Part shown: piece after piece, positions 1 to 64,000 of the stretch
How positions within the stretch are numbered: position 1 is the first letter of the stretch
How the letters are laid out: each line of letters begins with the position of its first letter
DNA from: Oikopleura dioica
Taxonomy: Eukaryota > Animalia > Chordata
Direction: 5' to 3'
DNA length: 64,000 bases
Assembly (NCBI GenBank): GCA_907165135.1
Contig: OU015569.1
Location: 2,294,001 to 2,358,000 of the forward strand
Program-made: the position numbers and the translations under genes
Notes under the pieces: model-generated
The model's database searches: none
Told to the model about the DNA's origin: nothing
The model's input: only the letters and a program-made list of their open reading frames with translations

Positions 1-202
1 TAAGCCGACTATATCTTGAGATAAAACTGCACGTTGACGCATTGAGAAAAAAATATATATTTCGAACTTTATCTGTGAAAATGAAAGAAATCGATTTAAA
101 AAAGCAGAAATCGCGAACTCCTTTAATTGATGCAAGAGTAACCAGCAGAGAAAGAGGACAAAAAAGTGGCTGTGAAAAAAAGAGGTTGACTCATATTTTA
201 AG

Positions 203-3124
203 CCCTTCCGCGTCTGTCACGCAAGATGCCAAATTCGCGTGAGTTCTACACGACGGCCAAAAACCTGGATCCTAGGCATGCGAAGCCCCATTACCAGCTC
301 GGCGTCCTTTCCACCGAGCAGCAGAGACATTTTGAAGCGATCATTCATTACATTCGCGCCGCTTCTGTTGATAAGGGAGGTGGCAGTGGCACTGCAATGA
401 GCCTCAATAAAGGTACTAAACTTTGTCGTTCTCAAATCGTTAGCATAAAAAATAGAGTTCGAAATGGCTCGCCGCGAAGCAGTGTCTTTCCTCGCCCGAA
501 AGGAGCACCAAAAAGAACTAGCAAAAACACTGGACAATCGAGAAATCTGGTTCATAAAGAGAAAACTGCCGAATATGTCGAAAGAGCAGCTGAATAAGCG
601 TTTTAAATTGACGTTTCTCGCAGCTCTTGGTCGAATATTCACTGGGATCGACGTCGCTATGGTCAAAGACTTTCTGGAACAAGCGTACAGTGATTTGGAC
701 TCGCTCATTTCAATGACAAAGAATGGCGAAAGGCCATACATCCCCGCCGGTTTCCTCGTTGAATTGTCGATCGCCGCTGTCTTCGGAATTCAGCAAAGTA
801 TCGAAAGGAAGCAAAACGAGAAGGACGCGTTGATGATGTTCTTCGGTCTCTTGGCGCTGCTCTGTAGAAGACTCAAAAACAAACTCAAGAGCTTGATGAA
901 GACATGTCCGGACGGGGACATTTACATCATCGGGGACGGAATGTGTCGACTACTCGCTTTTGACGAGATTCAAAATCGTACGACCCATGTCTACCCGAAT
1001 CCGGGAAGAACGATCAACGAGATAAAACAGCGAGTTGAGCAGCTATCAATAACTACTGGTAAGAAAATGCACGATTTATATATGCCTGCCTCAAGCGTCC
1101 CTCCCAGTCCCACATGGTCTAGGGGTTAGGATTTCGGATTTTCACTCCGACGGCCCGGGTTCGATTCCCGGTGTGGGAGGACTTTTTCGTTTTTGATTTC
1201 TTACTGTTATTCAGGTCCTACTGTACCCATCTGCATCTTGCACGTCGGTAGCGAGGATTCATCGACTGCTCATCAGACAAAACCGGTTGAAGAGATCGTC
1301 ACGAACTTCCGCGAACTCGTTTCCGTCGTTAAGGTTCGTCAGAGGAAATGATTCAATAAAATTCAATAACTAAATTTACTTTCAAATAGTCGACCTTTCC
1401 AAACGCTGCGATTTACTTTTCTGAGATTTTCCCTCGCTGGGATCAGGACAGTTCCAGATCAGAAAAGCTCAATAATGAGATGTACAGAATTGCGCCAGAG
1501 CTAGGCATCAAATTCCTTCGAAACAAAGAAAATTTCAACAGGAAGGAATTATTCGTATTCAAGTATGGCTATCTTCAGATCTCAATTTTTTTTTGCTTTG
1601 AATTAGGGAGAAAGAACTGACGGTCTTGAGCGACAAGGGCAAGAAGCTATTTAGTTCGGAGCTCACCAAGGTAGACAAGAAGCGTTTCGATAGTACACTA
1701 AGGAATGAATTCTAGTGCATCGAAAAAGAGCTGTCAAGCCACAACGATTTCGGCCGAGCGCTTGAGAACGATCAAGTGAGCGCACTTCTGCCAGCAATGC
1801 GCATTCTCACCGAGTACTTGGCCACTCATCACCAACAGTAATGATTGAAGCAGTGATAGACAGTTACGGAGTTTTTAGCTCAATGTTCGCCAGCCAGAGG
1901 ATCCAAAATCTGGAAAGTGTAGGCAGCTGTGGAGCGATTTTCTCCGAGCTAGCGAATTTGATCTGCCACAAGGAACTCCCTGTTCACGTTTCTTCCACGA
2001 CCAGGAGCAATCACCAAGATACAGTGAATTGTATCGAAACTGTCGATTTACAGGGATTCAAGCCGCTCAAAAACTCTGAAATCGGAAGGGTATTGTCCGT
2101 CATCTACCTCTCCCGGTTATCGCTTTTCTTAGGACTGGTTTGGTGCGAAGAGCAACCGACTTTTCGAAAATACAGTTCGAATGACAGTTATCTCCAAAGC
2201 CTTGGACGCCCATGCGAAGGAGGAAAATCGAGCGTTCCGTGTTCACAGAGGCCAGTTTTTGCCAACAGAGACTGACAAGAATAGCCCGAATGCGACCGAC
2301 GACCGCTATTTGGTGAAATACGTAGTGCCGGATACTAACTGCTGGATCGAAAAATCAGATAAACGTGAGTATTCAGTCATTATCTATAACCTATAGACTA
2401 TAGGCTACAGTATAGCGGGTGTTCGCTCTCCCGCTGAGTGAAAGATGGATCGTTTTTTAGAACATCGTGCGCCATCTTTTGGTCGAGCTAAAGCTTAAAT
2501 ATAGCAGTAAATCGTAAAAAATCAAGGAATAACATGTTCTTCAAATGAAGCAGTATCACATATGTACTTGAATCAATGAAAATCTTTATCAGGTCATTCG
2601 AAAATAGTTTCAAATAAAAATTGTAATGAATGAGAACTGAAAAAATAACCTGTCTTCCAGTGTCGAAATTATTCAATCTCGAAGATCTTCATCTGGAAGT
2701 GCTCGTTTCGCTCTGCGTCAAAGCCGAGCTTGAAGGTCTGACAAAGTCAGAAAAGCCAAAAGTCGCGAAGCAAGCAGAAAAGTCCCTCGATCTAATTGAA
2801 TCCGAACGACTTCGTTCGCTTACTTCGAAGGGAGTCATTCTTGCAGGTTAGTTTGATCCTTCTTTACGGGGACAAGAGTTAACGATCGAAATTTTAGCTG
2901 GAAAATCGTACGCGGAGCAGCATCAAAACAATATCCGAAACGACGATATCATCAAAAACTCAGTGAAACTTGCCAAGAACTCCGTTCTATTAACAGACGA
3001 TAAAAACCTAATGGTAGATTCGTATTTAGATATGATTGAATAACTTGTTCAGTTAAAATCTCGTTCCGAAAAAGTGCCTGTAATGATGGTGCATCAATTC
3101 CTCGACTGGAGCAGCAACTGCTAG
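203..3124 (+). CDS. SMG6: SMG6/EST1-family nonsense-mediated decay endonuclease (EST1/TPR region plus C-terminal PIN domain); multi-exon, 5' end uncertain
   Basis: AKNLDPRHAKPHYQLGVLS..AIIHYIRA matches the EST1 motif. Spliced C-terminus has VVPDTNCWI, KAELEGL, RNDDII and VLLTDDKNL, i.e. the acidic PIN catalytic residues of SMG6 (degenerate in SMG5). GT-AG introns keep frame to TAG at 3122-3124. Confidence 0.8.
1108..1179 (+). tRNA. tRNA-Glu (anticodon TTC), intronic
   Basis: Acceptor stem TCCCACA/TGTGGGA, anticodon stem TCGGA/TCCGA around loop TTTTCAC, T-arm CCGGG-TTCGATT-CCCGG, A and B boxes intact. Lies in SMG6 intron 1059-1214. Confidence 0.95.
1183..1187 (+). terminator. RNA polymerase III terminator (T5) of the tRNA-Glu gene
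   Basis: TTTTT 4 nt after the tRNA discriminator base, with another T-run just downstream. Confidence 0.6.
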
Positions 3125-3999
3125 AAATCGCGCTAAATCCAAGCAGCTTTCAGTGTGTGTTCCTGACTGGATGGAAATTTCTTATTCTCTCTATCGTCCA
3201 AACAAGTTCAAACAAACCAAATTCAAGAAAACATAAAACTAAAACCGAAAATCGTCAAAAATGAAAATTGAGCTTCTTCCTGTCACGACTTCAGAAACGT
3301 TCTTGGCCACATCGAACACTTGCCACTGCATAACGACGCAACATTTTTTCCTTTTCTACTTTTTAACACTTTCAGTTTCAATTTCGAGGCAGGCCCCTCC
3401 CTTTTTCCACAAATTCAAGATCTCCAATTTCTTTCTTTCGTTTTAAAAATCAACTTTTGCCGCTACTGACTGATTTTTTTCCAAAAATCTCCCGAAACAA
3501 GTGACGCAAGGCCGTTTTTTCTTTCGTACAAAACAAAAAAAAAGACCTTACAACATTTCTCAACGCAATTTGAACATTTTCTTGTGATAAAAGACCGTAA
3601 AAGTAGTGTTTCTATCAGTGAGAGCTTTCATTCTACTCATACCGCTTTCTTTGTAAATGTGATTTTTGCTTAACCTGCTTCCTGTTTTCTCTATTTTATG
3701 TTCTCGTGTGCCTTTCCTTGCTTCCCGAGAGCAAGAAGAGGAGAAGAAGATCGAGTCTGAGTCGGTTATCCTCTTTCTCTTTGTTCTGTCTTTCTTCTCC
3801 TCATTTATATATAAATCGGCAAAGAAAAAAACTAAAACTTTAAAACATTTAAACTCTTCAATTTCTTGTTCTACTGCTTTTCTGCCAGCATTGGTCCAAT
3901 TTATTCATACAAAACAATTTCTTTCGCTTTCAAATAAATTTCTTTCCCTTTCAGAAAGCGTCCAACGGGTGTCTGCTTTGTCCCTGGTACAATCCGCAA

Positions 4000-5696
<1,697 letters not shown>

Positions 5697-7178
5697 AAAG
5701 AACATCGGACAATCGCAATAATTTCAACTCCGCAGTACTTCAAAAAACCTTCTTTTATCAGAAAAAAGGAACACAGGTGCTCCTTTTTTAAATTTATCCA
5801 CTTACCTTTCCTTTACTTGTATTATTTGAGCGGTAAACCCTAAAGATGATGCTGCTCTCCATTAATAATCGTTCGGACAAAGACTTTTTTGTCGGTTCCT
5901 CTTTGAAAGTAATTTTGTTTTTTAACGATCTTCTTAAAATTGATCGTGACGTTAAAAAAGTCCTTTTCTGGTCTTTTTGTCTCTGGAAAACTGCTTCAAT
6001 TCCGGACATTTTGTATAACAAAAATTTTGACTTTTATCAACCTACAAAACAAACTCGTATTCTTCATTCTAAAAGTCTGTTTAATTTTTATTGTGCCCAC
6101 TTAGAACTAACAGAAATGTTACTTCCGGGCTCTTTTTTTATCAAAATGCTTGCTTGCCTATTTTTTCAAAACCAAAACATACTACTATTCTTCTTCTTCT
6201 TTTGCTTTGGACAGAAGAAGAACATTCAAGAGTCTCTTGTCAGACTTGTTAAAAAGAAAATATCCAAATATTGTATTCTGAAATTCACCAGCTTCACAAC
6301 TCTCTTTTTTAATCTCTGGACCTACAAAATATGTCATTTCATCAAATATTCATAACTTCAACCTATTCATAAAAAATAAAGACAAAAACTATCGCTGCTG
6401 ATTGTCACTAAGTTCCCACTCAGTGGTTCCTAAATCCAACAGACAAAAAGTTGCCACTGGTATTAGCTGTACGAATTCATTTCTGTTCAACGTTTTTTTC
6501 CTTTCCTCGAACTATCGCAAACGCTTTGTGGCGGTAAATTGAAACTCATCTGTCTTGGCCAATTTTTATTGTGCAATAATATAATAATAATGATCCGATA
6601 GAGCTCGAGTTGAAACTGAACCCGCTTGACCAATCCTAGTTTTATTACTGTACTGGTATTTAACGATTTAACTCATTAAATCATCGAAGAACACTGGCGA
6701 CTAGTACCAGTGGCAATTTGAGGCATGCAAAAACGAAGATGTCTATAGAGAATATGGTTTTAGCGTAAGTTACCGATCTTGAGTAGTGGAAGACCAATCC
6801 GTAAAATAGGATCTTGACGCACGATTAAAGTAGGAGGGATGAAGGAAAGATGCCTGGTCAGGCGGGTTCAGTCACAAGTTCACGGCTTGCGAGCGGTTAC
6901 ATAATACTAGCTGGATTCAGATTTTGTCAATATTGAAGCTTTCCCGTTCGGGTTCAGCCGAGGGCGCGGCGCTTCTCACGACCAGTGGCCGTTTTTGTCG
7001 ACTCAAGTTGAAGTGGAGCGACCCCACGTTACCCAGCCATTGCTACTTACGCTCCAGCCAAAATAATAAAGAAAAGAGAAATTATAAACCAAGGATTGTA
7101 AATACAAACTGAGAGAAAGTGAGAAGGAATAACTACACACAGCACGAGGCGTGATCTACTGATGGACCCCGAGGATAA

Positions 7179-10010
7179 ATGCTGATCTTTTTCTTACTGG
7201 CTACGACGATACTCAGTGAAAGCGACTTTTCTGGTAATAAAAGTTTTTTTTTTACTTCTATCATTCTACAAAGAACATGAAGTGCTCAAGAAGTTGAACA
7301 TCCTTTTTAGAGAATCTCTGGTACAACTCGTTCGCGGACAGCGACGGGAAACTCGAGTACTCGTGCGTCGGAACTCCACGAAAAAATCCTGCGGAAACCG
7401 CCAGCGACGTTATTGGACCCTTCGAGGAGCTACGTCAGCAGTACCCGACAATATGTTCCTGCTACGACGATGTTCGAAACGAAGAACTTTGTCCCATCGA
7501 CGTGAAGGCCGAGGCGGACAGCTGCGGACTTGTGTGCAAGATCAACTGCCGCAATCAGCGCGACCCGCTCAAATGCTTTGACAATCAGACGGGCGAACTT
7601 ACAGAAGGGACGGGCTCTAATGCAAACTCCTTGTAGTCTAGACTTATTCTTTTTTCGCAGGGAGCAGTTGCGACAAATATTACATTTCCTCGATACAGTA
7701 CGTGACTGTAGTTGCTCATGTGCGTGTTTTCTGTCTGCAATGGTTCGGCTTCCAGATCAGCCTTTTTCAGCCAATAAAATAAATTATTTATTGAGCCCGA
7801 ACTCAGGTGCTCCGCAAAACCGAAGCTGCACCTTTCACCTCCGCTTCCCTTTTGAACCCGAGAACGACAAGCTTTATCCCTTTCCAGCGCGCGAGGACAA
7901 TGGCTACTTCATCGAACACATTTATCGCAGTTGTCTTCACAAAAACTATGAGAACGATCAAGGTGAGTTCACTTTCTGCCATTTCTCTATCTTATCCATG
8001 GTTTTCTAGTTGACGACGCAGTGGCGCATCCCTTTTACTACTGCCAAAGCGTTGACTCGTGTCAGATTCTTGATTGTACCAATTTAACCGTCGAAAATAT
8101 CATGTTTTATTACAGCGACATTGGTAAGTAGCCACTTTATTTTTCCTGGACATCCAGTTTGAATAATTATCGCTAAAACGATTTTTAAACGTAGACAGAA
8201 GCTATTACTATCATCTTCGTAAGTTACTACAGATTACTAAGTATACTACTGGAGACTAAAAGACTCGAAATTCTTCGCGATTTTAACAAGAAGTCATTAC
8301 TAGAAATACTAGAATCAAAAATCTTCATTTCTAATTTACGGGTGTGTCTTTTAGTTGGAGTGTCTTATCCTTAAAATCGCGAGGCAATCCTCCCATTCGA
8401 CTGGTCGTTGGTTAATTCAAAGTTAAGATCATTTTCCTGCGCAGAAAACGACGCCCGACAGGCACTTCATTTGCTCGTGCGATTACCCTTTCGTCAGTGC
8501 CCCTGGAGAACGCAACTTCACCAGTTGCAAGGCAAACGTCGAAGCCGTCTGGGCAGAGCTCAACTCGTTCAACGCTTTAGAAAAGTGCCTTATTGTCAAT
8601 CAATGTAACACTGCTTGCGCTCAAGAGAAAAACGCCGCCAACTTGAGGTAATGCTCGAGAACTGCTTCTGTTCCACGAGATCTTACTCTTGCTTAGTATG
8701 AACAAGAAGTTGCGGCAAATCTGCGGCCAAGTTGGCGGACCAAACACCTTCCTGCTTTGGATTTGCTTCTTTGCCGTTTCGACGGCCGTGTTGTTCGTGC
8801 TCGTCGCTTACCGCCGTTGCAAGAGTTTTGGCTTTCGCGGTTCTGGTGGTCATGGGACAGACGCCGGCGCCACGGAAGTCACAATCCTTGTTGATTCCCG
8901 AGAAGAGCCTCTTCTCAAAGCTCTGAAAGTCTTCGAAGGTAGACGCTTGTAGTTGAAACAATCTCTCATCTCTCGCTTTTCAGGAAGCATTGAGACGAAG
9001 GCGGTCCCATACATTCTCACCAAGTTCCGTGATTTATATTCTCAAAGTTCAATCTTCGGCAGCATAACTTCTTCTGACGTTCTCAACGGGCGCCTGCCCC
9101 ATCATTTCCTAGAACTTGACGCGTTTCTTCAAAGCCACTGTATTAATCAGGTGAGGGCGAAGCGAAGTAATCAGTCTTGCTGACGATCGAGTTCAGAATT
9201 CTTATCTTGACGATAACAAAGTTATCAAACTGCTCTACGATCTGAGTTGGTGGATCAACGAGCTCCACGGATCAGACCACGGAGGCCACAATGACAAATG
9301 GAGCCAAGAGCCAAAGACCTGGAGCATTTTTCACGGCGCAATCAATCCAACTAACATCAGAATCTGTATCCAAAACAACTGTACATATCTCATAGGTAGG
9401 CTCTTACAGTCTCACAGTCGAAAACTCAAACTCAGTCGTCAACTTCGCAACTGCCTCAGATCTACTTAATCAGCAAACTGTAAATAACCCATGTTACAAT
9501 GAAGACTCAAAGGTAAAGAGCGCAAATGATTGCAAACAGGGACTTACTATCCGTTTAGCTGAGCTTCCATGGAAATTACCTGCCGCCCGAAATGATTACT
9601 AACCCTGAGAAGTCGGAGAAACGTTGCGTCTTGTCGGCGGATATCTACGCTTTCGCTTGCATTGCTTGGAAACTGCTTCACGCCTCTGTCGATCCTGCTT
9701 GCGCGCTAGAAGACCCTTATGACAGAGAGCTTAAAAAACTCAAAAGCGAAGTGCCAAATAGCTCGGAGCTGAGCGATAGCCAGAGCTTGAAGCTCCTTTT
9801 TGAGGATCGCTCGTTGAGGCCTAGCTTGTCTTTCGCTCGCGCCGAGCAGGACAAAATCGTCGACCTAATAAGTAAGGCGATTCAGTAGAACGGAGTCTAT
9901 TTTGCCCCTTTTCAGATGACTGTTGGGTAGAACAGCCCGCGCTTAGATTGACTGCCGCACAACTCTTCCATCGTGTGAATGAGCTGTCCAGATGTTCTTC
10001 ATCAGTTTGA
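7179..10010 (+). CDS. Single-pass receptor: signal peptide, Cys-rich ectodomain, TM helix, TGF-beta-receptor-like (TKL) pseudokinase domain
   Basis: Exon 1 MLIFFLLATTIL; exon phases chain consistently (7179-7233, 7311-7606, 7661-7697, 7807-7962, 8010-8123, 8428-8647, 8697 onward). TM FLLWICFFAVSTAVLFVLVAY then RRCK. Kinase-like motifs ALKVF, FHGAINPTNIRI, VVNFA, GNYLPPEM, SADIYAFACIAWKL, LRPSL, DCW..RLTA. Confidence 0.72.
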
Positions 10011-10468
10011 CTGTTTCTGTTCAAATGACTATTATTATCAAAAAGAACACTTATTATCCTAATAAAGACCAAAATTCACTCAAATAAAACAGAAAATACT
10101 TATGTCGTTGTCTTTTTAGCAAGATAGAATCAAAGGGGAGTGCATGAAAATTGAAAATTTGAATCCAATCAATCCGCGTTATTTATTCAATAAGTTCAGG
10201 CATATAATAACAATAATTTTGCCCATTTCACTTTCGCCGAAAATTCCAGTTCAGGAACAGGTGATATCGGGGATTTCCTTCATGTCTATCGTTCTTTTGA
10301 GATCCAAGCTGCTCTATCAAAGAAATCATCAAAATCGTTCGCTTTTTGTACTTTTCCCTTCAATGTCTGCGAATTTATGTTACAGGCTGGATAGGCAGAT
10401 ATTACTAATGAGGCATGGCAAGTTATTGAGCAACTTTCGATCAATCTGTTGACCAGAGTGTTCTTAGA

Positions 10469-11109
10469 ATGGAGGCTAATGCGAACGAGGCCCCACAAGA
10501 GCCCAAGAACCCTTACCTCGATTCTGACTTTGACTTTGGAAAAGAAAATGCCTTCATGTTGAACGAAGTGCAGAACGACATCGCCTTCAATTTGAATAAA
10601 ATCCAGCAGAAATATATTTACTCCAAAATGGGTAGGGACGCTTTTGGCTTGAAAAATGACATTATTGCGGTTTTTTGGTAGCAAAGATGTACAGATGCAT
10701 GGCTGATTGCGAAGAGACAGAAAGTCGCGTTCGAGAGATTCCTCGTTGCCAGGCCGAGTGCTCGGAGAAGTTTGTCACTCCTGCGCGGCGCATCATCGAG
10801 GCCGAAGTCGACAGAGTCAACAACATGATCAATTTTGAATTGGATGAGTGCATCCAGACGGCGCGTAGCACCATTTACTCGGACAGTTTTAAAGAAGGTA
10901 AGTTGACTAGCTGGAATCGGGAATGAGTGCGATTTTTAGAAAACCGAGAAGCTGTGAATAACGAATATATGTTCTGCAACAAGATCGCATTGTCTGCCTT
11001 TAGCTCGCTCGTAAAGGGTGGCAAGTTTCTGGAGAAAGTCGGCAATAGACTCGAAGCAGAAACGCGAAGGGATGCAAAACTCGCCCAGACTGCCAAGAAG
11101 AGGCGATAG
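10469..11109 (+). CDS. FAM136A/DUF842-like small helical protein (3 exons)
   Basis: Two GT-AG introns keep frame. KMAKMYRCMADCEE..RCQAECSE gives twin CX3C motifs in the FAM136A arrangement (recalled similarity only). Confidence 0.5.
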
Positions 11110-11665
11110 AACTCGAAACTCGTTTTCTCGACTCTCTATTCTTCCTCTAGATTCTTCTTTTTATCTCTAAATAGTTCCAGCCTGAAGAAAACAAACTTCA
11201 GCGCTCTCATTTTTTCCTAAATTCTTTGTCAAAGACTCCATCGTGCGAGTCTTATTTTTTCGTAGATTTTGTGTTTCTTTCCGTTTGTTTTCGTAGAGAT
11301 CCCCTTAGAGAGAACAAGGGGCTTCGTTGATTTTGAAGTTCATAAAAAACCACCACTAATCAATTTTCCCTAACCTCATTTTTTCTCGCTCATATTTTTT
11401 TTTCTTGATTAATCATCTTTTCTTCCTAAACTCGTTTTACCTTCCTAACCCGTAAACCTCAACAATCGTTATTTTTTTCTTTTTGCTCATCCATGACACG
11501 CGCAATTGCTTCGGGAAAACTGCTTTTGCCTTGATCCGAAGCTGTTTCGACTTTTGCATCCCTTCGCAAGTGAAAATACGATGACCACTTTCTGACTTCA
11601 CTTTTATTAATTATTCTATTCTATCACAAATTATAACAATCAAGTTAGATTAATACCTCGCGGCT

Positions 11666-12022
11666 TTAGAGAAAGAAATGATTTCGGCATGTTCCAACTT
11701 TGTCCGGCGAATTTATTTTATCTACGAAATGAATACTGGAATTTATCTTCTGAAGTTTCATGAGAAAGCAATTTATCATCTCATAACTGGCCGTGAGTAC
11801 AGTTACTAGAGAGTTGATTGTTGAGTTTTCGTTAAGTTATTACTCTACTGATTTGCTATTCGACTTACACCTATCTCCCAAGCTATATGCGTAAGATGGG
11901 GCGCATTCTCTTCGGCAACATAGAAGATGAGCTGTAGTAAAGTCCGCCAAGGAAAAGAAGCTCATCAAAGAACAACGCAATTCTACTTCAAGTTGCACGG
12001 ATCTATCCTCTTCTACTTGCAT
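11666..12022 (-). CDS. Hypothetical 97-aa protein, 2 exons, divergent from PPP2R3C
   Basis: Exons 12022-11869 and 11805-11666 join in frame across a GTAAGT..TAG intron. No recognisable motif. Confidence 0.3.
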
Positions 12023-12187
12023 CGCTCACAAACGCGCTACTTCTATACACCTGCAAAGAAAAACTAACAATTTCTACTAGCTTTTTTCATTCCCAGTTCA
12101 TTTTCAAATATTTTATTTAATGCAATGATGGCTAACTTGATTTTATTCAGTCTTTGTTCCGTAATGTCGATCGTTTAATTTCAAATA

Positions 12188-15100
12188 ATGCTCAAACAAC
12201 TGCTGATAGACGGGCTGAAGGGGAGATCTAAGGATGAGTTGAGGTAACTTATCTTGGAAAGCGTTAATTTCTTATCAAATTAGCGTCTTGCACAACGAGA
12301 GCGAGGAAGAAGCCAGCAGACTGTTCGAAGAACTCTGCGCGGAGAAAGATGACGTTGATCTAGCTACGAGGGAGTCTTACCTCACCATTCCTCGTTTCCA
12401 CAAGGCGCTGCCGAAGGAAAATGAAGTCGTCAAGCACAAGCTACGGGAAGAAGCGCGCGCCCTCTTTCTCCAGCGCAAGTCGAATGCGCTCATGGACAAT
12501 GAGGAACTGCAAAAGTTGTGGTTTCTCTTGGAAGAAAATAAAACCGAAAACGTGATGTCCGACGACCATTTGATAAGCTACAGGCAAGTATAAATAAAAA
12601 TGGATAAAAACTAAATTATTCCTAGAAACTTCAAAGCGGTGGGCTCCAAGTGCTCCCAAAAGAGCCAGTCCTTCTTCACCGCGAAGACGTTCTTCAAGAT
12701 CTACACTGGCGACAAAAGTGGCCAGATCTCAATAATGCAGTTTTTTAACTACGTCATGCGCAAAGTATGGCTGCAGCAGACGCGGATCGGGCTCTCACTC
12801 TACGACGTGTCGGGGCGCGGCTTTCTTCGCGAAATGGACCTAGAAAACTACATTCTCGAGCTGATCCCCACACTGCCTCAACTCCAGGGACTCGAGAAGA
12901 CCTTCTACTCGTTCTATGTCTGCACCGCTGTCCGCAAGTTCTTTTTCTTCCTCGACCCTCTCAAGACTAACAGGTAAATCGACAGTAACGCTCCTTCAAA
13001 GTTCAAGGATTCACCTCCACTTTTCCGGTTGAAAAATGTGTGTTTTTATAGTTTATTCCCGTCGGTTCAAAATAAAAAAGAAAGAAAGATACAAAAAGAA
13101 TAAATATTCTAGGGATCCCTAACAGTTGAAAATGAAAAAAATGGCAATTTTAGTATTCGGCGAGTGTAGTAGTTGAGTTCAATTGCCTAAACTTGAATAT
13201 TGCCGTAGTAAATTATTGGACCGCGAGGGACCAGAGGGGCACTTCATCCACATTGTGCATTTGTTCGACTCTTGTCATGTATCGAGCTTCGGCGCGTTTC
13301 TTTTTGTTGATGCGGGCTTCTTCTTTCTCAAACACCCTCTAGAATAGTGCTTACTGACTAATACTGGCTATCGACAGGCAAACTACCTTGTGTTCCGCAT
13401 CCCTTTTCGCTTTAAATTCGCGATGGGCTAGGTCTCGTTCGTACTCGAGCTGTTTGATGAAGTTCTTGTACGACTTGTCTGCGCCTCCAGGGATTGTTCC
13501 ATCGTGTTGGACGTGCGGAAAGTTCAAGAAAGTAGGGTTTTGAAGGTACACGCCGCTGGTGTAGTTGTGAACACCCGTGCCGATCAAGTCTGGGCATTCA
13601 GGTACCTCCTTGAGCGGTCGCTCTTCTTCCGACGAAGAAGTGTCGTAGACATGCTTCTCGGCGTAGAAGTGACGTTTCGAGGGGTACAAAGGGCCGTGAG
13701 ATTGAAGACCAAGATCGACTGGGATCGGGTTTTGTTGGGGAACGTGTCGCTCAACCCAGAAACGGCCGCGCTGCTCAGTTTGTTTGCGATAAACAGAACG
13801 ACGAGAAGGAATCTCCTTCGGCTGGAAAACGTAACGCCGGGGAGCGTACGAAAAACCTTGAAATCGGCAATCTTTCTCGTCGTCGCTCAGCTCCTCGCGG
13901 TAAACCCACGCGCAATCGTTTTCTGAAGTTTTTTCGATAAAATTTGTGCAAAGTTTTAAAACTGACCGTCAAGAAGTTCGTGGCTGCTGTAAAGGAACTC
14001 AAATGGCATGGCGTTGAAGACGGGATCGAGCGTTATCTAAAATAAAACAATCGTTAAAAGAGTTGGATTCAATATCAAAAGTCTTCAAGAGTGCCGGTGG
14101 TAGAAGAAAATGAGTCCCTTAGAACGTCAGATATATAAACGAGAGTTCAGAAGCTGGTTTTTCAAAAAAAGGTCATAAATAACGGTAAATTCGTCCCATA
14201 ATAGACTTTTTCCTCTCATTTCTGCGTCGGAAAGTGTATCTGAGCATACTTTCAACCTTCAACCCCTCACAACGACAACAAATCTAGAAACTCGAAAAAT
14301 TTTTTTTTGAAAATCAACAACTTTTGCTAGAAATTCTGGAAGTCATGCCTTGTGTATTCTGTCCGAAGTTCTCTTTTAAAACAACCTCTTTTTTATCATA
14401 AGTTGTTTACCTAGATCTTTTTGAAACTCGTTCTTGATTGAAAAACTTATGATAATGAAGTCGTTATCCGTGAGAGAAAGTAAGTGCGGCCTAAATATCC
14501 GTCTTGATGACCCTTTCTCAGGATTGGAGCTGCTGAAGATGATTCCATGCTTGTTGGATTAGATTATTGACAATCTTTTCAGAATACGAATACAGGACAT
14601 CCTTGCCTGCTCATTCCTCGACGACTTGCTAGAACTGCGCGACGAAGAACTCTCACAGGAGCTGCAAGACTCAAACTGGTTCTCCGCATCATCTGTTCTG
14701 CGAATCTACGGAAACTACCTAAATCTAGATCGCGATCACAACGGAATGCTCTCAAGACAAGAGCTGCAGAAATATGGCACGGGTTCCCTTAGTCCAGGTA
14801 AAATTTATTATTATAATCGGGGAACATTCGATTGGGGCCAAATTTTCCAGGGGCGAATCTGTTGCGGCTCATCATTTCGTCGAAGTACTTTTTCATTTCA
14901 AATAGATCTGTGAACAGCGTGTCCCTAGATAAAACACGATTGCTTAAAAAGCTTTACTAGAGTTAGAAACTCACTCTTTGAACTCGCTATGATCAGCATG
15001 GTCTTCGTGTTCCTTCGGTGGACTAACTTCATATTCGCTCTCTTGAACTTCTGAGTCTTCTTCAGCGTTGGATATTTTCAGCAGCCCAAAAAGCAGAAAT

Positions 15101-16078
15101 CCAAGTCTCATTGTTGATTTTCGACAGATCTTTTTCTTGGTATTTAGAAACAAGGGATTCTCTTTATATCTTAAATGACAGATGAATGAATTTTTTATCC
15201 TACCAACTGCGGTGGCAACTGCGGCGCATCTATTTATTCCTTACTTTAAGAATAAATGGAATAGAGATACCGTATGTAAAAACATTTCTTTGATGCTTGC
15301 TTTGCTTGGATATTAGAATCGACACCCTTTTAGTATTTCTGGACAGAATTTACGAAGAATGCCTCACCTACGAAGGAGAACTGGACTACAAATCATACTT
15401 GGATTTCGTCCTTGCTTATGAATATCGGCAAGAGCCCGCTTCCATTCAATACTTTTTTAAGGTCATTTTCATTCGACTTTCGCTCAATAAAATCTTTTCT
15501 AGCTTTTGGACATTGACAAGAAATCATATCTCACACGCTGGGACCTTAATTTCTTCTTCCGGTCAATTCAAGAGATGATGCGCGAACTGAAGCAGGTACA
15601 TTCATTATTTTTTAAACCCCTCTAATATTTTTTAGTTGCATTGGGTACGTCCTCAATTTTTTATCCAGCATCCTGATTGATTATCACCGTCAAAATTTCA
15701 ATAGTTTTTCGATATACAATGCCAAGAAGATAGCAAATGGCTTTGTCTGATCAAAAAACAATTGCAAATTTTCTCGGACGCAATGAAGGAGTATGCTGAT
15801 GTACTCCTTGTTGATTTCAAGGATATCTCACAAGCTTAGAATTTTAATGTGTTGGCTTAGATTGGAATTCAAGCTGAATATTTCAGGAGCCCGTTAAATT
15901 TGGCGACGTCAGCGATGAAATATTCGACATGACTCGACCAGCCGATCCTTATAAAATTACTCTCCGCGACTTGATAGACTGTGGCCAAGGTGGCACTGTG
16001 ATTCGAATATTAATCGATCTGAATGAGTTCTGGATCTACGAAAACCGCGAAACGCTACTTGCTGAGCAAGAAGACTAG
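12188..16078 (+). CDS. PPP2R3C: PP2A regulatory subunit B'' gamma (EF-hand, G5PR)
   Basis: Long near-identical stretches to the recalled family sequence: ISIMQFFNYVMRKVWL, QTRIGLSLYDV, LENYILELIPTLPQL, FYSFYVCTAVRKFFFFLDP, IQDILACSFLDDLLELRDEELS, YLNLDRDHNGMLS, FWIYENRE. Confidence 0.96.
13213..14009 (-). CDS. Nested antisense gene, 234-aa protein of unknown function (3 exons) in the long PPP2R3C intron 12974-~14585
   Basis: Exons 14009-13967, 13922-13387 and 13338-13213 join in frame across two GT-AG introns (44 and 48 nt); coding-like composition. Confidence 0.75.
14789..15111 (-). CDS. Nested antisense gene, 90-aa secreted prepropeptide-like protein (2 exons) in PPP2R3C intron 14798-15333
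   Basis: Exons 15111-14975 and 14924-14789 total 273 nt across a 50-nt GTGAGT..TAG intron. Signal-like MRLGFLLFGLLKISNA, acidic spacer, then KK-YFDEMMSRNRFAP-GK. Confidence 0.68.
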
Positions 16079-16236
16079 ACATTCCTACCTGAATAAAACA
16101 TGCATTTTTCACTGTTGCTTTCTTTATTTTCATAGAAATAAATTCCTTACATTCCTCACTATAGCTGTTCCTCACTATACTCAGTATTGATATTGTTGTA
16201 TAAAAGAATGAAGGAGACCAATATCTTTAATTTAGA

Positions 16237-17765
16237 ATGGAGCCGATAGAAGAATTGTATGATCTCTTTGAAAGATATGTAAATGCGCCGAATCGGGAGA
16301 AGACTCTCAATGCGATGTCAAATCATCCCCAAGGAAGGTTCCTTGCTGAACTTGTATTCCAGCGAGCAGACGCGAATGTTTTTCCTCGGCGAAGAATCAT
16401 CTATTACCAGCGAACGAGCATGACGAATACGGCCCTTACGATGATCTCCTAGCAGCGCCCTTTTGCAGAGTGATCCTAAAATCGATGGCTACCGAGGATT
16501 ATGTCATCAACTTGTTGAAGGACGAGTTCCGGGTCAAATTCGATTGTCTACCGAACAGCTTGTCTCATATGGCTAGGATCCTTGCCGAAAGAGAACAAAT
16601 CAAGCAAGGGTCCCGTCCTCCAAAGGCCGTTTTGCGAACGAAGGGAGATGTGAAAATAGGGAGTAATTGGATCGTGATCAGAGAATGGGAACCTTTTGAA
16701 AACGAAGCATACGTGGACTTCCCACCATCAGCCTGTCACCATCAGGTTTATAAGATCTCAAGATCAGGTGGAACTCGTTTGGATAAATTAAATTTTCGAA
16801 AGAGTTTCGACTATATCAGTGAAGAATACCTTGGCGACGAGGACGGCCCGTCATTTTTCCTCTTTGAGCCCTTCCTCATTACGTTCCATCGAGATGATAA
16901 CTACTTTGAGGTTTTCAATTTACTGGAACCTCACCAGTCGCCAAGAAAAATCAAGAGAGAAGGTCGAATATTGGGCGAAATGAAGACGTTATTGTACGAG
17001 GACGACTATGGAATACCCCACTGCGATGAGTCTCGATATGACGGCGATTTGCGTGTCGATGGAGAGATACCGGAAAGCGTTCTGTTTCCCGTACTGTTCA
17101 AACAAGATGCAACCAGCATTTGTGTCGAGTGTACTCGGATAAGTGGGTCTTCTATGGAAGTTCTTTTCAAGGAAACGATTTATTTACCTGAGGAGTACTA
17201 CCGAAGGCCCAGGCTGCTTTTATTAGACCGTGATAACTTGGTTCTACAGATAAATCTCAAAGTCGGTGGAATTATGAATGATGTCACTTATGGATGTGTC
17301 GCTTTTCATATCTGCCTTTCTAAAAGAAAAGTAACTCGTTACTCTTTACCGGAGATTTCGGGATACCTTCACTTTGGGATGGTCGAAGAGTGTCTTGGTC
17401 TGGCAATTGACCAGGACGATTGCGAGGTAGGCTATCCCGATGAAGACGATGAAAATCAGGAGGATGACGCGGAAGACAATAGCGATTATCTTCAAATTAT
17501 TACTTTTGGCGTCTTGTCAGAGCAGAAGGGTTTAGAAGTTCTTTGCTTTATCAAAAATAGCCCTACGGTTGGCATCGTTAAACAGGAGTTAGCACACTTC
17601 GAATCCTATGTCGATACTAGCGAAAATACATGTACCAAATTCAGCCTGAGAAGCTTGCTAAATCATCTTCATGATATGGACCAAGAGAAAGCTACTTTCA
17701 CCAGAGAAGTAATGGGCGCCACCGTTACCAAACCCATAATTGACTTAGGTAATTTACAAATATAA
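16237..17765 (+). CDS. Apparently intronless orphan gene (~509 aa if a 1-nt frameshift near 16380 is corrected)
   Basis: ORF 16237-16452 and the long ORF ending 17765 (open from 16350) overlap in different frames. One extra T in the T5 run at 16379-16383 fuses them. No family recognised. Confidence 0.55.
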
Positions 17766-18160
17766 GTGTTTGACTAATTCATTGATAATAATTATTATTA
17801 GAATGCTTCTGTCTTGGGGAAACTTCGGAAGAGAAGGCGAGGAAACAGTTTCGTATAGTAGATCGCTCAAAAATCGGCTGCGCTACACGCATAACTAAAT
17901 GCGGTACAAGTGAAGACTCGGAGCCAGGATTTATGAAGGAGATCGAAATATTTATTTGATAGTTGTCAAATAATGTTCATTATTTTGCGCAGCCTTCTTT
18001 TTCATTCACATTACCTCTGCAGAAAACTCATTTACTGCCCACCATTTTACGCTCGATCGACATTATTTTTTTGCACTGAAAATTCAAATGCCAAGATTAA
18101 ATTTTATCACTTCTCACGACATTCATTATCATTACTGATCTTTTTCGCAAAAGACTGAGA

Positions 18161-20423
18161 ATGGCGACGAACTCGTCCATCGAAAATGGGAAGGTTCAAA
18201 AAACGATTCCTAACCAAGATTGCGCGATCCTTACGTTTCGGCCGACGTTCCACGAATTCAAGGACATGCCTAGATATATTCAATATATGGAGTCCCGAGG
18301 CGCACATCGTGGCGGAGTCGCAAAAGTGATTCCGCCAAAAGAGTGGAGCGATGGAATCCACAAACAGGAAAAAGTCGAAATTTTAGTTGACCAAAGCGTA
18401 ATTGCTTTTTTATTGATTTTTACAAGAACTATCAGAAGATCGACAATATCGTCATTCACGAACCCATCGAGCAGAGCTTCCAAAGACAAGGAACCCGAGT
18501 CTGCGATGGCGTGTACGAGTCCTACAACATTCGCAAGAAATCGACGACAGTCCGCGACTTCCGTAAACTTTCCACCCACTGGCGCTACAAGCAGCCGCGT
18601 TCGGAGACCTACGACGATTTGGAGCGCAAGTATTGGAAAAACATCAGGTAAAGTAGTGATGTACTGTTATTATGATTGGCATATGCCAATTATGCTGTCT
18701 GCAATTATGAGTAATGACAGGGGTTTAGTTATGTTCCGCCGATTTACGGGGCTGATACAAATGGATCTCTCTTTGGCGCGGAGGTTGACATTTGGAACGT
18801 GGCAAAGTTAGACACATGTCTAGACGCTTTGATGGTGGATCACAACGGCATCAAGGGAGTAACGACGCCATATCTTTACTTTGGCATGTGGCGAGCAACG
18901 TTTCCATGGCACGTGGAGGACATGGACTTGTACTCGATAAACTATATACATGTCGGAGCTCCGAAAACTTGGTATGCGATCGCCCCCGAGGATGGAAAGG
19001 GAAGGGTTCAACAAGTTCAATGTGTAGTTTTGCTTCCTCTTTCCTACTTTTATTTTTCTTACTGTGAACTCGAACAAAAGCGTTTCGAAACATTCGCCTC
19101 GACGCTTCTTCCCGCGCAGTCGAGCAAATGCCCAGCATGGATGCGACACAAGACGACGTTGATAAATCCAAGTCTCATTCGTGCGAATGGTATCAGAGTG
19201 CGCAAGATTATCCACGAAGCTGGCGAGATAATGATTACATTTCCTTATGGGTAAAATTTCCATATTTATTCTTCAGTCCTCCTCATTATCTTCTCTTCAG
19301 TTATCATGCTGGGTTCAACCACGGATTCAACGCCGCAGAATCAACCAACTTCGCGACTCCTCGATGGATAAAGTTCGGAAGAGAGGCCATTCGATGCGTT
19401 TGCAAAGATGATAGCGTGAACATTGATATGGAATGCTTCAACCGATTCAACATTCCCGACATGCCTGGAAAGAGTTTTCACGAGGAAATTGTTCAAGCAC
19501 CTTGTTTCGGAAGGGATTAAAATTTTCATTACTTTTGTCACTGCCATTAAAAAACTGTTGCAGTCGTTTAATCCCTTCATAAGACGACGAGCCCATCCAC
19601 TGGAGGCGAAAATACAAAATCGAGCTCGATAAAAACCTCAACGAGCAAAGCATTGACCGTTACATTGCCTCGCACAAGGTCGATCGAGAGCTCTTCTACT
19701 CCAAGTACATGGCCTCGAATGCACGAATTCCGCCGCCGAAAAAGGGCATTTTCGATTATAAAATCGGCGAGAAAGTGTTTGTTCTTGTAAGTAGCAAGTT
19801 GCCTTAGGAGCTTCACCTGAAGAATGTATTTTTGCAGCGGAATTATCCTCGCGCCGTGCTTGATGCGACCATAACTGGACGATATGAAAGCGTGACGCTC
19901 ATCGCAAGTCCTCTCGAGGAAGAAGATCGGTTTGAAATCGATTTGACGGACATCATGGACTTTGACGGAACAGAACGCGAGCCTGACATTGGAGAGACCT
20001 TTACTATCCTGCACTTTCCAGATCCAGTAAAGAAGCGCGACACGAAGAAGACGGCTGGCCCGCACGAGCTCAAAGTCACCCTTGTTGGTAAGTAGCAACT
20101 CATTTTATAAACCACCGGGATTATTTTTCTCTTCAGAAAAAGCAAAGTGTCAATATTATTGTTTGACAACAACGTTCGATGGGCGCCAAGTCATCTTTCC
20201 GTCTTCGAAGATTTGGAAAGAAATCGACGAAATTCCTAAAGCCCACCTTCCCAATAAACACAGAAGACCTCAAACTACCAAAGGAAGGGCAAACAGAGAC
20301 ATATCGAGCACTAACTCTTTTCGATTTCAAATGTCAAAAATCAAGCCCCCGAAAAAGATAACTCAACTGAATACGAAGCTGCCCAAAAGAAAACAAAATA
20401 GTTCCTTATCATGCCACCGTTGA
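18161..20423 (+). CDS. KDM4: KDM4/JMJD2 histone demethylase (JmjN, JmjC, C-terminal Tudor-like region)
   Basis: [25 protein letters not shown] (JmjN), [54 protein letters not shown]. Fe ligands H-x-E..H and 2OG-binding K/Y are intact. 3' end approximate. Confidence 0.94.
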
Positions 20424-20826
20424 CCATGATAGAAACCACAATGATAGTCGTTAACACACTGCTGCTATTTATACCACTGCCGATCTGTCGTATTTTTCTT
20501 CAGCCACTGATCTGTCCTTTTGTCTGCGACTACAATAATTATTCACTATTTTTCTGGTTGTGCGCTACGTCCTCGCGGGCTTTACGATGAGTAATCAAAT
20601 AGTATTTATGTCAATATTCGTAAAAAGCACACGCAACAAAATTTACTCTCTTTTGTAAAGAATCCAGAGCTCCAGAGGCCTGTGAAATTAAAATATTTTC
20701 TACATTTTATTTATTTTGCTAAAACTACTATCAGCCAGTCAATAAAGTCCTATTGAACAAGAAAAGAAACAAAAGAAAATGAGAATGAAATTTTTGCCCG
20801 GCGCTGGCTCTAACAAGTACGGTAGA

Positions 20827-21391
20827 ATGGATAAGATCAGCTCGGTGTTTGGCGGCTCGACAGGCGCTGGAGGTGAAAACTCCGACACTAGCCCCATCAC
20901 AGAAATCACTGGCGGCGAGAACTCCTCCATGTGTCCCTCGATGGGCTTCAAGGACAGGATGATTGCCTTTGGAGTTTGCACTGGGGTCGGAATCATGTTC
21001 TCCATCGGCGGAACTATCAACTTGTTCTTCATGAATTACGCAGGTACGATTTCGAACGACCTTAACTTGTCTAACCGATGAATTAGGATTCGCCGCTCTC
21101 TACTCTTTGGGCACCATCATTTCGCTTCTCGGTACTGGCTTCCTCCGCGGCCCGGTGAAGCAAATCAAAGCGCTCACGGATCCGAAACGAGCCATCGCAG
21201 TCGCCGTTCTCTTTATTTCAATCATCCTGACACTGGTCATTGCGCTCAACGACAACATTGCCAATCCGGGCAAAGGAATCCTCTGTATTATCTTCGTCGC
21301 GATGCAATTCCTGGCCTACGTCTGGTACTGCCTCAGCTATATTCCTTATGGACGGGAGACGATCATGGGCTGTTGCAAGTCCATTTGCTGA
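20827..21391 (+). CDS. SFT2D: Vesicle transport protein SFT2A/B-like (4 TM, 2 exons)
   Basis: MDKI start, FAALYSLGTIISLLGTGFLRGPVKQIK, QFLAYVWYCLSYIPYGR match the SFT2/Got1 family. Confidence 0.88.
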
Positions 21392-22834
21392 GTTTTTCGA
21401 CTTCGCATTTTCTCTAGGTCTGTTTTGCTACAAAATCGTTGACAATGTTAGTCGTAGTGCTCAACTGTTTTTCAGGCGCGATGATTTTTCAATTGGTTTC
21501 CGGTTCAGCAAAAATTCCAAAAAAAAAGTGCAATTCAAGCTTCATCTCGCCCCAACTCTGAAAAGTTTCTTCTCTTGCGAAACGAGACACTAGTAGACAC
21601 GAGATCATTCAACTTCCGCGACTTTCTCTCAAATGCATGTAACCAATTATTCACTAGCTTCTTTTCACCTTGTCCTCGACGGGAATCTGTTTCTTCTCGT
21701 TTTCATACCATTCATGCCACACGGTGTACATAAGTCATATATTTTATTTATCTTTCATTGTGTCAATTCCGCATTACATTACATCATATTGCTTCTGCGA
21801 GTAAAATGTTTAAATAAAAATATAGTGAAAATGAATTGATAATCAAAGATCTCGCTTTTATTTCAAAGCTAGATCGTGTTCTTTTACTCTTCTGCAGGTT
21901 TCTCGCATGTCGGAACGATAAAGATTGAATGGAATATTCTCTTCGTTGATTTCCATCTCCAAGCTTCTTCGAGTTCTTTTTTTCTCGACATGGGAAGATA
22001 GGTTGTTTATGGTGTGTCATAAATTGAGGTTTATTGTGGTGCGATTTCGCGGAAGTGGCCTTGATTCAAGTTCGATCGTTCAAGTCGATAATGATTTCGC
22101 GCATGCACCTGTAGTGGTAGCGGTTCTGTAAAAGGCGAAAAAACGCGCCCCGTGGGCACTGTTGGGCGCCTACCCGGATGGAACTGAGCTCGCTCCTTTT
22201 TTTTTAGAAATTATTTTTGATTAAAAGAATACCGAGCAATGAAATTGAGAGGATGAAAACGAAAGTGCGCCATTAGGGCAATTACTATTTATTACGGCGC
22301 CCCTTATAAACGAGAGAATACGGAAGAATGGAAAACTACGGCGAGAAAATGGACTTTGAATGCGAGAATGTTATTTCAATACGAAGAACTTATCGGGTAA
22401 GCTAGTTTCGGATCTGAATTAAAAATCTTACAAAAGTAAATTATTTATTTATCGAATTGATTCAAACGTTTTTGGAATTGTATAATAGCTTCGATTTTGG
22501 TATTCAAAATAATACCGAGGTTCCTGTCTATTTGGGTTAATACTGCTTTAATTTTATAACTTGGACGCGGGATAGAATTTATCACCTTCGTTGTCAAACT
22601 CATCTCCCCAGAGAAAAGGCGACTGGTCGAATCTGTCTCTCTGCTCTTGACCAGAGCGGACAAGATAGATTTAAACAGCGCTAGAAAGTGCTGACTAAGC
22701 CCAAATACAATAATCCCGTTTTTCGTCAAAGTTTAGCATCGATCGCGGTATCGATCAAAGTATGTATGCTCTAAGAAGGAAAGGGATATGTGTTAGGAAT
22801 AGGAGAACCAGAGATATTGACTGCTAGAATCTAC

Positions 22835-22944
22835 CCTTCATGAATCAAACAATTTAAGTCGAGCTCGGAAGAAAACTGTGGCAGCCACTCGCACAATAGT
22901 AACAACAGCAACAGTAGCACCAGCAGGGTGCTCGATATTGACAT
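22835..22944 (-). CDS. Probable first exon of an unresolved secreted-protein gene
   Basis: MSISSTLLVLLLLLLLLCEWLP (signal-peptide-like) ends at a GTAG donor. Downstream exons (22700-21850) could not be phased with confidence. Confidence 0.3.
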
Positions 22945-23796
22945 GGGTAATGAGCATGGCAAGCCGCGCTTGGGCTTATATCGGTAAGGGTTTTGCCAAA
23001 AGCATGATTGAAAGAAAAATATTCAGATGTGACAATATTTCCCTTGCGCTAGAAGATGAGTATTCCAGCTCGCCTGTCTCACAGGTAAAAAAGAAACGAG
23101 TGCTACAAATCGAAAGATGCACCGGTTGGAATTAAGAAATGCCAGCAAAGCTAGTTTTGTTGTTGGGGGGAAATGCCTGGTGATAATATTTAACCCGTTT
23201 TCTCACGGAAATCAGATTCAGAAATCGAGAAAATGAGATTCTTTCAGCAACAAAAGGTTAAAATATAATAAATATTTTTTTTAAATGTGTATTTCGGAAT
23301 GATAAATTCAACTTGTTTTGGGTGCAACCAAAAAAAAAATCGCGGAGGAATTAAAAAAAAAGCTGGATGAAAGGTGCAGCCATTTAGGAGTAATGGGACG
23401 TAAATAGAAATCACCAAATTGCCTCTTGAGAGAATACTTCACCGCTTACTTCACCCTTAAGATTTTTTTCTTTCTTCAAAAGTTTGTTGTTGTTTTGCGA
23501 AGACAGAGAAAACAGGGGGACTGGCATGTTTCGAATTCAAAAAATTCAGACAAAAAAGGTACCCAAAATATGAAAATCAAAGCTTTGAACTATCCTTCTC
23601 TTTAGGAAGTTTATTTAGATTTTGATTTGAAGAACTTTTCCATTGAACGTCCGGGAGGGGCATTTTTGATTTATTGAAGGGCAATTTTTGCGGAAATGGT
23701 TCTATATGACTTGCCATCAATGTTCGATTTTACGATTATGGTAGCTCACGAATCATGAGTCAGGTTGCTCGCCAAAGTGGATTACCATGTAAATTT

Positions 23797-24645
23797 GGCT
23801 GCTCCCGCATTTCCCAAAATCCTGGATTTCCCAAATCCTGGATTTCTCAAAATCCTGAATTTCTCAAATCGCCAAATCAGGATTCTGCCGATTCTGGATT
23901 TTGGGAAATGCAGGATTTTTTTTCTTTTGAATAAGTTTTCTTGCTTGGTTTAAAAATCCAACCCAGATTCTTCTGAGTCAGAATCTTCTGACATAAAATC
24001 GGGTAATAATTTGGGCCTGTCCTGTGTACCTGTGTAAAATTGGGGGAAAAAAATTCTTTTGCTGTCCCTGTTTCTGTCTTAAACAGGCCTTTGTTTCCCG
24101 CTCAGGTCTTGACCATAGACAGGTTCCTGTGTAACAAGGTCAGGAACTGCATAAGTCAGGGAAAATATTAAAAGAAATCAATAGCGAAAGACGTCAAAAA
24201 GAGTTCAACAATCAAAATATGTGATAAATTCGCGTCTTTTTGTTTCTTTGTAATATTTTTTCTCAGAAATATCCTGTTTTTTGTCCTGTCACAGGGCCTG
24301 TTTCCAGTTTTCTGACCTGCTCAGACCTGTTCATGCAGGCCCTGACCTGTGTAACCTGTTGGATGAGCTGTGTAAAAAAACCTGTCCGAGTACCTGTCTA
24401 AAATCAGGATATTTTTACTTCCTGACCTGTGTACCTGTCTAAAATATGGGGCAGAATTTGTTTTCCTGTTCCTGTGTCTGTTCCTGACACAGTTTGACAC
24501 ACTTCTAAAAATCCTGCTTTTCCCAATCCTGCATTTCCCAAAATCCAGAATCGGCAGAATCCTGATTTGGCGATTTGAGAAATTCAGGATTTTGAGAAAT
24601 CCAGGATTTGGGAAATCCAGGATTTTGGGAAATGCGGGAGTAGCC
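23797..24645. mobile_element. Non-autonomous DNA transposon (MITE), Mutator/Foldback-like
   Basis: TIRs 23797-23917 and 24525-24645 (121 bp, one mismatch, GGCT..AGCC ends). Identical 9-bp flanks TGTAAATTT at 23788-23796 and 24646-24654. No transposase ORF inside. Confidence 0.92.
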
Positions 24646-25039
24646 TGTAAATTTTCAGTAAACTAAAATTCTAAATTTCAAGCCGAAGTCTGAAAATGGC
24701 CAGAAAGAAAATGATGCAGAAGTTTGTGATCTCAGAGAAATGGACCGATTCAGAGGTTCTCAATAAATTCAACCTTTTATTTCTCAATTTTATTCTTTAA
24801 TTTATTTTAGGCCCTAAAAGTTTGATGAACTGATTTTAGAGGGCCGAGAATAATCTTTTATTATTTTCACTTTCTGTCAATTAACGAGAGCGTTTTACGA
24901 GTCTCTCGATGCAGATCCATGCATGTCCATCTTACTTTTGCGACTTGTCCAAAATTATCGCTTTTAGTATTTGTGTCACGTTATTATGAAAACGAACAGC
25001 CGCGGCATTTTAAAATTTTTAGTAGAGAACTTTTGAAAA

Positions 25040-25654
25040 ATGATGGCTTTAAAAATCCGCGCCAGAATCATTCTTGACGGGCTAAGCCAAATCATTGAAT
25101 TCTTGCGTGCGAATAGGCCGAGCTTAGACGATAATGTCTATCAGACATGCGAGGTAGTATCTCAATGGGATTCCGCCCTTTTTTAGAACTAAGGCTTTAC
25201 GCTCTAAAAAGCGCAATTTTACGGGAGAGCAAAGGCTCATCAGAGCAATTATCTTTATACTGATCGAAAATTACTTTTTGGCAGAATCGATGAATTAATG
25301 ACTCAGTAAATAAAGGTGGGGAGGGCCAAATAACAGCTATTATCTCACCGGTGCCCCTTCGGCAGCTGAGCCCTTTTTCTCTTTGCGCTCGATTAGCCGC
25401 AAAAGAACATCTTTTCGAACTTGAATTCATCTTTTTCTTTAAAGGAGGAGGACGAGAAGGATCGCAAGAAAAAGAAGAAAAGGGATGACAAGTTCTGGAA
25501 GCGCAAGAAGGAGAAATATTTCGACCTAAGCGACGATAAACGCGCAGTGAAGACGGAGAACGAACGCGCTGGTGGATTTTCATCCACCCCGGCCAGTCCA
25601 ATGTCACCTGTCATCCTTTTCCCAGGCATGTTGTTAGAATATCCACGATCATAA
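25040..25654 (+). CDS. Hypothetical exons (Lys/Glu-rich); may be 5' exons of the downstream formin or a separate small gene
   Basis: MMALKIRARIILDG..QTCE ends at a GTAG donor and splices in phase 0 to EEDEKDRKKKKKRDDKFW. 3' continuation unresolved. Confidence 0.4.
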
Positions 25655-26229
25655 AATTGCCGTGGCTGATTTTCGCTCACAGTTGAACAACTAAACCTAT
25701 TATCATCAAAATCATTCATTTTTTCAGGCGAATTATGATCTATCCAACAGAATTGCTATAAAAATAAGTCATTTCGTTTCTCAGAATTATTTTTTTTTGC
25801 TAAAAATAAAGAAGTTCAAAAAACTTGGATCGAGCCGGTTTCCTCATTCGATTACTGAGGTCGGGAACTCGAGTCAAGAAACCTATGGCCGGCGTAAGGT
25901 TTTTTCCTGATGTTTTTCTCATTATCAGTTCGTCCTCCTACAGTCGGGACTGTTAGGCCGCAGCCGTGAACTATGATAGGCTGACTTTGTGGATCAGCGC
26001 AACTAACCGAGTAAGCGTTGCTTCAGTTCTGGCTCCTTTTCGAGACATCAACGAGATACCTCACCCTTCAAGCGGCATTTTTTGGGGTCATTTTTATCTG
26101 GAAGAGCCCGAGCAATGCCCCGCTCTTAGGCTTTAGTAAACTTCGCTGAGATTTTTTGGAAGGCGACTGTGTTCTCGGGACTCGACCCCGCGCCCGTGCA
26201 CTTGGCGGAGATCACCGGCACTGCAACTT

Positions 26230-26273
26230 GCGCCACAGTGTCCCGGCTGTGGCGCTCCCTTTTTCGGCTCTAG
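26230..26273 (+). mobile_element. Possible Helitron-like 3' terminus (GC hairpin plus CTAG|T)
   Basis: Perfect 9-bp stem GCGCCACAG/CTGTGGCGC (26230-26255), then 14 nt, then CTAG (26270-26273) followed by T. Confidence 0.3.
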
Positions 26274-26937
26274 TGCGGTTTTAGCGATGCAAATCGCGAT
26301 AGTCGTTGTTGATTGCAGATTGCGAGTAACATGATGATAGAAATTCTTGTCGAGCGACGAAATCAAGATAATAAAAAGCAACGTAATACAGTCGAGTTTA
26401 CTTTACGTATTTGACAAGTTAAGACACTTCCAGCTCATGTTTGGGGTGACGTGTCGGCTTTATTATTAGGGGAAGTAGCTGCGGGCGCGTTTTTGATGAA
26501 GATGTTTGGGCACACAAATTTCCTAGCACATTCAGTAAAGAAACTTAAACTCCATTGTCGCCCGTGTTGACTGCATGAATGAGAAAACTCAATGCCGAGT
26601 CGTTTTTCTGACTGAGCACGTCTCCTCCCAATTTCATTAATTTTTCATTTTTACGCTTTGCGAGAGGCTAAATTTCAGACGAGGTAAATTATTAAAAAGC
26701 GAATAACTATGTTTGTTAAATGAGATGCGATTTATCACAGTGTTGACAAATTAAACCGGACAGGCGGGCCGGGACGGAACAAGACATGTCAATTTCGCCC
26801 CTCAATTACCAATTAGCAAAGTAGGATAAAACACCTCATTTCTTTTATTTGTTTGTCTCATTAACTCATCATTAGTTAAAGTCTGTAATAATTTTGATGA
26901 GTTTTTTTATATAAATCATTAGTCTAACAATTAAAAG

Positions 26938-29900
26938 ACCGAACAGAAGAGCATCTGGAGCGACTGAGCGAAAGCGACATTCAGGTAGCGGGTGAGATTT
27001 CAGTTCACCGTAATTAACGGTCCATAAGTTAGTTAACTTATCGAAAGCGTAATAAATGAGTATTATTTTCCACCCGCTGAGCAGGCTCTCAAGGCGGCAG
27101 AAAACGAAAAATTCTCAAGCTCGGTGGCAGAAGAACTCTCCGGAGTGCGCGTTGACATTGATAGAAAAATTGAAACGTACGAGAATCTGACTCCAGCTGA
27201 GCTGCGAAATGCAGAGTTCCAGGCGAGCAGGCTGAGGAAGAAAGGTAATTATTCTGAACTGAAGAATGAAAGAAATAATTTAAATTCCTCAGCTTTTTTG
27301 GATGAAATTACATCTAGGCTTTTCGGGGCTTTGGCTTCTGGCCAGAACTCTGAAATTTTTTTAATCCGCTTTAAAAATGAAATTGTTCAGAGAGCTTTTT
27401 GGCTCAGAGTCAGATGATCCACCGGATCAAATCTCAACTGGGCAGAATTTCCAAAGAAGCCAAGATTGAAGATGAGCTGCCGCTTGAGCCACCGGAAGAA
27501 AACGCGAAGCTCTTGCGCTGGGTTGAGCAGTTCATCCCTTCGGAACATAAAGCGCACGTGAGCGCGCGACTCAAGCACCTGCTGCTCGAGAAAAACGCAG
27601 CTGAGTGTATTTGGGAGTCGACAGAAGCCAGCTCCGGGCACGTGGTTGTACAGCGCGATGTTCGCCAGAAGCGCAGAGGTGAGCTCAACAAACAAACGGT
27701 CCCTATCTTAATTCATCGCCGCCCTTATCACTTATTTCCAAGAAAGCCTTTTCTTTTTCGATGAAATTTTAAAAGTTATGGTGCCCAAGTTAGAGGCGGA
27801 CATACCATTCTATCTGCTACTGTTTGACGAGAATATTATTCTAGAGCAAGAGGCGAAGAGCTTCTCAATCATTACTGAGCGACGGCTGGACGGAGAAGCC
27901 TTTGAAATAGAGACAGATAGCGGTGAATTAGAGTTGCCAACGAAGAGCAACGGTGCGGCTCAAGAATGCGCAGCATACGTGCTAGGATCTCTCCTAGAGG
28001 GCTCGATGAACTTGGTAAAAGGAAACGGGTTAACGAACTTAAAACAAAAAAGCTCTAAGTAAAATAACAAACGAAATTTTTGTTTAAAAGGAAAAGAAAG
28101 TTAGCTAATGATTTCCAAAGTCGAGGGATTAAATAATTTCCGCGCCAATAAAAAAAGAAAATACTTGATGGGTGCGAATCGGATGTCCGACAGTTGGCCT
28201 CGCTCCAGTCTTTTGAGCAGTCAGAGATCAATCAATTCATACCTCTTTAAGGCCTGTTCCGGCCCTCGTTTACGATCCTCCCCAAATAGCGCCGAATACA
28301 CAAGAGCGTGCTTTCTCAATTTCGATAAGGCGAATTTTTTGACGTTTTTGAGCGAGCGCCAGATGGCGCCGAAAGAGCCACACAACAGAAACTTCAGTGG
28401 CCAAAAATATGACAGACAAGTTTATTGCAAGTCTAAAGTAAGTATCGTATGCTCTAACCCGAGGAAAGAAAAAGAGAGACTCAACGAAGAAGCGCTAGAA
28501 AAAGAATCAGAAGAAATTGGTATGTTAAAAAAATATGAAAACTTCTATCTCACAAATCTCGCCTTTATTTTTTAAACATTCAAATCTAGCGAGCAATCTT
28601 TTGGCGAATCTTCTCAATTCTGCGATCAAGGATACGAAAAAAGAGCGCCTGCATCAGGAAGCATCTGAAATATCAGCATCTATTCTTGAATCAATCGTGG
28701 ACAATGTACCACATGCGAGCTCGGAGAAGACGATAAACGGACTCGTGGACGAGATCGTCAATCTCGCTGTAGACAAGGCGAGAAACGCGGCTTTTTGTCG
28801 GCGGATCTTGGACGACGTGGTCGATCAGCTTCAGTATACAAAACTCAACGAGATTGGAATACAGTGCCATCTCCCTAGCCCAACAATGAGCCCTAAATTG
28901 CCGAGAAAAGAGAAGAGCTTTTGTTTAACTGCTTCAAGAACATCACCGCCGCCATTGCCACCAAAACCTAATTCGTTACCTCAAGGACCAACTCCTCCTC
29001 TTCCTCCTAAAACTTCCAGTAATCCAGCACCACCTCCTCCCCCTCCACCGGCACCTCCAGCTCCATTCCAGAACGCCGGAGGTCCTCCTCCACCCCCTCC
29101 ACCTCCAGGATGTACCCCTGGAGGCCCTCCTCCACCACCTAGTTGTGTGCCAGGTGGTCCTCCGCCGCCTCCACCAGCTCCTGGATGCATACCAGGGGGG
29201 CCTCCTCCTCCCCCACCCGGACCATCAGGTCCCGGTGGTCCTCCTCCACCACCTCCTCCTCCTGGATGTGTTCCTGGAGGGCCACCTCCGCCACCATGTC
29301 CACCTGGAGCTGCTGGTGGACCGCCGCCCCCTCCTCCTGCTCCTGGAATGGCAGGACCTCCAGGTGGACCGCCTCCACCTCCAGGAGCTCCGGGAATGCC
29401 TCCTATGATGGGTATGGCACCAGTTGCTCAAGCTGGTCCAAGAAAACCAACTCTTCAGCCGAAGCAACGAATGAAGCCTCTTTATTGGAATCGGCTGCAA
29501 GTGCACGAGTTACAGAAAAGGCGAATAGATCCATCGACTCTTCTTTGGGATAAACTTCAAGAAGTCGAACTTATCCAAGAGAGTGTGCTCGAGGCCGAGT
29601 TCAGCCAGTCGGCAAATATAGTAAAGCCAAAAGCGAAAAAGGTCGAAAAACCAAAGAAAATTCAACCAGTGAAGCTTTTGGATCCAAAACGGTGGCAGTC
29701 CGTTGGCATTTTTATGTCATCTTTGAAAGTGGACGTTGATTCTTTGAGAAGTGCACTTGTCAGCATGGATACGAAATGCGACATGGATCTCCTGCGCGGT
29801 GTTTATGAGCTCAGGGGAAGCAAAGAAGAACTCACCGAGATCAAAAGCTATCTGAAGGGACAAGAAGAGTTACCTGAAGAGAAGCGCGTCCCCGTTGACA

Positions 29901-31060
29901 AGCCCGAGACATTTCTGCTCAAACTTGATGCGATTCCTCAATTCGACACACGTGTTGCTTGCTTTATTTTCCACGAAACATTCATGGAGAATACGGAGGC
30001 TGTTGACTCTAAACTTATCATGCTCAATGACTTGGTGAAAATATTCAGAACAGGTGAAGAGATCCGCCGCATACTTGGCATGGTGCTCAGGATAGGCAAT
30101 TATCTCAATGGAGGCAACCGCACGAGGTAAATCGAAAAAGATAATAAAATATAAACCTTAGCCACATTGGCCCGTGAATTACAAAAATAATTTAGGGGAC
30201 AAGCAGACGGCTTCAAATTAGACGTTCTGCAGAAAATCCGCGATGTTAAAATGAACAACGGAGGAACTATGTTGACTTTCATTGTACGCCAATACATCAC
30301 TGTGTTCCAAGACGACTATCTTGAAACTGCGACTTGTCCTGTGCCGAATATCACCAAAATTCTCAAAGTCTCTCAGCTAGAATTCGACCAATTCACGCGT
30401 GATACTACCAAATTGCTTCGAGACCATAAGAAATGCTCTGATATGCTGGCCACTGTGGAATTAGAAGCATCCGAGGATGACAAGGAACCATTTTACTCGT
30501 CGACGAAAAAGTAGGTCATCCATGATTTCTCACAAGATCCGATTCGATCAGATCCTTTCATTTATGATATTTTAAGAAAACTTGAAACTGCCCGGACGAA
30601 AATAGATTCACTCGGTCTCGACATAACAAAAGCTCGCAAGAATTTCCGGGCACTCATGGATTTCTACGCTGTCCAGCCAAAGAAACCAAATGTCGACCCA
30701 GAGCCGAAAGAATTCTTCGATCTATGGACTTCGTTTTGTGCTGAATTCAAGGTGAGAATTAGAAATTAAAAGAACGAGTAATAATTTGTTAGGATATTTG
30801 GGAGCGCGAGATAAAATTGGCGATGAAGCGCAAAAAACAAGCGGAGGTGAAGAAAGCTCAAGAACGAGTTGAATTCATCAGGTAAATCTTGGTGTAAAAA
30901 CCCAAAACTATCAAGAAAATTAAGGAGGCAACAAAACTCGGACCGAAAATCGCTCAATTCCAACTCTTCGCCAAAAACTGGCGACAAACCAACAAGTCGC
31001 AAGAGCGGACTAAAGTCCCGTCTTCGTGAATCCCGAACAATGGACTCGATCCCCACCTAA
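26938..31060 (+). CDS. FMN: Formin of the FMN/Cappuccino subfamily (FH1, FH2, FSI tail); 5' end uncertain
   Basis: Poly-Pro FH1, then RKPTLQPKQRMKPLYWNRL, KLLDPKRWQSVGIFMSSL, DKPETFL, GNYLNGGNRTRGQADGF, and a C-terminal SGLKSRL resembling the FMN/Capu Spire-interaction motif. Confidence 0.9.
29020..29400 (+). repeat. FH1 coding tandem repeat (GG-P5-8-[A/P]PG-C[T/V/I]P units)
   Basis: About nine poly-Pro blocks separated by short GG/GC linkers, visible in DNA as CCT/CCA/CCG runs with GGA/GGT. Confidence 0.85.
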
Positions 31061-31334
31061 GCAGCAAAAACTAAAAAAACACACTATGAACACATTCCAA
31101 TGTTTACCTATTCTTGGGACATGCTACTGTCTAGATGTTCTATTTTGACCAAGAAGCCAACTTGACCAATCTACTTTACTTTCCCCAGACCCTTACATTT
31201 CTTTTGAAAATTCTACTTAATAAACGGATATTATCGCTCACTCTCTTTGTATTTATTGATAAGAGGAAAAATATCGTAAGTATATTATGCAGAAAATTAT
31301 TTTTGTGTTTATTGAAAATCTTGAAGTCTGATGC

Positions 31335-32104
31335 TTAAAAGCTGTCCTCGGAAGTATCGTGTTCGTTTCCAAATAATTCACATTCAATATCTCTACGGAA
31401 ATCGAAACCATATTTTTTCTTCGTGCATCTCAGATGCAGTATCTTGGTAAACGTCTTTCCATTCCTGTCGTAATGCTCATCGTAACGGCCAGACTCCGTA
31501 TTTGAAGAAATGCTGTCTTCCATGATTTCAACGTCGAGGTCTTTTTCGTCGAAATGCCTTGAAATTTGTTTGGCCAAAGATTTGCAGGGGAAATTACCCG
31601 CTGCCAAATGTGCCGTTGGAGGAATGTTCTACTTCTGATTGATCACTCATTGACTGGTAATCGCTCCCCATGATTTCATCAAGTTCGTCGGAATTAACTA
31701 ATTTTACAAAATGCGATTTTACGATGCATAAACTTACAAGAGGAAACAGAGCGCGAGTCAGTTCTGCTGTTCAGAAGGCTATTTTGCCCATAAAATATTC
31801 TTGGAAAAATTATCAGATAAGAGTCAAATCTCCCCTCTTACTGTTCATTTATGAAATAGTTTCGGGGGTTGGCCATGAATGATGTTCGTCTTTCCCGAAT
31901 AGCAGATGATAAAGTTCTTCTTCTACTCCTAAAAAACCGCAATGAGTCACGGCTTCAGTTTTATTTCTCGAAGCCGCAAGTAGGTTCTCGATTTTAATGA
32001 GGAGAAATTTGTAATCACCTAAGGCGATACTTCGGTGTTCCGAATGTCAAGTTTTTCCTTATCTTTCTCAAAAACAGAAACAAGCAGCATTCATCTGATT
32101 TCAT
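31335..32104 (-). CDS. Hypothetical ~185-aa protein, 5 exons
   Basis: Four GT-AG introns give phase-consistent joins from MKSDECC through RSRRRTLSS and FNSDELDEIM to HDTSEDSF-stop. No motif recognised; start uncertain. Confidence 0.5.
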
Positions 32105-32403
32105 GCGTGATATAGATTCGATTCTGTTTTATAGTTGGAATGAGCTGAACCGTTTATACATAATGTATGTAGCAATTTGCTGGAGTATTAATGCTTCGAC
32201 CTATCGGATAAGATCGGATTTAAAGCCATTTCTGGGCTTGCCAAATGGCAATCTTGAGATACAACAATCGCAGAAAATAGCTCGACAGATTGCAATCCAC
32301 CAAAGGAACAACAAAATGACGGCAATATCTGTGGGGTAGTTTTTATTAAAATAGTTTAGCAGTGATTGTGATAGGCAATAATAAATAGGAGTCGGGTGAA
32401 AGA

Positions 32404-35400
32404 TTATTTTTTCTTTTTCTGAGGTACATTAAGCATTACGAGTGGATCTTTTTTGATGGTGGAGGCGCTCTTCAATGCACGGGCGTGAGTTTTCACCTTT
32501 TTCTCGTATTCTTTCACCAAGTCAGGACAATTTTGCAGATTTTTGACCTCTTCCCATGTATTTTCGGACGAGTTGTAGCCGACCCATTTGACTTCGTACT
32601 CCACTTTTCCCAGTCGTACTCGTTTATTCAGTATTTTCTACATTCAATTACTTTTTTTCAGAGCACACGATTTCAAGTTACCTCGACTTCATACTCATCG
32701 GGTTCTCGCTTTGTTTTTACATAGATCTTTTCCTTCTTAGTTTTCTCTTTCTTTGAGGACTCGATTCCCACTCTCTCTTTCTTTGCCTTATCCGCTTTTG
32801 AACTATCCTCTTTGGAATTCTTCGATCCCTTTTTAATATGTTTGCGATTCTGAGCTTTCCATGTAGAGGCAAATTCCGAGCTAGACGTCTCTTTCTTCCC
32901 TGATCTTTTCCGTGTGACTTTCACCTTTTCAATAACTTCCACTTTTACTGCTTGCTTATCTGTAGTAGTTTTGTCTGCAGATGGATGCTCATTTTCTAAT
33001 CCATCTTCAGCGCAATCAAGAACAGACTTTTGCTGGATGGGTTGAGCATGAGTAGATTCTGAAATATAAGTATGACTCATTGCTTCATTCTTAGTTCTCC
33101 CTTACCAGATGGATGTTCGTTTGCTTCAGTATCTACTGGTTGATCTGGACGCAGAGAGACAGATCCAAAAGAATATGTGATTGGGGAAGGTGCAGGTGAA
33201 TCGTCTTCATCAATAGATCTCGGGCGGAGTCGTGGGAACGACCTACTTGAGCTCCAACTATCGTCGCTCTCTGAGTGAGGTTTTGGTGGTTCTTTGAGGG
33301 GCGGCTGTGCGGGTAGCTTTTGGTGCTGAGAAGTTGATGATGTTACACTCGTCGCTTCTTGAAAAAGGCTTGTTGTTGCTATTAATGGTGTGTTCCTTGG
33401 AGTGTCCTCTTTAGGCTAAAACAATTGGAGTTTAGCGGTCTTTAATTATTGGAATCTACCTCCAGACTGCTGCTAACAGATGGCTGAAGAGTATCTTCAA
33501 AGTTGATTATATCAGCATTCAAATAATCATTATTCCAGAGCGTCGATCTGAGATCCTTTTGAGGTGACGGAAAGAGACGATTGTCGTTGAGGTTCGGCGT
33601 GGATTCAGAGGTTTGTACTACGGTTGAGGGGGCGTCGTTAACTCTGGCTCCTTTTGAGAATTGTGGGGGCTGATCAGCTTCAGAAGGAGTATTCTCTTCT
33701 AGAGTGCTGGTAAGATCGTTTCCAGAAATATCAGCATCGAAAAATTCAAGTTCATCCAATACTGGCATCGAATCTTCATTGAAATCATTATTTTCAGATT
33801 CTGCAATCGGAGCTTCGCATTCGAGTCCTCCTTCCGTTGCGACTTCAGATTCTCTCAATGTGTCCTAAAATAAAATTAAGCACGAGATCTTTTCTGGCCT
33901 CTCTGCACCTTTGTCAAAAAGTTCTCGCTTATTATTTTGTCGACAATATTTGCAGCATTGTCGCGAGCTTTAGATGTTTTCTCATTCTTATCGGTGTTAT
34001 CCTTTTCTTCGTTGATTTTGTTGTCTGTAGAGAACGACGTATTGGTAAAGATATTTGAAGAATCTGAACAAGATGGGGCAGAGAAAATTCCAAAGGGATC
34101 GGCATCACATTCAGGTTCAGGAGAAGACTTTGCTTTTTGCTTTTGTATTTCTGCTTTAGCACCATCCTCTTTCCAACTAGGACGAGATTCAATATCACAG
34201 GCTGGTCGCGAAATTGGAGGCTCAACAGAAACACTTCGTGCCCACTTACTGGATCTCTCAGGAGAGTGTCTCGGTATTACCCAACCACAGTCTGTTTCCG
34301 GCGGAGGGTTTACCTTTTGCTTTTGTATTTCTGTTTCGGTATGAATGCTTGGGAGTTTCGCCTGGTCGAGCTCTTGTTGATCCTCCAACGCTTCAGGATC
34401 CACTGACTTTTTGCGTTTGAGGATGCTTCTAGGAACCTTCACTTCTCTCACTCGCGATGATTGGTCTTTCCCTTCGATATGAGTTGATATGTTTGTCTCG
34501 TCAGATGCTTTCGCCTTTACCTCGTTCGAGTTTCGAGCTATCTTCAGTTGAGTTTCGGATATTTTCTTTTCGCTCTTCTCTTTCTCTCTTCTCCGTTGCG
34601 GCTCCGCTCTTGGGTCTTTAGGAGTGGTGTTCTTTGATGGTGATTCACCTGTCAGGTTCTTCTCTGGCCAAGTATGTGGTGCAGATTCAACCGATTTAGA
34701 TTCAGCTTCCACATCGTTTTTCTCCAGAGAATTCGAAATTTCGCTCTTTTCGAAATTATTCGTGTTTTGGACCAAATCGACAGGATGAGGAATTACACAC
34801 TTCCCAAAATTTTTATCCTGAGACTTTTCAATCTCCCTGCGCCACTGAGCGTTTTTTCTTGGATCTTTAGGAACTGTTTTCTTTATGGTAAGCTTCAGCT
34901 GTTTCAGAGCCTGATAAGACTGTTTTCTTTCCATTGCTTGTGCCTCTAATTCCGTACGTTCCTTTGCCTCCTTTTCTTTTTGCAACCGAGCTCGGATTCT
35001 CGGATCCCGTAAATTAATTTGCGAAGAGATCATTTTTTCTTCTAGCATTGAATCTATTTCTTGATTTTCCTGCTCAATTTGCGCCGCCTTCTCAGTCTGT
35101 AAACGCTGCGCGATTCTGGGATCTTTGAGAATGCTTTCATTTCCTTTTTCTTTCTTTTGTATTTCTGTTTTAGCATCAGGACTTTCATTATTCGCCTGTT
35201 CTTGCTTCTTTCGTTTGATCAGCTCTTCAACGTGGTTCAATCTCGCCTCAAGTTTTGTTCGTCGGGCTGTTCGTTTTAGATGCAAGCGCTCTTCTAGCGT
35301 TGACTTCGTAGGCAAAGTCGATTCTTTGCTAACTGGCTCATCCTTGTTCTTGACTCGTGTCCGCGTATCAATATCTCGAGGGTGCTTTTCTTTCTTGTCA

Positions 35401-37950
35401 CATGCAGCATCATCATCTTTCCGACTCGGACGAATTTCAATATCCCAGCCTGATCGCGAACTCGGCCGCTCAGGAGAAACACTTCGGCCCCACTTACTGG
35501 ATCTCTCAGGAGAGCGACTTGGTATTATCCAACCGCTTTCCTTCTTTTCGCTGGAACGTTTTTCGCGACTTCTCTCGCTCTTCCTCTTCGATTGGCTCTC
35601 AGCAGAAGATGATCGCTCTCTCGAGCTTGTTCTTTCTTCTGCGTTCAAGCTTCTTCGGCTTTTTCTTTCATCGACAAAAAGCGGGTGATCTCGCTCATGT
35701 TTTCGATCTTTTCGTGCATCTTCCCGACTTCGACGTTTTCCTCGCTCTTCTCGTCGATCAACGTGACTTCTCTGTTCTTCATGTCTTCGTTCTCTGCGTT
35801 TTTCCTCTTTTCTTCTGGTTTCTTCACTTCTTTGCTGATCTGCCTTGAACCACGAGATCTCTCTTGAATCCCGGCGCTCTTTTCCTTGATCCCATTCTCT
35901 TGTTCTCTCTGGAGAGGGCTCCCGCACAGGGCGTACAGACCATGCTCTCGACGATCCTTCTCTCTTTACGCTTACGCTGGTATCAGTTCCGACTTCAGTT
36001 ATAGAGGTCTTCTTTTCCATCTGGTCAGATCTCATACCAATCGACTTCCGACGCTTCGAAATACGTTTTGGCATTAAATTGAAAACAACTGGAGCCACCG
36101 GGCTTGGTGATGAGACTGGGACCGGGGTCTCAGCAGGCGTAGTTCCTCCTGCAGTTTTAACTTCTTCAGTACATTTGGGAGCGCATTCTTCCGGTGAGGT
36201 TTCTCTCTCTTGCGAAGATTCATTTCCCAAGCATTCTTCTCGCTTTATAATGGAGCAATCAACATGATTTGGCTTCTCGGCAAGAGGATCATCTGGCTCC
36301 TCTGAAGATTGTCGCTCTTCTTCATTCTTCGTCGCTTGAACCAGTTCAACTGCAGCCCTGCACTCCTTCAAGAGCTTGTCTATTTGGTCTGGACTTTGAG
36401 GTAAGAAAAAACCGTGATTTTTCTCCGGACTTTCGTCTAGTTTTTCTTCGCTTTCATCCATCTGCACATCTTCTTGGACAAAAGCCTCAACTTCTTGACT
36501 CATGGTTTCAATAGCTACTCGATCATTTTTGTCCTCTGGATCATTCATTTCTTGATATTCAGGCAGGATAGGAAAATTCTGAAAATGCTCTTCGAGAGTT
36601 GTTTTGGTAGATTCAGTCACAACGGAGTCGACAATGCCGTCCATGATTTTTTCCTCTAGAGATTTTTCTTGTACTTTTCTCTCAGCTTCCGTCATATTCT
36701 CGGCAGTTTCACCGGCAGAAGTAACCTCATGAGACTCTTTTGTCGTTTCCTGATCGTTCGAAACCGACACCATCTCAGGAACTTCATCAGCGGGAATTTC
36801 CGATTGTTCAATATCAGCTTCAGCCACTGTTTCTTCTTGAAATGGCTCAATTCTAACTGGATCGCTGTCAGCTACCGCTACTTCGTTGCTAAATTTCCAC
36901 TTTAGTCAGCAAGAAAATGGATAGTATTAACCTAGACTCAGTTTGATCATTAAAAGTTTCTGTAAACTGAAGATTATGCATTGCCAGTGCTTCTCGAATG
37001 ACCTTCTTTTCAACCGGCGAAAGTTCCACTTTGCTTGATTCTTTCCCATCATTTGTTACCGGCTGATTACTTTCCAAATTGAACTTCGAATTAAGTGCTT
37101 CTCGCAAGGTATCTCTGGCCAGTGTTATTCTAGCTCGTAGAAATTTCCTGCGTAAGAATAAGTTCAACTCGATAGATTCAATAATTTTTTTTCGTTTTAT
37201 TCACAAAAGTAACGTCGACATTTAACATTTAAGAACACTGATCCTAACATTTAATTGAATTGAAGAAGTTCCTTCTTCACTAACTGCATTTCGCATTTCG
37301 GCATCGTTGTATTCGCGGCATTGAAGAGCAGGAACAGGTGATGAACTTGTTTCGGGCAGATCCGCGTCTTCTTCCTCGTCTGGGATTTCATAGATGAAGT
37401 CGTTCGGATCCTGAGGGTCGGGTAACTCGCGTTTTATTTTCTCTTGATTCTGGTTTTGGTTTTTGTCGATTTGAGTTGATTTGGAAGAGCAAGCTTCTGA
37501 AGAATCAGTTTCGTCAGTAATCGAGTGAACAAGCTGCTCATCTGCGTTCTCGACGCTGTCCGCTTCTGGCACGAAGAGATCCTCTTCGGAGCCAATTGCA
37601 ATCTTCGCCACGTACTTTTCGAACTCGATCACATCGTTGTAGTTTTCGACTTCGAAGATGGGAATCCACCTCTCCTCGCCATCCTTCATCACGTGATAGT
37701 GCGTCACGCGGTTGATCAATCGTCGAGCTTTGATCGCCAAGTTCTTTTTCTTTCTTTTCCGCAGCTTTTTTACTGGTGGCTCCAAAGCTTTCTGTGGGTC
37801 CGCATTTTCGTCGCTAAGAAAAAGAAGAAATTAGTTTTTCTGCTGAAAAATTGCAGCTTACGATATTTTGTCTGGCCGCTTGTTTCTCGACATTGTCGAT
37901 GGCAGTGGCGGAACTTTGAAGGGACTACTAGAATGCGAAATCGATTCCAT
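32404..37950 (-). CDS. ~1,700-aa low-complexity protein with a C-terminal HP1/CBX-type chromodomain and an N-terminal degenerate chromo-like segment
   Basis: ORFs at 37785, 37167, 36827, 33858, 33080 and 32604 plus the 33415-33105 exon splice into one frame. EYEVE|KILNKRVRLGKVEYEVKWVGYNSSENTWE has the Y/W/Y aromatic cage. AATAAA follows on the minus strand near 32342. Confidence 0.72.
34162..35532 (-). repeat. Intragenic duplication of ~130 bp (34162-34294 and 35410-35532) in the chromodomain gene
   Basis: Both copies share CCCACTTACTGGATCTCTCAGGAGAG and encode GW(I/V)IP..SPERSSKW.RSVS..P.SR..(W/C)DIE.RPS. Confidence 0.85.
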
Positions 37951-38149
37951 GGTCAAGGAATGATCGAGCGAGCAAGAAGTCGAGCATCAAATGCGATTTT
38001 CTTCGAATCTTCGAGTTCGATTTCAAATTGCTTCAATCTAAAATTCGAGCCTTCCTTAATTCTGTGTCTGTTAGTTCTTACGCCCAACTGTTCGACATAA
38101 ATAAATTCGCTGTTTCCAGTGAATCAAGATTACGTGGGGATTGAGCACT

Positions 38150-38870
38150 CTAACATGTAGCCGAATTCTGAACTGAAACGTAGTTACTAGTTGCTGAGTC
38201 ACTGTGGTAACTTCTGGCTAGAGCGTTTTTAGTAATTCCGCCAGCGGCTGAACGCTCGTTTACGTTTATGCCTTTCGTTGGGTTCACGCAGCGTAACCAT
38301 GACGCAAAGTGAAGGGATGAGAAGCTAGCACGAGTTAGACTGATGATCAGATTCGTTCGCCCATTTACGCGGAACAACAAATCAACGAGATTGAATTGGG
38401 GAGTTTGGATCACTCATTAAACAATCATGAAAGAATAGATAAAATAAAACAGCTGGGTTAGGGTTAGGACTTCGTGAAGAGGCATAGTAGAAGCACAGAG
38501 TGAAGTTGGGCTACGAAGAAAAATCATTATTCTAGGCTCAGCAATTCGACTACAGTAGAATTTCTACTAGATAGAAGAGAATAGAAATAAGAGAGCTCTC
38601 AAATAAAATTAAAAAATAGGGAGTCGAGTAGGAAAGTCTTCCGTCTTAGTCCCTCTTGTTCAATTACCGTGAAATAGCAGATCGTAGACATTGTGTCACA
38701 TTTTTTTATTATGGCTTTTGTTTTTGGCAATGGAGAGACGGGATCGCCCGGGGCACTTTCTGGGTCGGGGACGAACATACTTTTCACTATTTCAACTTGT
38801 GTTTCTCTCAACAAATTCCAGAGCCGCTTTATTTTTTCCTCCGCGCGCCGATGGGTTAAGCCCGCGGGAA
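38150..38870 (-). CDS. Possible hypothetical multi-exon gene upstream of the chromodomain gene
   Basis: Protein-like open stretches (KIKRLWNLLRETQVEIVKSMFVPDP, ending at a GTAATT donor; FNLVDLLFRVNGRTNLIISL). Not fully phased. Confidence 0.3.
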
Positions 38871-39951
38871 TCAGTTAAATCGTGCACTTTGTCTTTCTGT
38901 TTATTATTTTTAAAAGAGAAGGGCTGAAAACTGAAGGAATTCGAAAAATATAAAAAAAGAGAGGATTGCTGCTTAATCATTGATGACGTAATGCTGACGT
39001 GTTGTTTCAATTCTCCTTTCGAGTTGTGTTCAATTCGAAGCTGGGCTTGGGGATCAAGCCGCCTCGAGCCCGAAAAGCCAAAAAGAATTGAATTGAATTC
39101 AAAATTTTCAAATTTGAAATTTCGAAGATCAAAGAAGATTTTTTATCGTTGCGTTATCTATTTTTTCTACTTTCGTTTTAGTTTGGGAGAGGCTGCTTGA
39201 GTCATAAAGAAAAAAAAGATCAAACTCGTAAACCTAGACCAGACATTTTTTATCGATCAAGTAAAAAAAAGAGATTGGACCGAAGATCACCTCGTCTTTC
39301 CCTTCGAAAAATCTTCCCCCAAATGTAAGATCTTCTCTAGCTTGTGTCACTGTCCTTTTTTACAAGCAGCTGTTATTTATATTGACCGTTTATTTAAAAA
39401 ATACTGATTTCTTTTTACAAGATTTCAAAAGATCAAATCTGCCATTAAAATTGATAGGCCGGATATTCAGTCACCTCGAAAATCTTCCCTCACGAACTTT
39501 TACTTTACGACTCTACTAGTAGTCAACTCCGTGACCAACAATACGACAATAGTGTTCGAGAGTGACTGTTTTTTTTTCAAACTTTCCGATTATTTCAAAC
39601 TTAGTTAAAATAGGAAATTCATATTTTGAGATTTCGTTTGCGATAGCATCTGGAATCAACATCTGTAGATTCTGCACTAACAGATATTCCAAAAGAAAAA
39701 AACATCTATCGAGCAAAATTCAGAAGTTCAGTTGAGCATTTCGTTTTTTTTGCGTTGAAAACAACACGCTCTTTAGTTCCTTCATTGAGAATTTCATTGC
39801 AAAATTGGGCATTGTTGAATTTACAATTCGAATTCAAAACAGGAAATTGAAATAAAGAGAAAGCGAAAGTGTAAGCTCCACGTGAGCCATAGAACATTCC
39901 GCTAGAAATAGTAGAATTACTTCTGTTTGTGCGAGTTCCTCTATGTTTGCC

Positions 39952-39966
39952 GAGAGAGAGAGAGAG
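39952..39966. repeat. (GA)7 microsatellite
   Basis: GAGAGAGAGAGAGAG read directly. Confidence 0.9.
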
Positions 39967-40317
39967 TGGCTTCAGTTCAGAGTCAAGGGCAGAGACGAGC
40001 AGACTGAACTGGCCCGTTCTCGAATATTATTAAAAATACTCTGTTTGTCAAACATCAATATTTGAACTGTTCAAATATTTAACTTTTACGTTATTTTTTC
40101 GATGAAATATGAAAATTATTCATTACTTACCATATCCAGCTCTTTCTTTAGCGTTCTATTATTTTTACATGATTTTTTAACTGAGATTCTATCATTTTAA
40201 ACGAAGGCTAGAATAGGTACGGTTTCTCTTTCGATAGTCTCTATCGATTCCGGAGCACTGAAAAGTTAATTCGAAGTTAAAAGTTTCTTTTTTAGAAATT
40301 TATATGTATATTATTCC

Positions 40318-43112
40318 ATGGCTCGCTGTCGAATCGAATACGTACTCGGCGACCTAGTTGATAACTTCTCAGAAGATCCGCCTGAATCTAGAGTAGCTAG
40401 GGTACGCAAAGAATTCCTCGAATATGGACTCGAGCTCCCGCATTTACAAGGTGAGAGGACCGATTTATTGATATTTTCAAGTGACTTATCGATGCTCCTT
40501 TTAGTCCAGCACTAAAACTCGAGAATCCGCACGCGTCTAATAATAAAGGATGATAATGATAAATTAATCTTATGATATTTCTAGCGAGCGATGTAACCAG
40601 TGCAAAAGCATTTCTCCGCTGTCTAGCCTTATGGCGAGGAAAAAGTCCGAGAGAGAATTCTATCGATAAAGCTGCAAATAACGAAACAGCGAGTGGGCCA
40701 GAAAACGCAATAGCAACAGCTGTGGCGATTGAAAACTCGTCAGAAAACGATGAAGTGGCGCGGGAAGAAGCGGGACCGTCTGTTCAGATTTCTGACCAGC
40801 CTGACGATGACTTTTACGTTCCAGGAGATGATGTTCCGATCGACAAGATTCTAGGCTTCGAAAAGCTGCAAGAGCTGCCGGTCACAGGAGCGGGTTCAGA
40901 CGATTTTTGACAATTCAAAATGCAAACATGCTCTTTTATAAATTTCAATAAAATTGATAAACCGATCGTTCTTTACCCTTTTGTTAGACGAGAAAGCAAG
41001 CAACGATCAAGAAATGTCGACGATCGAGTCCGAGCTTGACGTCGAAGTCGAAATGATCGAAAGCCTGGCGGTCGAAAAATGGGCAGAAGTGGACAAGAAA
41101 GAGCTTCGTCGCGTTGGAAGCTTTTCCGACATGTCAAAAGTCGACATTCGCTTCAGTTTTCCAGAGCGCGACGTCGACGGCGAACTCCAAATTGACGAAG
41201 ATGCGTTAGAGGTCAGTCGAAGCAGTGCGCTAACGAGAGGAAAACTGTTGTTTTAGGATGGTGAATTGGTCTCGGAAGACGAAAAGTCGACCAAATCGGA
41301 GAATGCAAAAGAAGAAGTCCCGAAAGTTGAGCCATACGCTCCTTTCTACAGAAAGATTGAGAAGAATGAAAGTAGACGCTGTAAAACAGCTTTTGATGAA
41401 CGAACGACAGTCGAAGAAGATTTCTACGCTGAGATTAGAGAAAAACGGTAAGAATCATCGCATATTTGACTGTTGCTTGATTGTTGCATGATATTATTAG
41501 GAAGAACTTCCGTGAAATGCAAAGGCTAAAGCACGAACTGCAGGAGTCCAGGAAAAAGGCAGAAGAAGAAAGAATTCGCCGCGAAATGGAGGCACAAAAC
41601 GCAGAAATCACAGATTTAACCGGGAGTGAGCCCAACTCGCGGGATGACTCGCGCCCCTTTTGTAAAGGTATGGATCCTCTCTTTACTCCAACTTCTTAGT
41701 TCGATTTTCTAGTTCCGCCAACAAAGATCTTGTTTAACAAGCAACGCAGCAGTAGTTCTTCTTCCAGGTCGCCTATTACGCACATTGGGAAGCCGATCAC
41801 CATTCAAGTTCCACGACAAAACGTCAGGTAATTTTCAAAATTCGACTATTCTCGCCTTCAATGATGCGAGTTTAGTCCTATGCGGGGACTCCACCGTTTC
41901 GTCGACCAGATCTCAAAGCCTGCGCATAACGAGCCACCATCCCCGGTTCCCAAGAGCTTCCATCCGAGCCCGTTTCATTTCAACCACCGACCGGAGCAGC
42001 ATTTTGCTCCGCCCCATGTCCGCCCCATCAAAGAAACGCAGTTTAAAGAAACCCCCGATCAGACGAACATTCGGCTCAACTTCGACGCGTTCGAAATCTT
42101 ACTCAAGGATCCCTTCCGCTTCCACAACATTGAATTTGGCGATTCTAGATGTCATCTGTTCAAGAAAGCGAACGATTCTGATGCCGATCTGTATCCAAGT
42201 GCGGAATTCTTCACCGCAAGATTTCAAGGATTTGGTAAGCCAGTAAAACCGACTTCCTCGTGACCCTTCTTAGATCATAAGTTCTGCAGACTGGTGATAA
42301 ACTACTTGGAAGATTGCACCCTCCCGAATTCTTGCTATAGAAGAGACTGCTCCATCCATGTCTGGTAAACTATCACTTTGTATTGTCATTTTCTTAATTG
42401 ATAAAATGTCAGGAAACAATACGAAATCGAGCACTGCATTCCCTATAAGAGAAAGTCGCAAATCGACTATCGAATCTCCCGCAGCGCCGGTCACAATCAC
42501 CCGGTGAAAGTTGGCACGACGACAGAAGTCACCATCGTAAGTTTATTTCAAGCTATGCTTTGTAACTTTCAATTATTAAGTCGGCGAGCGACGTGTTCAA
42601 CTTCAACGGGTACGTCGCCAAGCACATGCCAAACACGGACACGAGTGATTGTGTCAAAACGATTCTTGGTCGCCCAGTTCCGCTGATCATTATTCACGCG
42701 CTCGTTTCCCTCCGCGGGGCCATCAAATCGGTAAAATGTCGCACATTTTCTTCGCATAGAACTTGAATTTTAGGCGAGCATCGAAGACTGGCGTGAGATC
42801 GCTTTGGAATTGGACATTATTCAGCCTTGGCCTACTCCCTTCGGGGGCAAGACTTTCGCCATGCAGATGATCGACGGAGTCAAGCACTTCACGAGAGAGG
42901 AGTACTCCAATCTTCTAGGCCACGTCGTCCGGGAACTCTCCCAGTACTACTCGTACGTATCTCCTTCACTTTCCCTTCCTACTTTCGAGTTCAGGCACTT
43001 CCAGCCGCTGTGCAAGACGATAACGCTGAACCAGACTGAAACGACGAAAAAGCATCCAATGCAATCAGGGATCGGCAACGAGGCGCAGTTCGCAAAGCGT
43101 CAGCGTCTATAG
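40318..43112 (+). CDS. Hypothetical multi-exon protein (acidic/coiled-coil N-half, Cys/His-containing globular C-half)
   Basis: About a dozen exons separated by ~40-100-nt GT-AG introns; phases checked for the 3' exons through FAKRQRL-stop. No family recognised. Confidence 0.68.
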
Positions 43113-44102
43113 CGCCGCCGTTTTTAATAAGTTAATTAGAAACACAAGCAACAATTGCCTATCTAACTAAACCCAGCCGGCTTTTGTACAGTACTAATGC
43201 ATTTATGTAAACTGAAATGCGGAAGAGGGTCCACTTCCGTTTGTTTCAAGGGCCGATCTTTTAAAACCTAACCGAGCTTACATTCACCGCGAGTGCAACT
43301 CTGCAACAGCCTTTGCTTTCCAACATTTTCTGTAAAAACAACAAAAGTAAATCAGTTCGCCAAGAAACTTCCTGTGTGTCTTCCCGTATGTATGACTAAC
43401 TTCGTCGAACAAGGTGAACGTGGTTTGCTGCTTCTTTATACTAATGTTTACTTGATTAATATGAATGCAACTTATTTCTAATAATTAATAATAATAACTA
43501 GTATTACAAAATCAATTCTCAGCAGTGATAAATAATAATTATCAGATTTAATAAGAATATTATTAATATCAATAATTGATTTTGTTAATTCTAATTTTTA
43601 AGTTATTATTATTTATTGATGATAAAAAAAGCAAAAAAGAATACAACAAAACTAGATTACCCAATAATTCATAATTCGTGCTCCTCGACAATGCAGTACC
43701 CGCTTTCAAAATCACCAAATCATAACCATTGCACCCGGTCTTATAATTCGACTTGATTTGCGAACGATGTTTCTGGTGCTACCCAAAATATCCATCTCAC
43801 TTATCTGCTTCGCGCCTTTCTCTTTCTCAAGGATTTTCATTTCTTTCTTGTTATGATTGTTTTTAAGTTTCCGAAGATAAACCTACCCGCCTTATTATTT
43901 ATGTTAAGTTTATATAAATAAACAGATAACTACTTGCATTCTTGAGCTATGTGGAGTTTTATTGCAGGCACGAGAGAGGCACTCGACTTCGCGTTTTCAA
44001 AGGCAACATTGGTCTAGCTACATAACAGTGAAGAAATTCTCGGACGGTCACTTGTATAACATCGATTTTGACTTGCTTATTCTAAGATTCTAGCGGCTGC
44101 TT

Positions 44103-46056
44103 CTACAGATTTCTAATCGGGTCGCTTTCGGAAGTGAACTGATATAGGCATAAGCGCTGGTCTCTCACGTCGCCCCATCCTCCATTCGCTGAATTATCGT
44201 TTGAGAACTTTGACTCCTCAGGAATTTTGTTTGCATGGTATCTTTTACCTTTGAGCTTGGGGTACTTTGTCGGGCCGGTGTTTGAGAGATGAGATATTTT
44301 GGAAAAGAGAAGTTCCTTGGATGATGAAAGGGTCTTCTCTACGAATTCTAGAGCGCCTGTAAGATTACAGGAGTGAGACTTGGAATGGTAACCGCAGTCC
44401 CCGCCCATGTGGTAGATCCTGGGCATCACAGGGAAAATAACTTTCCACTTTTGTTCGACAGCGAGCGCCATGAGACTGAAATCAACGATGATTCCAGCCA
44501 AAAGATTCAAACAAAAACCTGAAGTCCCAATTATAATCGTCGTAGAAACAGTACTTAGACGAGTGAAGCTTCAAATTCTCGTAAAAACTTCTGTCGACAA
44601 TCATTCCCATGTTGTGCTGACCAGATATCCAGACTCCAGTTCTCAGATAGTCCGTTTTGTAATTAGGCGCGGTCTTCGACTTGATGTACGTTCCCAATGT
44701 TCCAACCATAAAATCCTGCGGTTTTATTGAAATGTTATTTCGCCCTTGGATAAAAACCTTTGACTCTCGAATAACTGGAACGATGGAGTTTTGAATCTGC
44801 CAGAGAGCATCTTCAGCCAAGAAATGATCGTCTTCTAGGAGAAGAACAGTGTTAATGTCTTCCCGGTTGAAAATATAGTTGAGCTTCCAAGTCCAATGGA
44901 GCTTGATCTGACTGTATTTGACCTCTCTGTTCACTGTTTTCAATTGAATCATTCATCAGATTCATCATCAGCATAATTAAAAAACAATGCCTGAAATGGC
45001 CATACTTATCGGCCTTCGCCTCCTTGTTGCAGTTTACGTCAGCCGCCATCTTCGAATCTGAATTTATTATTTACAATGTGGCAGAACTTTATAGATTCAA
45101 CTTGAATAATGCAGAATTAAAAATATAGATTATATACTCAAGAGCGTTCAGTCAATCCGCATTAATTATAGATTACCGACTTTTAGATGTCACTTATGAT
45201 TGAAACTCTTTCCTCTTACCTTTTGGGCAATCGTTCGGGCTCTGCGCGGGGAATTGATCCTGAAACGCGGATTTAACTTTGAGTATCTTGCACATCGAGA
45301 ATACCTTGTAGAATGCCATACTGAAGGGATGATGAATGATTGCAAGTTGACAGAAATGGACATTTGTCTTGAGGTAGTCTTCGATTTCCGGAATGAGTGT
45401 ATCAAGCGAGATGACAAGCAGGCTCTTCTGGATTCCCCTGACCGATTTCAAGGAATCAAGGAGGACTTTTAAAAGATCCAGGCGATCGTGAACTTATTAA
45501 AGCTTAAACGACGTGGGCACAAAATGATGTACCTTGAACTAAGATGGTTATGAAATCATCGTCGAGAACGTGGTAGTCATTGTAAATCTGGAAGCTCTCA
45601 TTTTCGCTATTTACAAAATACCGCTTCTTCTTCAGCTGTTCTTGCTCCTCATTGTCCTCTACTGGCAAATCGGGCAAATTTTGATGGACAAAGGCACGCC
45701 AGAGATCATCGTCTTTTCTTGAGTTGTAGTAAGGCTCGGCTGAAATCAAATAAATTGATGCTCTTACTGATTTCCTACCTGTGGGGGTATGATAGACATG
45801 AGACACAGTTCCTCCGGAGGAAAACCGTCGATTCTCATCAATCTACATTTCGAGTAATTTGAGAAAATCGAGAAACAATCACTCACCGCGTTTTCTACTT
45901 GCCTCTTCCTATAATTCGCGATGTCTATTCGAACCAGAGTGGCCACAAACAGTAATATGCTCCAGATAAATAAGTAAACAAGAAGCTACAAAAGCGATAA
46001 TTATTGAATTTCGCTGGCTGCTATTATTCAACCTTTATTGAGCATCTTGCAAGCAT
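44103..46056 (-). CDS. MGAT2: Alpha-1,6-mannosyl-glycoprotein 2-beta-N-acetylglucosaminyltransferase (GnT-II)
   Basis: Type II anchor (MLARCSIK|LLVYLFIWSILLF), VQ|VHDR, YGHFR|EVKYSQIKLHWTWKL, LLEDDH, QHNMG, CFYDDYNWD, PRIYHMGGDCG, NGGWGDVRDQRLC. Confidence 0.93.
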
Positions 46057-47181
46057 CGATTGAGAAGTCTACTCATAGTTCGATTACGTTCGTCAAAGGT
46101 GGCTTTGCATTCTTCGTAATCTAGAAATTACATTATTTTTTCTCTCATTCTTCTTGATAGCGGGACGATCGTAAATTAGGGTTAGCTAAACGAGGTTGTA
46201 TTTCCGCGAGGCGGCAATCGTAAAAGCCCTAATCGGGACTAAAGTAACCGAACAGTAGACTGCCGAGGGCAGGAATAATTACGTTAAATTAAAGTCGCTA
46301 TTGTTGAGTTAGAGTTCTTCCTGTTCTCTTTACGTTTTGAATGGTAAGTTTCATTGCGGGCGGGGTGCTTTATGCTCGCAACTTCATTCATTACGTAAAG
46401 AGGGAGGGGATAATTTCTCTTCAATAATTCATTCCGAATTGAGTGAAATTGCAGCACTTACGAAACGTAACGCCATTAAAATAGCGCTGTGGATTTGAAG
46501 TAGTATTATTTTCTGAAAGAGGAAATATCTCTAATTGAGTGGAGATTATCGAAAATAGAATTTGACGAGCGCGCGTAGACACCAAACGGCGCGTAACAAT
46601 TCTCCCTTATTATTTATTGAGAGTCGCCTCGAGGTGGTGCTGGACGACGATCGAGGAGGATCGACGGACACTCATAACGCTCGATTTTCGTCTTCAATAA
46701 TTCAACCCTCTAATAGACTCACACTCAGACTCTCGTCGGCCTATGTAATAAGGAATAATATTTTTATTCCAGCGGATGATTCGCCCCACTCCCTCTGGGA
46801 CCCTATTTCAGGATGCATACGCCAAAATATCTTTATCGACGATCAATTATAATCAAACGCGAGGATTAAGGAGCTTAACCTCGCCAAAGGGATCAAACGT
46901 TTGAAACAAATATTGCATTTATAGCTTGAGAAGATCTTTACTTTGAATCCCATATTATTTGGCGGATAGACGCCCTTTAGCTTGAACTCTTACCAATTCT
47001 AGAATCTAGAGAGTTCGCCGGGAGCGGCGATGCTTTCTCGAATGTTTTTTTTTCGCTGAAAATTAGTTTCGAGAATTGGCTGCGAAAGAATCTCGGCCGG
47101 CCTGTTTCTTCAGTTTGAGTTTTTACTCCTTCGGAAGACAACATATTTTTTGAGCTTCTGCAACGATTTGAGTGAGACAAG

Positions 47182-47867
47182 ATGGCTAACTTCGAGTCCG
47201 TATGCAAAGCGCTCGAAAATGTCAAGAGTCTGTACGAACAGGAAATAAAGAGAGTCAAGGATGAACATGAAGAAGAAATTAAGAAACTCGAGGATGCCCA
47301 CCAAAATGAAAAATGGACGCTAAATGCTTCCATTGAGGGGTTGAGGCGCGGAATGGAAGACAATTGGAGTGCATGGAAGATTTCAGAGGTATTTAAATTT
47401 TTTTTTTTTACAATTGTAAACTTTAATTAAATTTGTAAATTATGTTAAGAGTGCATACAAAAGATGCTTGGATGAGAAAATAGAGGTGGAGCGAAAACTG
47501 AAGGTATCGGAGGCCCAACGTATCGAATCGGGCAAAAAGCTTGAGGGATTGGGCAAAACAACTGAGGAACTGCGAAGCCAAGTGGAGGATCTCAAACAGA
47601 AACAGTACGATTTACTCTTTTAGCTCATTCTAATGATTTTAAAGACGAATGAGCGAATCGGACAAGGAGGTTGAAAAGGCGATGGAGGCTTTGATGAAAG
47701 CGTATGAAGCGGTAAGCTACTTAGAGTTTTTTAGACTATGTTTATAGTCAGTAATTAGTCATTGAATCAGACTTAATTACTCGTTTTAGAAAAAAGCTGC
47801 GGAAGACAAAGAAGAAGGCGGCCAAGTAGAAGCTGGCCCAGAACGAAAGAAGCGACGTACTCGCTGA
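47182..47867 (+). CDS. Hypothetical ~165-aa coiled-coil protein, 4 exons, basic NLS-like C-terminus
   Basis: Three GT-AG introns keep frame; heptad-like E/K-rich sequence; ends PERKKRRTR-stop. Confidence 0.65.
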
Positions 47868-48850
47868 TTGAAAACGCCGCGGAAAAATAAAGAATTTTAT
47901 TTGAGAATAAATGAAAAATACGAATCGACACCTAATTATCAAGAAGGAAAGGCAACAACAGCAGGGAAAATATCAAAATTATTGACGAAAATGCAAAAGC
48001 CGCAGTTTGCATTTAGCATGATACATACTGTTATAAAGCAGGCGCTTCTTAAAGTCAACTCTTTGGCGAATTTCGAATATCTATCAGACGACTAGTTTAC
48101 ACAATCGAGCGATATCGTTCTGCTGCTGTCAGTTCTCTGACGCTTGCAAACAAAATCTGCAAGACTCTGTACTCACTTATCTGTAATTGCTTTTCTAAGC
48201 TGCGAAATGTTTCTATTTTCCGTAAGCTCACCTCAAAGTTCTCTTCTATGATTTCTGTTGGCAATTTTCTTTGTTTATTGGTACTCTTCGTTTCTCTTCA
48301 AAGTCCTAGTAGATATTCTTTTTGACTTGTTTGGAGCCAAGCAAAATATCAGCCCGAAGTCAGATAAGCCTGTTTTATGGACAAAAAACGTGACATTTCT
48401 CGGGCTGAATAATTTCTCGAAGCGCGGGATTCCACACGATTCCTACAAAAAACATTTGCTCTTGATGTTTTATTTTATTTATTTTAAACAATCTTCTGAC
48501 ACTATTAAAGACTCTGGGTCGAGTCGTTTGAACTTTTAATTTAAAGATATGAAGCGCAGATTTGAAATATTAAATTGATCGTTCACATGGATAAGGAAAT
48601 TAATAAACGCTAGAGTATTTTTAATGTTTTCTTGTCGGCGAGACAATTGGTGCATGGCAACAATTGCTTGGTGCATGGCATTTTGCTTGTCAAAAATTTC
48701 CGGAGTAACCTTCAGCGAAATTATGAGCTCGATGACATTTATGTTCGTTTTTTTGTAGGTCTTTGAGCAGTGAGTTTGAGCGTTTTGGCAAGCATAATTA
48801 TGTTTATTAATGATATCCCACATTGGGAAATGATTAAGCTTGAAGGGAGT

Positions 48851-49065
48851 CGTGGGAAGTGTGAATCAGTTGTGGCGACACTCGCCTCGGGCGACTAGAG
48901 TGTGTTGGCGAGTGGCTTATCGCGCCTTTGCAGCGCGGCAGAGGAGGTCATCCCTCCGCACTGTGCGATGAGTTAGCTTGTAGTTCTGAGCTTTCTCACA
49001 GCTTAGTCGGTCCCTACCAGCCTTGGACCAGCTTACTGTAGCAGTACAGTAATAGATTCACTACG
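48851..49065. other. Intergenic multi-hairpin element (candidate structured RNA or transposon remnant)
   Basis: Several short stems plus pairing between its two ends; GC-richer than the flanks. No family recognised. Confidence 0.3.
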
Positions 49066-49153
49066 GGAAAATACACGCAAGCACGTTTTTGAACAGAAAT
49101 AGAAACAAACCTTAAATTAACGAAAAGAGCAAAAAGAAAAGAAGAGGAAGAAA

Positions 49154-52100
49154 ATGACGATGGAAGACGAAATGACAGAATATCCAGAGACGGAATGCGA
49201 AGCCGACGATGGACCCCAATCTATGGGCGGGCTTTTTTCTGGCAAAGGAGCCGCAAAAGGTAAAATTGGATTTATTCTTTGAAATTATTTGCTACAATTC
49301 ACTTTCTTCTTTTCCATTTCTGATGATTTTTGTAGCGCAAAAAATGTTCCTTGCTCGAAAAGCTCGGATGGCGAAGTATTCGTCCGTCTCTTACGGCGAA
49401 AATACGGAGCACCCCGATCTTGAGGTATGTTAGTGGCAATTTTCAAGCAAAGATTAATGTTTTAAAACCAGCACTTGAACAACTCTGATGGGGAATCGTC
49501 GGAAGATAGTGAGGATGAGCATCAACAGGTGCTCAATCATGACGGACACATCGAAGCTTATGAAGGAGAAAACCTTGAACGAATTAGGTTCGACTTGGAT
49601 CTCTTTTTCTATCTCCCTTTATCGATTATTTAGGCAGAAGAAGTCCGTTAAAGTCGAACACAAGCTGCAAACATCCGGAAAAGGCCTGAACCTCTTTCAA
49701 CAACGTCAACAGCACGTTCAGAAGTACATCGTCGACCAACCAAATGAGAACTACGACAAGGACGCGAATCATAGTCACCTTAAAAACGGCAGCCAGAATG
49801 GCATCAATGGCAGTCAAATGAATGGGATCAACGGAACCAATGGAAATCATTCTTCCCCAACTCCGATGTTCTCTGTCAATCTAAAGCATGTCGGCGGCAA
49901 GTCATCTGAGAAAATGGGGGGAAACAGCGGCAGCAATCAAAATGGCGAGGCCAGCTTCAATATTCAGGAATGGGTCTGCACAGTTTTCAAGAGCTTTTCG
50001 CAGCGGAATGAAAATGTGCGACTTTGGTATTGAACCTTGGACATCGTCAATAACGGGTTACTATCACTTGCAGACCCTATCAAAAGCTGCGTCAGACTGG
50101 CCAACTCGAGTCGCTGACAAGAGAAGGACAAAGGAAAAGGTTTAAAAAGGTCTATTTTGATTTTATTCCAAAATCGCAAAATGAGCCAGAGAGACATGAT
50201 CACATGATCAGACATCTGATATCCATGTGTATCGCTGCAAAAGGCGCCCTGCTAAGCTCGATAAAAAAAGAACAATGCTAGAATAAATCAAAGACACGCG
50301 ATAGTTGATCGAGAAAAAAGTAACTTCGGTTAAATACGACTTCGTAAATCTTCAAAAGCACTCAAGAGAATCAGCAAAACGGGAGGGAGGAACAACAAGG
50401 ACAAGCGTCGAACTTTGTGCTAAATGGAGCGGCGAAAAGTAGCGGAAGACAGCATCCAGTGAATCAAAGCCAAGAAGAGGATCGCCAATCTGTTAATAGC
50501 CAGGTGGGTGAAGTACTAGCGCGCGTAATCCCACTTTATGGCTCAACCCTTAGATGAGTAACGAAAGCGCAGTGAGCACCACGTCACTGCTCTCGTCTAC
50601 GAACACGTTCGCGCGCGGCTGGAGTAGCTTCTCCAACGGTGCCACTCAAGGAAACAAGGCTTCATCCAGCTTCAGATCAGTAAGAGCGCCACAGGAATGC
50701 TCCACACTAGCCGATGAAAGAGTTATCACGAAAAATACATGGCTATTAAAACATAAGCTTTACAAAAAGTGTCAATGACACGTGTTGGTGTGTTAAAAGC
50801 GCCCAAAAGCCGAGTGTCGAGCAATTAATAGGGAAAAATCACCTCGATTTCCTGCTCTTCATCGATTAAAATAGGCAATGGAGTGAACAAGCCCTACCCA
50901 TCATGGAACTCAAAGAATACTCCCTCACCTCGCAATAGTCTTCCAGGCACAGCTTACAATTTGTAATGGAATTATCAAAACTTCACCATTTTAACATTTG
51001 TAAAGCTCACACAGAAAATTCTACATCATTTCAAGCAAATTCAAATGCACAAAGACATTCAAGTACTCCTTCTACTTCAACTTTCCAGGCTCCTGCATTC
51101 AAGCCAATGCCTGTCTCGTCTCAAGCTACGTTTTCTCCAGCTCCAACTGCACCTGTGAATGGCACTTCATTCAAAAATATCCAGACGCCTTTCAGCCCGC
51201 CAACGGCTAGGGCATCCTTTTCTCCAGCGCCTCCAGCTCATGAAAGAACACGAAGCGCCAGCTGGGCCCCCACTGCTCAGAAAATCAATTCGAACGGAGT
51301 TGCACCAAAGAAAAAGCCACCACCACCACCCGCAGGAAAGCCAACCATGTCCCCTTTGCTTTCTCGTCGACAAGCTGCTTCGCCAGCTCCATCGTTTACT
51401 GAGCAGAGCTTTAACCCTTCTCCGCGCAATTCATCTTCAAGCCAGCAAGAAACTTTTAAATCGAGCTTTTCTGAACTGCAAATCGGTTCGCCAATGACCC
51501 AAAGAAAACTAAGCAACCCACCAGCAAAGCCCGAAATCGAGCTGCGAAGTCCACAGCCTAAAGTGTCCAACTTTTCCCTTCAATGGGATCAGACGTCAAC
51601 GGCTTCAAACAACTTCCATACTGAGCCTGAGCCTGAGCCTGAAAGTAATTCTATCAATATCGAGGATGTTTCGTGTCATTCTGAAAGACAGCCTGACATT
51701 GTCGTTGATTTTGATATGAAATCACCGGTGCCCAGTTATTTGAACGGAAGTTCCTGTCAGGCAGCCAACGGCGATGATGATCAATTTCATGAGGATACCG
51801 CTTCTGTTACTTCCTTCAATTCGGAGGTCTTCGAACAACAGCAAGCTATGGAACAACAGGTTGCTTCTAACTCAGCGCCTCCACCCCCAGCAGGTCCTCC
51901 GGCTGCACCCACTTGTCCGCCGCCAGCACCAGAACCAGTGGAAGAAAGTAATCAAATGACTCCAACCGCCAATCTTATGGCAAATGCCTTCAAGGTAAGA
52001 CAATAAATTGTGAATTTCATTGACAAAATTTTAAGATGGCTGCTGTTCCAAAACTACGAAAAGTTGCTGAGCCAGAAGTGAAATGGGGAGGACAAAAGCC

Positions 52101-53919
52101 AGTTTCTCAAGAGAGAGTTCAAAATTCCGTCAAAGAAGAGCAAAACAGAGTGTTTCAGGATCAACAACGCCAGCGGATGGAGCAGCAAAAACGAGAAATG
52201 GAGGAGAAACGGGTGAGGGAAGAAGCCAGCCGAATGCATCAGGTACGAAAAAAAACAAGATCAGACTATATCTGTTTCAAATAGCCTCCTGTTGCATCGA
52301 CAGCGCAGTTTACACCGGTCAAGAATGGAGCTCCTCAGCGACGGGTGCATTTTTCCGAGGCTGAAGGAATTCGCCAACAACAAGGACCAATGAGCTACAA
52401 TAAGGCTGCTACTGGTTTTAGACCCAATCCTCTACCCGAGACGCCATCAGCTCCTGTTTCTAAATTAAATACTTCAATTCAACACGTTCCTGTGCCACAA
52501 ATGAACCGATCAGCAGCACCAAGACCTAAATTTATGGCTAAAAATTCAAATGTTCCCCCGATGGAAAGTTGGTCTTCTAACTCTGCGCCAAATACAGCCC
52601 CACAGCTTCCTCCAATGGACTTCAACAAACAGCAACCGGTAGCGCCTCCCCCAAAACCGCAGCCAAAGCGATGGCAACCAAGTTTCAAACCAGATCTTCC
52701 TCCTGTACAGATTCCAGATTACCAAAATTCGGGCAACTCAATTGTCATGGATAATCTGAACGCAACATACAATCCACCACCAGTGTAAGTTGTATGCCTA
52801 AAATCCAGAATGTTTAAGTATTTATTTACAGGCCATCCGTCAATCGACGTGCTCCACTCTCTCCTCCACAGAAAACGCCTCCCCCAACGCCAACAAAACC
52901 CGTTTGGTACCCTGGCATGCGTGCCGATCCGATGCAATTCTCTGGCCGCAAAACTAGTTACAAAACAGGACCCCCGCCACCCGCGCCCAAAGTTGGAATT
53001 GCTGCCAGTGACATCATTGCCGGTCCTTCCCGTCTTGTTGATAAGTTTGAGCTCAACAAGCCGGCAAAGCAAGAGTTTGTACCTGTAAGTTTCTGCATGA
53101 ATTTGAAGTGATAATATCAGAAGGACTATTTTATAGACAACTTTTATAAAAACTTTCAGGACGCGTCACGCTTGAAACTCTTTCAAGACCTGATTGAACA
53201 TCATGATGTAAATGAGAATTTCTAAATGAGTTTGTATTGAGTGTTTGAAAGCACGAAATATTTGAGAACGGAAAATCCAATTGAACAACGATTCTTGCAT
53301 GACTTTGAGAATCAGAGTACTAAAAGAAAGAAACTAAGAAGCTGCATGAAAAGATTTTTTATCGAAGAGAAAATAAATTTTCCATCGTAATGACTATTTT
53401 TAAGCGGCCTCGAGGAGGTGGAGGATCGCGACCAGGTTCACGAAACGGCTTCACGAGTTTACGCGATGGCTACGAAAGCGACAGCGGTCTTGCTTACCGT
53501 TCAAAAACCAGTTTCAATAAATTCGACAATGGCCCAGCAAAAGCACAAGAAGCGCCAGCCGCATTCGTATTCGACCCAATGCAGTCCCGTGGCCGAGGAG
53601 CAAAGATGTTCGAGCGCCAGAAAAATAGAATGGGCAAGTTCACGCGGGACCACCGGGAAGACTACGAGCAGTATAAAGGCCAGCAGACGAAAAATGAATC
53701 ATTCCAACACCAGGTGGCGAAAATCAAGCTTCTTGAAAATATTCATCGGTAATTTAGGTGCCTGTTTTGCCAGCATTGAGTTCGGTTCCGCCAAAGCCAT
53801 CACTAGCCCGTCCTCAGCGAAAGAACAAAGAGCTCGGCGACTTCAACAGAATCATGAACCGATCCGGTAACCGACCTGCGCCCAATGTCTGGTCGCCTAG
53901 TGGTCCTCAAGAGTTCTAA
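49154..53919 (+). CDS. Synaptopodin-2/myopodin-like Pro-rich actin/Z-disc protein (multi-exon; model approximate)
   Basis: Three podin/calsarcin-type basic motifs in the SYNPO2 order: KAQKMFLARKARMAKYSSVSYG, GKGLNLFQQRQQHVQKYIVD, RGRGAKMFERQKNRMGKFT, within Pro/Ser-rich disordered sequence. Confidence 0.65.
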
Positions 53920-54259
53920 CAAGAACTTTTTATAAAAATAATTTTCTATTCCATTTGTATAATGACCATTAGTTCTATCTGCCTCTTTTTCAGTTTTTGA
54001 CTCTATTAGTAGATACTTTTTAGAATCGAACCTAAATCGTGCTAGATGATAATTCAAGTAATTTATACTGATTTTATACCGACGTTAACAATGTCCCGCT
54101 AAAGTTGTCTTGTCTCTGCTCTTTCGCAGAATGTACATAAATAAACAGAATACTTCTATCTAAGTGAATACTCTTTATTTGATTGTCAATGTGTAAGCAA
54201 CTGGAAAGAAAAGAACTTGGAACTGTAGGAAAGCAGGGATTGTATGGCGGAATTAAAAT

Positions 54260-57200
54260 TTAGTCTTTCTTTGTGATTTTCGACGGGCGTCTATTAGACT
54301 CGTCGCCCCAGACGGCGCGCGCCTTCGTCTGGCGCATTCCGGGAAAGACGTTTTTGGAATGGCGCTTTGTGATCTTCATGTTTGGATCAGACTTGGTCCG
54401 ACTGGGAAGCTGATCGTGCTCTGGCTTAGTTGGCTGGGGCTTGTCCGAATTCGTGGTCAAGAAAGAAGAAAGTGAGCCTTCTTTGTCGTTTAGTTGGTAG
54501 AGAATTTCGTCAAGTTTTTCTAAGCTTGCTGTTTCGTCGATAAACCTAGTATATTTTTTAGAAATAATGAAGAGCCATGTGCGCCTTACTGATCTAGTTG
54601 TTGTTCGAGCCTCGGAATGGAATCATTGAGTAGTTTACTCAAAATGTAATCCATATGGAGAGGCTCTATGGGACCAGTGGAAGAGTGATTCTCCTCTATG
54701 ATCCTTGATGTTGTCCACTCAGAGGCATCAGATATTTTCGTCATCGCTGAAACCGAGTCAGAGAAAAACGGATCGTCCATCTAAAAACCACATCATTAGC
54801 AATAACATAAATAAACGAAAGAAAGTCAAACCTCATCAAGCTCAGGACTTGCACGCATCTCCTCATTCTCCGGAAGAACAGGATCGAAGTCTTCACAAAA
54901 ACTAGATCCCCTTGAAAGTGGAGTAATCATTCCTTCAAAGCGTACCTTAATAAATTAAAATGACCGTTTCAATCTTTAGATCTCAAAATCTTACATGGTG
55001 TCGTATTTTTTTCTGCTTCTGAAGACCAAGCCACATTCGCATTCGTTTTTTGGCAAATGGCACAAGCTCATGATCTTGTGGCTCGAAGTTCTCATGTCGT
55101 GCCATCGAGAATTTCAAGTCATGAATTTGCTCTTAGTAATTTTGAGCTTTAAACAGTCGTCGTTTCTCTTACCTTTTCCCTTGCTTTTTGCAATACCACG
55201 GAAAATAATCGGCCCTAGAATGTAGAAAAAGACCATCAGGACGAAAGAAATCATCGATTGTCGTTCTTCTGTCTTTCCACTTGTTCGTTCAGTAGTTCGT
55301 AATAGTAAACTGGTCATATACATAAAGCCATCTGTGTAAGAATCAAAGAGCGATGAATTCCAACTTCTCACTGTTATTACTGCTGTTGTGAAAAAGAACA
55401 TCAGCATAAGGAGAAAAAGGAAAGGAATGACCATTGACTTGATGAAAATTTTGACGAATTTGTTTGTGCAGTGCCAGCCTCGTTTAAAACGGAGTCCGGA
55501 TAGCACACTTAGAAGGACGATAAACAACTGAATAGACTGGATCACGACGAATATGTAGTTTATTTGAAGAGCAGCGTAGAATCCTGTCGCGTTTTCGTCA
55601 TCTTTAAATATTGCTAGTGACTCTTCTAGCAGGATCTCTTTGGTTATGTAGACGATTGTAGATGTGATTTGGAGACTGACGAGAAGCACCAAATTTCCAG
55701 CTTTCAAGCTAAACACATGAAGCCCGCTATTTCGTATCTTTCGCACTAGTTTTAGGAGCAGATAAAGACCATGAACAAGAAGAATTAGCTGAAGGAATAA
55801 CGAAAGTTTAACTCCAGCCTTCCAGCTCTTAACGTAAGCAGAGTAACTTGTCACGTGAGCTTTGTAAATGGCTTGACCTTCAACACGAGACACGACAACA
55901 GCTGATGAGCTGACTGCACCGATCGATAGCACCACCGTATTTTTGAGCAGCACGATTTCTTGACTCTGGCGAAGATAATTCACCCAATCTTCTCCCTCAC
56001 AGATAGCAGCATTTGTGTATTCTTCCAGAAATCCACACGTCTTTTCGATCTTCTGCCCGAAGAAAATCCCATTTAAACATGTAGAAGGCTGCTCCCTTGC
56101 AGGCTTTCTAATTGTGTAAAATCCTCCCAGAGGTTTTGAAACATTTGTTTTTCGTTCGATCTTGTCGCATGCGTAATTCAATTGTCGCAAAATGTCGTCT
56201 TCCTTGATTGCAACATTGGGAAACTCGAAACTTGGCTCAAGAATTTCACTCTTCGATATATTATTAGCAATGAGTCGATCTCCAACTGTCTCGTTTGCGA
56301 TAGAAATGCAGAGAACGATGAAGAAAATAAGCTGAGTGAGAGCATATGTTCGCAATTGTTTGAGACGCTTTAATTTACGTGCGTTCTCACGCGCTTTTTC
56401 AAGCGCGAAGCCTTGCGGAGGGTTGACATTGAATGTCCGCGAGCTGGAAACGTCGTATTTGTCTATTGTTGGATGCTCAACGAGATTGTCCGACTCGCAT
56501 GGGTCTTTGCGCACTCTCCGTAGTGACTGAATAACGGCCAAGAAGAGGATCTTTATCGGCTCAAGAATGAACAAACTTGTAATCAAGCAAATGAGCAGCG
56601 AAAGCATCCATCGGTTAGTCAAGTCTGGCCCAAACTCAGCGGCATATAAGTAGATGAAAATCGAACAAAGAATCATTATGCTGATGCACAGGAAGAAGGC
56701 GAGATGGATGGTCTGGTGCGGAAACAGACATTGATTCGAAGAGTGGTCTGTTGTGATGATTTCATCGTCCAGAAAATGTTCTTTCACCGGCCAATGATTT
56801 ATTGCAGAGCTCATTTGAGAGTTTTCATCTGCCGAATAAAACGGAATCGGCTTCATTTCCATCTTATCTTCTGATAATTCTTTCTCCATAGGCTCTTTAA
56901 TATCGAGACTTTTCTTCGAACATCTTGATGATACCAAATTTAAGTGTTCAGAGCTTATTCCAGAGTCGACCGTTTTGACGGAGCCGACGTTCGTACTCGA
57001 TCGATCAGAGTTCAATTCAGAAGCGTCAACAGTGAGCGATGATTCTTGGGTGAATTTCGAGCCCCGGCGCAGTTGCATTTTTCTGAAGTCGCCCGATATC
57101 TCCGATGATTTTTTCGAGGATTGAAGTTCGGAGAAAGCGGACGAAGCAAAATCTCGTTGCAAGTCGATCGGGCGACTTTCGTTGGGTATTTCTATTTCGA

Positions 57201-60200
57201 GAGGGATTTCTATTCCTGTCCTAGGACGAGAAGGATGTACGTAAGAATGGCGGGATCTTGATCGTTTAAAAAGAAACGCTAACACCACGGAAATCGGGAA
57301 GGTCAGAAGAGATGCAATAATTCCAGTAACAATGTCGCTGGCATCGAACCAAAAGCCATACAGATTGAGCTTTGGATCACGATATTCTAAATTGTACCAG
57401 ACCATCGTGAAAAGCGTAAAAATAAATAGACTCGCAGAAGCAACAGATAGACGCATCAGCCGCGTGTATCTTGAGCGTGTTGGCCTCGTAACGATTGAAA
57501 ACCATAAGTGTGAGTCTGCCTTTTGGTACTGTCTGTGGACCCTGAACACCTCCTCAAAGAGCGTGATTTCTTCTGGAGATGCATGGTTTACTTCTTTTTC
57601 CACGGAGGATAGGCGATTGTTGTGATCGATTTGGAGCCAGTCATCGACCAAAAAGTAAAAGCGTTCTTTCGTTTGCAGATCTTTTACAATTACTCTCGAT
57701 AAGAACCATGGTGGATCAAGGCCAGTGTTGTCATGCCAGATCTTCAGCTTGCTTATATTGCCTAAGTTTTCAAGTGTTGAAATTTGATAAATTTCGATCG
57801 AACCGCGCTGGAAAGGGCGATTGCTGTGTCCTAATTGACGACTTCCACTTTTTGCTTGATCACCATAAAGTCTGATTCCTACATTGGCTGTGGTTCCCGA
57901 TCCCCAGCCGACGCCGGTTTTGATTGTTATTTCGTAGTCGAAGGGTCCATCTGGACCACAGTGTGGAATCGTTGAAGAGTATTTTAGATCATTGAGATCT
58001 AAGTACCTGCAGATCACTGCCGCAACAGCAAAAGCACCGATGAAGCCAGCTATCATGGCGATGGCACCTTTGTTTTTAGAAGGGCGGAGATCAATGTCGT
58101 CAAAGTCGATTGTATTAGGCGAAGAAATTGTTTCTCCTCCAAAGACAGTAGTGTGATTGGCAGTGCAGTTGATCCTGTTGGCATTCTCAGAAGTTTGAAT
58201 TCCCCCTGCCATGCCGTTTTTCTTCCACAAATTGTCCGTGTTGTTAAAGTAGGAACACCCTATGTCGTAAGTCTTCACTTTAACATCTACTAATGTCGTC
58301 TCGAACATGTTCTCAATTGAGATTTGAGAGATGGGCACGCCCGGATCGTTGTTAACGTTGTAATTTTCGAAGTCGCAAAAGCCTTCTTCGTCGCAGTTTA
58401 CTTCCACTTTGCGGCGGTTTCCGTTCGATGTCAGATAGACGCCATTTTTATCAACGTCGTACGGAGTCGTGTTGGTCGCTAGGCGGATGTTAATGTCGAT
58501 GTACTGAGCATTCTCGTACGATCGGAAGAGGAAGCTTCGTGCACATTTTGGCGGAAGGCGAATCCATGTCGCAGAAGGAAGTGTAGACGTCTTCGTACAT
58601 GATTGGTGACGATTGAGCATCGGCGGTTCGAGGCCAAGATCAATATCGCGTGCTGTAGGTTCCTTATTGCGTGGCATGACAATCACGATTGGCTTGATAA
58701 GATTTCGAAGTGGAACTATTGCTTCCGACATCAAAGCTTCCCGAAGAGAATCTGATGGATCGTTTGAAGCGCTTTGGCTCACCATGATATTGGCGAATTT
58801 CCAAAGCTTGAAGCTGACCAAAGATGTATCGAAGGCTTTTTTGCCAGTTCCTGTATCAAGCTCCATGATTTTTTCGGGATTGAATGTCATGAACGTCACT
58901 AGTAACTCGCTCGAAGTCGTTATGCTGTCGCTATATGCACTTCTTGGGATATCCGGAAGAACGATATCGGTGAATCCAAGATTGAATCGGCTCATACAGT
59001 TTATTGGACGTAATGCACGCAGACATTCTGAACCTAGAGATTCGGCGAAATGTCGACTCTGGAAGATGGAGAGCTTGGATTGTTTGATGTTTTCCAGCTT
59101 CCAAGGTGTTGCATTGGCGACTTCCCAGCGGCCCAGTGCGTACATAACGTCATTAAGTTGGGTTATAATTTTGAAGAGGCGATCGTTCGAACCGTCCACT
59201 GCGTCGTTGGTGATCACCTCAAGCACGTGGCCCATGCCGCCAAGAATGTCCTCGGCTGCTAAGGTCAGCGTTTCGTTCTGCTTGTGGTAGTCGTTTTCCG
59301 TTGAGCTAGTAATCTGATCAGCAAGTTTTTGCGATATATCAGTAGTCCAGTCGTAGAACTCCAGGTTCACGTGATTAGTTGTCGAATTGATAAAGTCTTA
59401 TTTTAAGAATATATATTGATATCGAAATTCGAGTGAAATTATTATGATCGACTGCTGACCACGTGATTCATAGCTACGCCATGTTTCAGTAACGTGGTTG
59501 TTCAATTTCTGGCGTAAGGCCGATCCGTTATGTATTCATCCCTTGACGAGCGGGTGGCGGACGACCTCGAGGAAGACCGATGCCATTTGGCGTGTCTCAG
59601 TGAGCGAGATCGGTTTGAGAATCTCGTACGTCAGTACCTCCATGACGTACAATCGGATACGAAGACGCGTTTCTGGGGTAAGGGGAATCTCTGGAATGAG
59701 GCTGGCGTCGCTAATAGGCGCTGCGGGCGGCATTTTTGAGTTGAGGATCGACACAAAGCTTCCCGCAAAGGCAAAGATAAGCGCCGGATCCGCCTTTTGA
59801 TCGATCAAATTCGAGAGTCCTTGCTCCTGGTTTCATCCACTACCCTTGATAAACAAATCGGGCCTTTAGAAAGGTGCGAAACCGTTCCTTGAATGCCGCG
59901 AAGTTGCCAGTTATCGGGCTCCTTTACCGCGACATACTCGCATTGCTCGGCGACTTTGAGGGCACCCGTCTCGCCTCTTATCCCAATACAAACCATTTGG
60001 CAGCCAAGCGGCAGATACGAGAAGATGTTTTCATTCTGTGAGCCTGTCCAAAGGATCAAAATGCACCTACTTCTACAAGCGTTTCAAAAACTTCTAGATA
60101 CGTCAGTAAGATTGTTGAAGAAGGTGAATAGTTTTGCTCCTTTAGCTTTATAGAGAATATTGCCGTCGAGACCGCATGTTGGAATTCCCGCGTTCACATC

Positions 60201-63200
60201 GTTTGGATTTACTGTCGAACAGCGTTTTGGGCATTGTTCCGGACTTTCTGAGAGAGTTGCATAGCGCATTACATATGAAAGTGGCTTGTCGCGCTCATCG
60301 GCAATCCACTGGTTGCAGCGAAATTCAATTTTGCTTTGCGAAGCGCGGAAATCTCCGTTCATCCCTTAGCGAGGCATTCTTTGCACGTTCTACTCGATTA
60401 AGAAATTCAAGAGAGTGCCCCTCTCCTAGGTTTTGAGTAATAAACTCGCAGCTGCCTCCGTCTGGCGGCTTGTTCGGATTGAGGATAAACGTGCCAGCAT
60501 TTCTATAGACGCCGCCTCGCTCGATCTGCAACGTAAAGCGGTAAAAGCGATTATCATCAAGTATTCCTTGTTTGATAATCAAGTACTGCGAAGAGTCACC
60601 AGTTGTCGAGGTCTCTTGGTTTATATCCACCTCTTCACAGTCATCATTAACAGGCGTCGAAGCTGGTTTACAATTTTCAAACTCGGTCTCGGACTGATGC
60701 ACCGTCCATTTGTACTTGTAGCTCGTCGAGTTCATGATACAGGAGACATCCTCCTCATTGATCACCAATGGCTGCGCAGTCAGGTGAACCATCGACGTCC
60801 GAGATACTCGCTTGTGGAAGTTGCTCTGGCAGGAATTGCACTTGATCTCGATATTAGGAGCGAGTTCTTCGCCGATCGACGGCCGGTGAAATTTCAGCAC
60901 TTGGCTGTCATATGCCTCGACAGGCTTGTGTGACGTCGTGAAGCTCACATTGAAGATATAGTTGAATCCTTCCATGAAGAAGTCGTTCCCTCGATTGATC
61001 TTGAGCTTTGCCTTGTTGTTGCATGTTTCCATCGCTTTTATTCAAGTTCAAAAAAAAGGATCAAGATAATGTGTCTTCGTACACAAACTCTAATTGAATG
61101 AGCAAGCTTGGTAAAGATGTCCATAGTTATCTTTTCAAGATATGGCTCGGTCAAAATGGCCGCTTGCCGGAATATTTTCTGGACCAAGTTATTCAACAAA
61201 TTTCTTGTAAAAGGTCACACTATTTAAAACTAGTGATACCCTGAGATTTGATAAAAACAAAGAAATAAACAATTATAAGTGAAAATTTGTTCGTTCCAGA
61301 TTCCGATTGGGTTTTCCTGGTATCTGAGAAAAATATTACTCCTGGAATCATCAAGATTCCAGAGTAGACCGCAGGCTACTTGGACAGCTGACAATTATGT
61401 TTGAACTCGGTGGCTGGTTGATTAGTTTCGAAGTCGGTGCGGCACACGTCCTGAATGACATCGTAAGCGTCAGCAATGAGATTATTGCAGGTCGTGGTCA
61501 GGTCTTCCACGAGAATCATCTCGGCGGTGGTGACTTGGCAGGACCAGGAATAGAGAATGCTCTGCTCGGAACAGTAGTCACTTGGGTTCGCGATCACGCA
61601 GTCAGGATCTTTCGGTCGGGTTAAGCGGGTCAAAACCACAGATCATGGTTTATTCAAAGTTTATCGACTCTATCTTTCTGAGAAGATTAACCCTGCCTAT
61701 TGAATTTGATGCATCGATAAAGAGCGGTTTCCGATCCAGCGTTGGACATCCCTTATTTTCAATTCTAACTGTTGCGCCACGTAAGTACGCCAACAATGGA
61801 CTGTCGGTGATGTTCAGTAAGTCGCCGTGCCAGCTTCCCACGATCTTTGGCTCCCCGGAGCAGTGGTCGTTTTCGAGATTTTGTGTGATGTTAAAGCTGT
61901 GGTCAGGGTTGGATGATTTCGTAACGACACTACTGGGTAGTACCGAAGAAAAAAATGATGACCAAATGATTTTAAACAAATCTATCAACTTAAGAGATAA
62001 AAGGGAAACTCAATTATATGGAAATATAAAATGCTGCCTGTTCGGGATGTTCGATATAATAATACATAGTTGGTATCAGCATCGATACGAAAATGACGGT
62101 ATCCATTAAATACCAGCTGTTATGATAAGAAATAAACTGTTAAATAAAGAACAAGTCATCTGTAAGAAAATTCTGTCTAAAAACCCTTTGCAAAAGCAGT
62201 ATTCTCCAGTGCGCAAGCTCCAATTTGGCAGTAACAGTCTGGCAATGCCCCTGTCAACATCTTTGACATCGATAATTTCGTCAGGGTCTGTGCCATCAGC
62301 ATAACCGCGGCACATGGGCAGCCAATCCGGATTTTGTGACCAGTCATCGGCGCTTTCCTTGGTTTCGTCGCAGGACGCGTTTACGTTTGTTGATTTATTC
62401 AATTGAGATTCTAGCGCTCCCCGGTGCGCCATGTCATCAAGCAGCGTTATAAAAACATCTCTCAAGGGGGCAAAAATTACCTAGGACTTTCTGAGATTGT
62501 TTACCCCGTCGAGAGTGGTAATTGCGACCAATTAAGAGACGCATATTTGCTGCATTCTCATAAACGCACGGGTGTAGCGAAAAATAACACTGTGAAAAAA
62601 TGACTTTGAAACCATTAGCTATGAACAGACGTCCCAGATTGAGAGCAGCTTACGTTGGGCCGCTTCTTCCACAAAGTCCAGCGCATGTTATCGAACTTGC
62701 ATGGGTTGATCTGAATTGGATCTTTCCGCGGGTTATCTTTTCGCAACCTAGCAGTTTACAAAATTCTCTATGACAATATAACCAAGGACACGTTGTACCT
62801 TGGTATTATTTGGATAAATTATTTGCCACGACAAAGTGTAAAACTAATCATCATAACAAGCTATTATTAATAGTTTTAAGTGTGAGCTGTTTAGAGGTCC
62901 CGTTTTAGCCACAAAGTGTGACTCTCGAGTGTTGCTGAGTCCCCTTTTCCAGTTATATAATAGACAAAGAAATTGTATTAAAAAAATAACCCTAACTTGG
63001 CTCGTCTGATTTTGCTTGCTATCGACTTGAACTTCGAGAAGGACTGAGCGTGAGCGGTAAATCGGACTGAGTGGAGTGTGTTCAAGCTTCGGCGGTTTAC
63101 AAGGCGGCTTAATGGTAAAGAAGTTCCATTGTTTGCCGTCTGGGATCGTATAGAGCCTGGCGGTGTTATTCGCTGTCGCCTTGATCGCATAATCGCTCTC

Positions 63201-64000
63201 GTACTGTGCTCGCCAGAAAAGAATCCCTTGATTGTCACTGTCGATGGATTAGCTTACTCAGAGTAAAGACGCCGTTTCCGCGTTTTATTAATCAATTATC
63301 GAGCTCACTTTTCGGAACTCACTTAAAGTGAATTCAAAAGAAAATCTTAAATTAAAAAAAAAACTGAGAAGTGATCAGATTGGCAATCCACTCCTGACCC
63401 TCGTGTCCGACCAGTTATTATCCGTTGTTCTGATGGAATAGGAGGTTTGTTTTCCATTTCCTTTCGCGTAGTTGACAGAAATCGCCACACAATCATTCGA
63501 GAATATAATATCCGTTTCAGTAGAATTAGAACTTGAAGATGGGTCAAGATTGACTGTCGAATTGATCGTACTACAAGTCCATGAAGGAGGCAGCAAACTA
63601 CAGAACTGTCAAAGAAACAGAATCAAGTTTCGGCCGATATATGAGCAGGAAGAAACTCGACTCAGTTAATTTCAAGGATTCAAAGGAAACCCGATAGATA
63701 GATAAAAGTTTAGTATGCAAGCAATTACTTCTTAGACCCAGGCCTGACAACAATTTGAGCTTCGCCTCCAGTGAACACTCAAAAGGGTTAAAAATTTTCG
63801 CTAACACATTTTAGTTAGAAAAAAAAATAATTAACCCGCGCTATCGGAGTGACGACATCTATTTCCACGGCAGTTGATACCTGACAACTCAACAAGCTAT
63901 TAAAAAAGCCTTTCTCGTCGCTGAGCGAGGCTTGAACGGAGATGGTATCGCCTGCTGTTATACCATCTATGTCAATGACCCTGTAAGCGACGTTCACTCA
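54260..64000 (-). CDS. Polycystin-1 family protein (REJ, GAIN/GPS, TM1, PLAT/LH2, PKD channel-like TM region); 5' part runs off the window
   Basis: REJ YRFTLQI..NPNKPPDGGSC; GPS CSYF..W..CTANHTTVFGG; PLAT YEITIKTG..GSGTTANV..FQRGS..LGNISKLKIWHDNTG..WFLSRV..YFLVDDWL; TRPTRSRYTRLMRL followed by multiple hydrophobic helices. Confidence 0.92.

Follow-up and report, generated by a model that had tools for sequence, protein, structure and literature searches.

As far as we know, every TGF-beta receptor kinase described so far is catalytically active, and a single dead relative, BAMBI, has been reported. Its ligand-binding ectodomain resembles that of type I receptors, it lacks a kinase domain, and it is thought to form dead complexes. 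Receptor pseudokinases are found in other families, for instance HER3/ErbB3, RYK, ROR1/2, PTK7 and, among plant RLKs, BIR2; these proteins serve as co-receptors, scaffolds or allosteric activators. Our non-exhaustive literature search found neither a counter-example in the TGF-beta receptor family nor a report of such a pseudokinase in appendicularians. Here, we analyzed a gene of the planktonic tunicate Oikopleura dioica that probably encodes a type I membrane receptor specific to the appendicularian lineage, whose cytoplasmic pseudokinase would descend from a receptor kinase of the TGF-beta/BMP/activin family (STKR).

As in type I (ACVR1/ALK2, BMPR1B, TGFBR1) and type II (TGFBR2, ACVR2A/B, BMPR2) STKRs, the predicted protein has a single-pass type I topology and a cytoplasmic kinase-fold domain, for which, between the hinge and alpha-I, STKRs are the best and nearly the only sequence matches. 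In common with them, it carries the insert that separates alpha-E from the catalytic loop and the signatures K-x-x-I-x-H, xPPE/APE, D(I/V)Y(A/G)F..(I/V).W, RP and ECW..P..RLTA. Unlike STKRs, it is devoid of the HRD Asp and the DFG Asp, of a glycine-rich loop, of a recognisable GS domain and of a three-finger ectodomain (Activin_recp/ecTbetaR2), its own ectodomain being 2-3 times longer. Like BAMBI, it would be a relative of the TGF-beta receptor family that sits in the membrane and has no catalytic activity. However, the arrangement is the reverse of that of BAMBI, since the dead kinase-like domain is kept and the ectodomain is replaced. With HER3/ErbB3, RYK, ROR1/2, PTK7 and BIR2, it shares the combination of a surface receptor and a kinase fold devoid of canonical catalytic residues, and these receptor pseudokinases may offer the best functional analogy; they nevertheless derive from tyrosine-kinase or RLK/Pelle lineages and have other ectodomains and partners. 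Finally, the kinase-homology domain of receptor guanylyl cyclases is also a dead kinase-like domain located right after the TM helix, with CW...RP-type C-lobe motifs. In contrast to these enzymes, the protein has neither a dimerisation helix nor a cyclase: as originally predicted, no guanylyl-cyclase domain follows, since the ORF stops at 10008-10010, about 30 residues past the kinase-like domain, and the orthologous transcripts L001, L002 and L009 end alike. Furthermore, receptor-cyclase chains were absent from the search matches.

The gene occupies positions 7179-10010 of the window (the whole stretch of 64,000 nucleotides analyzed) on the + strand, on which all features given below also lie, and no paralogue of it was found within these 64 kb. 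The spliced model has 11 exons, and its translation gives a 644-aa product made of a signal peptide, a Cys-rich ectodomain of about 280 aa, a TM helix and a kinase-like domain of about 300 aa. When GT-AG paths were enumerated, more than 1000 were possible, and the model was resolved solely by colinearity with the transcript L009 and its product P0011, a full-length protein from a sibling lineage that is 82% identical and colinear, with equal architecture and the same dead motifs. From the sequence, a short uORF (MDPEDKC followed by a stop codon, 7162-7185) overlaps the main ATG; the transcripts L009, L001 and L002 of homologues also have a uORF of 6-7 codons that abuts or overlaps the main ATG.

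Exon 1 (7179-7233), which is colinear with P0011, carries the start codon and the signal peptide MLIFFLLATTILSES, and its junction with exon 2 is matched by loose-end sequence in sibling-lineage reads. Exon 2 (7311-7607) encodes the fast-evolving membrane-distal part of the Cys-rich ectodomain and is placed by codon-by-codon colinearity with L009/P0011. Its 3' end, deduced from the same comparison, requires a non-canonical GG donor at 7608 (predicted GG-AG intron); the alternatives are a GC donor that follows 7613 and a GT donor that follows 7632, the latter being joined to 7796. The ectodomain continues in exons 3 (7807-7962, APQNRSCTFHLRFPFEPEN), 4 (8010-8123, VDDAVAHPFYYCQSVDSCQILDC) and 5 (8428-8647, DHFPAQKTTPDRHFICSCDYPF), the latter being membrane-proximal. 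For exon 5, the acceptor 8427/8428 was preferred to the stronger-looking 8444/8445 because no other acceptor is compatible in frame with the GTAAGT donor (8124); moreover, the sequence SDIDHIPEKLPPDRHFIC of P0011 is recovered with it. A model with a 28-nt intron, a micro-exon at 7661-7701 and the acceptor 8445 was rejected because its frame was broken.

Exon 6 (8697-8938) includes the end of the ectodomain, the TM helix, a Gly/Ser/Thr-rich juxtamembrane segment and the motif ALKVF (8920-8934). As read from the sequence, the TM helix FLLWICFFAVSTAVLFVLVAY is one hydrophobic stretch of 21 residues (8749-8811) followed by RRCK, and all homologues have a single TM helix in this position. Exon 7 (8984-9150) encodes a degenerate N-lobe, with SIETKAVP (8986-9009) and then an alpha-C-like and beta-4/5-like stretch. 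Exon 8 (9197-9395) encodes alpha-E (LSWWINELHG, 9242-9271), the STKR-type insert and the equivalent of the catalytic loop, and exon 9 (9436-9512) encodes the DFG equivalent (VVNFATASDL) and a remnant of the activation segment. The C-lobe is encoded by exon 10 (9559-9871), with YLPPEMI as the APE equivalent (9577-9597), alpha-F (SADIYAFACIAWK, 9634-9672), EDPYD and LRPSL (9814-9828). Exon 11 (9916-10010) carries DCWVEQPALRLTAAQL (9918-9965), an STKR-like alpha-I signature, and the stop codon. An AATAAA polyadenylation signal lies at 10061-10066, about 50 nt past the stop codon, and RNA read depth is zero in the 10059-10175 bin and beyond. RNA structure was considered as the cause of the invariant last exon and was rejected (z = +1.0).

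The gene is expressed and spliced. RNA data, which include near-identical spliced metatranscriptome contigs, confirm the introns 8939-8983 (metatranscriptome contig X1), 9396-9435, 9513-9558 and 9872-9915, i.e. four of the six in the span of the original prediction and both introns flanking each of exons 9 and 10; the full-length P0011 transcript agrees with the model. The intron 9151-9196 lies outside the RNA coverage and is backed by an uninterrupted colinear alignment with the transcript-derived P0011. An exact search of JGI metagenomes with the exon 9/10 junction gave no match. Alternative splicing that would restore HRD and DFG was not found, the P0011/L009 transcripts keeping the dead motifs.

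Beyond this genome, the search for orthologues led to five transcript-derived full-length homologues from other lineages or species, with the same motifs, and to one metagenomic genomic copy. With the window gene, the family includes seven members and is apparently restricted to appendicularians. Window exon 10 used as a query matches P0002 (E 4.7e-12, 45% identity over the exon). Word-indexed protein searches with P0002 alone gave P0009 only, and P0010, P0011 and P0012 were reached only by a profile including pieces of the window and of L004. The deeper homologues P0002 and P0009 are 80% identical in the C-lobe and 55% in the ectodomain. In the searches and folding described below, the near-identical P0011 and the other homologues served as proxies for the spliced window protein. 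The family splits into three clades with 30-36% mutual identity, all of which have the dead motifs. Since these motifs are common to three divergent clades, they point to an old and stable pseudokinase family and not to the recent decay of an orthologue.

Moreover, strong purifying selection acts on the gene, most intensely at the degenerate catalytic cleft and in the C-lobe. Omega is 0.056 across the pseudokinase domain (dS 0.87) and 0.069 in the comparison with a TARA genomic contig, dS ranging from 0.65 to 0.87 over the comparisons. It reaches its lowest value, 0.034, around the degenerate catalytic loop and DFG (aa 446-500) and is 0.42 for the N-terminal ectodomain (aa 19-118). Among the listed differences to another lineage, 33 of 37 are synonymous. 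The overall omega and its minimum at the dead loop indicate that the gene is not decaying. Hence, the signs of a decaying pseudogene that the original prediction had named, a dN/dS near 1 and no expression, are the opposite of what was found. The missing catalytic residues and the one junction with a non-canonical donor are the only features that a pseudogene or a mis-splicing artefact would account for. Both are extremely improbable given the intact 644-aa ORF, the spliced RNA, the low omega at such dS values and the presence of the same motifs in full-length transcripts from five other lineages or species.

The motifs on which the initial reading relied lie exactly where they had been placed: HGAINPTN at 9332-9355, NFA at 9441-9449 and RLTA at 9945-9956. 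The other motifs were located too, namely SADIYAFACIAW at 9634-9669, LRPSL in exon 10 and DCWVEQPALRLTA at 9918-9956. The catalytic-loop equivalent in exon 8 reads KTWSIFHGAINPTNIRI (9314-9364), in which HRD is replaced by HGA and the catalytic Asn is kept. The equivalence between motifs is more than visual because HMMER aligns both the loop and the DFG positions: FHGA(L/I)NPTNIRI of P0011 is aligned onto AHRDLKSKNILV of ACVR1, and N-Y-K-M-A of P0009 onto D-L-G-L-A. In all seven members, HRD is replaced by H[GA][AG] or YAA (HGA, HGG, YAA) and the DFG Asp by Asn. P0002 and P0009 have additionally lost the loop His and the catalytic Asn; the window clade, P0010, P0012 and L004 keep the H...N of the loop. 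The Asp six residues after the DFG position is invariant (N-x-x-x-A-x-D), and D492 and K457 are invariant in the family.

Assignments in the N-lobe were made by eye, against the STKR motifs VAVKIFP (type II receptors) and NILGFIAAD; the N-lobe gave no significant HMMER match and no PDB match by itself. The proposal that ALKVF is the beta-3 strand probably does not hold, as its lysine is not conserved beyond the closest lineage; this assignment is probably about nine residues off. The probable beta-3 strand is S(I/V)ETK(A/V)(V/I)P (8986-9009), with a Lys in five of the seven members and an Asn in P0012 and L004. It had also been stated that no GxGxxG loop directly precedes ALKVF. None is indeed found in register, but a formal GSGGHG exists at 8839-8856. 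It is not a P-loop, since it is too far from either candidate beta-3 lysine (29-38 residues before them) and is conserved in the sibling lineage only.

Some of these features might be expected of an atypical active kinase in which displaced residues rescue catalysis, as in WNK, CASK and haspin-like cases. The rescuing residues could be the beta-3 Lys, the His and Asn still found in the loop, and the invariant Asp in N-x-x-x-A-x-D. The H...N is indeed kept in the window clade, P0010, P0012 and L004, the S(I/V)ETK Lys is present in five of seven members, D492 and K457 are invariant, and constraint within the whole protein is highest around the dead motifs. However, both canonical Asp are missing in all members, no glycine-rich loop is in register, and no catalytic constellation is family-wide, P0002 and P0009 being devoid of the loop His/Asn and P0012 and L004 of the Lys. 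An active kinase is therefore unlikely, although the window clade, with its HRD His, catalytic Asn, beta-3 Lys and invariant Asp, might still bind nucleotides. By comparison, the kinase HMM matches, the loss of two of the three key residues in seven of seven members and the omega of 0.056 are those of a pseudokinase, the fold being assigned from sequence. Taken together, these data support the reading of an apparently dead kinase.

As proposed, the intracellular domain appears kinase-like and closest to the TGF-beta/BMP/activin receptor kinases in Pfam, PDB and Atlas searches. The Pfam profiles Pkinase and PK_Tyr_Ser-Thr match P0002, P0009, P0010 and P0011 from alpha-C to alpha-I with E-values of 1e-5 to 3e-5, at or slightly below gathering scores. 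The significance of the kinase match comes from the full-length orthologues and profiles and not from the window exons, which gave nothing significant when searched singly against Pfam and PDB. In phmmer searches of all PDB sequences with P0002, P0009 and P0011, STKRs lead and account, for each query, for all matches with an E-value below 0.009 (TGFBR2 at 6e-5, ACVR1 at 5e-5, BMPR1B, ACVR2A/B, TGFBR1, ACVRL1 and BMPR2). With the family profile A7, the best 30 distinct PDB sequences are all STKRs (BMPR1B 3.3e-9, ACVR1 1.4e-7, TGFBR2 8e-7), the best non-STKR having an E-value of 2e-3. Type I receptors are the best matches with profiles and TGFBR2 is the best one with P0002 alone, so that the scores favour neither receptor type. 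Furthermore, the ten best named neighbours in ESM-Atlas are all kinases, the first being the 'receptor protein serine/threonine kinase' cluster (score 0.95, 194 shared features). AF2 models were poor, with a pLDDT of 35 for 6 alignment rows and 54 for 10 rows. Foldseek on the latter listed STKR kinases first, with non-significant scores (best E 0.07, TM 0.26).

Since RIPK4, RIPK1 and a plant receptor-like kinase are among the weaker matches (E 4e-4 to 3e-2), the domain could in principle come from another TKL lineage (RIPK/IRAK-like or similar), the STKR-like motifs then being convergent or shared TKL features. This origin is very unlikely: STKRs rank above these kinases in all searches, with a lead of about 19 bits for the best profile, and the domain retains the STKR-specific insert between the alpha-E 'LH' and the catalytic loop, the K-x-x-I-x-H before this loop and ECW..P..RLTA. 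The ranking of scores, with modest E-values (1e-5 to 3e-9), thus suggests that the domain derives from an STKR.

The first description of the locus as a TGF-beta-receptor-like receptor was accurate for the kinase domain, which matches STKRs, but not for the ectodomain. This region of about 280 aa and 20 Cys has no recognisable domain, and its best Atlas score (0.67) is at noise level. Pfam searches with the window ectodomain exons and four full-length homologues gave no Activin_recp or ecTbetaR2 match at E-values up to 1, and no TGF_beta_GS (PF08515) match, hence no GS domain, was found in the homologues scanned. The juxtamembrane segment is loosely Gly/Ser/Thr-rich (GSGGHG in the window, TSGYSNR in P0002) and poorly conserved.

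One may wonder if the gene is orthologous to a canonical TGF-beta/BMP receptor, of type I or type II, and has evolved extremely fast, with a fold that is no longer recognisable but still binds a TGF-beta-family ligand. Protein evolution is very fast in this lineage, canonical receptors are the best matches, and the Gly/Ser/Thr-rich stretch precedes the probable beta-3 Lys by about 38 residues, which is roughly the position of the type I GS domain. This is nonetheless quite unlikely, because canonical ectodomains are about 100-150 aa long, because the three-finger and GS profiles do not match and because clades with only 30-36% identity have the same dead motifs. Because its ectodomain bears no likeness to that of a TGF-beta receptor, the protein is best viewed, from its sequence, as a derivative of the kinase of the STKR family and not as a bona fide TGF-beta receptor. 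Its link to TGF-beta signalling would be by descent only.

If the protein is, as we propose, an appendicularian receptor with a pseudokinase descended from an STKR, it would signal non-catalytically, because canonical phosphate transfer should be impossible. The most likely route would be the docking of other proteins on the well-preserved C-lobe and activation-segment surface, with active STKR kinases as first candidate partners. The receptor may then scaffold its partners, modulate them allosterically or act on them in a dominant-negative manner. The membrane-distal, fast-evolving ectodomain would sense a ligand, which is probably not a TGF-beta-family dimer. C-lobe/C-lobe docking has a precedent among STKR kinases (PMC8368100). 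A more specific scenario, in which the dead domain docks via its C-lobe on active BMP/activin receptor kinases and thereby couples or blocks Smad signalling when the unrelated ectodomain senses a new, fast-evolving ligand, is a tentative and rather doubtful one. If true, the protein would be the first TGF-beta-pathway pseudokinase co-receptor, a mirror image of BAMBI.

The practical importance of this gene will be limited until its partner, ligand or phenotype is known. These data suggest that the STKR family, like the RTK and plant RLK families, can give rise to receptor pseudokinases. The protein may also be a natural probe for non-catalytic roles of TGF-beta-receptor kinase domains, such as C-lobe docking and scaffolding. 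Hence, this receptor can be viewed as a lineage-specific signalling component that would have been added in a chordate laboratory model with a much-reduced developmental toolkit.

Our sequence comparisons show that this gene encodes a predicted membrane receptor whose kinase-like domain is conserved but non-canonical and originates from the TGF-beta-superfamily receptor Ser/Thr kinases (STKRs). The gene lies on the + strand and is compact, with many introns, most of 40-50 nt (GC content of the window, 42.5%). The final model joins 11 exons on this strand (7179-7233, 7311-7607, 7807-7962, 8010-8123, 8428-8647, 8697-8938, 8984-9150, 9197-9395, 9436-9512, 9559-9871 and 9916-10010) into a single ORF of 644 aa, with a TM helix at 8749-8811 (+). 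The motifs HGAINPTN (9332-9355), NFA (9441-9449), SADIYAFACIAW (9634-9669), LRPSL (9814-9828) and DCWVEQPALRLTA (9918-9956), all on the + strand, match exactly the coordinates of the original prediction. The latter was also right that no cyclase domain follows: the ORF stops at 10008-10010 (+) and is followed by an AATAAA (10061-10066, +), with no additional domain.

Introns 8939-8983, 9396-9435 and 9513-9558 are absent from oligo-dT marine metatranscriptome contigs that are 99-100% identical to the window, and are thus spliced out. Introns 9513-9558 and 9872-9915 are confirmed by three RNA-seq runs that are labelled as the species of the window but come from a diverged sibling lineage (90-95% identity where mapped). 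Among the 37 differences listed for these reads, 33 are synonymous, and within the catalytic-loop motif only one residue is altered, from I to L (HGALNPTN). Junction 9150/9197 lies outside read coverage; its intron is a canonical GT-AG one of 46 nt, and the alignment with P0011, a transcript-derived homologue encoded by contig L009, runs unbroken through it. P0011 also fixes both ectodomain junctions, i.e. the exon 5 acceptor at 8428 and the exon 2 end at 7607. An exon 2 that ends there is followed by 199 nt of intron (7608-7806, GGACGG...CTCAG) with non-canonical GG-AG borders, a junction that we infer from colinearity with P0011/L009 and not from RNA of the window lineage. The alternative is a GC donor 6 nt downstream of GG; no in-frame GT donor giving the length of the orthologue was found there. 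At 304 nt, intron 8124-8427 is six times as long as a typical intron of the gene. Its acceptor is weak (AAGTTAAG), and a far stronger-looking one, TTTTCCTGCGCAG at 8444, lies 17 nt downstream, out of frame.

Taken one by one, the exons of the window were too short and too divergent to give usable matches in Pfam or PDB. An exhaustive phmmer search of 1.84 billion representatives with exon 10 (9559-9871) retrieved only eight proteins at E <= 1e-3, one of them the full-length homologue P0002 (653 aa). P0009 came from word-indexed searches, and P0010, P0011 and P0012 from such searches with a profile containing window pieces. All five are encoded by transcript contigs of about 2.2-2.4 kb. The transcripts of P0002 and P0009 begin with the last 23 and 18 nt, respectively, of the Oikopleura spliced leader (PMC6883708), which identifies them as mRNAs of appendicularians. 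Over its entire length, P0011 has 82% identity with the window protein. Furthermore, a marine-metagenome genomic contig (L004) carries another member with larger introns. The six full-length sequences, including that of the window, form three groups with a mutual identity of only 30-36%, and all have the same architecture, 13 invariant ectodomain Cys, a single TM helix and a kinase-like domain. The 64-kb window contains no paralogue of the receptor gene.

The cytoplasmic domains of all five homologues match Pfam Pkinase and PK_Tyr_Ser-Thr, with E-values of 1e-5 to 3e-5, at or just under gathering thresholds, for P0002, P0009, P0010 and P0011 and of 1.5e-4 for P0012. In P0009, the match spans alpha-C to alpha-I. 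When P0002, P0009 or P0011 was compared by phmmer with all solved-structure sequences, including thousands of kinase chains, STKRs ranked at the top (TGFBR2, ACVR1, BMPR1B, ACVR2A/B, TGFBR1, ACVRL1, BMPR2). With a 10-row family profile, BMPR1B (3.3e-9), ACVR1 (1.4e-7) and TGFBR2 (8e-7) were retrieved, the first non-STKR being at 2e-3. A language-model neighbour search ranked first, with a score of 0.95, a 'receptor protein serine/threonine kinase' cluster whose structural neighbours are TGF-beta receptors of types I and II. HMMER aligns FHGALNPTNIRI onto AHRDLKSKNILV and N-Y-K-M-A onto D-L-G-L-A. Three STKR-typical traits are kept: the insert from alpha-E 'LH' to the catalytic loop, a Lys 5-6 residues ahead of the loop His, and ECW..P..RLTA. 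AlphaFold2 reached a pLDDT of 35 with a 6-row alignment and of 54 (pTM 0.43) with a 10-row one; with this low-confidence second model, Foldseek retrieved protein kinases only, led by BMPR1B, ALK1 and ALK2 (best E 0.07, TM ~0.26), a non-significant result to which we attach no weight. The N-lobe on its own has no detectable match. By eye, S(I/V)ETK(A/V)(V/I)P resembles VAVKIFP and SIFGSITSSD resembles NILGFIAAD, so that for beta-3 the lysine of ETK is preferable to that of ALKVF. The kinase scaffold and STKR signatures first proposed are borne out by Pfam, phmmer and profile ranking; ALKVF is the less likely beta-3, its lysine being found in the closest lineage only.

Motif states were compared across seven members (window, P0002, P0009-P0012 and L004). 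HRD reads HGA in the window, P0011, P0010 and L004, HGG in P0012 and YAA in P0002 and P0009; the DFG Asp is Asn in all seven. The Asp is thus missing at both positions family-wide, as predicted for the window. No glycine-rich loop lies in register anywhere in the family, in agreement with the GxGxxG reported missing before ALKVF, but a lineage-specific GSGGHG (8839-8856) exists, which precedes the two candidate lysines by 29-38 residues. The catalytic Asn is kept in the HG(A/G) group and is Lys in P0002 and P0009; a candidate beta-3 Lys is present in five of seven members and is Asn in P0012 and L004. Atypical catalysis by the domain is quite improbable. The gene product is very probably an STKR-derived receptor pseudokinase.

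Across the aligned members, these putatively dead motifs are ancestral and maintained. Between the window and L009, omega (dN/dS) is 0.056 for the pseudokinase domain (dS 0.87, dN 0.048), 0.034 for the alpha-E/catalytic loop/DFG stretch, 0.044 for the TM and juxtamembrane region, 0.11 for the membrane-proximal ectodomain and 0.42 for the membrane-distal ectodomain. Exons 10-11 give 0.069 against L003, a TARA genomic contig with a diverged intron at the equivalent position. P0002 and P0009 are 80% identical in the C-lobe and 55% in the ectodomain. A decaying pseudogene is excluded by low omega and by dead motifs shared family-wide; a splice variant restoring HRD or DFG is likewise excluded. Neither of these two objections, raised with the original prediction, therefore holds.

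The ectodomain (~280 aa, 20 Cys, five N-x-S/T sites) has no Pfam domain at E <= 1 among the members tested and no ESM-Atlas neighbour scoring >0.67. Signatures of Activin_recp and ecTbetaR2 are absent, as is a GS domain; the protein therefore does not qualify as a canonical TGF-beta receptor, and 'TGF-beta-receptor-like' applies to its kinase-like domain but not to its ectodomain. For the membrane-distal part (7311-7607, aa 19-118), the rate of evolution is about 8x that of the cytoplasmic domain (omega 0.42 vs 0.056), with only 48% identity between sibling lineages. Either an arms race driven by a ligand or partner, or a relaxation of constraint, would fit this pattern. In its juxtamembrane segment (aa ~322-335), P0011 of the sibling lineage carries a 6-residue tandem duplication (FGFRGC FGFRGSGGHG) that is absent from window 8812-8856.

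In all four available 5' UTRs, a uORF of 6-7 codons terminates on the main start codon or immediately upstream of it (window 7162-7185; L009 ~130-153; transcript contigs L001 ~48-69 and L002 ~59-80), overlapping it as ATGCTGA (window, L009) or abutting it as TAAATG (L001, L002). Its peptides differ between clades (MDPEDKC, MEDEDKC, MNREGL, MNRKEF) and its position is conserved, a placement that suggests translational control via termination-reinitiation. Sibling-lineage reads join 6995 to 7170, with diverged sequence between (window 6952-7170), so that the 5' UTR reaches >200 nt upstream of the ATG; it is poorly conserved apart from a block of ~44 nt (6952-6995). The transcripts of the more distant homologues, L001 (1-23) and L002 (1-18), carry the 3' portion of the Oikopleura spliced leader at their very start, whereas L009 (1-25) starts with a template-switch-oligo-like adaptor and no leader; trans-splicing of the gene may therefore differ between species. 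The last coding exon (9916-10010) is nearly invariant in nucleotides, with one difference in 95 nt from L009 and none from L003 in the final ~70 nt, against a dS of 0.65-1.2 in the remainder of the gene; identity collapses directly 3' of the stop codon. RNA structure prediction for this exon, as a cause of its synonymous constraint, was unremarkable (z = +1.0). The next gene downstream (10469-11109, +) is a small three-exon ORF, MEANANEAPQEPKNPYLDSDFDFGKENAF... to ...KLAQTAKKRR.

Receptor pseudokinases are well known from RTK and plant RLK families. To our knowledge, one of STKR type combined with a novel ectodomain is not known so far, and no description of one was found in the literature searched, whose coverage is incomplete. 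BAMBI is a known dead TGF-beta pseudoreceptor; the window protein instead pairs a pseudokinase of STKR type with a novel ectodomain. Such a receptor would signal without phosphotransfer. STKR kinase domains pair C-lobe to C-lobe as heterodimers, which serve as the scaffold of the active tetramer (PMC8368100). The most constrained parts of the family are the C-lobe and the cleft region. The most economical hypothesis would have the kinase-like domain docking onto receptor kinases that are active, or onto partners of these, and serving there as scaffold, allosteric partner or dominant-negative competitor. Tentatively, the partners of the domain might be TGF-beta/BMP receptor kinases. The fast-evolving distal ectodomain would bind a ligand, not necessarily a TGF-beta-family protein. 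The feature is real and well supported, and its value hinges on identifying the partner and the ligand.
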